NCBI GenBank assembly: GCA_037308085.1
Contig: CP147779.1
Span: forward strand, 1,632,001-1,696,000
DNA from: Promethearchaeati archaeon SRVP18_Atabeyarchaeia-1
Lineage (GTDB): Archaea; Asgardarchaeota; Atabeyarchaeia; Atabeyarchaeales; Atabeyarchaeaceae
Length of the DNA: 64,000 nt
Reading direction: 5' to 3'
This document shows, piece after piece, positions 1 to 64,000 of this stretch (positions within the stretch are counted from its first letter, which is position 1; each line of letters starts with the position of its first letter). Position numbers and translations under genes: made by a program. The notes under the pieces are model-generated. The model worked only from the letters and a program-made list of their open reading frames with translations. It was not told the DNA's origin and searched no databases.

Positions 1-1
1 T

Positions 2-457
2 ACAATAGACTCATTCATAAAGGAACTGAGAATAGGGAGACCGCTAATGCATGTCACCCTTCAGGGTGCAAGAATAGCGGATGCCGAGGTTCTAAGATCC
101 GCGCCGTGTGGATGCACGTGGTACATAGCGGAGACTATAAAAAACCACTCACTGATTGGATTGGAAGAAAGGATCGCATTGTCACATCACTCCTACCCGT
201 GCACGGCGAGCATGGAAAACGATCCTGTGCTCAAAGAGAAGATCCTTCACAAGGCCGGGTACATGGCTCGAGAAGCGGTGAAGCGTGCAATTGACGAGTT
301 CGTCTTGGCGCATCCAGAAGTCGAGCAGGAAGTCATGCAGGCAGTAGCGCTAACGGGAAAGGAGACGCAAGTACCGCGAGAAGTGACGACTGCGTCAGAC
401 GCTGAAAGGGAAATTAGGGAGGTTTTCGCGGAGAATGCCGCCGAGAATAATCCCTGA
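2..457 (+). CDS. DUF166-family protein (5' truncated by window edge)
   Basis: Frame open from position 2; motifs VLRSAPCGCTW and HHSYPCTASMENDP..ILHKAG. Confidence 0.75.
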   Translation, partial: TIDSFIKELRIGRPLMHVTLQGARIADAEVLRSAPCGCTWYIAETIKNHSLIGLEERIALSHHSYPCTASMENDPVLKEKILHKAGYMAREAVKRAIDEFVLAHPEVEQEVMQAVALTGKETQVPREVTTASDAEREIREVFAENAAENNP

Positions 458-683
458 GAAATGTAGGGGCTGCAACGACTGTGTAATAGTGTGCCCTAAC
501 AAGATCATCTGCGTAGCGAACGGTAAGGCGAAGATCACCGAGCCGGAAGCGTGCATCGAGTGCGCGAATTGCATCGATAACTGTGGATGCGGCGGGATAA
601 CTGGGGCAAAGGAGCGGCACGAAGGCTACCTTAAGGTTGCTCAAATAGCCTCCAGACGAATGTCACTCGTCAAAAAGGAGTAG
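435..683 (+). CDS. 2x[4Fe-4S] ferredoxin
   Basis: CxxCxxCxxxCP and CxxCxxCxxxC motifs. Confidence 0.85.
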   Translation: MPPRIIPEKCRGCNDCVIVCPNKIICVANGKAKITEPEACIECANCIDNCGCGGITGAKERHEGYLKVAQIASRRMSLVKKE

Positions 684-739
684 TATCACTCGTTTCGCGT
701 AGCGGCGGCTCTGAGTTTTTCTGTCTCGGAAACCATTGC

Positions 740-1081
740 CTAGAACTTGGCTCTCATCCCCAGCGCACAGAGACCGAGTTGAATTACGTCAAAAGCCATC
801 GTAATGAAGGCAAACATCAATCCGATTATGATCCCAGCGATGCTAAAGACAATTCCTGCGATGCTGATGAGCAGTCCAAGCTTGAAGCTCCATTTTCTGA
901 GCTTAATCAAGCCATAGATTACAGCTATCCATATCGGGAAAAACGGAATGATGGAAACTGCCAAGAGAAGGTTCTGTGGGATCATAGCTAGGGCTCCGAC
1001 CTCGATGAAGGCATGTATGATCATATTGGTGATGAATGAGGCAAATGCGCCCGAGACTATAGTTCCGACTTGGGGGCTCAT
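740..1081 (-). CDS. small multi-pass membrane protein
   Basis: About 4 hydrophobic segments in 113 aa. Confidence 0.7.
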   Translation of the reverse strand: MSPQVGTIVSGAFASFITNMIIHAFIEVGALAMIPQNLLLAVSIIPFFPIWIAVIYGLIKLRKWSFKLGLLISIAGIVFSIAGIIIGLMFAFITMAFDVIQLGLCALGMRAKF

Positions 1082-1306
1082 AGCTATCCTCGCCTTGTCA
1101 CTGATTCCGAAGGGAATTGTTTCTGCTTCATATCAGACTCAACGGTTATATAGTTTATCTTCTTCAGACCATCCTCGCAATTACTTCCGAAACCATGAAC
1201 GATCAAGAGAAAGGATTTATAGCAAATAACCACCACTAGAAAGCCTAACGGTAAAGACAATTATGTCCAAAGTAAGTTCAGGCGGAATACAAAAACCGTT
1301 CACCTG

Positions 1307-1738
1307 GTGGTCATCTTGGGTGAAGAAGCTACTCTTCTTGACTTTAGGAAGATTCAGGAGATACTGTACTCGCTTTCGCGTGATTGCCCCGGAATATCGG
1401 GGAGTGCGGTTCTAACCAAGGACGGTCTGCCCGTAGCCTCGGTTGTTCTTCCTGAGGGAGTAGATGAAGCTATGCTTGCTGCGATATCCGCATCGATCCT
1501 GACAACTGGGAGACTTGCAGCAAACGAGCTAAGACATCAGGGCGGAGTCCAACGTGTGATTGTTGAGACGAAGGATGGAACCATAGTCGTGGCGGGAATC
1601 CCTGAAGCTGAGGCTGTGCTAACGGTGACTGCGTCAAGGGATACGAAGCTGGGAATGGTTTTCCTAACCATGGATAAGGCATCCAGAAAGCTCAAGGAGG
1701 AATTGACGAGGTTCCTTTCTTCAACTAGCAGGATTTAG
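1307..1738 (+). CDS. roadblock/LC7 (MglB-like) protein
   Basis: SAVLTKDGLPVAS, AAISASIL, VIVETKDG, LGMVFL pattern. Confidence 0.9.
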   Translation: MVILGEEATLLDFRKIQEILYSLSRDCPGISGSAVLTKDGLPVASVVLPEGVDEAMLAAISASILTTGRLAANELRHQGGVQRVIVETKDGTIVVAGIPEAEAVLTVTASRDTKLGMVFLTMDKASRKLKEELTRFLSSTSRI

Positions 1739-2820
1739 TGTCTTGGGAGTAGCTCGAAGCTTCTTATTACTTCACTCTTCATGTCGTCCAGCCCGCCCAA
1801 TTTCACTTTGTTGAGTTCCTTTACCGCTTCAAGTGGGCTCAGCTTGAGCATGTTTGCTGCAAGCTTGTAGTGTTGCAGGGTGTTGAGCTTCTCAGCGACC
1901 CTCTTCTCCTTGGCGCCAATCAGCTCCTTGAACATCGTTTCGGCCTCAGCGCTCTCTCCAAGCAGTTTGTACAGCATGGTACTCATCATGAGATTGTATG
2001 AGAACCTCTTGTAGTCGCTGGGTGACGATCGCCCGACGAGTAGCAATGGATCGAGATTCATAAGGGCAACCCTGAAGCCGACCGCGGCGTCTAGCAGTAT
2101 CTTGGATGCCTCTGGCACCAAGTCATTCTTTAAGAGGGAGACCACTTGGGCTACGCGGTTCTCCGAAGAGCGCTGCAGTAGAATCGACTTGGTTTCCATT
2201 GCAATTTCTCCCATTCCTGTCTTCGGAAGAAGATCGCTCAACTGCTCCAGCGAGGCGACATAGGCTGAGCCTATTCTCCCAAACGCCTCTGAAGCCTTCG
2301 CGTAGTCTTCCTTGTCGAAACTCTTCCTAGCTTCCTTTTCCAGCTCGATTATGTTCTCCCCAGTGCCGAGGATAGACCCCTGGGTCATCATTCTCTCTGC
2401 GTCGCTCCAAAGCTTAAGCGCCGCAAAACAGTCAGCGGCACCAGCATAGCTTGCAGCGGCTGCCCCGTCAAACCGTTTGCGCCCCACCTTTGCGTAGGCT
2501 TCGCCAGCCTTCTGATAGCAGTCTATGGCGTCACCCCAAAGCTGTGACTTGCGAAGTGAGTTAGCAACGAAGAGGAAAATCTTGCCGGCTTCTGAGAAAG
2601 CCCCATTCATCTCCAAGGTCTCGGCAGCCTCGATCAGCGAGCATGCCCAGCTCGCCAATTCTCCGTATTCGGACAGTGCGCTGCCATAGGCGAGGAACGC
2701 ATCGGCTGCATCAGAATAGCTCCCACGCTCCATGTATTTCGCGGCTCTATCTCTGATGCGGTTGGCTTCATCCATCTTCTTTGCCCAGGTTCCGAACTGA
2801 TCATCGGTGTCTGCACACAT
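1735..2820 (-). CDS. alpha-SNAP-like TPR/helical repeat protein
   Basis: Repeated AAxxF/Y..AG..Y helices (e.g. AIDCYQKAGEAY). Confidence 0.6.
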   Translation of the reverse strand: MCADTDDQFGTWAKKMDEANRIRDRAAKYMERGSYSDAADAFLAYGSALSEYGELASWACSLIEAAETLEMNGAFSEAGKIFLFVANSLRKSQLWGDAIDCYQKAGEAYAKVGRKRFDGAAAASYAGAADCFAALKLWSDAERMMTQGSILGTGENIIELEKEARKSFDKEDYAKASEAFGRIGSAYVASLEQLSDLLPKTGMGEIAMETKSILLQRSSENRVAQVVSLLKNDLVPEASKILLDAAVGFRVALMNLDPLLLVGRSSPSDYKRFSYNLMMSTMLYKLLGESAEAETMFKELIGAKEKRVAEKLNTLQHYKLAANMLKLSPLEAVKELNKVKLGGLDDMKSEVIRSFELLPRH

Positions 2821-3049
2821 GGTTCCAAGATCCCCATTTCACATTTGTTGGAAGCCTTGTAGAAATGGCTTAGCTAGATTAGCAATTGCTACTTTATAAA
2901 CTCAAAGGAAGAAGGCAGTTGATCGGAATCGGCTGTCCTCCGATCTCATATCCTCCTAGTGGTGAAAGAGAAACCGCAACTTCCACTCTATGCGTAGGCA
3001 CTGGTTGCAGGTGCAGGGTATTCCTTTTGCGAATACTGAAAATTAACCA

Positions 3050-3100
3050 AGGTAATATATTATTCCAGGATATTATACAGGGTAATATTTATATACCTGT
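3050..3100. promoter_or_regulatory. AT-rich repeated/inverted operator-like boxes upstream of the TRASH gene
   Basis: AGGTAATATA, AGGATATTATA, AGGGTAATATTT and inverted TATATACCT; ACAGG...CCTGT arms. Confidence 0.4.
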
Positions 3101-3148
3101 CCTCACACTAAAAGAAGAAAAACAGCGTCTAGCACGACGACAAAGGAG

Positions 3149-3310
3149 ATGACACAAGACATGCTACGATGCGAAACATGCGGACGGCAGCTCACGTACG
3201 ACAAGGCAAACAGAGACATTAACGATGGCGGAAAGCCATTCCACTTCTGCAGCAGAGAATGCGAGAGCACGTGGAAGGAAACCATCAGAAACGTTTCTGT
3301 AGCTCATTAG
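3149..3310 (+). CDS. small TRASH/YHS-type metal-binding protein (below ORF-track cutoff)
   Basis: MTQDMLRCETCGRQL...FHFCSRECESTW; CxxC...FCSxxC; second in-frame ATG at 3161 follows GGAG. Confidence 0.75.
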   Translation: MTQDMLRCETCGRQLTYDKANRDINDGGKPFHFCSRECESTWKETIRNVSVAH

Positions 3311-3408
3311 AACGCAGGGCGCCTCAGCATTGAGCGCTCTAAGCGCTCGACTTTCCTCTGCTTCTTTCACCGAGCTGATCCGCATAGAAAAAGTGGGGAG
3401 AGGTTCAA

Positions 3409-3528
3409 CTAAGCGGTTCCAGACTGCCTTTCAACCTCAAAAGCAATTCGAACCTCAGCTCTGAATGCGGTCACCTGACTATTATCAACCTTAACTTCTA
3501 GTTTCAGAACTTGGGCCACGACTCCAAC
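3409..3528 (-). pseudogene. C-terminal dodecin fragment
   Basis: Translates VAQVLKLEVKVDNSQVTAFRAEVRIAFEVERQSGTA*, matching the C-half of the dodecin at 5305-5508; in-frame TGA upstream. Confidence 0.8.
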
Positions 3529-3703
3529 TCACTGCTTCGCCTGGTTGCCCAGTACTCCCAGTATGCTTCAGCCAAGTCAGGGAGTAGAGAAAAGTGGATT
3601 CTTGCCGCTCTCTTCTCCAGCGTCAGATGCAAATGGTTGTATTAATAGGAAATTCCTGCACTTGATTCTTGTCGGATGCGAGCTCAACAGCTGAGGAGGA
3701 AGA

Positions 3704-5077
3704 ATGCGGCTGAACCCTTTGATGAATGTGGATGCACTAACAGGTCAGGAACGTAGCTACCTGTCAGGTTTGTTCTTTGCGGATGGATGTTTGAGCAGGG
3801 ACAAGCGTCTCCAAGAACAGCCAATCAGGTGCGTCGCCTACTCCCTTCAGGGGAATGAAGAGGAACTGGCGCACAGGGTCATTGCGATCATGGAGCGCGC
3901 AATGCTAAAGCCCCACTTGTACAGGGCGAAGGATAAGGATTGCCTCTACGTTGTTGCGAGTTGTACTAATCTTGGTGAGTTCTTCCCGAGCAAAGAGACT
4001 ATTTTGGCTGATGGTGAAGCGAGGCGAAAGTTTTTCGAGGATGGCAACTTGGTGTTTGATCTTGGGAATCGTGTTGCATTCTGTGCAGGTCTTCCTGATG
4101 GGGACGGGACATGTGAGGCCACCTTTACGGAGGTTCGCAGCAAGAGGGCGACAAGCGTGGGTGGCGTCCATGCGCGGTGACTTTTCACTCAGACTAGCTA
4201 TCCTTTTCTGCTCGACTTCCTTCGAGAGACACTTGAGAGCATCGCAGCTCACTCTACGAGTGACATCTGCCGTGAGGGATCGCTCTGCGGTGTGATGATT
4301 AAGATTGACGGAAGGCAAGCACTGCTTGGGGCTGGAATCGCCAAGTGGTCGTGGAAGGTAGGGACTTGGATGAAATCTTTTTCTGCTATCAGCGACGCCA
4401 AATGCGAGGAGAGGGCTGCAAGAGAGAAGCTGGCCGAGAACGGAGGGCTCAAGCTTGTTGATGTAGCTAAGAAACTAGGCGTCCGCCCTTCGATTCTGCA
4501 CCGTATGTACTGGAGTGGCCGATTGCAAGCCGAACTTGTACGTGAGAGAGCTGGCATCGGTCGCCTTGTCATTCCGAGGAACGAGGCTGAAAGGCTAACG
4601 AGTTTGCTTTCTGAGAGGAGGAGGGATCTGAAAAACGTCAAGGATGACGGTGGAGCAAAGCTCACGGATGTTGCCAAGACCCTTGGAGTTCCACAGAGTA
4701 CGCTGCGCAACTTGCGATTCCGCGGTGAGATGGAAGCTGTTCTAGTTCGGGGCGCTGGTAAGGGTGGTCTTGGACGCCTTTTCATACCTGTGAATGAGGT
4801 TGAGAGACTCACGAAGATCGTAAGCGACAATAGCGAGAATGCGAGCAATGCAGAGCGAAATGGAATATTACTAAAGGAAGCGTCAAAGATCCTTGGTCTG
4901 GCGCCCAGCACGTTGCGCAATTGGCGTCGTCGCGGAAAGCTCAATGCCACTCTTGTGCGGACGGGAATGGGTGTAGACCGATTAGTGATCCAGACAAGCG
5001 AGGTCGAGAGGCTTGAGGAGGAACTATCGAAGAAAAGGCGCCGACAAGAACAAGCGAAGCAGGCGCCTATCTGGTAG
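3704..5077 (+). pseudogene. double-motif LAGLIDADG endonuclease fused to three MerR/Xis-type HTH repeats, interrupted by TGA at 4178-4180
   Basis: YLSGLFFADG and FCAGLPDGDG motifs; ORFs 3704-4180 and 4292-5077 are in the same frame with one stop between them; three HTH repeats. Confidence 0.8.
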
Positions 5078-5304
5078 GTTTTCTGTAGACGGACTACCAG
5101 TGAGCGTGAAGGCCCGTTACCAAAGTAGCGTCATCCAACCACGAGTCCATGCGTGCCATCCAGAGATGATCTGAGCTCAGTCCCTTCAATTCTTCTGTTG
5201 CGGAGACTGAGATCATTAGAGTGAAGTGAGATCAAGTTATCGTTCATGTTCCCAAAAAAAGAGATTGGATGAGTTAGGAACTCACACACGCGCTGCATCT
5301 CACT

Positions 5305-5508
5305 TTACCTTTCCACTTCGAACGCTATTTGGACTTCCGCCCTGAAGGCAACTACCTTATTGTCCTCTATCTTCACGTCGAATGCTCTTACGCTAGCTCT
5401 CTTGATTCCTCTGACGGTCTTTGCGGTTTCCTCAACAGCGTTCCTTACTGCTTCAGCAAATGATTCCTCGGAAATGCCGACAACGTCTATTAGTTTCCAG
5501 ATTGGCAT
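5305..5508 (-). CDS. dodecin (flavin-binding)
   Basis: KLIDVVGISEESFAEAVRNAV...FRAEVQIAFEVE, 67 aa. Confidence 0.92.
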   Translation of the reverse strand: MPIWKLIDVVGISEESFAEAVRNAVEETAKTVRGIKRASVRAFDVKIEDNKVVAFRAEVQIAFEVER

Positions 5509-5622
5509 CTTATTCTCCTCCTGCCTAAGTTAACGCTGCATCATCTAGTTAAGCATGATGGTTGAGCGCCTCTCGAAAAAGGAGACTTGATGCAAGGGTG
5601 AGGCGAAACCACATCCCTTGGT

Positions 5623-6462
5623 CTAGAGTCGCTTCCTGTAGTAATCGTACCAGCAAGACAAGGTTGCCTGCTTTGCTTCGGGTCTCTTGGGTGCATAGAA
5701 CTCAGGGTAGTCCTTGAATTTCAGTACTTCCTCTTTGGAGCCTCCACTGCTTACAATCCCTCTTATGATCTTTGTCGTCTTTTCGAAGAAGTCTATGTAC
5801 TTCTGCAGCTCGCTGTCACCGCAGACTGGTCCGTGACCTGGAACAATTAGGCTAGGCTTGAGCTTAGTCAACTGCTTCAATGCCTTCAGCCACTTCTCTG
5901 GGTCGGCGGTCGGGTCTGCTCCCCAAGGGAATCTCTGGGCGAATATCAGATCGCCAGAAAAGAGGATCTTCTCGGACGGTAGGTACACGTAACAGGAATC
6001 TGCAGTGTGTCCACCTGTTTGCCTGAGCTCTAGCAGGATTCCCTCGTCCTTGAATGCGTATTTGGACTCGAATGTCTTTGTTGGGAACGTTATCTCAATG
6101 CCCTTGAGCTTTTCAGCTGTTTCTGGTGAACCTTGTCCGAATCTCTTGATGGCTTCTGGGGTCCATTCCGTCCTTGCAGCCTCAAGCATCTTCTCTCTCA
6201 GCTCCTTGGTCGATACTATCGTGCAGTCCCTGTACACTTGGTTTCCGAAGACGTGGTCTGCGTGATAGTGCGTCAATACGAGAATAGCCACACGTTTTTC
6301 AGTTCTAGTTTCAATGTCTTTCCTAAAGGCCTGCGCTAAGGAAGGAAACATCGATGCGTCAACCGCAACCACAAAGCTTGGAAGAACAATTGCCCCGAAA
6401 TTGCCGTTCCCTTCTCCAGTTGTGTCAACGTAGACGTTGTCAGAAATCTTCTCGATTCTCAC
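5623..6462 (-). CDS. MBL-fold metallo-hydrolase
   Basis: THYHADH, GGHT, FSGD, PGHG; probable GTG start at 6462 after GGAGG. Confidence 0.9.
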   Translation of the reverse strand: MRIEKISDNVYVDTTGEGNGNFGAIVLPSFVVAVDASMFPSLAQAFRKDIETRTEKRVAILVLTHYHADHVFGNQVYRDCTIVSTKELREKMLEAARTEWTPEAIKRFGQGSPETAEKLKGIEITFPTKTFESKYAFKDEGILLELRQTGGHTADSCYVYLPSEKILFSGDLIFAQRFPWGADPTADPEKWLKALKQLTKLKPSLIVPGHGPVCGDSELQKYIDFFEKTTKIIRGIVSSGGSKEEVLKFKDYPEFYAPKRPEAKQATLSCWYDYYRKRL

Positions 6463-6538
6463 TTGCCCACCTCCCTCTAGCCAATACTCCTCCCTAGTTG
6501 AGCGAGGATGATACCCGCCCAATGAGGAAGCAAGTTAG

Positions 6539-6787
6539 TTATTCTGTGCTTATTACGCTTACCGGGCATGCATCTCTCGCGTCTTCAACACATGAAACCA
6601 GATCTTCTCCAACTTCGCCTTTGCCCGGCTCACCTTTTCTGTGTTTCGGAACAACGCTGGAGAGTGTATCTTCGTCCAACTTGAAGACTTCTGGACATGT
6701 CTGCTCACAGCTTCCGCAGGAAATACAATTGGCGCGATCTATTGATATCTTCGTGCTGATCCCCTCGAAAGCTCTGTGTCGCCACAC
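6539..6787 (-). CDS. monocluster ferredoxin
   Basis: CISCGSCEQTCPEVF...ACPV; start uncertain. Confidence 0.85.
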   Translation of the reverse strand: MWRHRAFEGISTKISIDRANCISCGSCEQTCPEVFKLDEDTLSSVVPKHRKGEPGKGEVGEDLVSCVEDARDACPVSVISTE

Positions 6788-7122
6788 GTATCTAATATTT
6801 CGACCCTAGGCTTGGTGGATGGTTGGATCATGTGTATGGGAGTCGGAGGAGTCTTGATTCATATAAAGAGGATGTGTAACGATAGAACGTTTTGATGCCA
6901 TCTATGCCCATATGAGTGTAACCCGGAGCCTGCACACCGGGATGAGCGAAGGACGAAGAGCATAATAACGCTATCGCTCTCAAAGATTTCCTTGGGCACG
7001 CCTAGTCGAAAGAATCATGGTACTGCCAGTTTCCGGCATTGAGATCCTCTCGCAAAGGTCTACGAAAACTATTTGAGCTTCCCTCAAGCATAAGGGGAAG
7101 CCATAATTGAAACGAACACGGA

Positions 7123-8424
7123 GTGAGGGTGACTCAATCGTCAAAAGAATTCAAAGTCTACGGCTACAGGTGGGCCGTTCTTCTTGTCTTTGGCCTGGTT
7201 TTCATGATGAGCCAGTTGACTTGGCTTGCGTTCTCCCTTATACCAAACGAGGTTGCCCCTGTTTTCGGCATCACAGATACATCGATGATCATTTTCCTCA
7301 CAGCGTCACAGCCACTAGTATTCATCATTCTATCGATTCCAGTTGGAATGTTGGCTGACCGCAAGGGGCTGAGGATAGTGGCAGGTGCTGGATCAGTGAT
7401 TGTGACGATCTTTGCCGCACTCAGAATATTCCTCATCGACGACTTCATGATGATCTTCCTTTGCCAGATAGGGCTATCAGTTGGAGCGGTCCTGATCCAA
7501 GATTGCATTACCTACCTCAGCGCACATTGGTTCCCGAGAGCCGAGAGGACTCTAGCTACAGGCGTAAGTACTGTATTCCAGCTACTGGGTATGCTAATAG
7601 GATCCATAATGAGCCTTCTTCTATGGGTAGTCCCATTCTGGGGGGGTAGCTATAGCGCAGCTGCTGCTCGGGGTAACGTTGTTTCCATACTTACCATTCA
7701 GGCGGTGCTTTCAGTGATCTTCATGGTACTTTTCTTCATCGTAGGCAAGGATCGACCTAAGCTTCCGCCAGAAATCGAAGAGGTTACAACAAAGAAACCC
7801 AGCGTAATGCGAATGCTAAGGGACCGAAGCCCATGGATCATTTCATACGGGTTCTTTGCTGGCTTTGCAGTCGTCATTGGTCTCACAGGAATCCTTGAAA
7901 ATCTGCTCATAAGCTTGGGAGTAGTGGAAGTACCCGGTATCTCAAACCCGGTCGTGATCACACAAACACTGATACTTGCTTCTGGAATCGTTGGTGCCTT
8001 TGTCATTTCAGCAATCTCGGACAAAGTTCAAAGAAGGAAACCATTCCTGCTTCTTGCATCGGTAATTGGTGCGATAACAACCCTGCTACTAGGAATAAGT
8101 CCATTCTCCATGCTCACGTACGTGATAGCGGTTCTGCTTGGGTTCTTCTTGATCAGCGTCATGCCAGTGGCGTTAACAACAACGGAAGAGTTAAAGTCAG
8201 TTGGTCCACAGCTGTCAGGGGCAAGCGCAGGTCTAATATTCGAATTCGCCAACCTAGGTGGATTCCTGGGACTCTTGATCTTGGAATATGTTCTAAAGGA
8301 TCCCACAGCCGTCCAGCCGTACTTCTATTCAATCCTGTTCCTATTCGCAGCACTGCTAATAGCCGGCGCACTGTTTCTACTGGTACCGGAGACGGGAAAA
8401 CGGGAAAAAGCAAAGAAGAAGTAG
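7123..8424 (+). CDS. MFS transporter
   Basis: 12 TM pattern; GMLADRKGLR motif A; YRWAVL; WFPRAER. Confidence 0.9.
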   Translation: MRVTQSSKEFKVYGYRWAVLLVFGLVFMMSQLTWLAFSLIPNEVAPVFGITDTSMIIFLTASQPLVFIILSIPVGMLADRKGLRIVAGAGSVIVTIFAALRIFLIDDFMMIFLCQIGLSVGAVLIQDCITYLSAHWFPRAERTLATGVSTVFQLLGMLIGSIMSLLLWVVPFWGGSYSAAAARGNVVSILTIQAVLSVIFMVLFFIVGKDRPKLPPEIEEVTTKKPSVMRMLRDRSPWIISYGFFAGFAVVIGLTGILENLLISLGVVEVPGISNPVVITQTLILASGIVGAFVISAISDKVQRRKPFLLLASVIGAITTLLLGISPFSMLTYVIAVLLGFFLISVMPVALTTTEELKSVGPQLSGASAGLIFEFANLGGFLGLLILEYVLKDPTAVQPYFYSILFLFAALLIAGALFLLVPETGKREKAKKK

Positions 8425-8599
8425 ATACTCAAATTCTCTCCCTCTTTTTCTTTTTATAGGAATGAAGTCGTATCTACATAGCGTTGCAGGTGATCAGCTA
8501 TGGTGTTGAGGATCGATTCCCAAGAATACTCCCAAAGAATAGAGAAACTGAGGTCTCTCACCGAAAGAGAAGGGTTGGTTTTCTGCATATCATTAGGTG

Positions 8600-8790
8600 T
8601 CATTCGAGACTTAGTGACGTAGCAGCTACTTTCCCACCTGCCTTGTCAGGTGCCGGCTTAACCCCATTGCCGGTAGCCCCCGGGTTTCCACCGGGCTCCC
8701 CGCCCTTTCGCACCCCTTCACTCATCCGAGGTGTGCCGTGGCAAGCGGGGTGACCTGTGAAGTCGGCTCGACCAGGCCCGCCCGGCTTCA
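8600..8790 (-). ncRNA. putative omegaRNA/reRNA scaffold of the TnpB
   Basis: Consecutive stems at the tnpB 3' end: CCCGG-TGGAAA-CCGGG, CCGGC..GCCGG, CACCTG..CAGGTG, GTAGC..GCTAC, CCCGC..GCGGG. Confidence 0.55.
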
Positions 8791-10209
8791 ACCTTCTACT
8801 GCCTTTCCTTCCAGGTGGCGCCCTGTAGGGGTCCCCCGGGCGAGCGCGGCCGTAGAGGATGCCCACACGTAACGCACGGGCACCCTGACCCTCGGCATCC
8901 TGCCTCTCCCTAGGGCAATGGATAATGGCTTCTCCAGCTTCTCACCGTACCCGTAGAACCTTCTCCCTATCACGTACGCGGCTGCCTCGTGGACCGATAG
9001 CCCAAGCCTCCACGAGTACTTCGCGGCGCCGAGCTTCGACGTGTACGCCGGGTTGACGGTAGAGACCGGGCACCCCTTCTTCCGGCACCTGCTCAGAAGG
9101 TTCTCCGTGAACTTCCTCCTCACAAAGGCGTACACGACCCTGTTCGCCCTCCTCCCGAAACTCTTGTGAGCTTTCAGGTCCAGGTCCTCTATCACGAATG
9201 AGTGGGTGTCCCACGCCTCGGCGAACTCCATGATCCTGCTCACGAGCGCCCCGACTAGCGAGTCTCTCTTCCCCTGGGAGGCGTATATCAGCCTGTCCTC
9301 CCTAAGGAACCTGTGGGCCACCAGGTTGCCATCCCTGGAGGTGATTGCGGTGGCGAATCCCCCGGGGTTCTGGTCCACTGAGCATACCCTCAGGATTGTT
9401 CCCTTTGGCTCCGGTGGCTGCTCAGCCTCGAAGCTCACATCTGCGAAACACCTTTCCCTACGCCTCGTGAAGCGAACCGGATATGCTCCGCCATCCTCGA
9501 GAGGCGCGAGGTACTCCATGAAGTTGCTGGGGACGCAGAGCTGGAACTCCTTGACGCTGTTCGCCACCCTGTACACTCTTCCGTCCTCGCCAGTCCTTGC
9601 CCTATCGATGCTCTCCGGGAAGCGCACCGCTACAGCTCTTCCCTCTTTCACGATTCTTATGTTGGCGTTGCCCTTCTGGTTCGCCTGGCCTATCGAGTAG
9701 ACCTGGTTGCTCCTCGCCTCCCTCCATTCACGGTTGCTTATCTTTTCCCTCACCAGTGCGGTGAAGTTACTTCTGCCGCCGAAGATCGCCTTCGGCACCG
9801 TTCCATCGTGGATATGTTTCTGGTAGAACTCTGCCCTCTTCTTGAGCTTCGCGAGAAGCTTGCCGAGCGCTGCCCTCCTGCCCGGCGACTTCGTCTTCTC
9901 TATTAGCTTCTCAACGCGCCATATTCTGTCCTGCACGCTGCCCAGATACAGTGGTAGCAGCTTCCTTTGGCTCTCGATGACTGCTTGGGCGTCTCTACCT
10001 GAGTGCTCGGCGTACCTCCAGTTCAAGCGGAGGGAGCTGTACTCGAGAAGCAGGTGCGTCACCTCGTTGACAGTGCGCCCCTCAAGTAGCCTGTTGTAGG
10101 CTATCCTCTTCGCGGAGCAGTACCTCGCCATGAGGTCGTCGAGCCCGCTTCTATCGGCGCTCGATAGCGCTGCGAGTTCAACTTCGAACGTGAACTGCAA
10201 CCTTCTCAT
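8788..10209 (-). CDS. tnpB: large TnpB-related RuvC protein without zinc finger
   Basis: SAKRIAYNRLLEG, IFGG, RuvC-I SVDQNP, RuvC-II VIEDL, VNPAYTS, HEAAAYVIGRR. Confidence 0.88.
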   Translation of the reverse strand: MRRLQFTFEVELAALSSADRSGLDDLMARYCSAKRIAYNRLLEGRTVNEVTHLLLEYSSLRLNWRYAEHSGRDAQAVIESQRKLLPLYLGSVQDRIWRVEKLIEKTKSPGRRAALGKLLAKLKKRAEFYQKHIHDGTVPKAIFGGRSNFTALVREKISNREWREARSNQVYSIGQANQKGNANIRIVKEGRAVAVRFPESIDRARTGEDGRVYRVANSVKEFQLCVPSNFMEYLAPLEDGGAYPVRFTRRRERCFADVSFEAEQPPEPKGTILRVCSVDQNPGGFATAITSRDGNLVAHRFLREDRLIYASQGKRDSLVGALVSRIMEFAEAWDTHSFVIEDLDLKAHKSFGRRANRVVYAFVRRKFTENLLSRCRKKGCPVSTVNPAYTSKLGAAKYSWRLGLSVHEAAAYVIGRRFYGYGEKLEKPLSIALGRGRMPRVRVPVRYVWASSTAALARGTPTGRHLEGKAVEG

Positions 10210-10212
10210 CCC

Positions 10213-10269
10213 TCAAGTCGCAAGTCGCTTGCCTGCTTCCTGCACTCGCATGATACGCCTATTCCTCAT
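10213..10269 (-). pseudogene. stub resembling the N-terminal HTH of an IS607 TnpA
   Basis: MRNRRIMRVQEAGKRLAT* directly upstream of tnpB. Confidence 0.45.
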
Positions 10270-10322
10270 CCACACCTACTTACCAAGTCGCGCTATATTA
10301 AGCCCCAGAAAAGCCAATTGAT

Positions 10323-10480
10323 GGGGTTGGCTATTCCTACTTGAAGTGCAGAGCATGCGGCTTCGAGGCGAACCGAGACTGCGTCGCAAGCCTCAACATT
10401 GCCTTCAGGGCGGCCCAAACGAAAGACACGCCAAGAGCCTGCAAGATGTGCCAGTTTCCCGAGGGGGAGCGTCTCCTTCA
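10323..10480 (+). pseudogene. tnpB 3' remnant (zinc ribbon/RuvC-III), copy 1
   Basis: GYSYLKCRACGFEANRDCVASLNIA; similar to 12462-12638. Confidence 0.8.
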
Positions 10481-11043
10481 GGATGTGCTAACAATTACTA
10501 AATTAGTAGACAAAGATTGATGAAGACAGAAGGGCATAATGGGAATCGAAGTTCTTCCGCCGGCTATTGATATGGATCGTTTGATCCGCCTATTGAAGAA
10601 GAAGAGTAAGACGAGATCATTGAAGGAAGCTCGAAAGATTGAGGCTTAAATAAAGGAGCCTGAATTCTCATAAGATGGAAGATAAGGCGACCCCAGCCGG
10701 GACCGCAGGTGCGCATTCAAGCCTGAAGCCCAATAGGTTTCAACTAGGGTTGCCTGTGGCCGAGCGTGCTTCTTGAATGGTGCTGTGCCGACGGATTGCA
10801 CGATATACAGGAGACCAAGGAAAGCCGAAGGTTAGGTTGGGCGTTTGTCTGAGTGGTCTGCGACATCGATTGTGGGATCATTAACTCTCAGGTGATGAGT
10901 ACACTTCATGCTTGGGATCAGAATTATGCAACCTTCAATATGACTACGTGATTGCAGAGACAGTGTGTATTAATATAGGATTGTCAAGTCATACCATATT
11001 GATCAATGCAGTTGGAGCAACTCCTGGAGGCTGGAAACGGGAA

Positions 11044-11526
11044 ATGGTGTTCAGGATTTTTCTGAGTCACAGCACGCGCGATCAAGGAATAGTAGTGACC
11101 TTGGCAAATTTGATGACGAAGCTTGGGATAGAGGTGTTGGTGGCGGAGTGGTACTTGACTCCAGGGAGCAGTCTTGACGAGAAGGTTTTCCAACAGATTG
11201 ATGAGTCTGATTCAGTGGTTGTTCTATTGACGCAAAATGGAGTAAGATCGAACTGGGTCAATCAGGAACTTGGGTATGCGTTGAAGGCTGGGAAGCCAGT
11301 TATTCCCCTTGTGGAGAAGGGAATCGCTGAGAGGCAATTGGGATCGTTACAGGGAAAAGAGTACATAGAATATGATCCGGATCAGCCTCAACAGTCATTG
11401 ACTAAGGCATCGGCCTTCATGAACTCCCTGAAACTAGATAAGGAGAATAGGGAGAAAGGCTTGCTCGTCATTGGAGGCATTGTTCTCCTACTTTTATTGC
11501 TTTCAGGAACAGGAGGTGCCAGATAA
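11044..11526 (+). CDS. TIR-domain protein with C-terminal membrane anchor
   Basis: IFLSHS, SNWVNQELGYA (catalytic Glu), hydrophobic tail LLVIGGIVLLLLLL. Confidence 0.9.
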   Translation: MVFRIFLSHSTRDQGIVVTLANLMTKLGIEVLVAEWYLTPGSSLDEKVFQQIDESDSVVVLLTQNGVRSNWVNQELGYALKAGKPVIPLVEKGIAERQLGSLQGKEYIEYDPDQPQQSLTKASAFMNSLKLDKENREKGLLVIGGIVLLLLLLSGTGGAR

Positions 11527-11567
11527 TTAGTGCAATCACATATGACGCCTCACAAGACAGAGAGATT

Positions 11568-11885
11568 TTGACCTTGCACCCAGATCACTTCTACAAGTCC
11601 AGGCCCAAGGTGGAGAAGGGATCTTTCAAAATCTGGTGGGATGATGAAGGACAGATCTGTGCCGTAGTCATTACTGACTTTGTGAAGGAGCTAGAGAAAT
11701 TCACGAACACTATGCATTCGATAAAGTTGGGGGGCATATGGAAAGGCATAGAAATTACTGAGAAGGATATCGCGGAGGCGCGCAGAGACCTGCTGAGAAA
11801 ACTCGAAGAGAAGTGGCGGGCGGATGAGGATACCGAGCAAACAGATGAGAACTCAAAGAGAGACCTTGAAGAGGCGCATAGCTGA
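11568..11885 (+). CDS. putative antitoxin
   Basis: Stop overlaps the PIN gene start; KLGGIWKGIEITEKDIAEARR tail typical of PIN-toxin partners. Confidence 0.6.
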   Translation: MTLHPDHFYKSRPKVEKGSFKIWWDDEGQICAVVITDFVKELEKFTNTMHSIKLGGIWKGIEITEKDIAEARRDLLRKLEEKWRADEDTEQTDENSKRDLEEAHS

Positions 11886-12277
11886 TGCCGTTCGTTGCCG
11901 ACACTCATGCACTAGTCTGGTACATGACGGACAACCCGTCCCTGTCCCTAACAGCTAAAAAGATCTTTCAGAGAGCTGACGGTGGAGAAGAGAAGATTCA
12001 CATTCCCTGCATAGTCTTTTTCGAACTGCTTTACCTTGTAGAGAAGGGAAAGGTTGGAATTGCTTTTGGTGACTTTGTCTCGATGTTTACTTTTTCGAGT
12101 AACTACGTAGTTGAGCCAGTATGGGTGCCAGTCATCAAGAAAAGTTCTGAAATCCCGGACGGAATAGTCCCTGATCCTTGGGATAGACTCATTGCTGCCA
12201 CATCGATGCATCTGAATCTCCCTTTGATAACGCGAGACAGGACTCTTCGGAGAATCGGATTAAGAACAATCTGGTAG
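11885..12277 (+). CDS. vapC: PIN-domain (VapC) toxin
   Basis: DTHALVW, DPWDRLIAAT, LITRD. Confidence 0.9.
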   Translation: MPFVADTHALVWYMTDNPSLSLTAKKIFQRADGGEEKIHIPCIVFFELLYLVEKGKVGIAFGDFVSMFTFSSNYVVEPVWVPVIKKSSEIPDGIVPDPWDRLIAATSMHLNLPLITRDRTLRRIGLRTIW

Positions 12278-12461
12278 ATCAACTATCAGTTTCCAAAACC
12301 ATATGGTTTTATAGAGAGTTACTCAGTTTTTTTGCTGAGACCGCTTGACATGGTTTTGTCCTCTCTTAGTAGATGTACTTGTTTGGCTTCTCTCCTTTCT
12401 TGACGCATTCTCGGCTTGATGTGTTCCACCCGATCTCGCCGCTCTGTAGCTTCTTGAACCT

Positions 12462-12638
12462 GTCCACGGCGAAGGCGAACTGGGTCGGCTACTCCTACTT
12501 CAAGTTCCCTGCATGTGGCTTTGAGGCAAACCGTGACCGCGTGGCGAGCCTCAACATCGCCCTCAGGGCGGTCCAAGCACAAGACACACCAAGCGCCGAC
12601 AGGATGGGCCAGTTTCCTGGGGGGAGCGCCTCCGTCAG
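12462..12638 (+). pseudogene. tnpB 3' remnant, copy 2
   Basis: NWVGYSYFKFPACGFEANRDRVASLNIALRA. Confidence 0.8.
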
Positions 12639-12679
12639 TAAGGTAAACAATAAAGTTACTTCGCAAGTAGTCGCATTAG

Positions 12680-12810
12680 AGGTACACTCATCTAGCAGTT
12701 ATCAGTTATAGCGTGATAGCGAACTGCTAGACAAGTGTACCCAATATGTCAATAAACCCGCCTTACCTTAAAAAACAATAAGGAATCGATCTCCTCACTT
12801 GCTCGATCTC
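12680..12810 (-). repeat. promoter + leader hairpin element, copy 1
   Basis: Homologous to 18515-18648; GGTACACT/AGTGTACC and TCTAGCAGTT/AACTGCTAGA arms; minus-strand TTTTTAAG box. Confidence 0.8.
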
Positions 12811-12946
12811 TTGTGGGCTTTTATCTTCTGTCAATCTCTAAGACTAGCCGTCTCGACAAACCACGTAAGAGGTCTTGCTAGGACTCCTGACTTAAACGGG
12901 CGTGCGCGTCCGACCTCACACATTCTCCGCAGCGCATTAGGGAGCG

Positions 12947-14098
12947 CTATTTTTCAAATCTAGCGAGCAGTTCCTTTAATCCTACATTATAGCCTTGTCT
13001 GAAATCGGCGTACTCCTTGTCTGCAATGAGTGGGGGTATCTTGCATTTTTGAAGCAAAACAGGTAATACGACCACAGATTTCATCTGCAGTTCTTTCATC
13101 AATGCCGCATTAAGCTCTTTCCTAACCCAATTGGATCTGACGGATGCTTTTGAAAGAACAGTAATAAAGTAATCATTCTTTTCGATTCCTTCGTTTATCT
13201 TATCAAGTAGTGAGTCTCCTACTCTTATTTCCCATTTGTCAATCCAGATCTTTATGTTAGCGCGCTCTAAGTCTTCTACTAAACGATCAACGAATATTGA
13301 GTCCCGATGGGAATAGCATATGAACACGTGATCTGACCGCTTTAAATCATTCTTACTAGGCATACTCTTTGCCCCCAACAACCTGTCTGCTTCAGCGTTC
13401 CTCTCTCGCTCGGCACGCCGATCATCGAGAATGGCTTCTCTAAATCCTCTTGCTTTTTCTTCCAAGTCCTCTAGACCAACTACCCTAACTCTTTCATTTT
13501 TGCGAAAATAGGACATAAGGACGTCAAGGTATGGCTCTCCGTCGTCAAACACGATTTCGTCGGTCATTAGATGTGCTTTAACTTTGGACTCTCTCAATAG
13601 TATTTTCCAATGATTTCGCTTGAACATTCTAAATAGCTTCTCTACTTCATTTCTCCTATTTTGCTTTCTCTCCGACTCCTTTTTCATACGATAATTCCTG
13701 ACGTACGGTAAAATGAGATACACGAATATCGCTGGTAACACCCACCAAACTATCGCAATCGGTCCTAAGATGAAGAAAACAGAGATAGCTGACGATGATG
13801 GCAAAATGTAGCTAGGCAAGAAATATGGTAGATACAATATGAAAAGTGAGCCAACTGTTAAGACACCACCAACAATACCCCAATACAGCAGTAACTCATT
13901 ATCCCAGTCGTGGATGAGAGTAGGCACAAATAATATTGGCAAAAACACCCACCAAACTATTGTAATCGTTCCTAGAATGAAGAAAGCATCGATAGAGAAA
14001 AATGACGGTACAAACCATATGAAACATGAGACAAAAATCAAGCCAATGCCGATAGTAAGCCAATACTTGAGAAAATCACCCCAATCATACCAGCTCAA
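12947..14098 (-). CDS. multi-TM protein with C-terminal TIR domain
   Basis: 4 N-terminal TMs; VFICYSHRD, IWIDKWEI.VGDSL, SNWVRKEL. Confidence 0.9.
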   Translation of the reverse strand: MSWYDWGDFLKYWLTIGIGLIFVSCFIWFVPSFFSIDAFFILGTITIVWWVFLPILFVPTLIHDWDNELLLYWGIVGGVLTVGSLFILYLPYFLPSYILPSSSAISVFFILGPIAIVWWVLPAIFVYLILPYVRNYRMKKESERKQNRRNEVEKLFRMFKRNHWKILLRESKVKAHLMTDEIVFDDGEPYLDVLMSYFRKNERVRVVGLEDLEEKARGFREAILDDRRAERERNAEADRLLGAKSMPSKNDLKRSDHVFICYSHRDSIFVDRLVEDLERANIKIWIDKWEIRVGDSLLDKINEGIEKNDYFITVLSKASVRSNWVRKELNAALMKELQMKSVVVLPVLLQKCKIPPLIADKEYADFRQGYNVGLKELLARFEK

Positions 14099-14323
14099 AC
14101 TATCAGCTCCTATTGCGTCTCAAAATGATCACGCAGCGCGCGCTAGTAGTGATCGTCCAGTGTGCTAAAATTGCTAAAGATCATGAATCAATCAAAGAAG
14201 TTAAAGAGTTAAAGCCAAACTTCTTTGACTATCTCTCATGAGTTCCCCCAAACTCTTCTTTGGCGAGCGCCCTTTATCTTTTCCGATGTCAGAACGAATC
14301 AGTGTCTCTTAGAGAAAGTACTA

Positions 14324-14917
14324 TCATCGTCTCCAGTAGATATCCCACTTTTTCCTCTGACTGGAATAATTATTTCGCATGCGCCCATTGTTGTGTCTCC
14401 TTACGTTAGCCCAAACGAAAGTAAGATAGTTTTTCATCCATTCTTCTCTTGCAACTCTTCTTTCGATGAAGTCTCCCGACAACTCATCGTCATACAATAC
14501 GAACATATATGCGTGGCGTAAATCTGTCTTGAGCGTTCTTAATTTCTCAAGGTCTTTATTGATGCTAGGAATTTGTAAGCCGTCTAATTGGCACTTCAAT
14601 TCGATGGCGTCTACAAGTTGTGTACCTTTATAAATCGTGATATCTGGCTTTACAAATGTATCTTCCTTGGTCGGTCCATGGCTCAATTCAATGAGCGGTT
14701 GTGACCTTAGAAACCATCGTTCGCTTCTTTCATTTTCGAAATACTTTCTTAGCCAATAATAAGCTGCAGCTTGCATATCAAACTCTGAATAAACGAAATT
14801 TGAATACCAATCCTCAACAAGCTTCTCAGGGAGATCATTCAATATCCATGAATCAGCCTTCGATTCTCCTGGTGATTCTCTTACCTTCCTCAACTCATTA
14901 GCACTCATTTCATTCAC
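14324..14917 (-). CDS. PD-(D/E)XK nuclease-like protein
   Basis: KPDITI...AIELK...DLEKL. Confidence 0.65.
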   Translation of the reverse strand: MNEMSANELRKVRESPGESKADSWILNDLPEKLVEDWYSNFVYSEFDMQAAAYYWLRKYFENERSERWFLRSQPLIELSHGPTKEDTFVKPDITIYKGTQLVDAIELKCQLDGLQIPSINKDLEKLRTLKTDLRHAYMFVLYDDELSGDFIERRVAREEWMKNYLTFVWANVRRHNNGRMRNNYSSQRKKWDIYWRR

Positions 14918-14961
14918 CTACTTCTCCTCACAGGCTTTCCGTGCCTCCCGCACCCAATACG

Positions 14962-15128
14962 ATAACCACGCTCTACCTTAAAAATAGTAAAGGAATTGAT
15001 CCCCTTACTTCCCGCTCGACCTCTATCAAGTGCTATGGCTTCTGATACCTATATCTGAAAAGGGGTGTCTCAACTTTGTGACCGAAATGTAGACGGCTCA
15101 TCTTTTCGATAGCATCCTTCATGTCTTC
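14962..15128. repeat. direct repeat A (112-bp exact core 14971-15082)
   Basis: Identical to 18595-18706; diverged flanks. Confidence 0.92.
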
Positions 15129-15884
15129 GTCAATATCGGTGGAGAAGAATGCCTTATGATCGTAGCCCCAATGTGTTTTGGTTTCTGGTATGAGCACTTC
15201 TTGACTCCACAGATATTTTACGCTCGGATAATGAACCACGTTCAGCAGGAAAGCTCCTGCCAACGCATTGAGAGCATTGTCTACGTTTGCTTTCTCAATG
15301 GAAGAAGACCATTCGTGCTTTAGATCATTGTACGCCATCCACCAATCAGGAACAATATGCGCTCCGTACTTACTCCGATCGAACTTCTCGAATGGTCTGA
15401 GTGGTATCTCTCCATACCAACTTGACTTCGCCACCAACTCTGCTCCACTATTAGATGATAGTTCATAGATCGATTCAAAGGCATCTCTCGCAACGAAAAT
15501 ACTGTAATCCTTCTCTACCTTCTTACCGTTCTTGTCGGTCTCCCACCATGCCTTTTCAATGGCATCTCTGCTTTTGTCGAATTTCATGAAGTCAGGAAAG
15601 TCTCTCATCTGCTTAAAGACATCATCCATGTATCCGCATACCCTCAAAATCAAGTCGAGTAGCTTAGGTGAGAAACCACATCTGTTTCTATCTGCATAGG
15701 GGACATACTCAAAGAACCTGATCAGATCAGTCTCGTAGTATCCATATAATGTCCAACAGAGACCTTTCTCAAAGGCAGTTCCACTTTGGTTTCTCGGCAG
15801 GATCATTCCCCTCTCCGCTTGTCGATCACAACTATCATGACTCTGCCCATACGAAGAAGACGAGAGCGTACTTGAATCCATCAT
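15033..15884 (-). CDS. hypothetical protein, possibly HEPN-like
   Basis: PDWWMAYNDLKH (NxxKH) motif; helical. Confidence 0.55.
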   Translation of the reverse strand: MMDSSTLSSSSYGQSHDSCDRQAERGMILPRNQSGTAFEKGLCWTLYGYYETDLIRFFEYVPYADRNRCGFSPKLLDLILRVCGYMDDVFKQMRDFPDFMKFDKSRDAIEKAWWETDKNGKKVEKDYSIFVARDAFESIYELSSNSGAELVAKSSWYGEIPLRPFEKFDRSKYGAHIVPDWWMAYNDLKHEWSSSIEKANVDNALNALAGAFLLNVVHYPSVKYLWSQEVLIPETKTHWGYDHKAFFSTDIDEDMKDAIEKMSRLHFGHKVETPLFRYRYQKP

Positions 15885-16348
15885 TTCTTTTGGGTGTATA
15901 CTATCTTTTGTATTGTGTTACAACTCTCCTCAAGATTCTTCTCGTCATCGCGGATAATATCTTCATAAAACTGAATGTCTCTTCTTACTTTCTTAAGTGT
16001 ATTCTCGTCATTTTGTCTGTGTAAGCAATATTCCTTACCCCTGTTCTTACAGCCACCAGATGTATACGCGTACCGAGTACACTCCCCCTTTTTTGAGCAA
16101 TCAGCTAGCAACGATACGAAAAATCTCTCAGAATCCTTCCGCTCGTCCCTGAGAATCCTGTTCTTGATCAGCCTATCGTGTATGCCATTTATCCTTTCGA
16201 GCATGATATTCAAGTTCTTTCTGGTAGCTCTATCCTTAATCACAGTAAGAAGTGTATTCAAAAGCTTAACTGTATCACCCGCTATTTCAGACATTTCCCT
16301 CTGCCTCCCTCGCTCCCTATTCCTCAAGGAATCGGCACGTAATCCCAA
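15881..16348 (-). CDS. hypothetical protein
   Basis: Overlaps both neighbours; Cys cluster and coiled coil; true start probably at MSEIAG. Confidence 0.55.
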   Translation of the reverse strand: MGLRADSLRNRERGRQREMSEIAGDTVKLLNTLLTVIKDRATRKNLNIMLERINGIHDRLIKNRILRDERKDSERFFVSLLADCSKKGECTRYAYTSGGCKNRGKEYCLHRQNDENTLKKVRRDIQFYEDIIRDDEKNLEESCNTIQKIVYTQKK

Positions 16349-18462
16349 TAACCGATCTGATCCAGACGCTTAGATACCTCGTCTTTCATCCCTTTCCTAC
16401 ACTTTGCGGTATCTACCTTCGATTGTCTGATTAACTCAACGACTTCGCCTATAGTATGACCGTCATAGACAAGGCAGTCCTTACATAAATTGAACAGGTA
16501 CTCAACGCCCTTGGTGAGACTTTCGCCACCGAACCTGAAAACCTTGTTAGTGCCAAAGAAGCCGATCTTCTCCTTGGCGTAGTTGGCGAATAAGGCGTGG
16601 AGAGCCGAATAGGCTAAGATCTCCAGCGTTTCCCGTCTTGAAGTGTCTGGGAGATGAACATAGGCATTGTCGAAATAAATAGGGTGCAGTATATCAGTCA
16701 TAGATGTCCAAAACGCACGAGCGCCAACAGACACGCTCCAGAGCCCATAAAACAATTCATCTGGCACGTTTGGGATTCCCACTACCTTCTTTACATTTTC
16801 GGGTACGACTTCAGAGCCTCCTTTTGCTACATCCAAATGAAATACCTTCGGTGCTGGCGCGTTAAATGTGTCGCAATGCTGAACAGCAATCTCTCCTCTT
16901 ATCACTTCCCTGTTGTCGTATGCCCATCCGTCCTTCAATAGAGGCATCTTCTTGAAGACGGTTTTTTTCGTACCGCCACTCTTGTCTACGAATTCAAAAC
17001 TCAGATCAAGATGTTTGGAATTTGTGTTCGGCGCGTACTCCCAGATTGTAAAAGCAATAGGTTTGATCTTGCTAATGTCGTGGAAGTAGTTGCCCGCAAA
17101 AATGTAACCCTTTAGGAACCTGAAGTCCTTCAGCAACGCGGTCAAGAGTTTCATATAGCGTTCTCTGCCACAGAACAAACCGAATGGTGAGAAGAAAGCC
17201 AAACAACAGGTCTCATGAGCCTTGGCGATCTCGATGAGCCTTCCGACGATGGGCAAGAACAGGTCGCCTTTCCCGTACTTCTCCAATACGCGAGGATACT
17301 CCTGCCCAACCACTGTCGATGACTGCTTTCTTGATAACTTCCCGTTCATTTCCCCCTTCTTTGACACCAACACGTTAGTTGACGTTGTCCCAAATGGTGG
17401 ATTTGTGTAGAGCAGTAACTTCTTGTCAGCAGGTACATCCCAAGCCTTAATCAGAACATCGGTTAAAGTATTGACCACATCAAGTGTGGTGAACTTCCAC
17501 TCATACCCGCTAAATATCTTCTTGCAGTTTTCTATGTGGCTACTGCTAATATCATTCATGGCTCCCTTGATTTGTGGAACGATGTTCTTTATCAATGATC
17601 CTCCGCCAACACATGGTTCAACAACATAATCTGGTTTAGTCAATCCCAGTATTTCATCAGCTACCTTGTCGCCGATCTCCTCCTCAGTCCAGAAAACCCC
17701 ATATTCACGCCTCTTCTTTCGAGATAGAAGACGATCCAACTCGTGGAGAATTTCTGCAAGGTCTTCGTGCTTAACACGCAGAGACTCAAACCAAGAAGCG
17801 TCAATCGGCTTTATCGCTAGGTGCTTGGGTTTGTGAGTCCCTCCGTACTCTGTCGGTAGTTCGCTTAGCTTTCTCTCGTCACTGCGTTCGTTAGTGAATC
17901 TCTCTGGCTTGTCCATGTTCACAAGCCAACCGTCTTTGTTAACTTTGATAATGTCATCCTCGCCTACTCCGTCAAGCCAGTTGACCAAATGATCAAGTTC
18001 TATTCTATACTTGTCAGTCATCAACTTGATTGAGTTTATGTTGTCCTTATTTATGAAGAGAAATTTTGATGTCGGCAATTCCAGTTCTATGATCTTGTCA
18101 GGCTCGCCTAAGATCTTCTCGGCTTGCTCGTTTAGTCCTGGTTTGTCCGCTTCGTTTGATTCGAATGCCAGCCTTGGATCAAAACTCATGACAAAAGTCG
18201 ATATTCTCTCAAAAGAAGGTCGTGAATACAACTTGACAACTCTATTATCTGCGACGCCAAGATATTTCGCGTCCTTGATTCCTTCCTTCGCTATTGCGTG
18301 AAGTAACTGGGCGGGCGCAAAATGGTCAGGCTTGACCTCTATATAGACTCTGTTCTTCTCATCTGCGATATCGCAAAAGCTGTCTATGAACTTGAACTTG
18401 AAGCCGAGTGTAGTTTTGTTCAAGTAGTCTTTTATCTTCAAGGACAACGCTTTTTCACTCAT
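16324..18462 (-). CDS. fused restriction endonuclease-amino methyltransferase (type IIG/ISP-like)
   Basis: N-terminal CDIAD...YIEVK; GVFWT, EPCVGGGSL (motif I), YTNPPF (motif IV). Confidence 0.8.
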   Translation of the reverse strand: MSEKALSLKIKDYLNKTTLGFKFKFIDSFCDIADEKNRVYIEVKPDHFAPAQLLHAIAKEGIKDAKYLGVADNRVVKLYSRPSFERISTFVMSFDPRLAFESNEADKPGLNEQAEKILGEPDKIIELELPTSKFLFINKDNINSIKLMTDKYRIELDHLVNWLDGVGEDDIIKVNKDGWLVNMDKPERFTNERSDERKLSELPTEYGGTHKPKHLAIKPIDASWFESLRVKHEDLAEILHELDRLLSRKKRREYGVFWTEEEIGDKVADEILGLTKPDYVVEPCVGGGSLIKNIVPQIKGAMNDISSSHIENCKKIFSGYEWKFTTLDVVNTLTDVLIKAWDVPADKKLLLYTNPPFGTTSTNVLVSKKGEMNGKLSRKQSSTVVGQEYPRVLEKYGKGDLFLPIVGRLIEIAKAHETCCLAFFSPFGLFCGRERYMKLLTALLKDFRFLKGYIFAGNYFHDISKIKPIAFTIWEYAPNTNSKHLDLSFEFVDKSGGTKKTVFKKMPLLKDGWAYDNREVIRGEIAVQHCDTFNAPAPKVFHLDVAKGGSEVVPENVKKVVGIPNVPDELFYGLWSVSVGARAFWTSMTDILHPIYFDNAYVHLPDTSRRETLEILAYSALHALFANYAKEKIGFFGTNKVFRFGGESLTKGVEYLFNLCKDCLVYDGHTIGEVVELIRQSKVDTAKCRKGMKDEVSKRLDQIGYWDYVPIP

Positions 18463-18514
18463 AGTCTTCTCCCCTCCCCACAACCTTGAAGGAATTTACA
18501 GGCACACACAACAA

Positions 18515-18752
18515 AGGTACACCCATCTAGCAGGTATCAGTTAAAGCGTGATAGCGACCTACTAGACAATTATACCCATATGACCATAACCACACTCTAC
18601 CTTAAAAATAGTAAAGGAATTGATCCCCTTACTTCCCGCTCGACCTCTATCAAGTGCTATGGCTTCTGATACCTATATCTGAAAAGGGGTGTCTCAACTT
18701 TGTGACGGAAACGTAGACGACTCATCTATTCGACGGCATCCTTCATGTCTTC
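18515..18752. repeat. leader hairpin/promoter copy 2 plus direct repeat B containing a duplicated 3' end of ORF 15033-15884
   Basis: Direct sequence comparison; offset 3624 bp from repeat A. Confidence 0.9.
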
Positions 18753-19059
18753 ATCTTCCATATGTCGCTATCACGCTCCTGCTAGAAAAACCGTCTTTCC
18801 CTGAGAAAAAGGAGACCGCTGAAGGTTCCAAGGCTTCAAGATACTTCCTGCAATGTACTCAGGTTTGCTGAATGCAACTTATCTGTGCTGGGAGTGGTAA
18901 TTTTTGCTGTTGCTTGTTTTATTGCTTCGACTGCCAGCGGAGGCAAATATGAACGCGTTGGTGAACGAAGGGCCAGACGTTGGATGAAAGAGTGTTCTTG
19001 AATTTCAACGTTAAAGGCACATTTCTAGGTTCTTGAGGGTGATCGGTGATGCCTCTTTT

Positions 19060-20154
19060 TCAAAGAGAGGATCTGAGCAACTTTGAGATCTTTTCGATCT
19101 TGTCTTGTGTGCCGGTCGATGGAATCTTCTCCCATCCGCCTTTTGTTTCGAAGGTGCTTTCGCCGGGCTTCTTCCTCCACACTTCGAGAAGATCTTTTAT
19201 GCTGTCGGGATTATAGTTCCCGTATCTCTTGGATAGTTCAGGTATGACTTTTGGCAAGACTCTCAAGAAGGATCGAAGCGCGATCGCGGTCTTGATGCTG
19301 TAGTCATGATTGTTCCACGCGTGTGGAAAAACCTCTTCGGCTATGACTTTGAAGTACTGAACCAGAAAATTGCCCAAGTATGGCTTTATCGAAGACCAGC
19401 TGCTTGGAGCCTTAGCCATTTCAGCAACAAGCTGTTTGAACTCTGCACCTAGGGCCGATAGGCTTACCCATCCCTTTTCTTCACCGGTTATCTTGACTTT
19501 CTGATATAATGGCGAGTTCGACTCGAGTGCAAGAGGCTTCAGGTAATCATGTGCTGGTATGATCCACTTTAGTTCTTGCACCAAGTTCTCATAGTCTTTC
19601 ATTCTGGGTGCCAATTCGAAATATAGCGAGGTTGGTATCCTAGTTTGCTTCGAATTTATCATCACAAATAGTGCGGCCATATCTTCGTCTCTCAGGCTAT
19701 CCATAATGATTGTGGGAACAGTTATGTCAAATCTCGACTTATTCTTTTTCAGAAGGTTTTGTAGTGCAACGAATCTGTGCTGGCCGTCAAGGACCTCGAA
19801 CAGGTATTTCTTATTCGGCAGCGTTAATTCATTCTTGTCGAACTCTAGCTCTTGATGAGTGACCAATATCAGCGTGCCCGGAAAAGCGGGGATAGGTGCG
19901 CCCTTCGAACATTCCTGGAAGTATCTCATCAGTTCTTTTATTTTCTTTGCCTTTATGGGTCTCTGAAATGCTTTTGAACTTTTCATTATACGCGACCAGT
20001 CTATTACGCCCTCTTTTCTCTTCTTGACTTCGAATCCCAAAGATTCGTAGGAGATCATCTGTAATTTCACTAGGTTGTCCAACCGGGATGCTTTAATCGG
20101 CGAGAAGTAAAGGTATTTCCCAAATTGTTCTATTTTAAAAGCTGGTTCTTTCAT
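19060..20154 (-). CDS. DGQHR-domain (DndB/ParB-like) protein
   Basis: FQRP, VLDGQHR, LFVMINSKQ. Confidence 0.9.
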   Translation of the reverse strand: MKEPAFKIEQFGKYLYFSPIKASRLDNLVKLQMISYESLGFEVKKRKEGVIDWSRIMKSSKAFQRPIKAKKIKELMRYFQECSKGAPIPAFPGTLILVTHQELEFDKNELTLPNKKYLFEVLDGQHRFVALQNLLKKNKSRFDITVPTIIMDSLRDEDMAALFVMINSKQTRIPTSLYFELAPRMKDYENLVQELKWIIPAHDYLKPLALESNSPLYQKVKITGEEKGWVSLSALGAEFKQLVAEMAKAPSSWSSIKPYLGNFLVQYFKVIAEEVFPHAWNNHDYSIKTAIALRSFLRVLPKVIPELSKRYGNYNPDSIKDLLEVWRKKPGESTFETKGGWEKIPSTGTQDKIEKISKLLRSSL

Positions 20155-20695
20155 CTATTCTTATCACCCAGCCCGGGGGAATCTGAATGGTACCGCCAAT
20201 AAGATCATTACAGGTTTTACACGCGGTGGCAAGATTCTGCGGATCAGACTTGCCGTGAAGTGCTCGTGGAACTATGTGGTGGATTTGTAGATCATTCTCA
20301 CTTCCACAGTATCTGCATCTATGGTTGTCTCTCTGAAGAATTGAATTCTTTGTGATGATGTCAAAGTCCTCAGAGCCGGCAAAAATTATCTTCCAGATTA
20401 GATGCAGAATCTCGATTTCGTAGTCATCTAATATGAGGTAGTCGATGCCAGTTCTACGCTTCAATTCCTCTCGAAAACTCTTCAGGCTTTCGTCTTTCGG
20501 TCCCAGTCTTGTCAAGAACAGCAACCTTTGTTTCTCTTTCTCACCTCTTAGCCAAAGTCTGATGCTTCTTACTTTCTGAAGCCTGATATATCTCAGCACT
20601 TCAAGAAGTTCTGGTATACTGTCCTCAGGGTTACCCCATCTCTTGAGCAGGTCTGCGATCTCCTCCTCTTTCGAGGTGCTTCCCTCCATGTCCAT
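20135..20695 (-). CDS. HNH endonuclease
   Basis: RDNHRCRYCG...HHIVPR...NLATACKTCN. Confidence 0.9.
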   Translation of the reverse strand: MDMEGSTSKEEEIADLLKRWGNPEDSIPELLEVLRYIRLQKVRSIRLWLRGEKEKQRLLFLTRLGPKDESLKSFREELKRRTGIDYLILDDYEIEILHLIWKIIFAGSEDFDIITKNSILQRDNHRCRYCGSENDLQIHHIVPRALHGKSDPQNLATACKTCNDLIGGTIQIPPGWVIRIDERTSF

Positions 20696-21112
20696 CGCGC
20701 TTGACTCAATAAGTCGTGTTAGGCAAAGAAGGTATAAAAGTGTTAAGATGTCGAGGTGTCAACTGGAGATGTGGAGGTGAAAGACAGCATTGATGCGATT
20801 CGCAACCTAGATTCGAGGATGGCAAACTTCCAAATCAAGTATAAGCCATTATCATTCACAGAAGGGCAAGAACTAGTTTCAAAAGCCTTGAACGTTTTGT
20901 CGTCGAATAAGGAACCTGATAACAGCTAGAATACATCAAACCTATTGGCGCTTTGGCTAATAGTTTAGTCGCATTCCTAACAGTCGTCACACTTGCCAGG
21001 TTCATGCTTGAGACGCTTAACCTCGCTTCTCTCATTATCACCAAGTATGCATGCCCACACAGAAGTGTTCTCCCCCCCAGAAACACCGATTGAACTTGAA
21101 TCCGGCGCTGTT

Positions 21113-22303
21113 TTAGGTTGTGATCTTGCCTCTCGTCCCAAGTATAAGCTTAGTGATTTCCGCGGTATCGATTCCTCTATTAAGGAATTTTCCTAGCAAG
21201 TCAAATAGGTCAATCGTTGTCATCAGGCAGAAGTTGTTCCCATCCGCTATCCGAATGGCGTCTTTCGTGAAAGGATCTCCACGCTTCTCTGGTTCCACCT
21301 CACGAAAGTGGTTAAGCACAAATACGCCTTTAGCTTCCTTGCCGCTCTTTATTCCCTTCATGTAGTGATCAAGCAGCTGCCTCAAGTCATCATTATTGGC
21401 GGTTCCCTTTAACCCCTTGACTTCGACTATCCCGAGCGTCCCATCGAGATCCAGCTCGATGTCATGCTGCCCTTCCCGCTCCTTCCACTTCCCTTTGATA
21501 CCTGTTTTCCTAAGAAGAAGATACACGGAATATGAGAGCTGGTCTCCATAGGAGTAAACCACTTGTCTCAGTGATTTAAATTCACCTAACTGCTTCTCCA
21601 TTTCAGTGACTTTTTTGCGAAGATCTTTTTCGCCTGGAAGCAAGTATTGACCGACCCATTTAGGCTCCTCAACCAGATCTCTCTGAGGCATGTAATTTGA
21701 CTTGATCATATTCAATACCACGCGCAGAAACTTCGGCAGATCCGCTTTCGAGTTTTCCAGATTGGGCAAGAAGAAAACCCTAGCGCCAGAGTTAAGCTTT
21801 ATCTCATAGGATACGGCGAGTCCGGGATTGTTCTTGGCTATGACAAGGCGCTCAGGATAATTATTCTTTAGGTGCCATAACCAGTTGAACTTGAAGTTTC
21901 TGAGGGCAGCTGAGAGCGGATGTTTGCGATTAAGTTTGATCACTTCGCCTTCCTTTTCCTCGACTTCTGGCAAGCGAGCAGGAAAAACGTCTTCAGGAAT
22001 AGTTCCGATTGGGAACACAACCAAAGCCCCAGGCATCGAGAGAAATCTTTGAAACTCACTCTTGGTCTTTTCCAACGCAGATTTGATCTTATACTCTGAA
22101 TATTTATTAATGTCCTTGTGAAGTAATTCGAACGTGCGACTGAGGCCTTTCTCGCAAAGGAAGATTATGTCATAATCGTACAGCGTTGGTGCGTCAAGAA
22201 GATCAGGATTGTAATATAACTCTTCGTCCTTGGCTAGCTTCAGCTCTCCGATGCTGAATTCCTCAATGCGAGGTACTCCAATGAAAAGGATTCTGTAGTT
22301 CAC
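21113..22303 (-). CDS. protein with C-terminal Mrr-like PD-(D/E)XK nuclease
   Basis: HDIEL...IVEVKG...DLRQL. Confidence 0.7.
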   Translation of the reverse strand: MNYRILFIGVPRIEEFSIGELKLAKDEELYYNPDLLDAPTLYDYDIIFLCEKGLSRTFELLHKDINKYSEYKIKSALEKTKSEFQRFLSMPGALVVFPIGTIPEDVFPARLPEVEEKEGEVIKLNRKHPLSAALRNFKFNWLWHLKNNYPERLVIAKNNPGLAVSYEIKLNSGARVFFLPNLENSKADLPKFLRVVLNMIKSNYMPQRDLVEEPKWVGQYLLPGEKDLRKKVTEMEKQLGEFKSLRQVVYSYGDQLSYSVYLLLRKTGIKGKWKEREGQHDIELDLDGTLGIVEVKGLKGTANNDDLRQLLDHYMKGIKSGKEAKGVFVLNHFREVEPEKRGDPFTKDAIRIADGNNFCLMTTIDLFDLLGKFLNRGIDTAEITKLILGTRGKITT

Positions 22304-23617
22304 CTGCCAGCCTCCAAATCTCTGTTAGGGTAACTATGAGACTAGTTACCGCACCTTGCCAATCGAGTTTCGAACACGCATATGATCCTCTAGACCAGTA
22401 CCGTCCCGCCCCACAAGAGATTCCTCTCACTCAGCAATATACGAGTCCAATATATATAGTTGGGTAGAGCGCCAAGAAAACTGAAGACACGTCAGAACAA
22501 CGAGTAAGACTTACCTCCTCCATCAACCTTCTTGATTTCGCGTCTGAGTCGCTTTACCTATTTTGAGGGTCTTATCAGCTTAGATGCCTTTGGCGGTTAT
22601 CTCTGAAAGGTTGAAAGGTTTGATCATCCATATTCGATCCTGCCTATCTGCTCACATGCGTCTCCATCTCAGCATCCATCTAATTTCTATTTGAATTCAA
22701 CAATCCAGTCTACCCGTTTCCGACCAGAGAACCAAATTCACTTATAAAAGCGCTAATATAAGCTACATAGCTATAGGCATCCGTTTAGGTAGGCATTTCT
22801 GACCCCAACAGCCTACCCTTCTCACGTCAAAAACCCTTCCTAATTAGCCAAAACAATTCAAATCAATTCGACTATTATTCCTCACTCTGACCCGAATAAT
22901 CCTGATTTATCTTCATTCGATGCAGGATAATAACCTAATTCATGTTCTTCTCTTGATTTCAAGACAATATCCTCTGCCTCTGGTCTCTCCAAATTCAATT
23001 TGCCACGGGCAAATGGACAGCTTCATCTGTGGATAGACTCTCCCCTTCATGCTTCGCTCTCCACTTCGAGACCAGACATCTTGATGCCCAACAATATTCA
23101 CTCATGTGAATTCGCCTAGAATGATCGCGTTGCTGCAGTGGCACAGAAAGCGCTGGATAGAATCGCTTAAAGAAGCTGGGAATCGAGGAACTCCGCTGAA
23201 GTTTAAGATCTCCTGAAACAGAATGAGAGGGGCTGTAGCTAAGCCTTCGACCATCTTCCTCTTCTTTCGTTTCTGTTCAGCTCAACTGCCTTTCTCAAGT
23301 CCTCCACGAAGTCGCTCCACTCAAATCCCATGCAGGTCCCTGTTTCTCTGGTGCGCTCCCTATACAATGTTATAATTGGTGATGATGCATAATTGGGGAG
23401 ATTTATGGATGTCGCAATGCCTCCACAAGGGATATATCACACGCCCGACGACTAGAGAAGCGAATATTCCAGCTGAGAAATGAGGGGGAACGGCCGACAG
23501 CATGAGTGCAGGAAATGATGATTTCGAGAAGGGCCGATGCTGGGCACAATACACATTCATGGAAGACGAGCTGCTCGACTTCATGTGTGAACCATAGCTC
23601 GTGGAGGGGTTCCATAA

Positions 23618-24871
23618 TTGCCGAGTACTGAGACAGGTGTGCACGAGGCCGCGAATAGGAGCAAAATAACCAGAATCAAGACAGAAGATGAAGAGAAGGA
23701 GGGGAACGCACTCGAACACGCCCCGAAGGGTCGTCGGGCTCGGCGAGAAAAGAAGCCAAGCGAAGACGAAAACAGAGAGGCATTAAGAAGGCAGACCACT
23801 CAACTGGGCGAAACTGATTCAGATGCAAGACTAGATGAGTTTCTGCTGAAGAATAAGGAAAAGGCCGATTTGACGTTTGCACCCTATGCGATCGGTCTTC
23901 TGATACTCGCACTACTGGTAGCTGATTTGCCTTTTCCACTACCGTACTTGGCTGTTATCGGATACGTTCCGATATTCTATGTGTTGAGGAGAATTGTTCT
24001 ATCGCAGATCGTTAAGACGAGATTGGAGAAGTATTATAATCTAGTAGCTGATGTTTTGTATACGCAATCCGGCGGAAAGCAGATCTTCTGGACCCAGGTA
24101 GTTCTCAAGCTATCAACTCCCGAAGAGATTCTGCCAGATAGCAAACTGTTAGAACTTCTGAAGTCGTCTAGCACACGTGCCTCAAGATCTGAAGCAGGAC
24201 AATTCGCAGAGATTTACGAACGAATTAGAGATGGTAGAGTGCGATCTCTCTTTGCGGAGACGCCTGACCACAAATATCACGTGCTTTTCGTCGAGTACGC
24301 TAATGGCAATGACCATCCCTCTCCGATCAGTGCCAAGACAAGATTTGGAAGGACTTCTGTCAACGCTTTTCGCAAGAACTTGTGGTATGTAGGGAACTAT
24401 CGTCTTTATGATATCCCTGAGTCGAATAGCATCGGAGACCAAGTGCTCGTTTTCTCGGGTCGGAAAGATGCTTCTCCCTTAAGACTAGTGATGCCAAACC
24501 TAGTTGAGACTTTGTTCATGATCGCTAATCTCAACCGGATTAGGCAGGAGAAAAGTCTCGCGCTCTTGAAAGCCAAGAACGAGTCGCTTCGCGCCGCGGT
24601 TGAGGCGCTGGAAGAGCATCAGAAGGCGATAGATGCTATATTGAGTAGTTCGAGAAAGGTTTCACGAGTACTGGACGAGAGGCTCCTCACGAAGATAGAC
24701 ACTTCACCGACACGAGCAGAACTTGAAGTTAAGCCAGTTGGTAGATTCGATATGCTTGTGAGCCTAGTCAAACGTTCATCTAAGTGGTTCTTTCTCACTA
24801 TTGCGGGATTGATCATCGTAATAGTATTCGGACCATATTTGTCTTCGCTTATTTCTCATTGGTTAACATGA
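23618..24871 (+). CDS. membrane protein with coiled coil, unknown function
   Basis: 2 N-terminal TMs, coiled coil, C-terminal TM. Confidence 0.7.
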   Translation: MPSTETGVHEAANRSKITRIKTEDEEKEGNALEHAPKGRRARREKKPSEDENREALRRQTTQLGETDSDARLDEFLLKNKEKADLTFAPYAIGLLILALLVADLPFPLPYLAVIGYVPIFYVLRRIVLSQIVKTRLEKYYNLVADVLYTQSGGKQIFWTQVVLKLSTPEEILPDSKLLELLKSSSTRASRSEAGQFAEIYERIRDGRVRSLFAETPDHKYHVLFVEYANGNDHPSPISAKTRFGRTSVNAFRKNLWYVGNYRLYDIPESNSIGDQVLVFSGRKDASPLRLVMPNLVETLFMIANLNRIRQEKSLALLKAKNESLRAAVEALEEHQKAIDAILSSSRKVSRVLDERLLTKIDTSPTRAELEVKPVGRFDMLVSLVKRSSKWFFLTIAGLIIVIVFGPYLSSLISHWLT

Positions 24872-25045
24872 CTCACACACAAGTTTCCCCATCTTTGGAT
24901 TCTCCTCGACGGTCTCGAAAGGTTTCCCGGATATCCTAGCGCCGTACCGTGCTGTGGCGAAGTCCTAGGTTTGAAAATAGACGAGAATACCTAGGAAAGG
25001 AGGAGGCTTCAAATAGCCAGAGTCCTGAGGAGCGAGAAAGTATGC

Positions 25046-25408
25046 ATGGAGGGATATCAGATGTCTATCTTTGAGGATATGACTAACGCTGAAAGGGAAG
25101 TTGCAGGGTTCCTCTCAGATCTTCGCATCTGGTGGACGTTCCAACAACCAGTCTGCGTGGAAGACGAGAAAAGCAGGCCAAGGATTTGGAGCCCAGACTT
25201 CTACCTATCTGAGCTCGGGCTGTACATTGAAGTTTGCGGTTCTGAGCGCTTTGACTACTCCTACCGCGAGAAAATCTATAAGGCAAACAGGATACCTGTG
25301 ATCTTTGTACACCTTTACAAGGAAGGGGCAAAGTGGTCCTACTTTCTGATCCAGCGGATCAAGGAAATCCATGCCATGCGGTCAGGGATCATCGATAAAT
25401 TGGTCTGA
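25046..25408 (+). CDS. small PD-(D/E)XK nuclease-like protein
   Basis: SPDFYL...YIEVCG. Confidence 0.65.
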   Translation: MEGYQMSIFEDMTNAEREVAGFLSDLRIWWTFQQPVCVEDEKSRPRIWSPDFYLSELGLYIEVCGSERFDYSYREKIYKANRIPVIFVHLYKEGAKWSYFLIQRIKEIHAMRSGIIDKLV

Positions 25409-25561
25409 GCGTGCGCTGAGAAAGAGGGTGGTTGGTTCTTTTGCTGTTGACATTTTCGCGCAGCTAAATAACGTTTACTTCATGTCCTCGCGAACAGTTA
25501 GAAGCCTCTAGCGATTCAGCTCCGTCACCATTTCCCCTCTGGAAAATAGTGACACTGTGCA

Positions 25562-26086
25562 CTAGCGCGCGTGCCAGTTGGTCAACTCTCTCAACTTCCG
25601 TCGATAAGTCTTCTGGTGACCATGAGATGGGAATGGCAGAGCTTCCTCGTTTCGAATCCTTTTGTCGAGACCGGCTTCTTCAATTGCGTCTCTCACAGGG
25701 GCAAATATGTTAGATTTCACGATAAGAATACTTTCAGGATCTAGCTCCCGTGTGTCAGCGACAAGTCTAGGTATTCCCTCGATGATAGCGCGTCTTCTCT
25801 CCATCGGCTTAAGCTTGTTGACGGGCTTATAGCTTACATCGACGACGAAAAAACCTCGCGACTGAAACTCTTTCAGGCAAGGCCTCTTGTCGAGACCCGT
25901 TGGCATTTTCTTATTTTCGGGGAAAATTCCAAGGGCTTTCATAGTCTCTCTGAAAAGGCTGTCCGCTCCTGCTGTCTGATCGGAATAGAAATATCCTCCA
26001 CAGTAGGGAGGAGACTCGGCGATGAGTAGAATCTTCACCCGTCCGTGCGGCTTATACTTGTCCCTTGCGAGAATGTACTCACGCAT
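25562..26086 (-). CDS. uracil-DNA glycosylase-superfamily protein
   Basis: ILLIAESPP..GYFY and LPFPS motifs; ATG at 26086. Confidence 0.7.
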   Translation of the reverse strand: MREYILARDKYKPHGRVKILLIAESPPYCGGYFYSDQTAGADSLFRETMKALGIFPENKKMPTGLDKRPCLKEFQSRGFFVVDVSYKPVNKLKPMERRRAIIEGIPRLVADTRELDPESILIVKSNIFAPVRDAIEEAGLDKRIRNEEALPFPSHGHQKTYRRKLRELTNWHAR

Positions 26087-26187
26087 AACGTTTATGGTAT
26101 TCGTTCTAACTGAAATAATTGACGCTCTATGCTTTGGTTCTGCAGAAATCGGGTGCGCGCGAACCGGTTGGAAGGGAAGAACTCGAG

Positions 26188-27114
26188 TTACCGAAAGATT
26201 CCATTTTCTCTTAGCTTCTTGTTCATGCACCACTCTCTGAAGACATCGATTTCCCAAGGCAGTGGCAATGGATGCCCTGAGAAAGTACGGTATTCCCTGA
26301 TCCCATTAATATATTCGATTCTGGCCTCTATCCTATTTGCCGGAATCGCGCAATTAGAAAGCAGACTCTGGTCCACTCTGTGGTCCCTTGCTTCCAACTT
26401 GGAATCAGCACCAGCCCAGTTGTCGAACCAAGTTCGTTCAACCCTAACAGCATAGACAACTGGGTAGTGTGTCTTGACCATCTTACTATACTTTCCGTGT
26501 ATCGGCGGCAATCCGTTTAATAGCCCTTCGAGATACTTGTCATCGTTGGCTCTCTTCAGCCATTCCTGAAGTTGTCTGTAATTGAGAACTGCCGGATCTG
26601 AAGAGTACCTTTTCTGAAGTTCCTCCTCATGCTTAAGGTAGTAGGCGATCTTAGGTGGTATAGATGAGAGCTTGCGCAGCAGTTCTTGCTTGTATGCCAA
26701 GCAAGTGTTCTCATTGAGTACAAGATCCTTGAAATCCTCTACTGCAGTTATGATGCTGTCTATCGTTTCTCCTCCACGGTTCCTTGCATAGTTCCTAGCT
26801 CTCCAGAAGCTTTGATCAAAGCTTGCATATTTCCGCCCCGGGTATTGGTCTATCACGCCCAACGTGTAAGGGCGCAACACTGAGTATCCCGAACTCTCTG
26901 TGTAGCCGATGGACTCATATGCGTTGCATACTGTCTTGACATCGTTCATATCATAAGGTGTATCGTTCGCAACCCATCCCCGTTTCTCTATCTTCTCGAC
27001 GAAGACGCTACTTGTCCCGTGATAGACTATCTTGGGATCGTCGTACATCTCTTTCTCTAGAGGATAGACGATACAATTGGGGTCATCGATCCGCAATACC
27101 ATAATCTTCTTCAA
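26188..27114 (-). CDS. putative ADP-ribosyltransferase-fold (PARP/Tpt1-like) protein
   Basis: VYHGTS...IEKRG, ARNYA, PVVYAV, IPANRI. Confidence 0.5.
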   Translation of the reverse strand: MKKIMVLRIDDPNCIVYPLEKEMYDDPKIVYHGTSSVFVEKIEKRGWVANDTPYDMNDVKTVCNAYESIGYTESSGYSVLRPYTLGVIDQYPGRKYASFDQSFWRARNYARNRGGETIDSIITAVEDFKDLVLNENTCLAYKQELLRKLSSIPPKIAYYLKHEEELQKRYSSDPAVLNYRQLQEWLKRANDDKYLEGLLNGLPPIHGKYSKMVKTHYPVVYAVRVERTWFDNWAGADSKLEARDHRVDQSLLSNCAIPANRIEARIEYINGIREYRTFSGHPLPLPWEIDVFREWCMNKKLRENGIFR

Positions 27115-27261
27115 GGTCGTATCAGTCCTGCTTCTGCCGATTCACATAAAGTGGGATAGCCGAAAGCCCAGCTCTTGCAGGGGCATGAGCAACTTCTCTT
27201 GCTCCAGCTTTCGGTCTCTTGGTAGAGAAGCACGAATCCTTCCTGGTTCTCCTGAGCTCAG

Positions 27262-28128
27262 TCATGTCTGCTTTGCCTTCTCATCATCATTATCAGAAAT
27301 CGATGAAGAGAAGTCATTGATGGCTTTGTCGATCACGCTGCAGACTTCGTCGAAGGTCTCAACGATCCCCATGCTTTCATTGTATTCACCCGGCTTAACC
27401 TCCAAATCAGGATACCTCGTGTAGGATTCATGGGGAAAGGTAATCACAGACAGCAAAAGGAGCAGTACACCACCTAGCATGTCCTTGATAAGTCGATACG
27501 ACCAGTCGGTCTCCTTTCTTTGAAGAGACTTCTCTCTGAAGATGCGAAGTGTCTTTGACTGCTCTTCATCACCAGGATATCTTACTTCTGACAGTAATGT
27601 CGTGAGCTGCGGAAGCACCTTACCCATCACCTCAGGCACTTCACTTGACAGCTGCGTACAAACATCCAGCAACCTCTTAATCTCCTTTCCAGGCAACCTA
27701 GCAAATTGGCTCGACCTGCTCGTAACCAAATCTTCGAGTACGAGAGGCCCTCGAGTACCCGAAAACACTAGCTCGGTCACATCGGCGAGTTTTCTCCCGA
27801 TCTCCTTGTCTAATATCTTTGAAAAAGCGAGCGGAGAAAGATGACCAACATCCCGAAGTTCGCTCTTGTCGATGAACAAGGATTCAAGTGCCCAAGCTTT
27901 CGCAGCTTTTTCAACACTCTGCTGAACGTGGTACACTGCCAGATTGTAGATACTATTAGCGCGGAGCAATTTCGCAGATTCGAGGTCTTGTCGAGCAAGA
28001 TCTAGTAAGCTCCGAATCAACCCAAGCTCATCTGAAGATCTGACTCTTATAAAATCGTAGAGATCCTTGATTACAGGGGAACTCAATACCTTAGCGATCA
28101 TAGCAAACAACTTATCTTGAGATATCAT
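27262..28128 (-). CDS. HEPN-domain protein with large insertion
   Basis: ARQDLESAKLL, YHVQQSVEKAAKA, GHL, TRYP. Confidence 0.85.
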   Translation of the reverse strand: MISQDKLFAMIAKVLSSPVIKDLYDFIRVRSSDELGLIRSLLDLARQDLESAKLLRANSIYNLAVYHVQQSVEKAAKAWALESLFIDKSELRDVGHLSPLAFSKILDKEIGRKLADVTELVFSGTRGPLVLEDLVTSRSSQFARLPGKEIKRLLDVCTQLSSEVPEVMGKVLPQLTTLLSEVRYPGDEEQSKTLRIFREKSLQRKETDWSYRLIKDMLGGVLLLLLSVITFPHESYTRYPDLEVKPGEYNESMGIVETFDEVCSVIDKAINDFSSSISDNDDEKAKQT

Positions 28129-28149
28129 TGAGACGAGTCCCCCTCAATA

Positions 28150-29412
28150 TTACCTTGGATAATCCCAGGAAGTCATCCGCTTATTCATCTCATCCAGCTC
28201 AAGCCGAGTCGCAATTCTGTCAGTGGCATTAGCCCGCAAATACACGCCTCTGTCTTTAACAACATAGGGCCTATCTTCGCCCTTCTCCACACGCATGACG
28301 ATTATCTCTTTCCCATCGATCCGAGTTCTCTTTAAGTCGTAGCGAACAGCCGGTTCACAGTGACTCCTGAGAATCTTCGATATTGAATCTTCGTAATCTC
28401 TATTCCGCAAACCTACAACCACAGCATTATCATCTACACCCAGCAGAATCACACCGCCTTTGGTATTGGCAAAAGCGGTCACACTCTCAACGAACTCCTC
28501 AGACTGACCAATGTCAGCCTTGAATTCAACCCCCTCCGCCTCACCACTCTTTATCCATTCTCTTATCTCATACTGCGGGGTTTCGACGACGAATCCCTTC
28601 GGCGAGGGACCCCAATTCGAGTAGTATCGCCTAACGTCAAGAACCTCATTATCCTTGCCCGAAAGAAGTGCAAGATGCATGATGTCGGGTTTGAAGCCGA
28701 TTGAAGCACTCCCCGCGCCATCAGCGAGATCAATGTCAACCGACTTCATCTCGTCTCCCGACGCGCAATAGATCTTACCGACCATGTCTGCTGGATCCAC
28801 TTCCCTAGCCTCAACCGTCAACTTCACAGCATCTGAGGAGATAACAACTTCACGTATTCGCGCGCCATACCTCGGGAGGCAGAAGACCATGCCATTGTGA
28901 TTAGTATAGCGTCCTAAATCGATGCCAGTGTGTACCTTGATAGCTGTCACAAGATCAGGGAAGAATGGCAGATTCTTCGAAAGCAAGATATTAATCCGCG
29001 GGGACGGAAGGCTAGGGCTCCTGTATTGATATCTGTCGAAATACCAGCCGACATTAAGGTAGTCGTTGCCGCTATCGAACGATTCTCCGTTGGTTAGGCT
29101 TTCACCAACAACACTCAAGTCCCACTTGCCAAGTCTGATCAACTTCTCGCCCTTCTGGGGAAGTTCATTGAGTAACCCGCGTAGCTCCTTACAAGAAATG
29201 AGCATCTCAAACAACAGGAAATCGTCGTACAAAATGTCGGGGCGATGTTCATGGTTGTTGGACCTATGAAGTGGAAGGAACCTTGTGAGAGCATTCACCC
29301 AAGTCTCCCCCATCCTGCATGCAACACCCTTCACCAGAACCTGTCCATACGTATTCTCCCGCTTAATGATCTTCAAAATCATATCTTCCAATACTTTCTC
29401 ATGCGCAGACAT
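28150..29412 (-). CDS. Schlafen/AlbA_2-domain protein
   Basis: GEAEGVEFK, AFANTKGGVILLGVDD, YLR. Confidence 0.9.
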   Translation of the reverse strand: MSAHEKVLEDMILKIIKRENTYGQVLVKGVACRMGETWVNALTRFLPLHRSNNHEHRPDILYDDFLLFEMLISCKELRGLLNELPQKGEKLIRLGKWDLSVVGESLTNGESFDSGNDYLNVGWYFDRYQYRSPSLPSPRINILLSKNLPFFPDLVTAIKVHTGIDLGRYTNHNGMVFCLPRYGARIREVVISSDAVKLTVEAREVDPADMVGKIYCASGDEMKSVDIDLADGAGSASIGFKPDIMHLALLSGKDNEVLDVRRYYSNWGPSPKGFVVETPQYEIREWIKSGEAEGVEFKADIGQSEEFVESVTAFANTKGGVILLGVDDNAVVVGLRNRDYEDSISKILRSHCEPAVRYDLKRTRIDGKEIIVMRVEKGEDRPYVVKDRGVYLRANATDRIATRLELDEMNKRMTSWDYPR

Positions 29413-29977
29413 CTTGGTTCACCCCGTATCATGCCCCTCAGATGCGTCGCACCAAACCACTAACAAAAGCTATTCCAAGTGATATTAAAGATTCTGCGCG
29501 CGAAGATTGAAGCATCGGTTAGAAAGACGAAAAGGAAGGGGGTTGGCTTTTAGCTACTAACATCCTAGAGGCTAAGTATCATTAGGAACACAAAAATGTC
29601 AACAACTAGAAAACCATCCCCCCTCTTTTCTTGGTCTCAAATCCCCTAGCGCGCATAAGGTGTGAATTGTTCATTTTTATTACTGGAACGCCTTTATGGT
29701 GTGGGTAAGTTCTGGATGGTGCATTTTGTGGGTTTTTATGGTTGTGCATGCCTATTTGTGTTGAAGATGCTATGACATGACCCGCAAATACGCAATGTCT
29801 CTGTTCTAGGGAAGGTATGGACGGTGATTCTGAAAAATGCTTCTTGTCATACCTTTAGGATCATAGTCGCCACATACACAGCTACTACAAGCCTTTGCGC
29901 CCTTAGACTATCCTTCAAATGAGTCCACACAGGTTTTGATATACCGTTACCCTTGCTCTGCTAAATTTCCTTTCATT

Positions 29978-31321
29978 CTATTTCTCCACCTGATTCTCTT
30001 CGCTATCTTTGTCTTCCTTACGTGTCAGACCGATCACTGTCTTCAATGCCTTCTCCAACTCTTCGATCCTCTTCTCCATATTCTGAATAGCCCTGGCCTG
30101 AGTGTCGTTTCTGACTCTGAGTTCCAATACTTCATCCTTATCTTCAGACTTAACTACATCTCCGAGTCTCTTATTCGCAGATTCCAAAGCAACTGTCCTA
30201 CCAACCAGGTCGGAGACTGTATCTAGTAGTCTCTGATTCTCTTCCCTGATCTCCGCAACATTATTGTTAAGACCATTGCCATTGCCACTGCTAATCGAAA
30301 GATAAGGCTCATACTTTAGATATTGTTGTTTGACCTCTTCCGACTGATTCTCCCTGTACGCTTTTCCAAGGCTGCCAATAGCATGACCTAGCCAGAATTC
30401 TATGATCGAGTCATTGCATCCATTCTCGGCCAATATCTTCGAAAAACTTGATCTGAGTGCATGCGGGGTGACATCACTGATAGGCTCATCGCCTTTGATC
30501 AATCCTGATCTCTTCGCAACATCCCTAACCATTACTTCTACCGCGCTCCGGCTCAGCGGCTCAAAGGCCTGACCCCTGCGACCGTACTCCTTGAAGAATA
30601 AAGGATCGCTTCTTCCCAATTCAATGCCTTGAGCATTCTTCAGGTCTTCAAGGTATGTTTTCAGCGCTGATATTGCATCGAAACCCAGATACGTGTTAAA
30701 GCGCGTGTGGGTCTTCTTGCGAAATAGATCAAGTCTCAAAGGATGCTCACTCTCTTCCAGGCCTCTGGCGACATCTCCATAGCTCAATCCCGTAAGAGTA
30801 GAAACATCGATCCCACTCTGATACATCACTAAGATCATGACCCTGTCCCGGATCGACAGGCAGTGTTCAAGCATTTTCTTAACATCTCTAGGGATGAGTT
30901 TTCTTCTCCTGAATTTTATCTCACTCTCTCCAAGGTTCATTCTCACTCTCACGTCAAACGTGGCGTAGAAGCTGCGGATCGCCATCACTGCCGACCTAGA
31001 AGACTCTTCGGTATGATTCTTCTTCATGTGATTAAGAAAACCTATCAGGGATATTGACACTACATCTCTTCGCTCTCTAACATCCTTCCCCTGATCCTCA
31101 ATCGCTTCGTCTATGACCTGCTTGGGAGTCTTCCTGATGTATTCGAGGTATTGCCTTAGTCTAAGCAGATAGTTACGGCGCGTACGCTCTTTCGATTGCT
31201 TCATTATCCACCTGTTAACATAAGCGTCCTTCAGTAATAGCTCATTTACCCCCGTTTCAACCGTCAATACTGCCTGCCCACACTCCTGGGAGTCGCTCAT
31301 TTCCCTAGGGATATATGGCAC
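29978..31321 (-). CDS. tyrosine recombinase/integrase with C-terminal coiled coil
   Basis: RDRVMILVMYQSG, RKKT, HALR, LGH, AY; first catalytic Arg position reads D (SGIDV). Confidence 0.9.
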   Translation of the reverse strand: MPYIPREMSDSQECGQAVLTVETGVNELLLKDAYVNRWIMKQSKERTRRNYLLRLRQYLEYIRKTPKQVIDEAIEDQGKDVRERRDVVSISLIGFLNHMKKNHTEESSRSAVMAIRSFYATFDVRVRMNLGESEIKFRRRKLIPRDVKKMLEHCLSIRDRVMILVMYQSGIDVSTLTGLSYGDVARGLEESEHPLRLDLFRKKTHTRFNTYLGFDAISALKTYLEDLKNAQGIELGRSDPLFFKEYGRRGQAFEPLSRSAVEVMVRDVAKRSGLIKGDEPISDVTPHALRSSFSKILAENGCNDSIIEFWLGHAIGSLGKAYRENQSEEVKQQYLKYEPYLSISSGNGNGLNNNVAEIREENQRLLDTVSDLVGRTVALESANKRLGDVVKSEDKDEVLELRVRNDTQARAIQNMEKRIEELEKALKTVIGLTRKEDKDSEENQVEK

Positions 31322-31524
31322 CTACTTGATATAAGTATTTCTCTGTATATACGTCAGTAGGCGCGTTTGGCAAGGTGAAGGGTTTGAAAGGTCGCGCCAG
31401 ACAACCCCGAGTTGCAAGCCCACAAGCTTAAGCGGTGGGTAACTGACCATAGCACGATACTTAGTCCCGGTTGTATCTTGCAGCCTCCCTACCATGAAGA
31501 TCAAGACAAATCTAGCAACCCTGA

Positions 31525-33180
31525 TTACTTTGCGCGTAGGAGTCTGATCGTGGTACTGCGTCGTTTTTCTGGGTCTTTCTCGAAGAGTTCCTCATCTTGA
31601 CAGTAGCTTCTATTCATCTGAGAAGCTATGTAGGCCTTCTCGATCTCTGCCCCCAAGTAGTAAGAGTGCTGGAGGGTGGAGATCAATCCGGTTTTGGTTA
31701 GTGTGTCTCGTATGGGTAGTGGCTCTCGTCCTCTCACGATAATGTCAGGGGATTTCGAGCCTGCTTCGAAGTGGGTAACAACGATCTCGCCGTCGGCTCG
31801 ATCCACGGCTATCTTGAAGAAGCCTTTGGGATCCAAAGATGGCTCCGGACCTTGCTCCGCCCCAAGGATCTTGAGTTGCTTTTCGGCTTTCTCAGTGGCC
31901 GCGTCGTAAGGAACTTCTCGGCTTCTCTTCTCCTTCAAGATCAACAAGTCAATGCCGAAGTCCTTTGGTGGCGTCCTCCTTATCCTGCCTAGGTACATCA
32001 TCTGTGACGCCAGGACTAGCTCGTGGACCGCCCCCCTGGTTTTTGGGCTTCCTTCAGTTGTGAGCAGTAGGCTGGCGCCAAGCTCCTCCGCTATGCCGGC
32101 CATCACAGCGTTGACTCCGACGCTATCCGCGTCCAAGAGTTCGGTGACGTTGCCAACCCCGCACATTAATGGCACGTCTCCGTGGCGTTGCGAAAATGTG
32201 TTATAGGAGATGATGGAGCTGACCACTCCAGGAGAAACCAATGGATCCATTATTGGATCCGCGATGATCTTCTTGAAGCCTATTTGGCGTGCATTCTGCA
32301 CATTCTTTTCGAGGGCATGTGTTCTCTCCCTGATTTGATCGCTGGTGGATACTTGATCCATGCCTTCACTTCTATCTGGTATTACTATTGCAGCCACGTC
32401 GGGTGCATTGTCAAGGTTCTTCACCTTTTCGATGTTGGACGAGTTGAGGCTCAGAACCATGTCCACTCCGCTGTCCATTCCCGCGTCAATATCTTCAGGT
32501 TCAAGAGTGTCCAGACTGATTGGAACTTCCAGCTTGCTTTTGAGCAGGGAGACTATTCTTTTCACATCTATCGGTCTGGGTTCTTTTGCGCGCATTCCCA
32601 CGTCGACTATTCCTGCCCCACTCTCCACATAGTATTTGGCTGTTCTGAGTATCTCATCATCTGTGAGAGTTGGGGCGTCAAGTATCTCGGCGACGACGCG
32701 CATTGGAAAGTCTCGACCCACGGATAGGCGCTTGCCCCTCTCTCTGCCTATGACTAGGTTCCATGGCCTTTTCAGAACCGATTCTTCTGGGTGTTCTGCT
32801 TCTTCGAGTGCAGCCATTGTCCGATGCTGCAGGTCTTGGGCGAGAATCGAATCAGCAGGTTTCGCCTTCGATAGCTCTGATTTGCCCAGCGCTTCAAACA
32901 AGGCCGGAATGTCAGAAGCATATCTGGTTCCCTTGAAAGCTGGGACGCCGACAGTCCTCTCTATGATTGACGTGTCTCCGGGAACCATCCCTGGTACGAC
33001 TATCAGGTCGTAGTCTGACAAGTCCTCACCCTTCAATTCCCTAGAGATGAACTCTGGAGTCAATAATGCAGCCACAGACACAGGCAAGACCCTGACACAG
33101 AAGTCTACTTCGCTCTGCTGCAAGGCTGACTCGGTAACGACTCGCTCAGCCAGTCGTCCTGTTACCAAAAGCACTTTCAT
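31525..33180 (-). CDS. dihydropteroate synthase-like protein (methanopterin pathway)
   Basis: LLVTGRLA, AGIVDVG, ISLDT, IIADP, GNVTELLDADSVG, DPKGFFKI. Confidence 0.88.
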   Translation of the reverse strand: MKVLLVTGRLAERVVTESALQQSEVDFCVRVLPVSVAALLTPEFISRELKGEDLSDYDLIVVPGMVPGDTSIIERTVGVPAFKGTRYASDIPALFEALGKSELSKAKPADSILAQDLQHRTMAALEEAEHPEESVLKRPWNLVIGRERGKRLSVGRDFPMRVVAEILDAPTLTDDEILRTAKYYVESGAGIVDVGMRAKEPRPIDVKRIVSLLKSKLEVPISLDTLEPEDIDAGMDSGVDMVLSLNSSNIEKVKNLDNAPDVAAIVIPDRSEGMDQVSTSDQIRERTHALEKNVQNARQIGFKKIIADPIMDPLVSPGVVSSIISYNTFSQRHGDVPLMCGVGNVTELLDADSVGVNAVMAGIAEELGASLLLTTEGSPKTRGAVHELVLASQMMYLGRIRRTPPKDFGIDLLILKEKRSREVPYDAATEKAEKQLKILGAEQGPEPSLDPKGFFKIAVDRADGEIVVTHFEAGSKSPDIIVRGREPLPIRDTLTKTGLISTLQHSYYLGAEIEKAYIASQMNRSYCQDEELFEKDPEKRRSTTIRLLRAK

Positions 33181-33367
33181 TTTTCTACCAATCTTCCTGG
33201 ATCTAAGTCAAAGTCATCTTTCAGACTGATTCAGACTTGGGCAACGTATCAGGTGTTGGCTAGCCTGGCTGCAAGATGGGCAGGCTCAGCTACTAGTCTT
33301 CAAGTCTACTATGTTAAGAAGCTCCCGTATAATCTCACTGGGGCTTTTGAGAACTTAGTCCTGCTGC

Positions 33368-33787
33368 CTATTCCTCTTGAGACACTTTCTCAATGAACAT
33401 CAGATCATAGTCAAGTTCAGGAATGTGCTTCATGGCTAGGACAGCTTTCGCTTTTCCGTAAACTGCGGTCACCCTGACTTCTAAGGCGGATCCAGATAAT
33501 GTGTCATAGTCGTATGGCCCCTTTTTCGTTCCCTTCATTTTGTCCGTTCTTATCTTTACGTCGACCCTCTCTTTGAAGGGCTGGAGCTCCATTGTTGACT
33601 TTATGGCTTTCTCGACCACCCCGGTGATTCTTGGATCCGCTGAAATAGGGATCCCTGGGAATTGGTGGTATACCGCTGCCAAGGTTATCGCTCCCTCGAA
33701 TATGGCGCGCTCCCGGTCTGAGACAGTATCATCAAAGAACTTCTTAGCTGGATCGACTTTCAATTCCTTACTCATTTTCCCCACCAT
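33368..33787 (-). CDS. mptD: archaeal dihydroneopterin aldolase
   Basis: ERAIFEGAITLAAVYHQF.G.P, QPF; cluster context. Confidence 0.85.
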   Translation of the reverse strand: MVGKMSKELKVDPAKKFFDDTVSDRERAIFEGAITLAAVYHQFPGIPISADPRITGVVEKAIKSTMELQPFKERVDVKIRTDKMKGTKKGPYDYDTLSGSALEVRVTAVYGKAKAVLAMKHIPELDYDLMFIEKVSQEE

Positions 33788-33819
33788 GCTGTCAGCAATC
33801 TAGATTACTAGGCGCTCTA

Positions 33820-34656
33820 TCATTCTTGACTCCCTGTCGCCTTAACTATTCGCGGAAGATCCCTAAAGTCTATTCTTGCGAAGCCCCTTATCGCTTCTCC
33901 TCTGGGTCCTGTTGCGTTAAACAATCCGCTTCTAGCCCTTGACCAAGTCGCAAGCCATTCAAGGAGCTCTCTGGCGAATCGAAGTTTCAGTCTCTTCATA
34001 GACAGCCATTTCCTGTCATACCTTCTGGAATCAGAATCCTTGTCTCTGTTTTTTGAGTATTTTCCTATGACTTTTCCGAGATCCATTCCAGCCAGAACGA
34101 TTGTCCTTGCCTCCATTTCCTCTGCCAAGAAGACACCCCTATCTCCATCGGTGAAACCTCCAAAGTTGTGGATTGCGGGAGGGCTGGGCTCCGCTTGCGT
34201 TGTCCCAAATACCTCTCCTTTACGACCATCAATGATTCTTGGAACCCATTTTCTTAGCGCCTCAATGTTGTCTCCGTGCGCATGAATTACCACGGTCGCG
34301 CCCACCTTGCTGGCTTCTATTATATCCTCTACGCAACCGTCCAGGTCAGTGACCACTATGTGTGGTATGATTGATTCTTCCAGAAGTGCACTGGTTGTGC
34401 CATCTGCAGCCACAAGCTTGAAAGATCTCTCTAGGCCACTTGAGACCAGCTCAGCCAAGTTATTCTCAAGTGATGGACCTGCTCCAAGGATCAATATGTC
34501 TCTGCCTTTGACTATTCTTCTAAGTGCTGCAAGCGGCGCTGCAGCTCTCGATAATAAATCGCTTAGAACAAGTGAGGCTTCGCGATCCTTATCGACGCTG
34601 TACCCGAACGACGAAGTTATCTTCTCGTACCAAGGCATCCAACGGGCAAATTCCAT
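33820..34656 (-). CDS. mptE: 6-hydroxymethylpterin diphosphokinase (DUF115)
   Basis: GAGPSL, AADG, VTDLDG, HAHGDN, NFGGFTDGDR. Confidence 0.92.
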   Translation of the reverse strand: MEFARWMPWYEKITSSFGYSVDKDREASLVLSDLLSRAAAPLAALRRIVKGRDILILGAGPSLENNLAELVSSGLERSFKLVAADGTTSALLEESIIPHIVVTDLDGCVEDIIEASKVGATVVIHAHGDNIEALRKWVPRIIDGRKGEVFGTTQAEPSPPAIHNFGGFTDGDRGVFLAEEMEARTIVLAGMDLGKVIGKYSKNRDKDSDSRRYDRKWLSMKRLKLRFARELLEWLATWSRARSGLFNATGPRGEAIRGFARIDFRDLPRIVKATGSQE

Positions 34657-34694
34657 TCTTCCTCAAATCACCCGTTCTAACGATCTTCTAGCCC

Positions 34695-35654
34695 TTACGG
34701 TGATATCTGGGAGCTTCCTGCCTTTACTTCGCTTCTCAGCACCCCGAGGGTCGCGCGTCTTTCCGCCACCATGTCGTGTTTGTGTATGCTCTCGGCGCTT
34801 CTCATCTTCATGGTGACATGAGTTGCGTCTGGTAAGTCTGCAAATGTTTCAAGAATCCCCTTTGCCATGTACCTTATTGAATCCTCGACGAACCTTGGAT
34901 TCTCCAGCGCTTTGATCACCATTTGAAGTTCATCTGGGCGTTTTAGGAGCTCGTATGTTGGTGCACTGGCAGACTCCTCGATCACTTTTATTATGTCAGT
35001 GAGGTCGACAATGTAGCCTTGCGGTGCATCCATCATTATGAGCCCTGCACATCGCTGCATGTGAGTTCCCGTCGGGGGATCACAAAGTAGCTTCTCTGTT
35101 TGTTCTCTGCCAAGCAGTGTTGACCCGTTTTCGCGGATCTTGTTGGCGAACAGGCTATCCATTGATTCTTTTACGCACGGGCAGGCCGTAATGCCGATCA
35201 CTTTGGCGCCAATAACCCTCTTCGTAACGACAGCGGAGTTGGTGATTCTTGAAGTTGCTTTCGCATAAACAGTGTATGGTTCGAAGGTCTCCATTTCGGT
35301 CACAGGGGTCTTTCGTTCAACAATAGCCTCAGCTCTAGCCCTGACCTCCGTCCTAGTTGCATCATCATGCTTCTTTAGGAGCCTTGTTGAGATATTTGCA
35401 CAAAGATCCTCAATTCGATCTTTATTCTTTACAAACTCGCTGAAGACTTCTGCAATGACTTCATAGCTCCTCGAGGCATGAATCCCTCTCCTCATAGTTG
35501 GGAGATCAACATACACCTCAAACTGCGGGAGTAAAATCACTCTCTTACCCTTGAAGAGCGTGAAACTCACAGGCATTCTAATACCAACGACTCCGACCTT
35601 CTCGAGGGGTATTGTAACCTGAGGCTTTTCACGATGAACATCGCGTGAACTCAA
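34695..35654 (-). CDS. mptA: GTP cyclohydrolase MptA/FolE2 family
   Basis: GIHASR, TACPC, THMQR, LLKRPDE, PRFVED, ESIHKHD. Confidence 0.93.
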   Translation of the reverse strand: MSSRDVHREKPQVTIPLEKVGVVGIRMPVSFTLFKGKRVILLPQFEVYVDLPTMRRGIHASRSYEVIAEVFSEFVKNKDRIEDLCANISTRLLKKHDDATRTEVRARAEAIVERKTPVTEMETFEPYTVYAKATSRITNSAVVTKRVIGAKVIGITACPCVKESMDSLFANKIRENGSTLLGREQTEKLLCDPPTGTHMQRCAGLIMMDAPQGYIVDLTDIIKVIEESASAPTYELLKRPDELQMVIKALENPRFVEDSIRYMAKGILETFADLPDATHVTMKMRSAESIHKHDMVAERRATLGVLRSEVKAGSSQISP

Positions 35655-36097
35655 ATCCTAAACACACCTACAGATGACAGAGATGTAGAAGCAAACAGAC
35701 TCGATTCCCTAATGAGCCAGATATGAATATAAATGCTTCAGCTACGCATCTGGGACACAGTCGCCTCTCATTTCAGTCCTGTTAACTCTTCAGTTCCATG
35801 TGGAGGCTTCATATCACTGTCAAGAGTCAATGAAATGGGGAGAACCTTCAGAAAACCCACTGTCGAGCATGATTCCTGGTACGCGGCTGGAGGCTTGACC
35901 CACGCCAACTTCGTTCTATCGTCCAACATAGCAACAATAAATAGAGAAGAGAAGCACTCTAGTACTGACTTCGCCTATGAGGCTAGCTCAGGCAATTTGC
36001 CAGTTCAGTCCCTGAATTGGGGCAACACAAAGATCGATTGCTGGCTACGCCGGCCACGAGGTTCGGTCGATTCATTAGCCAGTCGGGCATCTGAGAG

Positions 36098-36838
36098 ATG
36101 GTTCCTATGAGTCGCAGACACCCATCAAATAAGGCGATTCTAGAAAGATTGGGCGCAACCAACGACTTCGTCTTTGAGGTTATCGTATCCACTTGCGCCA
36201 TCGATGGAACGCCAAACGCCGCTCCGATGGGAATACGGTTCGTGGGCGCCGGAGTCGGAGGAGAGGAGACCAAAATCCTGGTAAAGCCTTTCAAGTCAAC
36301 CACTACTTACCGAAATCTCTCAGCCCAGAGAGAAGCCGTGGTCAATGTCAGTTCTAACCCTGCAGCGTTTTTTGCGACTGCATTCAAGGGCCAGGTAGAG
36401 CGGGAAAGTGAGGTGAAGATAGATTTTTCAGCAGCCAGTTCTGTGAAACCTCCAAGGGTGAAGGGTTGTGACGCGTATATCGAACTCATGGTGGAGGACG
36501 TAAAGGAGGGCAGTCTCCTCGAGGATGAAAGGTGCGAAGTCCTATGCCGAGTTAAATCAGCGCAGCTTCAGAATCCGGATGCAAGACTCTACTGCAGGGC
36601 TCCCTACATTCTGATCGAGGCCATTATACATGCAACGAGAGTCAATGCGCTCCGTTCCCAGGGATTAATGAAAGAAGCTGGCGAACTTACTGAATTAGTA
36701 CATCGCTACAGAAACCTTGTCCACAGAGTCGCTCCCAACTCAGAGTATGAGAATATAGCAGCAGAACTGGAGGCAATCATTCACACGAAAAAAGAGGAAA
36801 CGGGAGTTCGTATCAGAGGAAGCGAGGGAGATGAATGA
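36098..36838 (+). CDS. DUF447 family protein
   Basis: PNAAPMG, TTYRNL, IEAIIHATR. Confidence 0.85.
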   Translation: MVPMSRRHPSNKAILERLGATNDFVFEVIVSTCAIDGTPNAAPMGIRFVGAGVGGEETKILVKPFKSTTTYRNLSAQREAVVNVSSNPAAFFATAFKGQVERESEVKIDFSAASSVKPPRVKGCDAYIELMVEDVKEGSLLEDERCEVLCRVKSAQLQNPDARLYCRAPYILIEAIIHATRVNALRSQGLMKEAGELTELVHRYRNLVHRVAPNSEYENIAAELEAIIHTKKEETGVRIRGSEGDE

Positions 36839-37812
36839 AGAAGATCAGGGTCAGCGCTCCTGCGAGAATACACATGGGGATATTTAACCCATCCCGTGGC
36901 GTCAGGGGGCGTCTATACGGATCCGTGGGCGTTGGCACTGAGGAGCCGAGAACAGTCGTCGAAGTCGAACAAGCAAAAGACATATACGCGTCAACCCCGT
37001 TCGCCGACGAGATCAAGTTTGTCGCAATGAAAATAGTGAGACACTATAATCTTGAGGGCGCTAGGGTTAACGTACTCTCTGCTCCAAAGCGGCATTCCGG
37101 ACTCGGCTCCACAACCCAGCTATCACTATCTATAGCAACTGGGATAACTAGAGCCTATGGACTCGACGTGAAGCCTGTTGATCTAGCCATGATCCTCGGG
37201 CGAGGGAAACAATCAGCAGCGGGGACCTACGTGTTTCAGATGGGGGGGTTTGTGGTTGATGGTGGTTGGGGAGCCAAGACAAGTTTCCCTCCCCTGCTGA
37301 TTCGCTATACCTTTCCTGAAGATTGGAGGCTCTTGATAGTTGTCCCTGAAAGTAGGGGCCTCGACGAGAAGGATGAGTTGGAAGCTTTTGAGAAGCTGCC
37401 GGCCCCTGATGAGCAACTCATCCGTGAAGCTAGTTACAGGCTACTTCTTGGGATGGCGCCTGCGATTATGGAGAAAGACATCCAGGCGTTCGGAGAGAGT
37501 CTCACCAAGCTACAAGAAACAGTTGGCGCAATGTTTTCTCAGGCTCAGGGTGGAGTGTTCCAGCCTCACTCGACCCCCATGATTGAGAAACTCAAAGCCA
37601 TGGGCGCAGCAGGCGTCGGTCAAAGCTCATGGGGTCCAGCTGTCTACGCAATATTCGATGCTGAAACGGGGAAAAGCGTAGAGGCCTTATTGAGGAGAGA
37701 GGTCCTGTCCGGTGGCTCAACAAAGCAACTTGGGAGTAGCTTATATGGCGCTTCAAAGTGGGGTGAGGTTTACTTCACGCGAGCTGACAATAGAGGCGCC
37801 GTGGTGACCTGA
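36835..37812 (+). CDS. mptG: beta-RFAP synthase (GHMP kinase fold)
   Basis: PARIHMG, HSGLGSTTQL, GGFVVDGG, GQSSWGP. Confidence 0.92.
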   Translation: MKKIRVSAPARIHMGIFNPSRGVRGRLYGSVGVGTEEPRTVVEVEQAKDIYASTPFADEIKFVAMKIVRHYNLEGARVNVLSAPKRHSGLGSTTQLSLSIATGITRAYGLDVKPVDLAMILGRGKQSAAGTYVFQMGGFVVDGGWGAKTSFPPLLIRYTFPEDWRLLIVVPESRGLDEKDELEAFEKLPAPDEQLIREASYRLLLGMAPAIMEKDIQAFGESLTKLQETVGAMFSQAQGGVFQPHSTPMIEKLKAMGAAGVGQSSWGPAVYAIFDAETGKSVEALLRREVLSGGSTKQLGSSLYGASKWGEVYFTRADNRGAVVT

Positions 37813-37873
37813 GTCTAGGGATCGGGGCAGATTGAGTTTCTCTGAAGGCTGAGACGATTTTTCCACAAACATG

Positions 37874-39028
37874 TCACTTGGCCTTGAGTTTCCTCACTAC
37901 CTCCTCGACCTTGAACCCTGGAAGCGTAATGTAGTCAAGGACTGTTCCCCTGCTCTCTTTTATTTTCATTCTCTTCACTAGGGGTTCGTATTCTCCCCCC
38001 TGAACACCGTTGGCGATTATTGCGGCGCCTTGTGCCACATCCTTGGCCTTGCTAGAGTATCTTCTTGGTGCGGAGACCTTGAGATCAAGTTTCCGGCTTA
38101 GCTCTGATTCGACCCAGTCGAAGATGCTCTTTATTCTTGAGAGTCTGCCAGTTAGAATGACTTCCCTAGGTCTTTCTTCTAGTACTGTCGATCCCATCGC
38201 TACGGCCTTCACTATTCCCTCGAGCATAGCTGACCAAGCGGTGACGAACGTCTGTCCCCCTGATTCGATACCCTCAACGAACTCGGCTGGCTCGAGGAGC
38301 CTCGCACCGCCCTGGGAAGCCATTTGACTTGCACCCCCCTCAAAAAGCCTGAGCTTCGTGAATTCGCCAAGGAGGTACGCCAGTTCGCCATCCATCATGC
38401 TATGAGTCAGGTAGCCAGGACCTGGAAAGATGGTTCCACCTATCCCATCTACTATTTGACCCTTCTCCACGATTATCGCTGCATTATAACCGAATCCCAT
38501 CTCGACACAGATTAAGCTGGTGTCAGCGTAGTCGATCCCCAGTCTTCTGGCTTGATCCCATACTGCATAAGCTGCAACACAAGTCTTGTCAGCCGTCCCC
38601 ATGTCTATTTTGTTGATCTTCCTGTGATATGGAACGGTAGGCAACTGAACTACTCCTGGGAGAGAGTACGCATTCATCTTGGCTTCCTTCATCATCCACA
38701 GAAGTTTCCTAAGTCCAGTGAGCACTGCTATTTCAACGTCGCCGACTTTGTCCAGAGTTGTCAGGGCGACGTCACTGGCAGTGAACTTTGATATATGCTT
38801 GAACTCCAATCCATATCCAGAGGGACCCACAATGACCTTCGGCTTGGCGTCTTCGATGACCTTGAAAACGGCTTTTGGATCATCTGCCACGAGTTGACTA
38901 GGGAGGGACTCATCGAGAACTATATGCTCCATGTCGCCATCAATGCAGAGAAGGTCAAAGTTCTTCGTACCAGGATCGATACCTAAGGCTCGCAATTCAA
39001 ATGGACACCTCTTATCGCAACAGGACAA
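37874..39028 (-). CDS. DUF1464 (ASKHA/butyrate kinase-like) protein
   Basis: GIDPGT, GPSGYG, KIDMGTADK, DGIGG, AQGAA. Confidence 0.88.
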   Translation of the reverse strand: MSCCDKRCPFELRALGIDPGTKNFDLLCIDGDMEHIVLDESLPSQLVADDPKAVFKVIEDAKPKVIVGPSGYGLEFKHISKFTASDVALTTLDKVGDVEIAVLTGLRKLLWMMKEAKMNAYSLPGVVQLPTVPYHRKINKIDMGTADKTCVAAYAVWDQARRLGIDYADTSLICVEMGFGYNAAIIVEKGQIVDGIGGTIFPGPGYLTHSMMDGELAYLLGEFTKLRLFEGGASQMASQGGARLLEPAEFVEGIESGGQTFVTAWSAMLEGIVKAVAMGSTVLEERPREVILTGRLSRIKSIFDWVESELSRKLDLKVSAPRRYSSKAKDVAQGAAIIANGVQGGEYEPLVKRMKIKESRGTVLDYITLPGFKVEEVVRKLKAK

Positions 39029-39077
39029 ATCCAGATCGAGTCTGAACCTATATTAAGGAAGTGGAGCGTGATCGGCT

Positions 39078-40433
39078 CTAGGTCTGGATTCTGTGGATTT
39101 CTACGTTGCCTACCTCATAGCCTTGCGGAGTCACCCTGATCTTACCAACTTCTATTCTGTCAATCATACTGATTTCCGTTGTCATCACTATCGAGGCTCG
39201 CCTAGAATGGAAATCCAGTCTCCTCAGAATCCCAAGGGAAACAGGCACCTTGCTCTTTCCGAATACCGCCACGACTATATTGCCCAATTCTCTGAGCGAG
39301 ATGACTCTCAGTTCCTTCTGACTAGGTCTCGGGGATCCCGATTCAGCTTCGGCAGCTTCTTGTTGCTGGCTTTCTTCCCCTATGACTTCGGTCTTTGCAT
39401 CAGCGAAGTCCGTGACCACTGCATTTATGGAGCGTTCCGCCTCTTCACAATACAGCACTCTACTTTTCACCGCATCCCCGACTTTCCTCACCACTTGAGA
39501 AGTCGCAGGCTTGCCTCGCGAAGCGAAGAGGGGTGAGAAATCGATCGCGCTGTAATGAGCAGTGACTTCGGTTGCGTGTGAGAAGTACTTCCGATAAGAT
39601 GTCTCTCTGAGGAACTTTCTTTCGTCTCTATTTCTTGGCACAGCGTAAGGTGAAACTGGTAGCCGGGTAATCTGGACTTTGCTGGTGACTTCGCCCAGTA
39701 TGTGCTCCACTTCTCCTTCCCTTTGCAGGGCAACAAGGTGGCTGACGCCTATTCTCGATATCATTTCGCGCACGAAACTGACTGCAGCCGATCCAGCTAT
39801 CCAGCCCGGCATGTTTACAAACAAGACTGCTTCCTTCGCATTCTCCTCAACGAACTCCATGAGCTGCTCAGTTCCCTGCAGTACCCTATTTACCAAGTAT
39901 GCTGGGGATGTAGCGCCTACAAAGTAGATCGAGTCAGGGCTGTACTCAAGAAGTTCAGAGATAGGCTCGTTTAGCGTTGCAACCGACATAGTTGTTGGAG
40001 GACCAACCTCTGCCTGCCCCATGTCTGCGTCCAAAACTGCGACCTTGGACTCCTCCTTAATCAACATGTTGCTTGAGTAGGTGATAAAAGTATTCTTGCC
40101 GGTATCCAGTCCACCAAGAATCATGATTCTATGCTTTTCCTGTCGTTTTTCAATGATCTCTCTTACGAAAGCAGTCCACTCTCGTGGTATTGTTGATTCT
40201 TCTATTTCATTCACTTTGCCGTTCTGGCCAACGACAATGTCAAGCTCCGAGTCTTCGAGTACCTCGATAATTCTCGTTCTCCCAGCCCTGACAACAAGGG
40301 CTTCTCCGGAAGCGAGTGGCTTTCCCAAGCTTGAAGCGCTGCCGGTGAAAACCCTTACGGTTGCCGGACCATGTACCAGAAGCTCACGACCCGATTCTGG
40401 TTTTAACCTCATTGGCTTATGTCTCCTTGCCAA
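39078..40433 (-). CDS. Clp1/Grc3-family polynucleotide 5'-kinase
   Basis: GGLDTGKNT, DADMGQAEVGPP, MPGW. Confidence 0.88.
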   Translation of the reverse strand: MARRHKPMRLKPESGRELLVHGPATVRVFTGSASSLGKPLASGEALVVRAGRTRIIEVLEDSELDIVVGQNGKVNEIEESTIPREWTAFVREIIEKRQEKHRIMILGGLDTGKNTFITYSSNMLIKEESKVAVLDADMGQAEVGPPTTMSVATLNEPISELLEYSPDSIYFVGATSPAYLVNRVLQGTEQLMEFVEENAKEAVLFVNMPGWIAGSAAVSFVREMISRIGVSHLVALQREGEVEHILGEVTSKVQITRLPVSPYAVPRNRDERKFLRETSYRKYFSHATEVTAHYSAIDFSPLFASRGKPATSQVVRKVGDAVKSRVLYCEEAERSINAVVTDFADAKTEVIGEESQQQEAAEAESGSPRPSQKELRVISLRELGNIVVAVFGKSKVPVSLGILRRLDFHSRRASIVMTTEISMIDRIEVGKIRVTPQGYEVGNVEIHRIQT

Positions 40434-40484
40434 ATTCCGTTAGAAGATGAAGTTCTCGGAAAAGGGTCTCCAGCCTGTTCAGCC

Positions 40485-42716
40485 CTATTCATATTCACCT
40501 ATACTGATCTGTGATACTCTCTTTGCCGGATTCCCGTACAGAATCGGCTTCATCCAGTTATCATCTTCCATTCCCTTTGACTCTATGAGCTGCAATCTTG
40601 CCTCTTTGAGTGCTTCGCCTACTGGTCTCTTGTTCTTGATGAGTTCCTCATAAAAAGCCTTCGTTAAGGTAAGAGTTGATTCTGTCATCCCTTCCGTGAC
40701 GGCGCCGACGAAGCATTCGGGCCCAGCTAGTTTCACGCCATAAGCCAACGTGTGCAGAATTCGGTCTTGCTGCTTCCCGTCCCATCCGCGCTCCCACGGC
40801 GGCCAGCATACATAGGAAACAATAAGCTGTGGATAGCCATTCTTGAAGAGCTTCCTGAGTTCATTTCCTCTGACTTCTCCGTCGATGAATAGCCAAGAGC
40901 TGGCCGTAGGATCGCCCGAGCTTGACTCAGCCGATCCAACAAAGTGGACTATATCATATTTGCCTGAGGAAAGATGCTCTTCGAAAGCCTGCCTGTTGAC
41001 TTCTCCTTTAAGGGTCTCGACTTTCACGGTGACGTCCCCAAAGGACTTGCTATCAGTAAGGAACTGCTCTAGCTGGTCTTCGTAGCTTGAAGGGGATGAT
41101 AGCTTGCCTTCTACTTTGCTGTCGATAAGTAGTATTGTCACTGGCTCGCTGTCGCCGCGAACGCGTGGGACCACCTTGTCTCTTTCTTCATCAGCAATTG
41201 AGCCATGCTCCTCTATGATCCACCTTGAAATTGGTTTCTTAAGGCACAGAAACTTGTCGCCATCATGCAGTATCTCGAACGGGATCATCAGTTCATCCCG
41301 ATCCACTTCGAAGGTGAGGTATTCAGGATCATCTTCCTCTATGTTTGTTAGCATGCTTTTGCTGAGCAACGTGTTGAATATTGATGCGCCTACCTTCTTG
41401 ATTTCGTCAAGGAAGTTCTTGACATACCTCTTCCTGAGGTCCTCCGTTGTGGCAGTTCTTGTTTTGTTCTCCATGTTGCTGCGGAGTCGATCGACATCCT
41501 TGATCATAGTCTTCAGACCGTACTCATCAAGTGGGGTGAGCGTAGAGTAGGTTCCGCTAATGTGACCTGGAGCATAGATCATTTCGTACTGGTTCTTTTG
41601 CCGAGAGACACTCAGGTATCCCACACCGGCGCTGATAGCCTCTGTGGTACCGCCAACGAATAGCCTTGACTTGAAGAATTCCCTCGGGTTAGGGACTAAC
41701 GACTCAACTTGACGCTTCCCAGCTGACGTTATATGATCCCGCGCAACTATGTAGAACTGCTCGAGAGCTTGGTTAAGGTCGTCGACAGAAGTAACATCTT
41801 TCTGACCCAGAATTATCGGGGCAGAATCCTGAATCAGCTTAAACAAACTAAAGATTCTCTTCGGAGGAGTAGTTGAAGGCATTGCGAGAGCAACTATGTA
41901 GGAGACGCCAAACTGGTCGCGCTTTGCCGTGTGGTAACTGCAAAGGTAGAAATCTTCGGTCTTGACAGTAGCGAAGCTGGGGAGAGTGTCGCTGGACGGG
42001 TGCATGCCGGCTGTTGTATTAACCTGACTGGCGCTAAGGGAGAATACCTGCGGATAAGTTGATTCCAAGGTGGGTTCGAACCCTCCAGAATTGCCTATTA
42101 AAGCAACACCCAAGCGGGTCAACTCTGGCGGAGCTTGAGGTATAGCCTGAATTGTAAGTGTTCGTTGCACTAGGTCAACCAATAAGACCTGGAAAGCCTG
42201 TGATATGCCATCCCCATTGATGGCGATCGACTCGTATACTCTACTCCCCCTGACTCCTGGCAAGTCGCCAAACTCATTGACAGTAATCAGGTCTCCATCC
42301 GTGTCACGCTTGTTGAGCATGAAGATCTTTGGCAAATTCGAATACGTTTGCCCCATCACAGCCATCAATTCGTCTAGGCTAGCCACGTCTTCGCTCATCT
42401 TGCTTCTCTCTGATTCGGCCACGAATATGAGCCCGTCAGCCCCTTCCGTGAGGATTCTTCTCTCTCGCGCGCAACTCTCAGAGCCACCTACAGCGAAGAA
42501 GTCGTAGAGGACTTCTCCACCAGTTGACAGAGATGCATAATCAAAGTAAACGGTCTCGCCTCGATTATTCTCGACTGACGTGAAGCCTCCCTTGCTTAGC
42601 TCGGCCACGTTGTTGTAATACCACTTCACCATGGCAGTCTTGCCTGACCTGAAGGGTCCCCATACCACAATCTTGAAGTGCATGCGGCCATTGTCGTCAC
42701 GGTTCATTTGAGGCAT
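40485..42716 (-). CDS. MglA/Arf-like GTPase - longin-like - CHAT (caspase-like) fusion protein
   Basis: GPFRSGKT, TVYFDY, NKRD; IPFEILHDG, DIVHFVG, FYEEL..GEALKEAR, W..PILYGNP. Confidence 0.8.
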   Translation of the reverse strand: MPQMNRDDNGRMHFKIVVWGPFRSGKTAMVKWYYNNVAELSKGGFTSVENNRGETVYFDYASLSTGGEVLYDFFAVGGSESCARERRILTEGADGLIFVAESERSKMSEDVASLDELMAVMGQTYSNLPKIFMLNKRDTDGDLITVNEFGDLPGVRGSRVYESIAINGDGISQAFQVLLVDLVQRTLTIQAIPQAPPELTRLGVALIGNSGGFEPTLESTYPQVFSLSASQVNTTAGMHPSSDTLPSFATVKTEDFYLCSYHTAKRDQFGVSYIVALAMPSTTPPKRIFSLFKLIQDSAPIILGQKDVTSVDDLNQALEQFYIVARDHITSAGKRQVESLVPNPREFFKSRLFVGGTTEAISAGVGYLSVSRQKNQYEMIYAPGHISGTYSTLTPLDEYGLKTMIKDVDRLRSNMENKTRTATTEDLRKRYVKNFLDEIKKVGASIFNTLLSKSMLTNIEEDDPEYLTFEVDRDELMIPFEILHDGDKFLCLKKPISRWIIEEHGSIADEERDKVVPRVRGDSEPVTILLIDSKVEGKLSSPSSYEDQLEQFLTDSKSFGDVTVKVETLKGEVNRQAFEEHLSSGKYDIVHFVGSAESSSGDPTASSWLFIDGEVRGNELRKLFKNGYPQLIVSYVCWPPWERGWDGKQQDRILHTLAYGVKLAGPECFVGAVTEGMTESTLTLTKAFYEELIKNKRPVGEALKEARLQLIESKGMEDDNWMKPILYGNPAKRVSQISIGEYE

Positions 42717-43268
42717 CTACCCCATAGTCAAGTCTCAGCGATCATTAACCAATACGTCAAGCATTTTAAAGTACATTACCCCTATCCCTGCCTGTGACAA
42801 TTCACATCTTGCGAATGTCTTAACGGCCGCGGATCTGGGAATTGGGGCAATATCTTTCCGAGAAGAACTCAATCAAGGTGCTCTGGGGCCCTTAAAGATA
42901 AACGAGTTCCGGGGACGCGCTCACTTCAACGTCGCGCCGAAGCCCGCGGGTAGCTCTAGGTCTGGTTGCAGTCATGGTATTGAGCAGGAGTCCATAGCTT
43001 CTTTAGGTTCCCTCGAAACTGTTGAATAAGGCGAAACAAATATCTGAAGAGTTGCTCAATGGTTATTCGGGATAGCGAGCTGGGTTTGAGATTTTGGTAC
43101 CCTTAACGTTATCCTTCTCTGGCTTGCATTCATGCGCAGTAATTGCTGCAATCCAAAGTTAGGTTTAGTTTAATATGCTGGCATGCACCTTTCGATATAC
43201 GTGTGTGCGGGTCGGCCACCTGATCCTATGGATATTGCGGCTGACCTAGCTGAATATCATTCAATGGA

Positions 43269-45248
43269 GTGTGTGACAGAAAGATGGCAGTCAGCGACTC
43301 AATAAAGAGTCTCCTGAGTACGGAGTCATTGGTTCGAAGGGCCTCGGCAAGAGTTCTCAGCGACATGGCTGAATCTGATCCGAGCAAATTCAAGGAAGAC
43401 GATCTGGCGGCAATCATCAAAGTCCTACGGGAAGAGGATGATTCCTTGACTCTTGAATTCCTGCTCAAAGTGATCGACTTCGCTGGTCTAAGGAATCTCA
43501 CCTATCTCATTAATGCCGGCCTTCTGAGAGTTCTCGTAGACGTCTACATGAGAAATATGGGTGGCATAGGGGTGCCAGTGGGTCGCAATGCCATGCGTCT
43601 TATCTCAACTCTCGCGTCGGCTGATATTGAGGGGGCTGAGAAACTCGATGTGATAGGTCTGGATCTAAGGGCAATAACTGGTTCGTCTGATCCCTATGTT
43701 CGCTGGTACGCCTCAATGGGGCTTCGGAAGCTTGATCCATCCTTGATACGGAAGGGATCCCCCGAGATCGTGGACTACTGCCTGGATGCATTGACTAAGG
43801 AGAGCGATGATAAAGTCAGGATTGCAGGCGCATTGACGCTGTCACTTGTGGCATCACTCGCGCCAGAGGCACTGGACGGGAACGATGCCATCAAGACTAT
43901 CATTAAGACCATGTTGAAGGACCCGAACTCTGAGGTTCAGGAAATGGCAGCGATGACGCTGCAGTTTCTGGCGAGAAGAGACCCCTCTCGGCTACGAGAT
44001 ACCAAGATCGGTGAAGCTCTCTGCGAGACCGTAATCAACAAGTTGGAATCCCTCAAGAAAAACGACAACCGGGCGGATCGCGAAGTCCTTGTATCTGCAG
44101 CGTCAACCATATCTATACTCGCAATGAGAGATCTTTCGACTCTGACCGAGAGTAAGGGTATTGAGGAGATCAACATAGCTGAAATTGTCACCAGTGCCCT
44201 GGCGGAGAGCGCCGAGGAAACCGATGTAAGGCCCATACTCTTGTCCATCTTGTTGGAGCTCTCGAACAAGGCTGCTCGTTACGTCAACAACAAGAGGATT
44301 GTTAGTGTTCTGGCTGATCTGCTCGACAAGGGGGATGAAGCAGACACTTCGCGCAGATCAGCGATCTCAATTCTTGACATGGTGGCGTCGATCTACCCAA
44401 CTCTGTTCGCCGACTCACTCGCGCTAGAGAGGATAGTTTCGGCCTCACTTAAGAGCGCGAAACTTGAGACATCAGCAAGACCACAGCACGGACCATCACC
44501 CATAGTTGTTCTAGACACTCTCGTTAGCTCAGAAAAAGGATACAGGGTGGCAGTCGCTGGCCTACAGAGACTCCACAAGGAGAAACCTTACCTAGTCTCA
44601 GAGATATGCGAAGCAAGAAATTGGAAGGGTATAATGAGCCAAATCAAGGGAGAACCGGTAGCCGAGACGAAAATAGAGAAGCCTCCGACAGTTGCAAGCA
44701 CAACGCCCGTGCAGAGAGCGGTCGGACAGGTTGCCACTGAAAGGAAAGAGCCTGAACCTACAGAAGTTTCGAAGGAAGAAAAGAGGAAACCTGCACCATC
44801 GACGAGGCTAAACGATGAACAGAAGGCGATGCTTCAGGAGATCTTCAACACGTACGCCGAAATACCATTAACGGAACTCGCCCAGAAGCTGAATGTAGAC
44901 GAGAACATCATCAGAGAGGTGCTAGGCAAACTCATTGGATCAGGCAAACTGCCCTACAAGATCCAAGATGACAGGCTCTACCTTAAGAAAGTGCCTACAG
45001 TTCGGGCGACCCGGAGGGAGAGGTCCACGCTTTGCATCTGGTGTGGAGCCGAGTTGGGTCCGATGGATGAAAGATGCCCGAATTGCAATAAAACTCCTCC
45101 GAAGTGCCTCATCTGCAACGCCGAGCTTACAACCGAGGATGAGCTTGAGAAATGCCCGTTCTGTGGAACTCTGTTCCACCGCGAGCACTATAGGAAATGG
45201 GTGGAGAAGAAGAAGCACTGTCCCAAGTGCAGTGTTGCATGGTCGTAG
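43269..45248 (+). CDS. ARM/HEAT-repeat protein with PCI-like wHTH, zinc ribbon and C-terminal RING
   Basis: HEAT repeats; IPLTELAQKL..LIGSGKL; CIWC/CPNC; CLIC..CPFC..FHREH..W..CPKC. Confidence 0.8.
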   Translation: MCDRKMAVSDSIKSLLSTESLVRRASARVLSDMAESDPSKFKEDDLAAIIKVLREEDDSLTLEFLLKVIDFAGLRNLTYLINAGLLRVLVDVYMRNMGGIGVPVGRNAMRLISTLASADIEGAEKLDVIGLDLRAITGSSDPYVRWYASMGLRKLDPSLIRKGSPEIVDYCLDALTKESDDKVRIAGALTLSLVASLAPEALDGNDAIKTIIKTMLKDPNSEVQEMAAMTLQFLARRDPSRLRDTKIGEALCETVINKLESLKKNDNRADREVLVSAASTISILAMRDLSTLTESKGIEEINIAEIVTSALAESAEETDVRPILLSILLELSNKAARYVNNKRIVSVLADLLDKGDEADTSRRSAISILDMVASIYPTLFADSLALERIVSASLKSAKLETSARPQHGPSPIVVLDTLVSSEKGYRVAVAGLQRLHKEKPYLVSEICEARNWKGIMSQIKGEPVAETKIEKPPTVASTTPVQRAVGQVATERKEPEPTEVSKEEKRKPAPSTRLNDEQKAMLQEIFNTYAEIPLTELAQKLNVDENIIREVLGKLIGSGKLPYKIQDDRLYLKKVPTVRATRRERSTLCIWCGAELGPMDERCPNCNKTPPKCLICNAELTTEDELEKCPFCGTLFHREHYRKWVEKKKHCPKCSVAWS

Positions 45249-45325
45249 GACCGCTACAGATTCACCCAGAAGGAGGAGCCAGAATCGTTACCTTTTTATC
45301 CTTCTGGTTGTAAAAAGTCTACTCC

Positions 45326-45799
45326 ATGAGCGAAATAAGTGAAAAAGACCTAGAGATACTTAGGATACTGCAGGACAACTGTCGGCTAAGGGCCAAGGAA
45401 ATCTCCAAGAGGATTCAAACTCCCATATCCACGGTCTTCGCAAAAACCAAGAGAATGGAGAAAGACGGCATAATAAAGGGATACAAGGCTATATTGGACC
45501 CTGGTAAGCTTGGAAAGGGTGCCACCGCTTTTGTACTCATTACATTCGAGCATGTGGTTGGCGTTGGAGAGGCTGGTCCCTCGCAGAGGGATGTGGCCCG
45601 AGAAATCGCCAAGCTCAAGGAAGTTCAGGAAGTTCATATTATCACTGGGGATTGGGATCTTCTCGCAAAGGTTAAGGCAAGAGATATGGATGATATTGGA
45701 AGATTACTGATTGACAGGATTCGCCTGATAAGAGGCGTCAAAAAAACGCTGACGTGTGTGGCTTTTCAAACAGAGAAAGAAACAACAGACGTGATATGA
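45326..45799 (+). CDS. Lrp/AsnC transcriptional regulator
   Basis: DLEILRILQ..R, GIIKGY, ITGDWDL. Confidence 0.93.
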   Translation: MSEISEKDLEILRILQDNCRLRAKEISKRIQTPISTVFAKTKRMEKDGIIKGYKAILDPGKLGKGATAFVLITFEHVVGVGEAGPSQRDVAREIAKLKEVQEVHIITGDWDLLAKVKARDMDDIGRLLIDRIRLIRGVKKTLTCVAFQTEKETTDVI

Positions 45800-45833
45800 C
45801 AAGAGGACGTGACAGGTTCTAGATAAACGAAAA

Positions 45834-46241
45834 CTACTTATTCTGCGCCATTATCTCAGATACCATATCTTTTGTTCTATTCAGCTCCAAGAAGGTCATT
45901 CCAAGGCTTGCCCCTTTTCTTGTGATAACCGACAAGATCATTTCTTCTGTGGCCTTGGACAGGACAATGTCGCCTATTAGTCCGCTCACAACGACTCTCT
46001 TCAACTCGCCCAACTCGAGCTGGTTCACAACATTGGCGCCGATGTTAAGAAGTGCAGCGGACATCGCGCCAGCAATCGCGTCATCGCTGAGACCTGGAGT
46101 CCAAGCGGAAACAATCAGGCCATCACGTCTCACAAGGGTAGCTCCATCTATCCCTTGAGTCGAGGTACCAAGGTGTTTGAGTATGCTTCCGAGTCTTCCT
46201 TTCAGGCTCGAATCATTTTCAACCCCAGGAGCTTTCACCAC
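45834..46241 (-). CDS. roadblock/LC7 protein
   Basis: LVRRDGLIVS, AMSAALL, LGMTFL. Confidence 0.9.
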   Translation of the reverse strand: MVKAPGVENDSSLKGRLGSILKHLGTSTQGIDGATLVRRDGLIVSAWTPGLSDDAIAGAMSAALLNIGANVVNQLELGELKRVVVSGLIGDIVLSKATEEMILSVITRKGASLGMTFLELNRTKDMVSEIMAQNK

Positions 46242-46275
46242 ACTCTGCCCCCATTTAAGACTTAAACGTGCTAAA

Positions 46276-46869
46276 TCAGGATCCGATCAAGCCACGTTCT
46301 TTCATAACCTTGAGTAGCGCTAGCAGCGCCTCTCTAATCCCTCGCCCCGTCAAGGCCGAGCCCTCGAAGAATTGAACCGATTCAATCTTCATTAGGCTCT
46401 TCATGGCGCCGGCTTTCATGGCACTTTCTAGATCCTGCTTGTTGGCAACTACAACCATTGGGATATCTTTACCGAGGTAGGACTTTACTTCCTCGTAGAT
46501 GGCTATCGCATGCCCTATCTGTCCGGGAGCTGTGCTATCCACAATGAAGATGACGCCCTGCGCTCCTTTGCTTGTGGCTTCTCTGATTGGTGACATATGA
46601 ACTTGGCCAGGGCTTCCCATCAACATCACGCGGAAAATGTCTGATCCAATATTGTCGTTCTTAATCTCATCATCACTACACAATTTGTCGTTTCCATTCC
46701 ACCATACATGCCCTAGGTCAAACACGATCGTGGTTGTAGTACCATCTGCGAGAGTTCTCTCTACACTCTGCGCGTTCTTGTCCAAGAAGTGGACGAACGT
46801 CGTTTTTCCCGCGTGAAAGGGACCGGCAACGAAAATCTTGTAAGTTGCCGCCTTCTTTTCACAACTCAA
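46276..46869 (-). CDS. small GTPase (MglA/Arf-like)
   Basis: GPFHAGKTT, TTIVFD, GSPGQ, NKQD, SAL. Confidence 0.92.
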   Translation of the reverse strand: MSCEKKAATYKIFVAGPFHAGKTTFVHFLDKNAQSVERTLADGTTTTIVFDLGHVWWNGNDKLCSDDEIKNDNIGSDIFRVMLMGSPGQVHMSPIREATSKGAQGVIFIVDSTAPGQIGHAIAIYEEVKSYLGKDIPMVVVANKQDLESAMKAGAMKSLMKIESVQFFEGSALTGRGIREALLALLKVMKERGLIGS

Positions 46870-47294
46870 TGGAAATCATCTCCATCAAGAACTTCCGTTA
46901 TTTTGATGGACGCCTTCTGGAGTACCAGGTGGATGAGCCCCAGACCGACTTTGGAGCGCGCTGTGCCAATTATCAGTTGGTGCTTTCCAGCGCTCCTGAC
47001 GACAGTGATCCCGTCGTCTGCCTGTATGGTGACCTGGGATAGCTTCCCTTGCTTCAACTCCTCAACTGTCCTTTCGCCCATAGCAAGGATGGCTGCGGCC
47101 ATAGCTGAGAGAATACTCTCCTTCTCGGGTAGGCAAATTGCCGAGCAAATCGGCAACCCGTCTTCGCTTACGATGCAAGTGGCATCAAGGCTGCCTGAGT
47201 CAACAGTGTCTTGAAGAACTTGGGTTAACTTCATCTGCTTGCTAAGGGTTTCAGCCATATACCGGCCCCCTGATTGCAAAGGAACTTGAAACAA
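46866..47294 (-). CDS. roadblock/LC7 protein
   Basis: IVSEDGLPI, AMAAAIL..GER, LGLI. Confidence 0.9.
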   Translation of the reverse strand: MFQVPLQSGGRYMAETLSKQMKLTQVLQDTVDSGSLDATCIVSEDGLPICSAICLPEKESILSAMAAAILAMGERTVEELKQGKLSQVTIQADDGITVVRSAGKHQLIIGTARSKVGLGLIHLVLQKASIKITEVLDGDDFH

Positions 47295-47698
47295 ATACTA
47301 CTGTGAACGCATCAATTCCAATATTGAGAGGAGTTCAGGCTAATTAAAAGCCTATCTTTACTTGTGCCAAGATTCCTCTGCTTGCGTGCGATCCTCGCAA
47401 GATCCACTGCACGGTTGCTAAATTCGCAAGAGGCAATTCAAATGTCTGGGTCTCAAAGATTAGCGTAGAAAATGCATGGTAGCTACTGCGCAAACGAGCG
47501 ATCCCAATGTGCCAGGATCGGCTTGGACCAATTTACAGAAGTTGTGACGACTTTCCAAACCTGCTAAAAAGATCGCCATCCAAGATGTCAACAGTTAGGG
47601 CTTAAGATTCATCGAGAGAATCGTACTTTCGCGAACCGTTGGAGAAGAGACCAGTAAACGTTGACCCAGATTTCTCTTTGAGACAACAATGTTACGAG

Positions 47699-47929
47699 GT
47701 GAGCTACCAGCCCCTCAAAGGGTGTTGGCTTCCTGGTTCATGGACCGAGCTTGCCTCGACGTGTGGGGGTCGTTGAGGCACCTCAGAGGCGCCGGGGTAG
47801 AGGCTTCGATCTCCGCAGGCGTAGATTCGGCGCGCACCGTACCTATTGCCGAGACCGATGCATGTTCCTCTATTTGAACCCGCGATTCACCCCCCCCCTC
47901 AAAGGGTGTGGGCTTCCTGGCCCGCGTTT
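47699..47929 (-). mobile_element. 231-bp IS200/IS605-type MITE (PATE-like) with tnpB 3' end, copy A
   Basis: Preceded by TTAC, ends in TCAC; similar subterminal motifs at both ends; encodes TnpB-tail-like ESTP..SMNQEA. Confidence 0.8.
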
Positions 47930-47944
47930 GTAAGAACTCGTGGT

Positions 47945-48751
47945 CTACTCGAATCTCGACGGTTCGGCTCGCACCTGGTACAGCTCGACGCCAGCGCTTC
48001 TGCATGCCTGGTGGATCATGCCTCTTATCTTGATACATACAATTGCCTTTCGAACCTTGACTCCCTCGCGCTCCTTTGATCCCTTATTATCTGCCTGTTG
48101 CCTCAGAAACTCTGCATAGCCCTCGGCAAGCTTGCACACCTGTCCTACTGCCTGCTCGGTCGCAGTCACCTCTACCTCAGCGACAACCGGGGTTCCATTG
48201 CGGTCTAGCAAAAGCAGATCTATTGTGCCGGTGGGAGTCGACTGCTCTTTCCCTATTACTGTCAGGTCTTCTTCGATTATCGACGGAGCCAGCGAGAGTA
48301 GTTCCGTGAGCAATTCCTCTGTTTCAAACCTTGTTTCATGAAGTGCTTCTTCAGAGCCCTTCTCCAATGCCTTGCTCAAGTGTTGCTGAACAGTTTCGAC
48401 CTTCTCCTCCAAGGCATGTGGAAATACTGCCACTGGTCTGTCGGAACTGTCCCTCACCACCAATATGGGTGTGTTGCTCAAGTTCAAGTTCTTAGAACCT
48501 GATAGTGCGAGGGTCATTCCACCTCCGCTGACTACTCGACCCCTTGTCTGTGGAGGTATCGTTCTGATGTCTGCCGTGATCCTCTCTCGTTGAACGTCTG
48601 TCAGAGCCGAGACATCTATGACTTCCACTCTGATATTCTTCTCCTTTTTCTCCAAATCGCGTAACGCAGACAGTACATTACCGAAGGTCGAGTGAGCCGA
48701 AATGGAATCCTTGACATATAGAATGTATCTGTATGTATTCCCGCCTAGCAT
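47945..48751 (-). CDS. protein with C-terminal NucS/EndoMS-like nuclease fold
   Basis: IEEDL..IGKE..GTIDLL..VVAEVE..AVGQ. Confidence 0.7.
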   Translation of the reverse strand: MLGGNTYRYILYVKDSISAHSTFGNVLSALRDLEKKEKNIRVEVIDVSALTDVQRERITADIRTIPPQTRGRVVSGGGMTLALSGSKNLNLSNTPILVVRDSSDRPVAVFPHALEEKVETVQQHLSKALEKGSEEALHETRFETEELLTELLSLAPSIIEEDLTVIGKEQSTPTGTIDLLLLDRNGTPVVAEVEVTATEQAVGQVCKLAEGYAEFLRQQADNKGSKEREGVKVRKAIVCIKIRGMIHQACRSAGVELYQVRAEPSRFE

Positions 48752-48868
48752 GATCCGAATCGTTCCCCTTGAGTTCTATGCAGAACAAACGACTATTGAC
48801 TAAATCGGTAATAAGAGAGACCTCTCGGATCTTCAAGCAGCGTCTTCTTGGCAAATCGCCTTTGTGAG

Positions 48869-49747
48869 CTAGAGCAACTCGGATGGGATGGTTAGTTGTG
48901 GAAAAGAAGTGGAGAAGTAGCGTTGTTTATGAAGAAAGGTCTCGACTAGGTTTTCGGTCGAGTACTGGTTCTGCGTGAACTCCTTGTATGTGGACTTCAT
49001 ACCGATTCTTTCGAATTGGGCTTCAGTGCCAAATACTTCGTTCAGTATCTGTTGTGCGTTTAAACCGTCTTTGCTTAGCTTCAAGATTCTCTGGCCTTTT
49101 TCTTCGCGCAAGGCTATCGATCGGTCAAGAACATTCGAAGCGTCTTCAATCGGGCCGCTTACTGCCGTAAACATTACTCGAGGAGAGAATTCTCTGATCT
49201 TCTTCAAAGATGATATGATGTGCCACTGATTCTCGTCGAGTCTTGCCGCAACAAGTTTAACCGATATGAATAGGTCTCCAACGAAAACCCAGCCTTCTCT
49301 AGGTTCAACGATAGCAATGTGGTCCAGCGAATGCCCCGGCACGTGGACCACTTGAAACTCATGATTCTCAGTCTGAATTGTGTCTCCTAAGGGAAGCCCT
49401 TCCGAAGGATCAGGATAACCCCACGTCAGTTCCTGATAGGGATAGAGTTTGGGAATCAGTCTAAGCAAGGGAACAGCCAGAGGATGCGCGTATATCCGGA
49501 CTTTTCGGCCAGACTGGAGGAGATGGTTGCCTGCAATGTGATCCTCATGGTGGTGAGTGTTAATGACCGCTCTTACCTGTGACGGCTTCAGGAGGTCTAC
49601 TAGCTCCCTCTTCGTGTAGTCACACCCGGTATCAATAAGCAGGTCGTCGATAAGATACCCGGAGACCCACATGAGCGGAGTGCCTCCGACAGATTTGCTC
49701 ATCTTTATCTGTGCAACTGAGTCGCCAACATTGGTTTTCTTGATCAA
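48869..49747 (-). CDS. MBL-fold metallo-hydrolase
   Basis: THHHEDH, PGHS, VGD. Confidence 0.88.
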   Translation of the reverse strand: MIKKTNVGDSVAQIKMSKSVGGTPLMWVSGYLIDDLLIDTGCDYTKRELVDLLKPSQVRAVINTHHHEDHIAGNHLLQSGRKVRIYAHPLAVPLLRLIPKLYPYQELTWGYPDPSEGLPLGDTIQTENHEFQVVHVPGHSLDHIAIVEPREGWVFVGDLFISVKLVAARLDENQWHIISSLKKIREFSPRVMFTAVSGPIEDASNVLDRSIALREEKGQRILKLSKDGLNAQQILNEVFGTEAQFERIGMKSTYKEFTQNQYSTENLVETFLHKQRYFSTSFPQLTIPSELL

Positions 49748-49928
49748 GCCGATTCGACCTCCGAGGATCTAGAGCTATCTGTTTTGGCGCGCGTTCTTTT
49801 TGAGGTTGAAGGTTTTGACGCACAATCTTATTTCTTACGTCGATTCTACTGGGGTTTGTGGATCGCTGTCGCAAGACTCTCTGGTTCCCATAGTGAAGCT
49901 GCTCGGCGTTAGGTCAAAGAAAGGCGAC

Positions 49929-51260
49929 TCATTTGAGATAGCCCAAATGCTCCTTCTGGAGCTGAATGATCTCATCCAGCATCTTCTGTGCACTGCTGAC
50001 GCTGTCGACTGTTGGGTCGACGAGTAGCGCTTCTAGAGCTTTCTGCTTGGAGCCAGTTATGGCGGCTTCGGCAGCTAACTCCTGAACTGCGGCTTGGTTC
50101 TTCATCAAGCTTGCGAGTCCTGTGGGCATGCGCCCGACATTGATGCCGTGAACTCCGTTCTTGTCAACTGTAGCGGGGCATTCGACAACGATATCCTGCG
50201 GCAGGTTTTCGATTATCCCTTCGTTTGGAAGGTTTACAGAGAGCTCCTCATGCTTAGAGTCTGTCAGCATCCCTTCGATGATGGGGATTACTCTTTCGCC
50301 GGAGGGCCGGAGCCACAGCTTGGCCGGTCTCTTGTTTTCAACTATTCTCTTCAGCTCCTTAGGCTCATCCGTGGTGACGAGCTTGTAGTCGTTATAGAAA
50401 TTGCGGCATGCCTTGAGGTCGGCAACTTCCCACGCCCACTGGATGTATTCACCGAAGTGAGTATCATGCGTATATGGCAAGTAACCGTAGATTCTTAGTA
50501 TCTCTGCGGTCAACCCAAAGGATTTGTCGATCCCGTATTTCAGGTCATTTGAGGTGCGGACCTTTTCAAAATACGCTTTGGCTTTGCTCTTTATGTCAGG
50601 ATAGGCATCTCTACCGGTGTCTCTGTACTTGACCTCGAGGAGTACTCCGAAATGATTTAGCCCTGCTCCCTTGAATTGCAGATTTGAGTAGGAAGTATTC
50701 AGCATTTCAGGGAGGAAAAGCTCTACGAATCCAATTTCATGGCAAAGACCGACAAGTTTCACTCTTTTCGCGAACTTTTTCTTGACCGCCAGGCAGATCC
50801 TGCTCATGGGGTTACTGAAATTTATCACCCAAGCATTTGGGCATATCTTCTCAACATCTTTGCAGATCTCGATTATTGGAGGGATTATTCTGAGCGAGTG
50901 AAAAAGCCCACCGGGTCCACCATTCTCCCCGAATATTTGTTTGTTCCCATACTTGCGTGGCACCTCGTAGTCCTGTTCCCATAGCTTGAATCTGTTTCCA
51001 ACCTCGATTGAAATAACCACAAAATCAGCGCCCTTGAGGGCCTCAGGTCGTGAAGTTGTCGCTTCAAGCTTGACGTTAAGCTTCTTCTCTTCTATGGCCA
51101 TTTGGCAAGCTTTGCGAACCATCTCCAGTGTAGTTGGATTGATGTCATGAAGGACAATGGTTGATTCACTTAGTGTCTTACTCATAAGAATATCGGCAAC
51201 TGTTCCCAGGCCGAACTGAGCGCTACCTGCTCCTACAAGAACAATCCTGCTGTCTCTCAT
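49929..51260 (-). CDS. glycoside hydrolase family 4 (alpha-galactosidase/glucosidase)
   Basis: GAGS, GENGGPGG, NFSNP, GLCH, GLNH. Confidence 0.92.
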   Translation of the reverse strand: MRDSRIVLVGAGSAQFGLGTVADILMSKTLSESTIVLHDINPTTLEMVRKACQMAIEEKKLNVKLEATTSRPEALKGADFVVISIEVGNRFKLWEQDYEVPRKYGNKQIFGENGGPGGLFHSLRIIPPIIEICKDVEKICPNAWVINFSNPMSRICLAVKKKFAKRVKLVGLCHEIGFVELFLPEMLNTSYSNLQFKGAGLNHFGVLLEVKYRDTGRDAYPDIKSKAKAYFEKVRTSNDLKYGIDKSFGLTAEILRIYGYLPYTHDTHFGEYIQWAWEVADLKACRNFYNDYKLVTTDEPKELKRIVENKRPAKLWLRPSGERVIPIIEGMLTDSKHEELSVNLPNEGIIENLPQDIVVECPATVDKNGVHGINVGRMPTGLASLMKNQAAVQELAAEAAITGSKQKALEALLVDPTVDSVSSAQKMLDEIIQLQKEHLGYLK

Positions 51261-51586
51261 CTTCTAACACCTCGATAGCATATCCGATAACGTCCTCTTG
51301 AGTCACGTCTCCTAGGTCTTGCAGGCTTGACCTAAAAAGGATTGCCTCCACATAATTATGTCAAAGCCTCACGGGGAAAATGGAATCCCACGCGATTGCA
51401 TTTACCCGTGGTCGGGCGATCAACGCGTACGTGAGGGAAGCGATGGTGGATCAGCGGAAAAACAACCTATAAGAGCGAAAAGGGGCGGCAATCAGTTAAT
51501 TCCCCTTCTGATCTTCTGAAGACGCGATTGGCTCGCCAGCCAAAGGCTAAGCACAGGAGAAACAACCTCGAAAGAATGAACAGATT

Positions 51587-51904
51587 CTAGCCCAAGGCCA
51601 CTATTTCCAACGCGCTAAGGTTCCTGAACCTCTTGGCCTGTTCCTCTCCAGCTATCTTGGTTATGATCGTGTCGACTGCTTCATTAAACGCATATACCAT
51701 TTGGAACCCTTCTTCATAGGTAATCCATTTTTCGGCGATCTTCTCAGCATCGTCGGATATGTCGTATTGCTCATCCTTGTATCGAACGTAGACCTTCCGG
51801 TTGTCCCAATCCACCCCTGGGCCATAAAGATCTCGGTGCAGGTTTATTGAGTCGGCGATGGAAAGACTCGGGTCCTCGCTTCGTAGGTCATCCATAGTCT
51901 TCAT
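51587..51904 (-). CDS. hypothetical protein
   Basis: Plausible ORF from MKTMDDL after an AAGGA RBS-like site. Confidence 0.5.
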   Translation of the reverse strand: MKTMDDLRSEDPSLSIADSINLHRDLYGPGVDWDNRKVYVRYKDEQYDISDDAEKIAEKWITYEEGFQMVYAFNEAVDTIITKIAGEEQAKRFRNLSALEIVALG

Positions 51905-52105
51905 GCTAGTTCCTTCTATCCTCATGAGAAGATGCTGAACAAAGGTTCCAATTAGCCAGCAAGTCTGATTCCACTCCGCATTGCAGAGTCTCTTCTTCCC
52001 GCTACAATTCCCTGACAACTGGATTCCAACTCCTAGTACTCTGCACGGTAATCAGCATTGGAGACATAAAAAGAGCGCTGATATTCGTGGAACACACATA
52101 CTTAC

Positions 52106-52336
52106 AAACGCAAGCCAGAGATCGCGCGCCACTGAAGGGCGGGAAGGATGTCTAACCCAAATAGAGGTACGTGCGTCTTTCGGGGCAATAGACACGATTC
52201 TTGACGAATCTACGCCTTAGGAGATCGAGTCCCCTGCCCTGACGCCCCCAGGCGGTCTCAGGCGCATCCCATATTCCAGCTCGAGCTCGGCTCATGAATC
52301 AGGAAGCCAACACCGTTCAGTGGATTCATGGCTCAC
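52106..52336 (+). mobile_element. 231-bp IS200/IS605-type MITE, copy B (diverged, inverted relative to A)
   Basis: TTAC|AAACGC start, GAATCTACGCC and ATGAATCAGGAAGCCAACACC cores, TCAC end. Confidence 0.75.
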
Positions 52337-52360
52337 AAATAGTCTTCACAGTTGCTAGCT

Positions 52361-53764
52361 TCACAAATGTTGCGTTGAGCGCACAAGTCTATCAGCCTTC
52401 CTCGTCGTGGCGTAGATCACCGATGAGATCGAATACAGGAAGACCATGGCTGATATCGAATATGTATAGCCGTACGGCGTCGGAACCGCGTTGAGAATCA
52501 GCGACGTGAGCGATGGGCTGATGCCGTTGGGAACGCTAAAGGCTATGCTCACCAAGGAATTAACGACCCCCCTTCTATTTGCCGGCGAATGATCCATGAG
52601 TAGGGCCGATGTTAGCGGACCAATCATGTTCATCAAGTCAGTTCTGGCAATGTACGCGATTACGGCGAGGTAAAGGTTCATCTGAAATGGCACTATTGCA
52701 AGATACCCAGCGAATGCTATTGAGGCAGTCTGGAACGCGACGATTGTTCCAACTCTTCCGCCGTGCTTCGTAGCATGCCGCGCCACCCATGGCGTAACCA
52801 TGCTGCCCAATGCCATCCCAACATCACCGAGAACCGTGATTCCGGCGATGGACTCATCGGAAAGTCTGAAGATATCCCTCCAATAGTAAGTGAAGAGCGG
52901 TATTATGAAACCCGCGCCAAAGCCTATGAGAACATTTATAGCTATAATCTTCTGGACTACCCTACTATTCCAGAGTGACTTTGGTGGCTCGTAGAGGCGC
53001 TCAGGTTCTTCCGCCTTCCTGGTCGGCGTCATGCCGTATTGTTCTGAGTCTCCGGCCTTATCGATGGGGAACCTCCCAATGTCGATTGATGGACTCGCAG
53101 GGCGATCCTTGTCGACGCGATGAGGAGTCCCTATGAAGAAAAGGGGTATCACTGCCAGCAAACCTAGAACTGCCGAAAACGCCAGCATGAACCTATAATA
53201 GAAGTCACTTTGCAGAATTGTCGCGAAGAAAGCAGAATACACCATGAAAAACAGCGTTCCGACGGTGGTTGATCCCACGCTCGCAAATGCGACAAGACCA
53301 TAGGATTTCTCTCTTTTGTATCCCCTTGTGATATCGGCCACGAGTGAAGCCTGCGCAGGGCTAATCAGCGCGGAGCCTGCTGATAGAAGCCCAGAACCCA
53401 GAAGCAGATGCCACCACTCGGTGGACAACGGAGCAATGAACCCGCCCACGGCCGAGAGCGATCCCCCGATTATTAGAGCTCGCTTTCTTCCAACCTTGTC
53501 AGCCAAGAACCCTGAGGGAACAAGCAGAGAAGACAACGCCAGACTTCCAACCAAGTAATACAGAGAGTAGTGCCCTCGGTATATCGACTCGACACCACCA
53601 TCGAGGTACGCCATAAAGAACATGACGAGAATCGAATAGGTTCCACCAGACAAGCCACTGAAGACCAAGAATACGAGTAGCTTGCTCATCCAAGGATCCT
53701 TGACGATCGAGGACCATGAGGAAGAACGAAAACGTGGGTGGAAATGTGGATGGGGAAAGCGCAT
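52361..53764 (-). CDS. MFS transporter
   Basis: GFLADKVGRKR; 12 TM. Confidence 0.9.
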   Translation of the reverse strand: MRFPHPHFHPRFRSSSWSSIVKDPWMSKLLVFLVFSGLSGGTYSILVMFFMAYLDGGVESIYRGHYSLYYLVGSLALSSLLVPSGFLADKVGRKRALIIGGSLSAVGGFIAPLSTEWWHLLLGSGLLSAGSALISPAQASLVADITRGYKREKSYGLVAFASVGSTTVGTLFFMVYSAFFATILQSDFYYRFMLAFSAVLGLLAVIPLFFIGTPHRVDKDRPASPSIDIGRFPIDKAGDSEQYGMTPTRKAEEPERLYEPPKSLWNSRVVQKIIAINVLIGFGAGFIIPLFTYYWRDIFRLSDESIAGITVLGDVGMALGSMVTPWVARHATKHGGRVGTIVAFQTASIAFAGYLAIVPFQMNLYLAVIAYIARTDLMNMIGPLTSALLMDHSPANRRGVVNSLVSIAFSVPNGISPSLTSLILNAVPTPYGYTYSISAMVFLYSISSVIYATTRKADRLVRSTQHL

Positions 53765-53872
53765 GGGATCATCTTCTACTCGATCGTTCTGCCAGCAGAA
53801 ATAACGAGAAGTAGATAAATGTAGTTGTGATGAAACATGCGTTACTCGGCCATTTCGCCGCTACCTTGCGAA

Positions 53873-55318
53873 TCATTCCTTCGCCTGTTTCCACTGCTTA
53901 ACTAGTAGCCTATCCTTTTTCCTAGTTGTCGAGAGAAGAGCCGTTCCGCATATGTACGTGCCGACCAATATCAGGGTTGAGTACGTGTATCCATAATTAC
54001 CCGGGACTGAACCTATAATCCGGCCCGAAAGGTTTGTGCTTATGCCGTTTGGCACGTTGAAGATCAGTTGCGTAAGAGAGTTGACTCTTCCTCTTTGGGC
54101 TACAGGCGTGTGGTCCATGGTTAGGGCTGACATGAGTGGGCTAACCATGTTCATCAGAGCTTGTCTAGCGATGAACGCTAGTACTGCAGGCAGGAGGAAT
54201 AGGTAGTAAGGGACTGTGGCAAGATACGCCGCGCAAGCTATCGAAGCAACTTGGCACGCTATGGTGGTTCCAACCCTTCCCCCAAGCCTCTTGGCCCTTC
54301 TTGATACCATGGGAGCTATCAGACCTCCGACAGCTACCCCCAGTTCTCCAAGAAGAGCTATGGTGTAGATTAGGGGCTGTGGCAACTTGAATAGGTCCCT
54401 CCAAAAGTAGTTGAAGAGTGGTACTAAGAATCCTGCACCAAAACCTATTACACCTTGAAATATGAGTATCTTCAGGACTACGCTGTTCCTCAAGGGGTTC
54501 CTTGGTGGCTCATTCAATTGCTTCTGCTCTAGTGTGTTCACAGGATCTGAGGCGGAGGAGTCGGATTTCGGGGGGGGACCAGCGCAGCCAGGTCCGTCCT
54601 TTGGAGGCTGGCGGGGGATCCTAATCAGGAACAGAGGTACCGCGGCCAAGACGGCAAGGATCGCTGCGCTGACGGATGGAAGAAAATAGTAGGTGTTGTT
54701 GGGCAACACGCCATCATACAAGAAGGAATAGATGATGAGTGCTACGGTTCCGATTACGCCAAACACCATGCTGAAGGACATCGTGATACTGTAAGCTTTC
54801 TCTCTCCTATACTCAGCTGTGACATCCGCAACGACGCAGTTCTGGGCTACGCTCACTAACGCATAGCCTATTGCAGTGCCTATTGAGAAGTAGATAATGT
54901 GCCACCATTCCGTGGCAAGTGGCAGAACGAATGTTCCTAGGGCCACCGCGGTAGAACCCATCATCAATACTGGCTTTCGACCCATCTTGTCGGTCAGGTA
55001 TCCCCCGATGGGAAGGGCGAGCGACATGGCTATTTGGAAAACTAGGTACTGCAACGCAAAGTGACCTATGGAGTCGACCCCTTTGTCCAAGTAGGGGATG
55101 AAGAAGTAGATCAGGTTGTTGTAAACACCGTAGCTGAGTCCGCTGAACGCCATGTTGACTAGGAGTTTGCTTATTGCAGGGTCTCTGATTATGGAAGACC
55201 ATGATAACTGCTTGGGCGTCAGTTTCGTGGATGACATGGCGGACCCGACTCCAGTTGTTCTACCCATCGAATGCTCTGCAAGGAAAGATCGTTTCTCAAG
55301 AAATAGGCTAAAAGTCAA
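53873..55318 (-). CDS. MFS transporter (tandem paralogue)
   Basis: GYLTDKMGRK; shares SWSSI..DP, IGFGAGF, GGRVGT with its neighbour. Confidence 0.9.
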   Translation of the reverse strand: MTFSLFLEKRSFLAEHSMGRTTGVGSAMSSTKLTPKQLSWSSIIRDPAISKLLVNMAFSGLSYGVYNNLIYFFIPYLDKGVDSIGHFALQYLVFQIAMSLALPIGGYLTDKMGRKPVLMMGSTAVALGTFVLPLATEWWHIIYFSIGTAIGYALVSVAQNCVVADVTAEYRREKAYSITMSFSMVFGVIGTVALIIYSFLYDGVLPNNTYYFLPSVSAAILAVLAAVPLFLIRIPRQPPKDGPGCAGPPPKSDSSASDPVNTLEQKQLNEPPRNPLRNSVVLKILIFQGVIGFGAGFLVPLFNYFWRDLFKLPQPLIYTIALLGELGVAVGGLIAPMVSRRAKRLGGRVGTTIACQVASIACAAYLATVPYYLFLLPAVLAFIARQALMNMVSPLMSALTMDHTPVAQRGRVNSLTQLIFNVPNGISTNLSGRIIGSVPGNYGYTYSTLILVGTYICGTALLSTTRKKDRLLVKQWKQAKE

Positions 55319-55635
55319 AGTAGAGTGACGTTGTTATTTTATAAAGGTACCTTCCACGAGGTTGGCGTCGCACGTTTGCTTTAACTGTGACAACTGGCAT
55401 TTGATGCTTTTCGCTGTAGTCATGATCCCTATATACCGTTATCAAACTTCTGCAGGCAATGTTAAGCTGAAGCGGGAGAAGCGGGTTCTATCCAAGTCGA
55501 ACTCCACACTTTAGCCAGAGGGAAATGATGTTTGAGGTTGACGCCATCGTCGCCGAAGACCAGTATATACTAATGGGCTTTTTCCGCGCGGACCGCGCAT
55601 TTTATATATAACCAAATAATGTATATATAACCGAG

Positions 55636-56736
55636 GTGGACGGAGTGGAACAGAGAAGAATAATATCGTTGGGCAGAGGTTCACTGGTCGTTTCACTGCC
55701 AAAGTATTGGCTGAAGCTGAATGGGCTGAAGAAAGGGGACGAGGTCTCGTTAACTCTGCAACAGAATCGCTCATTGGTTATCCTGCCAGGTTCGGGAATG
55801 AAGCAGAGTAGCAGAGAGGTTGTCATCGAGATCAAACCCAATGACAGTCAAGCAACAATCATGAGGCGAATCATCGCCTGCTACTTGAACGGCTATTCCG
55901 GCATAAGGATCATCTCGAACGATATACTTAATGTTTCCCAGCAGAGGGCCATACGCAAAGCGGCAAATATGCTCTTCATGAACATAATGGAAGCCTCAAC
56001 AAAGGGAGTGCACATTCAGATTCTGATGGATGACTCCAAAGCTTATGTCAATGCTGGGATCCAGAGGATGCATGCCATAGCAGACTCAATGTGTAAGGAC
56101 ACCATGATTTCGCTGAAGACTTTCGACACGTCACTAGCTAAGGTTGTATACTCACTTGACAATGATGTAGATCACTTGTCCTTTCTGGAATTGAGGCTTC
56201 TTAGAAGCGCTGCCACAAATCCAGCGCTGGCGAATGACCTTAGCCTTAATCTCATAGACTGCCTAGACCACCAGACACTGGTGCACAGAATCGAGCAGAC
56301 GGCGGACCAAGCTGCGAACATTGTCAGGAACTTGATAGTCCTTGAAGGCGAGAGACAGAGGATTCCGGATGACATGCTTGGATTAATGGCAGAGGTCGGC
56401 GAAAAGGCACATGTCATGTATGATCGAGCAGTGAAGGCTTACTTCGCGAGAGATATGGCGGAGTCAGAGAACATAATAGAGCAAGATGAAGAGATAGAGA
56501 AGCTGGGAAGAGAGATCGCTTCCAAGACTTTTGCAAACACGCAGAATAGCAGCATGGTGGTGTGCTCAATCTGCTCGATCCGGGACAGCATAAGGAGAAT
56601 GGCTGAATTCGCCGTCGATATCGCGGAGAGTTCAATCAACCGTATGTACGAGCTAAGGCCTCGCTTGGAGGGACGAGAGAAAGCCCTTCTCGAAAAAGAG
56701 GCAAAGGTCACTCCTAAGGTCCCTGAAGTAGCTTAG
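55636..56736 (+). CDS. AbrB-PhoU family regulator
   Basis: RRIISLGRGSLVVSLPK.W, IIACYLNGY, two PhoU repeats. Confidence 0.9.
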   Translation: MDGVEQRRIISLGRGSLVVSLPKYWLKLNGLKKGDEVSLTLQQNRSLVILPGSGMKQSSREVVIEIKPNDSQATIMRRIIACYLNGYSGIRIISNDILNVSQQRAIRKAANMLFMNIMEASTKGVHIQILMDDSKAYVNAGIQRMHAIADSMCKDTMISLKTFDTSLAKVVYSLDNDVDHLSFLELRLLRSAATNPALANDLSLNLIDCLDHQTLVHRIEQTADQAANIVRNLIVLEGERQRIPDDMLGLMAEVGEKAHVMYDRAVKAYFARDMAESENIIEQDEEIEKLGREIASKTFANTQNSSMVVCSICSIRDSIRRMAEFAVDIAESSINRMYELRPRLEGREKALLEKEAKVTPKVPEVA

Positions 56737-56823
56737 TTGACAGGAAGATCAAAAAGAGATAGAAGAGCGCATACAGAAAAAAAAGGGGGCTGCCTGCTCC
56801 AAGAAGAGGAGCTCAGCCTTAAC

Positions 56824-58566
56824 CTAAGGAGTCCTAGTTTCGGGGTACGTTAAGGTTACGGTGAAGTCAGGAACACTGGTCTTCTTAGATAGAAGTTTCC
56901 TGGCGGAGTCGAGCGCATAGTTGTAGTCGAAAACCCCTTTTCCGCCTTCCTTAGCCTGCTTGAGTATCTCAATTTCAATCTTGTGCTTCAGCTTTCCGAT
57001 CGCAATGGGCCCAATGCCATACATTCCGCTGACAAGCTCTCTCATCTCATCCTCCGGCTTCAGTCCATCAACACCAAGCGGTGGGATGGCGTTTATGTCA
57101 GCGAAGATCTTCACTGGCTCCAGCTCATTCAGCATCTGAGCGTCTATGAGCTGAGTACTCGCTTGGGCTGCCGTGAATACCAAGTCGTTCGCGGATGCGA
57201 TCTCCATCCTCTTATCTCTCGTTGGCGCAAAGAATCCCTCTACGTTGATAGAGTACCTCTCGTATAGCTTTGAAGCGATTCCCTTGACATAGGCGTCCCC
57301 ATCAGCCCTGCCTGGGTTGGGGCTTATGATCGTTACTTCGCAGCCAAGTCGGCTCAACAAGACCGCGGCTACTTTTCCAACAGGACCAGTGCCAAAAATC
57401 GCGCATCGCTTGTTGCGGATATCACCCAAGTTATTTGCCGCCAAAGAACTCTCAGTTTTTGCCACCATTGCTGCTGCAGTCGTATACGCGCCGCTCGGGT
57501 CTATTATGACAGGAGCTTCAAATGGTGGGAACATCGCTTGCATGGCAACCTCAAGGATCTTCTCAGCCTTATCAGAGTCTTTTCCACCAATCAGGAAGCA
57601 AGTGCGCTTCGCGCCTGCGGGTCCTCTTGAGAGCAGAGCCTCTTGAATCACCACCTTCGCGTCCTCGGGTGGGATGTCGTTGTATGGTATCACGCTGTCA
57701 TATCCAGCATCGTAGCCCATGCAGATATCGAATGGGTTGACTTTCTTGCTGTCTGCGTCAAGGAAGAACAGTAGGAAAGGAATGTAGTCTGAAGCCTTCT
57801 TTATTACGGGCTTGACTTGGATTTTGAATGCTTGAAGAACTGACTCTACCTTGCCACTGCTGGGAATGGATGCGTCGGGTTGCACAGGGACGGCCTTTTT
57901 TGACATTGTCAGGACGTCGACTCTTACTTTCAGTGATTCGAGTAACTTCTTGAGGCCTTCCACTTGCTCTGGGCTGCTAATGTGGTAGCACAACAGCGGA
58001 GCGTTCTTCTTTCCATTGAACTTCTTGGCGTTGTCGAGAATACCCATAGCGATCCAGTTTTCGCGGGTTGAGAAGTTTATCTCCTTCAACTCATCCTCGA
58101 TTTCGGACTGAAGGCATTGGCCATAAGTGACCAGGTAGTCCTCCTTTTCCGTAAAAGTCTTGTCGCGTGAACCCTTCTGCTTGGAGATGGCTGATAGTTC
58201 GTCAAGGATCTTGGTTCTTACGTCGATTTTCCTCGTTATGTTGGTGAGGAGGTACGACCTAGCATTCTCGTCTATGTCGACCGGGAAGAAGGGAACATTG
58301 TGTTTCTTAAAGACGGTAAGCAGTGGGTTAGCTTCATAGAATTCCTTCTGTGAACGATCACCCAACTCTTCTGTTGCAAAGCTGGGTTTACTTCGTCTAA
58401 CTACCTCATCAAGGAACTTGGAGAAAGCCGCAGACGGCCTGGCGAGTAGCCTGCCAGGAGCGGTAGGATTCAGAGCTGATGAGAAGAATTGCTCATTGAA
58501 CTCTTTCTCAATCATCATTACACGCAAGTCAATATCTTTCAGGGGCTCAATTTCTAGAACCTTCAT
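56824..58566 (-). CDS. NAD(P)-dependent methylene-H4MPT dehydrogenase (MtdA/MtdB family) with ~260-aa N-terminal extension
   Basis: PFDICMGYDAG, SRGP, DPSGAYTTAAA, GTGPVG, DINAIPPLG. Confidence 0.85.
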   Translation of the reverse strand: MKVLEIEPLKDIDLRVMMIEKEFNEQFFSSALNPTAPGRLLARPSAAFSKFLDEVVRRSKPSFATEELGDRSQKEFYEANPLLTVFKKHNVPFFPVDIDENARSYLLTNITRKIDVRTKILDELSAISKQKGSRDKTFTEKEDYLVTYGQCLQSEIEDELKEINFSTRENWIAMGILDNAKKFNGKKNAPLLCYHISSPEQVEGLKKLLESLKVRVDVLTMSKKAVPVQPDASIPSSGKVESVLQAFKIQVKPVIKKASDYIPFLLFFLDADSKKVNPFDICMGYDAGYDSVIPYNDIPPEDAKVVIQEALLSRGPAGAKRTCFLIGGKDSDKAEKILEVAMQAMFPPFEAPVIIDPSGAYTTAAAMVAKTESSLAANNLGDIRNKRCAIFGTGPVGKVAAVLLSRLGCEVTIISPNPGRADGDAYVKGIASKLYERYSINVEGFFAPTRDKRMEIASANDLVFTAAQASTQLIDAQMLNELEPVKIFADINAIPPLGVDGLKPEDEMRELVSGMYGIGPIAIGKLKHKIEIEILKQAKEGGKGVFDYNYALDSARKLLSKKTSVPDFTVTLTYPETRTP

Positions 58567-58630
58567 TTACTGCACCTCCGTAATCGGTCAGTATTTACAT
58601 TGTAGCTGAGCTATTACTAGCTGGCAGGCG

Positions 58631-58740
58631 ATATATACGTTATCGTAATAGTATATAGCTGGGTATATACAGTATATACCATGACGAAACCGAAAATATA
58701 AAAGTCGATTGATTATGAAAACACCGAACAAAGTATATAA
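58631..58740. promoter_or_regulatory. cluster of GTATATAC-like boxes in the divergent mtd/nfnAB promoter
   Basis: Boxes at 58631, 58651, 58663, 58672, 58733. Confidence 0.5.
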
Positions 58741-58762
58741 AATATGCGACGCGTAGCCCTAG

Positions 58763-59626
58763 TTGCCTTTGCAAAGACAGGTGATACCGTTGTATGAGAT
58801 TGTCTCGGCAGAAGAACTAGCCCCAAGTATCAAGAGAATGGTGATAAAAGCCCCAGTTGTAGCCAGGAAGATACAGCCCGGGCAATTCGTGGTCATCAGA
58901 ATAAACGAAAACGGCGAAAGAATTCCACTGACTCACGCCGACGAGTCACCTGAGGACGGAACGGTCACGATCGTCTTTCAGGAGGTCGGCAAGAGCACCA
59001 AACTGCTCGGCACCCTAGGTCCAGGCGATTCAGTCTTGGATTTTCTGGGACCCCTGGGGGTGCCACTAGAAGTGAAGAAGTACGGAACCGTCGTGCTCCT
59101 TGGTGGCGGAGTCGGAATACCTCCTCTGTATCCGAAGGGCAAGGCCCTCAAGAAGGCTGGAAACTACGTCGTCTCTATAATAGGCGCTCGAAACAAGGAT
59201 CTCCTGATCATGGAGGACGAAATGAAGAGTGTATCCGACGAACTAATAGTCACAACCGACGATGGCTCCAAAGGTAGGAAAGGATTCACAACGGACGCAC
59301 TCAGAGATGTCCTGAAGAGCAGAAAGGTCGATCTGGTCATCACTGTGGGTCCCCTGATTATGATGAAGAACGCCACCCTCGTCGCGAAAGAGAGCGGTGT
59401 CAGGATCGAAGTAAGCTTGAACCCGATCATGGTTGACGCGACGGGCATGTGTGGTGGCTGCCGATGCACAGTAGGTGGCGAAATGAAGTTTGCATGTGTC
59501 CACGGACCAATGTTTGATGGGACTAAAGTCAATTTTGACGAATTAATGAAGAGAGCAAGAACCTATACTGAAGAGGAGAAAGTCTCCCAAGATTTGTACA
59601 ATAAAGAACTCACTGCAAAGAGTTGA
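58763..59626 (+). CDS. nfnA: NfnA/SudB small subunit
   Basis: PGQF, ERIPLT, GPLG, GGGVG, MVDATGMCGGCR, FACVHGP. Confidence 0.88.
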   Translation: MPLQRQVIPLYEIVSAEELAPSIKRMVIKAPVVARKIQPGQFVVIRINENGERIPLTHADESPEDGTVTIVFQEVGKSTKLLGTLGPGDSVLDFLGPLGVPLEVKKYGTVVLLGGGVGIPPLYPKGKALKKAGNYVVSIIGARNKDLLIMEDEMKSVSDELIVTTDDGSKGRKGFTTDALRDVLKSRKVDLVITVGPLIMMKNATLVAKESGVRIEVSLNPIMVDATGMCGGCRCTVGGEMKFACVHGPMFDGTKVNFDELMKRARTYTEEEKVSQDLYNKELTAKS

Positions 59627-59653
59627 AGCAGGACAGAGTGAGGCGGATACACC

Positions 59654-61072
59654 ATGGCGAAAAGGGTTGAGGCACCAAAGGCGAAGAAGATCAAGATGAG
59701 GGTTCCTATGCCTGAACAAGATCCAAAGGAGAGAATCAAGGGCTTCAGTGAAGTAGCGCTGGGGTACAGCGAGAATGATGCTCTTGAAGAGGCAAGTCGA
59801 TGCCTGCAGTGCAAGGACAAACCATGCTGCACCGGTTGCCCCGTCAACATAGATATTCCTGGGTTTATCAAGCTCGTAAAGGAGAAGAAATACGGGGAAG
59901 CAATAGCTGTGGTAAAGGAGCAGAACAGTCTCCCCGCGATATGTGGGCGCGTCTGCCCTCAAGAGGTGCAATGCGAGAAGGTGTGCACGCTAGCCAAGGT
60001 GAAGCAACCCATAGCCATAGGAAGACTTGAAAGGTTCGTGGCAGACTACGAGAGAGAGAAGCTGGGAGTCAAGGTCCCCAGACTGCCAAATCCCACAGGG
60101 AAGAGAGTGGCAATAATAGGCTCAGGGCCAGCTGGTCTAACGGCAGCAGGCGAGCTTGTCAAGATGGGGCACTCTGTCAAGATTTTTGAATCGCTTCATG
60201 TTCCGGGCGGAGTACTCATGTACGGTATTCCGGAGTTCAGGCTGCCAAAGGCGATCGTTCAATCGGAAGTCGAGTATGTCAAGAAACTTGGCGCGGAACT
60301 CGAGGTAAACGTGCTAGTTGGAAGAACTTACACGATCGATGAACTCTTTGCCGAGGGGTACGACGCAATCTTCGTCGGTAGCGGAGCTGGGCTACCAGAC
60401 TTCCTGGGTATTCCAGGAGAGAACTCCATGGGGGTTTACTCTTCAAACGAGTTCCTCACGAGAATCAACTTGATGAAGGCCTACCTATTTCCCAAGTATG
60501 ACACACCTATCAGGGTCGGAAAACGCGTTGTAGTCATAGGTGGAAGCAATACCGCCATGGACTCTACCCGCTGCGCATTAAGGTTCAAGGCTGAAAAAGT
60601 AACGATTGTGTACAGGCGAAGCGAAGAAGAAATGCCTGCCCGAAAGGAAGAAGTTGAGAGGGCCAAGGAAGAAGGAGTAGAATTCATGTTACTGACGAAC
60701 CCCACTAGGATCATCCCCGATGAGAAGGGCTTCGTCAAACAGGTTGAGTGCGTCAAGATGCAACTCGGCGAGCCCGACGCATCGGGAAGGCGCAGACCCA
60801 TCAAGATACCTGGATCCGAGTTCAAGATCGATGCCGACACGGTCGTGATAGCGATTGGTCAAAGCCCCAATCCATTGGTACGCCAGACTACGAGCGGGCT
60901 TGAAGCGAACGACATAGGAGCGCTAGTCGTGAACCCTGACACATTGGAGACGACTAGAAAGGGAGTTTTCGCTGGTGGAGACATAATCAGCGGAGGCGCG
61001 ACAGTCATTAGAGCAATGGGAGAAGGAAAGAAAGCAGCCAAAGCCATAGATGCCTACCTGAAGAGCAGGTAG
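59654..61072 (+). CDS. nfnB: NfnB/SudA (GltD-like) large subunit
   Basis: RCLQC..C..GCPV, CGRVCPQE.QCE, GSGPAG, YRR, GGD. Confidence 0.88.
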   Translation: MAKRVEAPKAKKIKMRVPMPEQDPKERIKGFSEVALGYSENDALEEASRCLQCKDKPCCTGCPVNIDIPGFIKLVKEKKYGEAIAVVKEQNSLPAICGRVCPQEVQCEKVCTLAKVKQPIAIGRLERFVADYEREKLGVKVPRLPNPTGKRVAIIGSGPAGLTAAGELVKMGHSVKIFESLHVPGGVLMYGIPEFRLPKAIVQSEVEYVKKLGAELEVNVLVGRTYTIDELFAEGYDAIFVGSGAGLPDFLGIPGENSMGVYSSNEFLTRINLMKAYLFPKYDTPIRVGKRVVVIGGSNTAMDSTRCALRFKAEKVTIVYRRSEEEMPARKEEVERAKEEGVEFMLLTNPTRIIPDEKGFVKQVECVKMQLGEPDASGRRRPIKIPGSEFKIDADTVVIAIGQSPNPLVRQTTSGLEANDIGALVVNPDTLETTRKGVFAGGDIISGGATVIRAMGEGKKAAKAIDAYLKSR

Positions 61073-61205
61073 CCAGTTTAAGATTCTTCTCTCATGGTAC
61101 CCTTCCTCTTATTCTCTTTTTCAATCCTGCAAAACTCTTATATATGGCATCTCTCGACTACCGATATGTAAGAATAAGCATATCGGGTAAGTCAAAGCGG
61201 TTTGG

Positions 61206-62330
61206 GTGACCCAGTTGCAAGACAGAGACAAAATGATAGCCATCATTCTGATCGCGATAGTCGGTACAAGCATTGGAATAGGCGTAATCGTGCTGACTCC
61301 TAGGACAACTCTGACAATCCAGACAACAACCAGCTTGAATGACACAGGCCTCTTGGACCTACTCAAGCCTGCATTTGAAGCCAAATACACGGTGAACATG
61401 AGGTGGATAGCAGTCGGAACAGGACAAGCACTAGCCAATGCGGCTTTGGGTGAAGCTGATATGGTTATGGTTCATTCACCAAGCAACGAGTACTGGTTCA
61501 TCAACCACACTAATCCAGCCCAGACAAATGCCAAGAATTCAATCACTTATGCAGGGATTGGGATTATGAGGATCAACTTTGCCTACAACTACTTCGTTAT
61601 AGTTGGGCCCATATCGGATCCCCTGCATATCCACGGCAATAGCACACTCATGAACGACGCGACAGGAATGTTCCGGAGGATCTACACATTTGGAAGCAAC
61701 CACACTCAGGGGGTCCTGTTCGAATCGCGCGGAGACAACTCGGGGACATTTACGAAGGAAACCTCCTTTTGGAAAGCGCTGAAAGTGTGGAACAGTACTA
61801 CGGGTTCCTCTACCCCTTACGGTTGGATAAAGAATGAGCCAAAACCCAGCACCTGGTACGAGCAGACTGGGCAAGGCATGGGAGCGACCTTGACAATAGC
61901 CAACCAGAAACTGGCGTATACCATAACCGACTACGGAACATGGCTGAAGATGAGAAGTGGGCTTACAGGCTTGAAGGTCGTTAGCAATCTAACCTGCCCC
62001 GCTCTAAAGAACATCTACTCGGTAATAGCAGTGGACCCGATGGTAGTCCCAAGTGCCAACTTTGACCTAGCTAGAAAATTCATATACTTCATGGCCACGG
62101 AGGGAGAGAACATCCTCGGAAACTACACTATCGACGGGGAGCAGGTATTCAACAGGTACCTCAACTACACTGGTACGAGTCCCACAGGTAGTTCCTTGGA
62201 CGATGTCTACAATGGAACTTTCGGCACGAACTTGTCAACTCCGGGCTTCATGCCCGTTTCCAGTCCCGCAGCTTCTGGTGTGAGCATCGAGTTGCGTTCG
62301 CCCACCCCTTGGCAGCGTGAGATCCTTTGA
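61206..62330 (+). CDS. tupA: tungstate ABC transporter binding protein
   Basis: TTTS, GTGQAL, SRGDNSGT, GQGMG. Confidence 0.9.
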   Translation: MTQLQDRDKMIAIILIAIVGTSIGIGVIVLTPRTTLTIQTTTSLNDTGLLDLLKPAFEAKYTVNMRWIAVGTGQALANAALGEADMVMVHSPSNEYWFINHTNPAQTNAKNSITYAGIGIMRINFAYNYFVIVGPISDPLHIHGNSTLMNDATGMFRRIYTFGSNHTQGVLFESRGDNSGTFTKETSFWKALKVWNSTTGSSTPYGWIKNEPKPSTWYEQTGQGMGATLTIANQKLAYTITDYGTWLKMRSGLTGLKVVSNLTCPALKNIYSVIAVDPMVVPSANFDLARKFIYFMATEGENILGNYTIDGEQVFNRYLNYTGTSPTGSSLDDVYNGTFGTNLSTPGFMPVSSPAASGVSIELRSPTPWQREIL

Positions 62331-62433
62331 TGGCAAACTCTTCTGGCAATGTTACACCGTGGGCTTATGGCCTTCGGGCCAACCCCACTTTTCTAGTTAG
62401 CTATAAAAAAGGGTAGATCCAGTCAGATAGGCG

Positions 62434-63243
62434 GTGACTCGTGGAGATATGGTCGGCATTCTCGATGGTTTTCTTCAGGCTTTAGGCCTCCTAGTCTCAT
62501 TCAACAGTGAGATCTATGGAATCATGTTTCTTTCATTATTCGTGTCTGGAATGGCAACGATAATCGCGTCGCTCATGGGTGTTCCCCTCGGTGCCCTTAT
62601 CTCTTTAAAGCGTTTTCGCGGCAAAGAGCTTGTCAAGACCATGACCTACACTCTTATGGGATTACCTCCGGTTGTAGCTGGGCTCGTTATTTTCCTTATC
62701 TTTGTTAGGATTGGTCCTCTTGGAATGTTTGGTTTGCTCTATACGCCCGTTGTCATGATTATCGCCCAAATTACTCTTGCGACACCCATTATCGTTGGCG
62801 TCACAATATCTGCCGTCTCAAGCGTTCCCAAGGACGTTAGGGATACAGCGCTTTCCCTTGGGGCGACCGAGTGGCAATCCACGTTCACCATCCTGAAGGA
62901 GGCAAGGATTGGTCTAATCACGGCCATCATCACTGGTTTTGGAAGCTGCATATCTGAGGTTGGCGCCGTCATGATCGTGGGAGGCAACATCAGGTATGAG
63001 ACTAGAGTCTTGACAACCAGCATAATGACGTCGACGGGCATGGGGGACTTCGGATATGCCTTGGCCCTCGGAATAATACTTCTGGTACTAGCATTCGCAG
63101 TTAATGTACCCCTCGTCAGACTGCAAAGGAGACATTCGTCTGAAGCCTATGTTTCCACAAAGCATGTTGCGCGAGCTCCAGGAAGGAGGCGAAGGCGCCC
63201 GAATCTTGGAGATGAAGTCGCATCCATGGAGGAGGAGAAATAG
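62434..63243 (+). CDS. tupB: tungstate ABC transporter permease
   Basis: LMGLPPVVAGL, SEVGAVMIVGGNI..TRVLTT. Confidence 0.92.
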   Translation: MTRGDMVGILDGFLQALGLLVSFNSEIYGIMFLSLFVSGMATIIASLMGVPLGALISLKRFRGKELVKTMTYTLMGLPPVVAGLVIFLIFVRIGPLGMFGLLYTPVVMIIAQITLATPIIVGVTISAVSSVPKDVRDTALSLGATEWQSTFTILKEARIGLITAIITGFGSCISEVGAVMIVGGNIRYETRVLTTSIMTSTGMGDFGYALALGIILLVLAFAVNVPLVRLQRRHSSEAYVSTKHVARAPGRRRRRPNLGDEVASMEEEK

Positions 63244-63269
63244 CGAAACCGGAAAAGAATGTGGGTAAC

Positions 63270-64000
63270 ATGAAACCTGTGATTGAAGTAGAGGATCTCA
63301 CGAAGACGTTCGACGGTGTAACACAGGTACTGGACAGCATCTCTTTCCAAGTCACTAAGGGAGAGACGTTCGTTGTGATAGGCCCAAGTGGCTCAGGAAA
63401 AACAACGCTACTCCGCTTGATGGACCTGCTGGACTACCCAAGCCGTGGGAAACTCCTATTCAAAGGCAAGAACACGACCACACTCAAGAAACCTGATAGG
63501 CTCGAGATCCGAAGGCGAATAGGAATGGTCTTCCAGTCAACAGTACTCTTCGACACGGATGTCTACACTAATGTTGCATACGGGTTGAGTATACGCAACA
63601 TTCCGCAGGGAAGGCGACGGGAACTCGTCACCAAAGCGCTGCAGACAGTCGGGCTCATAGGATTTGAAAAACGCTATGCGAAGACCCTCTCAGGAGGAGA
63701 GGCCCAGAGGGTCGCCATCGCAAGGATGCTGGCATACGAACCAGAGCTCATCCTTCTGGACGAACCGACAGCCAATCTGGATCCGACTAGCACATCCACT
63801 GTCGAAAAAGCAATACAAGAAGTGAAGAAGACGTACGATGCTACGGTTATGATTGCAACTCACAACATGTTCCAAGCAAGAAGACTAGGAGAAAGGGTTG
63901 CTCTTCTCCTGAACGGCAAGTTCGTTGAGGTATGCGATCCTGAGACAATGTTTACAAACCCAAAGGAGCCGGTCACAAGGGCCTTCGTAAAGGGAGAGTT
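63270..64000 (+). CDS. tupC: tungstate ABC transporter ATPase (3' truncated)
   Basis: GPSGSGKT, LSGGEAQR, DEPT; runs off window. Confidence 0.9.
   Translation, partial: MKPVIEVEDLTKTFDGVTQVLDSISFQVTKGETFVVIGPSGSGKTTLLRLMDLLDYPSRGKLLFKGKNTTTLKKPDRLEIRRRIGMVFQSTVLFDTDVYTNVAYGLSIRNIPQGRRRELVTKALQTVGLIGFEKRYAKTLSGGEAQRVAIARMLAYEPELILLDEPTANLDPTSTSTVEKAIQEVKKTYDATVMIATHNMFQARRLGERVALLLNGKFVEVCDPETMFTNPKEPVTRAFVKGE

Follow-up and report, generated by a model that had tools for sequence, protein, structure and literature searches.

A repeated promoter-like and hairpin module of an Atabeyarchaeia genome as a possible outward-facing end-piece of islands inserted in tnpB relics

Results

The 64,000-nt window analysed here (the whole stretch of DNA) comes from the genome of the archaeon SRVP18_Atabeyarchaeia-1, and contains several copies of a module consisting of a promoter-like block and a hairpin, whose existence is confirmed by repeat analysis. 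Three of the four hairpin copies, including that at 12680-12810, start exactly 40 nt after the core CCTCCGTCAGTA, the point at which islands with Xer-like integrases and small cassettes interrupt the 3′ (guide-RNA) end of tnpB relics. Given this fixed distance, we read the module as the attL-proximal, outward-facing end-piece of tnpB-targeting islands, with a promoter and hairpin that would fire on the minus strand and boost the integrase in the excised circle; our confidence in this reading is about even. The features of the window are collected in Table 1.

Table 1. Position, strand and supporting evidence of the features discussed (window coordinates)
Feature	Position	Strand	Evidence
Second 3′ relic of tnpB, interrupted at the identical core position, different tail after it	10324..10481	+	Repeat comparison, TNB match
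tnpB 3′ relic, 169 nt, terminating in the att core	12472..12640	+	Cas12f1-like TNB match; 84-89% identity with four full-length IS copies (~1350 nt) at their 3′ ends
att core CCTCCGTCAGTA, 12 nt, attL side	12629..12640		Every tnpB copy diverges directly after the core
39-nt arm from core to hairpin; contains an AGTAG motif and a small hairpin of its own	12641..12679		87-92% identity among three attL copies; absent from internal copy 18515
Hairpin copy 1, 25 bp, all paired on the minus strand	12680..12743	-	Fold of 12678-12745, -33.9 kcal/mol, z -7.4; pair counts
Promoter-like block copy 1, TATA-like box 12767-12775, pointing outward to attL	12744..12820	-	Alignment, nhmmer
197-aa gene 3′ of the promoter-only copy	14324..14917	-	No family match
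Promoter-only copy, TATA-like box 14977-14984, left unit of the 173-nt repeat; predicted TSS ~14953	14955..15131	-	45 nt before ATG 14908
Three-gene module (719, 155 and 283 aa) flanked by the 173-nt repeats	15033..18483	-	719 aa: weak methyltransferase-like match
Internal hairpin copy (copy 2), lacking arm and core	18515..18578	-	52 nt upstream of ATG 18462; fold of 18513-18580, minus -25.0 kcal/mol (z -4.2) vs plus -14.4
Third promoter-block copy (TATA-like box 18601-18608), with a remnant of the final 32 codons of the 283-aa gene	18579..18755	-	Right unit of the 173-nt repeat
Probable inverted, internally deleted hairpin relic with the invariant apical motif	18762..18786	+	nhmmer E 0.34 genome-wide; ~180 nt from a full copy
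Xer-like tyrosine integrase, right end of the island, start towards attR	29978..31321	-	Phage_integrase E 2e-17; XerA-like E 3e-26, below cut-off
attR: core ACGTCAGTA (31352-31360), then displaced 88-nt tnpB 3′ tail (31361-31447) ending TAACTGAC	31352..31447	+	98% match to the tails of intact IS copies

Copies of the module

Throughout the 2.81-Mb genome, nhmmer detects only four hairpin copies and five promoter-block copies, and nothing beyond these. Hairpin and promoter block stand together at 12680-12810 and 18515-18648 and, outside the window, at C1:1709150 and C1:832028; the single promoter-only copy of the genome lies in the window at 14955-15025. An earlier, sequence-only reading of this DNA had proposed that the same element occurs at 12680-12810 and 18515-18648. 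Indeed, the two hairpins are 89% identical over 64 nt (12680-12743 and 18515-18578), a genome-wide BLAST search with 18515-18648 returns the other full copies with E values of 2e-27 to 2e-39, and a three-copy family comprises 12741-12800, 14951-15010 and 18575-18634. The promoter-only copy, which had been placed at 14962-15025, also stands: it belongs to the left unit of a 173-nt repeat (14959-15131 and 18583-18755, 95% identical) which also takes in the 3′-terminal 32 codons of the 283-aa gene (15033-15884). As to the inverted, internally deleted copy suggested at ~18757-18786, the match is weak when taken alone (BLAST, 17 nt at 94%); yet the fragment is probably a real relic, since it lies close to a full copy and retains the apical motif. 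This motif of 17 nt is invariant across the four hairpin copies, and its 14-nt core AGCGTGATAGCGAC survives in the inverted fragment too. Altogether, the claim of a discrete and reused module is supported, the promoter block being 72-95% conserved between copies whose flanks are dissimilar. Identity decreases the farther a part lies from the core (arm ~90%, hairpin ~80%, promoter ~70%), a gradient that agrees better with a constraint on the att arm than with one on an RNA.

The expectation that further copies would be found held within this genome, which contributed the two hairpin copies outside the window, and failed beyond it: BLAST finds none in 60 relatives, nor does a covariance model over 150 Asgard genomes. 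Likewise, three exact patterns, two of the hairpin and one of the arm, had no match in collections of metagenome, genome and viral contigs. A five-copy promoter/leader module confined to one genome is, taken alone, of modest interest.

Hairpin structure and promoter-like block

All four hairpin copies fold better on the minus strand, with energies of -33.9, -25.0, -19.8 and -18.4 kcal/mol against -29.8, -14.4, -16.8 and -14.3 kcal/mol on the plus strand. Moreover, 90% of the pair cells are paired on the minus strand versus 77% on the plus, and G-U pairs occupy seven stem columns on the former versus one on the latter, in line with the previous remark that most other stem changes yield G-U pairs on the minus strand only. 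Judged by folds and pair counts, the hairpin thus behaves as the single-stranded minus-strand structure that had been described, and its reading as a minus-strand RNA is favoured but unproven. The compensatory exchange of a stem pair between copies was found as reported, together with a second one in the C1:1709150 copy, i.e., two compensatory pairs out of 25 from four sequences. Covariation over these four sequences is weak, 23-30 of 500 shuffles reaching the observed values; as two of the four copies are moreover decayed, the contention that the element is under selection finds no backing. The window holds no Rfam match at the gathering score, and scans of the two element regions at E ≤ 1 returned only one chance-level match, on the plus strand.

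Upstream of the hairpin, the minus-strand TATA-like box TTTTTAAG stops 23-24 nt short of the first paired G (18577 and 12742), close to the ~25 nt given earlier, and the spacer is similar, by alignment, in the two copies outside the window. If transcription starts at the hairpin foot, this distance would match the usual archaeal spacing between TATA box and transcription start, about 24-30 nt. The box differs from the most enriched upstream words of the genome, TTAAAT/TAAATA, and TTTTAA is enriched 4.9-fold; genome-wide, AT-rich promoter words are enriched in both orientations. No clear BRE, the purine-rich element adjoining the TATA box that determines direction, is found upstream of the box (minus strand CCTTTACTA, plus strand CTCTACC, neither of them A-rich), and the box itself is AT-rich on both strands, so that its orientation rests on the strand bias of the hairpin and on the downstream genes.

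These observations bear on the possibility that the module is a neutral relic, namely the terminal sequence of an old mobile element, which integration, homologous recombination and segmental duplication have multiplied and which has no present promoter or RNA function. We regard this as unlikely, although still credible, in view of the perfect pairing of the 25-bp hairpin at 12680, the seven-to-one excess of G-U pairs on one strand, the near-constant spacer between box and hairpin (23-24 nt at 12680 and 18515) and the conservation of the promoter block between dissimilar flanks. What speaks for a relic is the small number of copies (four to five, in one genome), the outcome of the shuffle control and the decay of C1:832028 (fold z -1.2, TATA box lost) and C1:1709150 (mismatches); furthermore, the 95% identical 173-nt repeat, the gene-end relic and the inverted fragment point to a recent, messy rearrangement. 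In favour of the end-piece reading, the best-formed hairpin and the intact box belong to the copy that shares its island with an intact integrase, while the C1:832028 relic has lost hairpin and box alike.

Genes downstream of the module

Only two of the five module copies, 18515-18648 and 14955-15025, are followed by genes. In these cases, the minus-strand start codons lie 45 nt (197-aa gene, ATG 14908) and 115 nt (719-aa gene, ATG 18462) from the predicted transcript start, after GGAGG-like sites. On the other hand, the copies at 12680, C1:832028 and C1:1709150 face outward across the att core, the first two into a tnpB relic, with no gene following any of them. Listing the downstream genes, as had been proposed, therefore narrows the statement that the element heads gene modules to the internal copies, while 12680-12810 and the two copies outside the window face the core. 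The description of these genes as defence genes is only loosely true, the 719-aa product having a weak methyltransferase-like match and the 197-aa product no family match. Homologues of the 719-aa protein encoded in other contigs (72-77% identity) have a different upstream region with its own TATA box; on this ground, the module was rejected as the native leader of this gene family.

It was also considered that promoter and hairpin form a selected leader or small RNA, a common switch controlling cargo (defence) genes and having no link to the integration cycle. The minus-strand preference of the fold, the invariance of the 17-nt apex, whose 14-nt core persists in the inverted relic, and the suitable distance of two copies from minus-strand genes are all consistent with this. 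Nevertheless, we find it improbable: three of the four hairpin copies face the att core without a downstream gene, the 719-aa homologues use another upstream region, and family matches do not identify the downstream genes as defence genes.

att structure and tnpB landing pad

Around 12 tnpB 3′ ends were compared, and all of them diverge at the core CCTCCGTCAGTA. In intact tnpB copies, the core falls within a small predicted hairpin of the ωRNA region; a full IS copy encodes a TnpB of 410 aa (TNB E 1.8e-19). The stretch beginning at the 12680 copy displays the core at both ends, the displaced part of the target at attR, 18.7 kb away, and an integrase beside the att site, as in integrative elements. 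In particular, the displaced 88-nt tail and the repeated core next to a tyrosine integrase support the attL/attR reading of the island. Each of the three attL copies has neighbouring sequence of its own, both to the left of the core and beyond the promoter block on the right, and the module can therefore be regarded as a discrete terminal unit. For the annotation, the 12680 copy marks an island boundary rather than a gene leader, and the internal copies mark recombination joints, making the island a composite. The window contains two attL-type junctions (10481 and 12640) versus one attR, and the 12680 end-piece and the integrase may or may not derive from one original element. The sequence-only reading had not recognised the module as the end, next to attL, of elements that an integrase mobilises and that sit in tnpB.

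An integrase paralogue with 91% identity adjoins another attR, that of a second island of 26 kb, whose left end is unrelated to the module despite the near-identical enzyme; the module is thus not required by this integrase. Local alignments of the end-piece with the left end of this 26-kb island or with other tails gave z ≤ 2.1, and an apparent likeness around the start-site region was rejected. In the sister genome, an integrase of 39% identity has no tnpB-type att site beside it. Finally, core-separated arrays of small cassettes occur at C1:1709093-1711479; the small inserts of 620 and 910 bp, as well as a second cassette (C1:1710336-1711385), are without hairpin.

These data also permit an evaluation of the hairpin as a DNA-level accessory of recombination, i.e., a palindrome serving as a protein-binding or folded single-strand site (att arm or attC-like) and as a joint for module exchange. 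Its distance to the crossover, 40 nt for three of the copies, would suit such a role, as would the breaks of homology near the hairpin feet (at the left foot of 18515 and, at 14950-14959, 3-4 nt within the right foot), the inverted fragment at a rearrangement scar and the cassette arrays. However, the hairpin does not contain the crossover core, no core is found near the internal copy, the Xer-like integrase shows no sign of an arm-binding domain, and neither the island with the 91% identical integrase nor the 620- and 910-bp inserts carry such a hairpin, which makes this explanation quite improbable. The earlier idea of a cassette joint is not supported for the hairpin itself, since the crossover lies in the core 40 nt away, although core-separated cassette arrays do exist. 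Very improbable, in our view, is a broader version in which the hairpin acts with the Xer-like integrase as a folded single-strand recombination or regulatory site; together with the tnpB landing pads and the core-separated mini-cassettes, it would then make up an integron-like system for capturing genes in an archaeon, and would mark the joints at which modules are exchanged. As for the module being part of the TnpB transposon, either its right-end hairpin or a terminal ωRNA, this is hardly tenable even if three of the four copies lie directly 3′ of tnpB sequence on the plus strand: after the core, three of the four full-length IS copies have a different 88-nt tail ending TAACTGAC, the fourth has the 910-bp insert with the tail displaced to its far side, the same tail turns up 18.7 kb away at attR, and the better fold of the hairpin is on the strand that does not encode tnpB, with no Rfam match found. 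A plus-strand ωRNA replacement was likewise rejected owing to the poor plus-strand folds.

Proposed role in the integration cycle

Returning to the end-piece reading, the positions, the att structure and the strand bias of the fold are observed, and from them we infer promoter activity, an RNA and a circle-specific role for the module as follows. A small mobile-element family of this one Asgard genome carries, at its attL-proximal terminus, a conserved end-piece of ~180 nt in the order att core, 39-nt arm, 64-nt hairpin and promoter-like block, and its members insert by tyrosine (Xer-like) recombination at one exact spot in the 3′ guide-RNA region of tnpB copies. Most likely, the minus-strand block would act as an archaeal TATA-type promoter, from which a transcript beginning at the hairpin foot would yield an RNA with a 5′-terminal stem-loop. 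In the integrated state, the terminal copies would fire outward across the core and, at 12680 and C1:832028, into the tnpB relic. In the excised circle, promoter and hairpin would come to share a strand with the integrase gene, at a point ~160-260 nt upstream of it, so that extra integrase might be expressed from the circular form only, as with Pcirc of ICEclc. In the circle junction assembled in silico, no run of four or more T residues is present along the 362-nt path from the predicted start to the integrase. The integrase could also have its own promoter, since a conserved TATA-like sequence separates its start from attR. The internal copies 18515-18648 and 14955-15025 are taken as secondary recombination products, now placed before the 719-aa operon and the 197-aa gene. 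Should this scheme be correct, it would show how islands landing on a multi-copy transposon relic control their re-integration.

Comparison with known systems

Like integron attC sites, the hairpin is a bulged, imperfect palindrome of ~60 nt, strand-biased, and situated beside cassette-type units and a simple Xer-like tyrosine recombinase. It differs from them in that the crossover occurs in a separate 8-12-nt core, the junctions lying at CCTCCGTCAGTA 40 nt from the hairpin, most cassettes (among them those without hairpin described above) and the sister island lack it, and the R''/L''-L'/R' consensus is absent; no integron integrase or attI was identified. With IS200/IS605-family ends and TnpB ωRNAs it shares its hairpins and its location immediately 3′ of tnpB, but it replaces the true 88-nt ωRNA/right-end tail at the core, is absent from full-length IS copies, occurs only after the core of truncated or relic tnpB copies and folds better in antisense.

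The bacterial ompA leader is a 5′-terminal stem-loop that stabilises its mRNA; similarly, the stem-loop predicted here starts at, or within 1-2 nt of, the transcript 5′ end. In IS911, IS2 and IS30, recombinase expression is boosted only when the ends are joined, by a promoter (Pjunc) assembled from two half-sites, one per end. The same joined-ends logic is proposed for the present module, in which, unlike Pjunc, a complete promoter-like block is located at one end.

The closest parallel is with ICEclc of Pseudomonas, whose outward-facing promoter Pcirc at the attL end becomes fused upstream of intB13 when the element excises (Sentchilo et al. 2003, reviewed in PMC5812530). In the archaeal island, too, the promoter-like block at the attL-proximal end faces out and the integrase occupies the opposite end, its start on the attR side; in the predicted circle, block and integrase would share a strand, separated by the att site and by no T-run. 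The differences are an archaeal host, a candidate promoter of TATA type, a circle that is predicted, a 25-bp 5′ hairpin between promoter and att site, a tnpB relic instead of a tRNA gene as target, and a sister island whose near-identical integrase is without the module. We found no report of an archaeal Pcirc-type switch, the literature not having been searched specifically for one. If outward firing and a circle-only fusion to the integrase hold true, the module would correspond, in an Asgard archaeon, to the Pcirc switch of ICEclc.

Copies of the repeated element

The window corresponds to C1:1632001-1696000 of a 2.81-Mb genome that consists of a single contig and contains an archaeal SSU rRNA. 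The sequence-only reading had described an intergenic element, a promoter followed by a leader hairpin, reused in this region, and its positions were borne out: 12680-12743 and 18515-18578 match at 89%, and a three-copy family is present at 12741-12800, 14951-15010 and 18575-18634. The genome-wide search that it had suggested returned four hairpin-plus-promoter copies (window 12680 and 18515, C1:1709150 and C1:832028) and one promoter-only copy. We found no copies in 60 relatives by BLAST, in 150 Asgard genomes with a covariance model, or in metagenome, genome and viral contig collections by pattern scans, and the element has no match in Rfam.

The element lies at a tnpB landing pad

A tnpB 3′ end (Cas12f1-like TNB domain) lies immediately before three of the four hairpin copies, read on the plus strand. 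A full-length copy of the IS (ca. 1350 nt) encodes a 410-aa TnpB. About 12 tnpB 3′ ends in the genome are common up to CCTCCGTCAGTA and then part at the same nucleotide. Of the four full-length IS copies, three continue from the 12-nt core into an 88-nt tail, gene and IS ending there at TAACTGAC; in the fourth (C1:2542354), an insert of 910 bp sits at the core. Where copies are intact, the guide-RNA region is predicted to form a small hairpin that includes the core. The remaining tnpB 3′ ends have unrelated tails after the core, and the hairpin element is one such tail, common to three junctions. Solo copies of the displaced 88-nt tail, headed by a repeated core (8-12 nt), occur elsewhere in the genome, one of them beside an integrase (see table); therefore, a tnpB relic here carries an 18.7-kb island as an insertion, with attL at 12640 and attR at 31352.

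From the core, the order is core, 39-nt arm, hairpin and promoter block. Identity among the three attL copies is 87-92% in the arm, 73-84% in the hairpin and 64-77% in the promoter block, beyond which the copies have no similarity at all. This tnpB/att context identifies the module as the attL-proximal end-piece. Left of the core the three copies differ as well (see table); the three attL junctions are separate rather than duplicates of one segment. The proposal that the element heads defence modules was thus not upheld, its home being the outward end of integrase-mobilised elements in tnpB pads; the earlier observation stands, and its interpretation is supported only in part.

Features at the tnpB core in the window and elsewhere on C1
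Feature	Location	Strand	Description
Left of core, 12680 copy	window 12472-12640		169-nt tnpB relic
Left of core, C1:832 kb copy			internally deleted IS
Left of core, C1:1709093 copy	C1:1709093		only 18 nt of core
Solo displaced tail plus core	window 31352-31447		ca. 30-50 nt from start of the minus-strand tyrosine recombinase
Tyrosine recombinase	window 29978-31321	minus	Phage_integrase, XerA-like
Integrase-less insert, same core	C1:2542354-2543275		910 bp, one gene
Integrase-less insert, same core	C1:2213708-2213074	minus	620 bp, one gene
Two-cassette array, same core	C1:1709093-1711479		no integrase

A 91% identical integrase is placed likewise at the attR of a 26-kb sister island (C1:1529226-1555639). 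The first ca. 15 codons of the integrase ORF in the window (31204-31321) are not kept in this paralogue, in which the ATG matching the listed start leads to a stop codon; translation probably begins more internally, perhaps at Met40 (31204). Integrase and att region aside, the only internal sequence common to both islands is window 22560-23118 (560 nt, without a long ORF), 92.5% identical to C1:1539431-1539989, possibly a backbone part that is conserved as non-coding sequence or as a small gene. The two small inserts (ca. 910 and 620 bp) have an 11-12-nt core at their bounds and each contains a TATA-like box and a CCTACT motif near the attR-side end; one sits inside a full-length IS copy. In the array (C1:1709093-1711392), cassettes of ca. 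1.2 and 1.05 kb, the second with a DUF4760 gene, are separated by tnpB-core copies without an integrase, the cores being GCCTCCGTCAGTA, GCCTCCGTCAGAA and CTACGTCAGTA plus the displaced tail. Finally, the window has a second tnpB 3′ relic (10324-10481), which breaks off at the identical position of the core; the first part of the tail behind it resembles the 26-kb island's left end (GTGCTNACAATT) before the similarity is lost, and a TIR gene (10912-11526) and a PIN/VapC gene (11885-12277) come after it.

Internal copies and island cargo

The copies inside the island look secondary. The promoter-only copy is part of a 173-nt repeat (14959-15131 and 18583-18755, 95%) that flanks a three-gene module (15033-18583) on both sides. 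The final 32 codons of gene 15033-15884 (minus strand) also fall within this repeat, which makes 18660-18755 a relic of the end of that gene. A scar is marked by an inverted fragment (ca. 18762-18786) that retains the apical part of the hairpin ca. 180 nt from a full copy and is a weak match genome-wide (E 0.34). The nearest relative of the promoter at 18579-18648 is the C1:1709150 copy (90%); identity to the copy at 12744 is only 72%. The 719-aa gene has close homologues elsewhere whose upstream region is different and has its own TATA box; the module was therefore grafted locally onto this gene.

The plus strand at 18483-18510 resembles the native TATA-box region upstream of homologues of this gene on other contigs, inverted relative to the gene (local alignment 24-27, shuffle mean 16, sd 2), and may reflect a small inversion or chance. 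The 719-aa protein itself (16324-18462, minus) belongs to no Pfam family, with only a weak type II methyltransferase-like match, and has >100 homologues (31-77% identity), usually in other gene neighbourhoods, in metagenomes and in MAGs of archaea (Nitrososphaerota, Heimdallarchaeota, Promethearchaeota). Also inside the island, DGQHR (DndB/DpdB-like) and HNH nuclease genes overlap (19060-20695, minus) and are likely a two-gene pair for defence or modification-dependent restriction.

Promoter-like block and hairpin

The minus-strand TATA-like box noticed earlier, TTTTTAAG, does end 23-24 nt before the first paired G of the hairpin (18577, 12742), the usual archaeal TATA spacing. No BRE is evident at the box, and the genome's upstream-enriched words (TTAAAT, TAAATA) do not decide promoter orientation. 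In the promoter-only copy, the predicted start (ca. 14953) is 45 nt before ATG 14908. In the copy at 18515, 52 nt containing a GGAGG-like site separate the hairpin from ATG 18462. The module is probably a portable minus-strand promoter plus leader.

The minus-strand RNA fold is better than the plus in all four copies (-33.9, -25.0, -19.8 and -18.4 vs -29.8, -14.4, -16.8 and -14.3 kcal/mol; z-scores -7.4, -4.2, -4.8 and -1.2 vs -6.8, -2.2, -1.3 and +0.1), and under a single 25-pair structure 90% of cells are paired for the minus strand against 77% for the plus. G-U pairs, already described for the minus strand, take up seven stem columns there and one on the plus strand (p ca. 0.035, one-sided, if transitions are taken as independent). 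The apical 17 nt are invariant. Full compensatory changes occur in two adjacent stem pairs, each in a different copy, where the earlier reading had described one such pair; as a covariation signal they are equalled by 23-30 of 500 shuffles. Because there are four sequences, shuffles do equally well at this rate, and two copies (C1:1709150 and C1:832028) show partial decay, a single-stranded minus-strand structure is favoured only weakly.

Proposed role and alternatives

A minus-strand promoter with a 5′ stem-loop is the best fit, and we consider an end-piece promoter with leader about evenly balanced between right and wrong. Three of the four hairpin copies, however, point outward past the core, in two cases towards a tnpB relic, and none of the three is followed by a gene. 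That the module is a functionless relic seems unlikely. A regulatory leader of cargo genes is somewhat less likely still. Slightly less credible again is an accessory of recombination acting as DNA. A TnpB-derived part is very improbable.

For the end-piece promoter, recombination between cores would give a circle in which one strand reads promoter, hairpin, arm, core, ca. 50-150 nt and integrase; the 362-nt in-silico path contains no run of four or more T. The best-formed hairpin and box belong to the copy sharing an island with an intact integrase, and the orphan C1:832028 has lost both. Such a role, like that of Pcirc in ICEclc, is perhaps half as probable as the promoter-and-leader reading itself. 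Against it, the left end is unrelated in the sister island, whose integrase is 91% identical; a TATA-like stretch is conserved between attR and integrase, so the integrase may have its own promoter; and, given the second broken tnpB relic, the window holds two attL-type junctions (10481, 12640) vs one attR, so that it is uncertain whether end-piece and integrase belong together.

Among known systems, the two-cassette array at the tnpB landing pad is similar in layout to an integron array. In ICEclc, Pcirc is an outward promoter at the attL end that boosts the integrase only after excision (PMC5812530), and the circle geometry of the module would match it.
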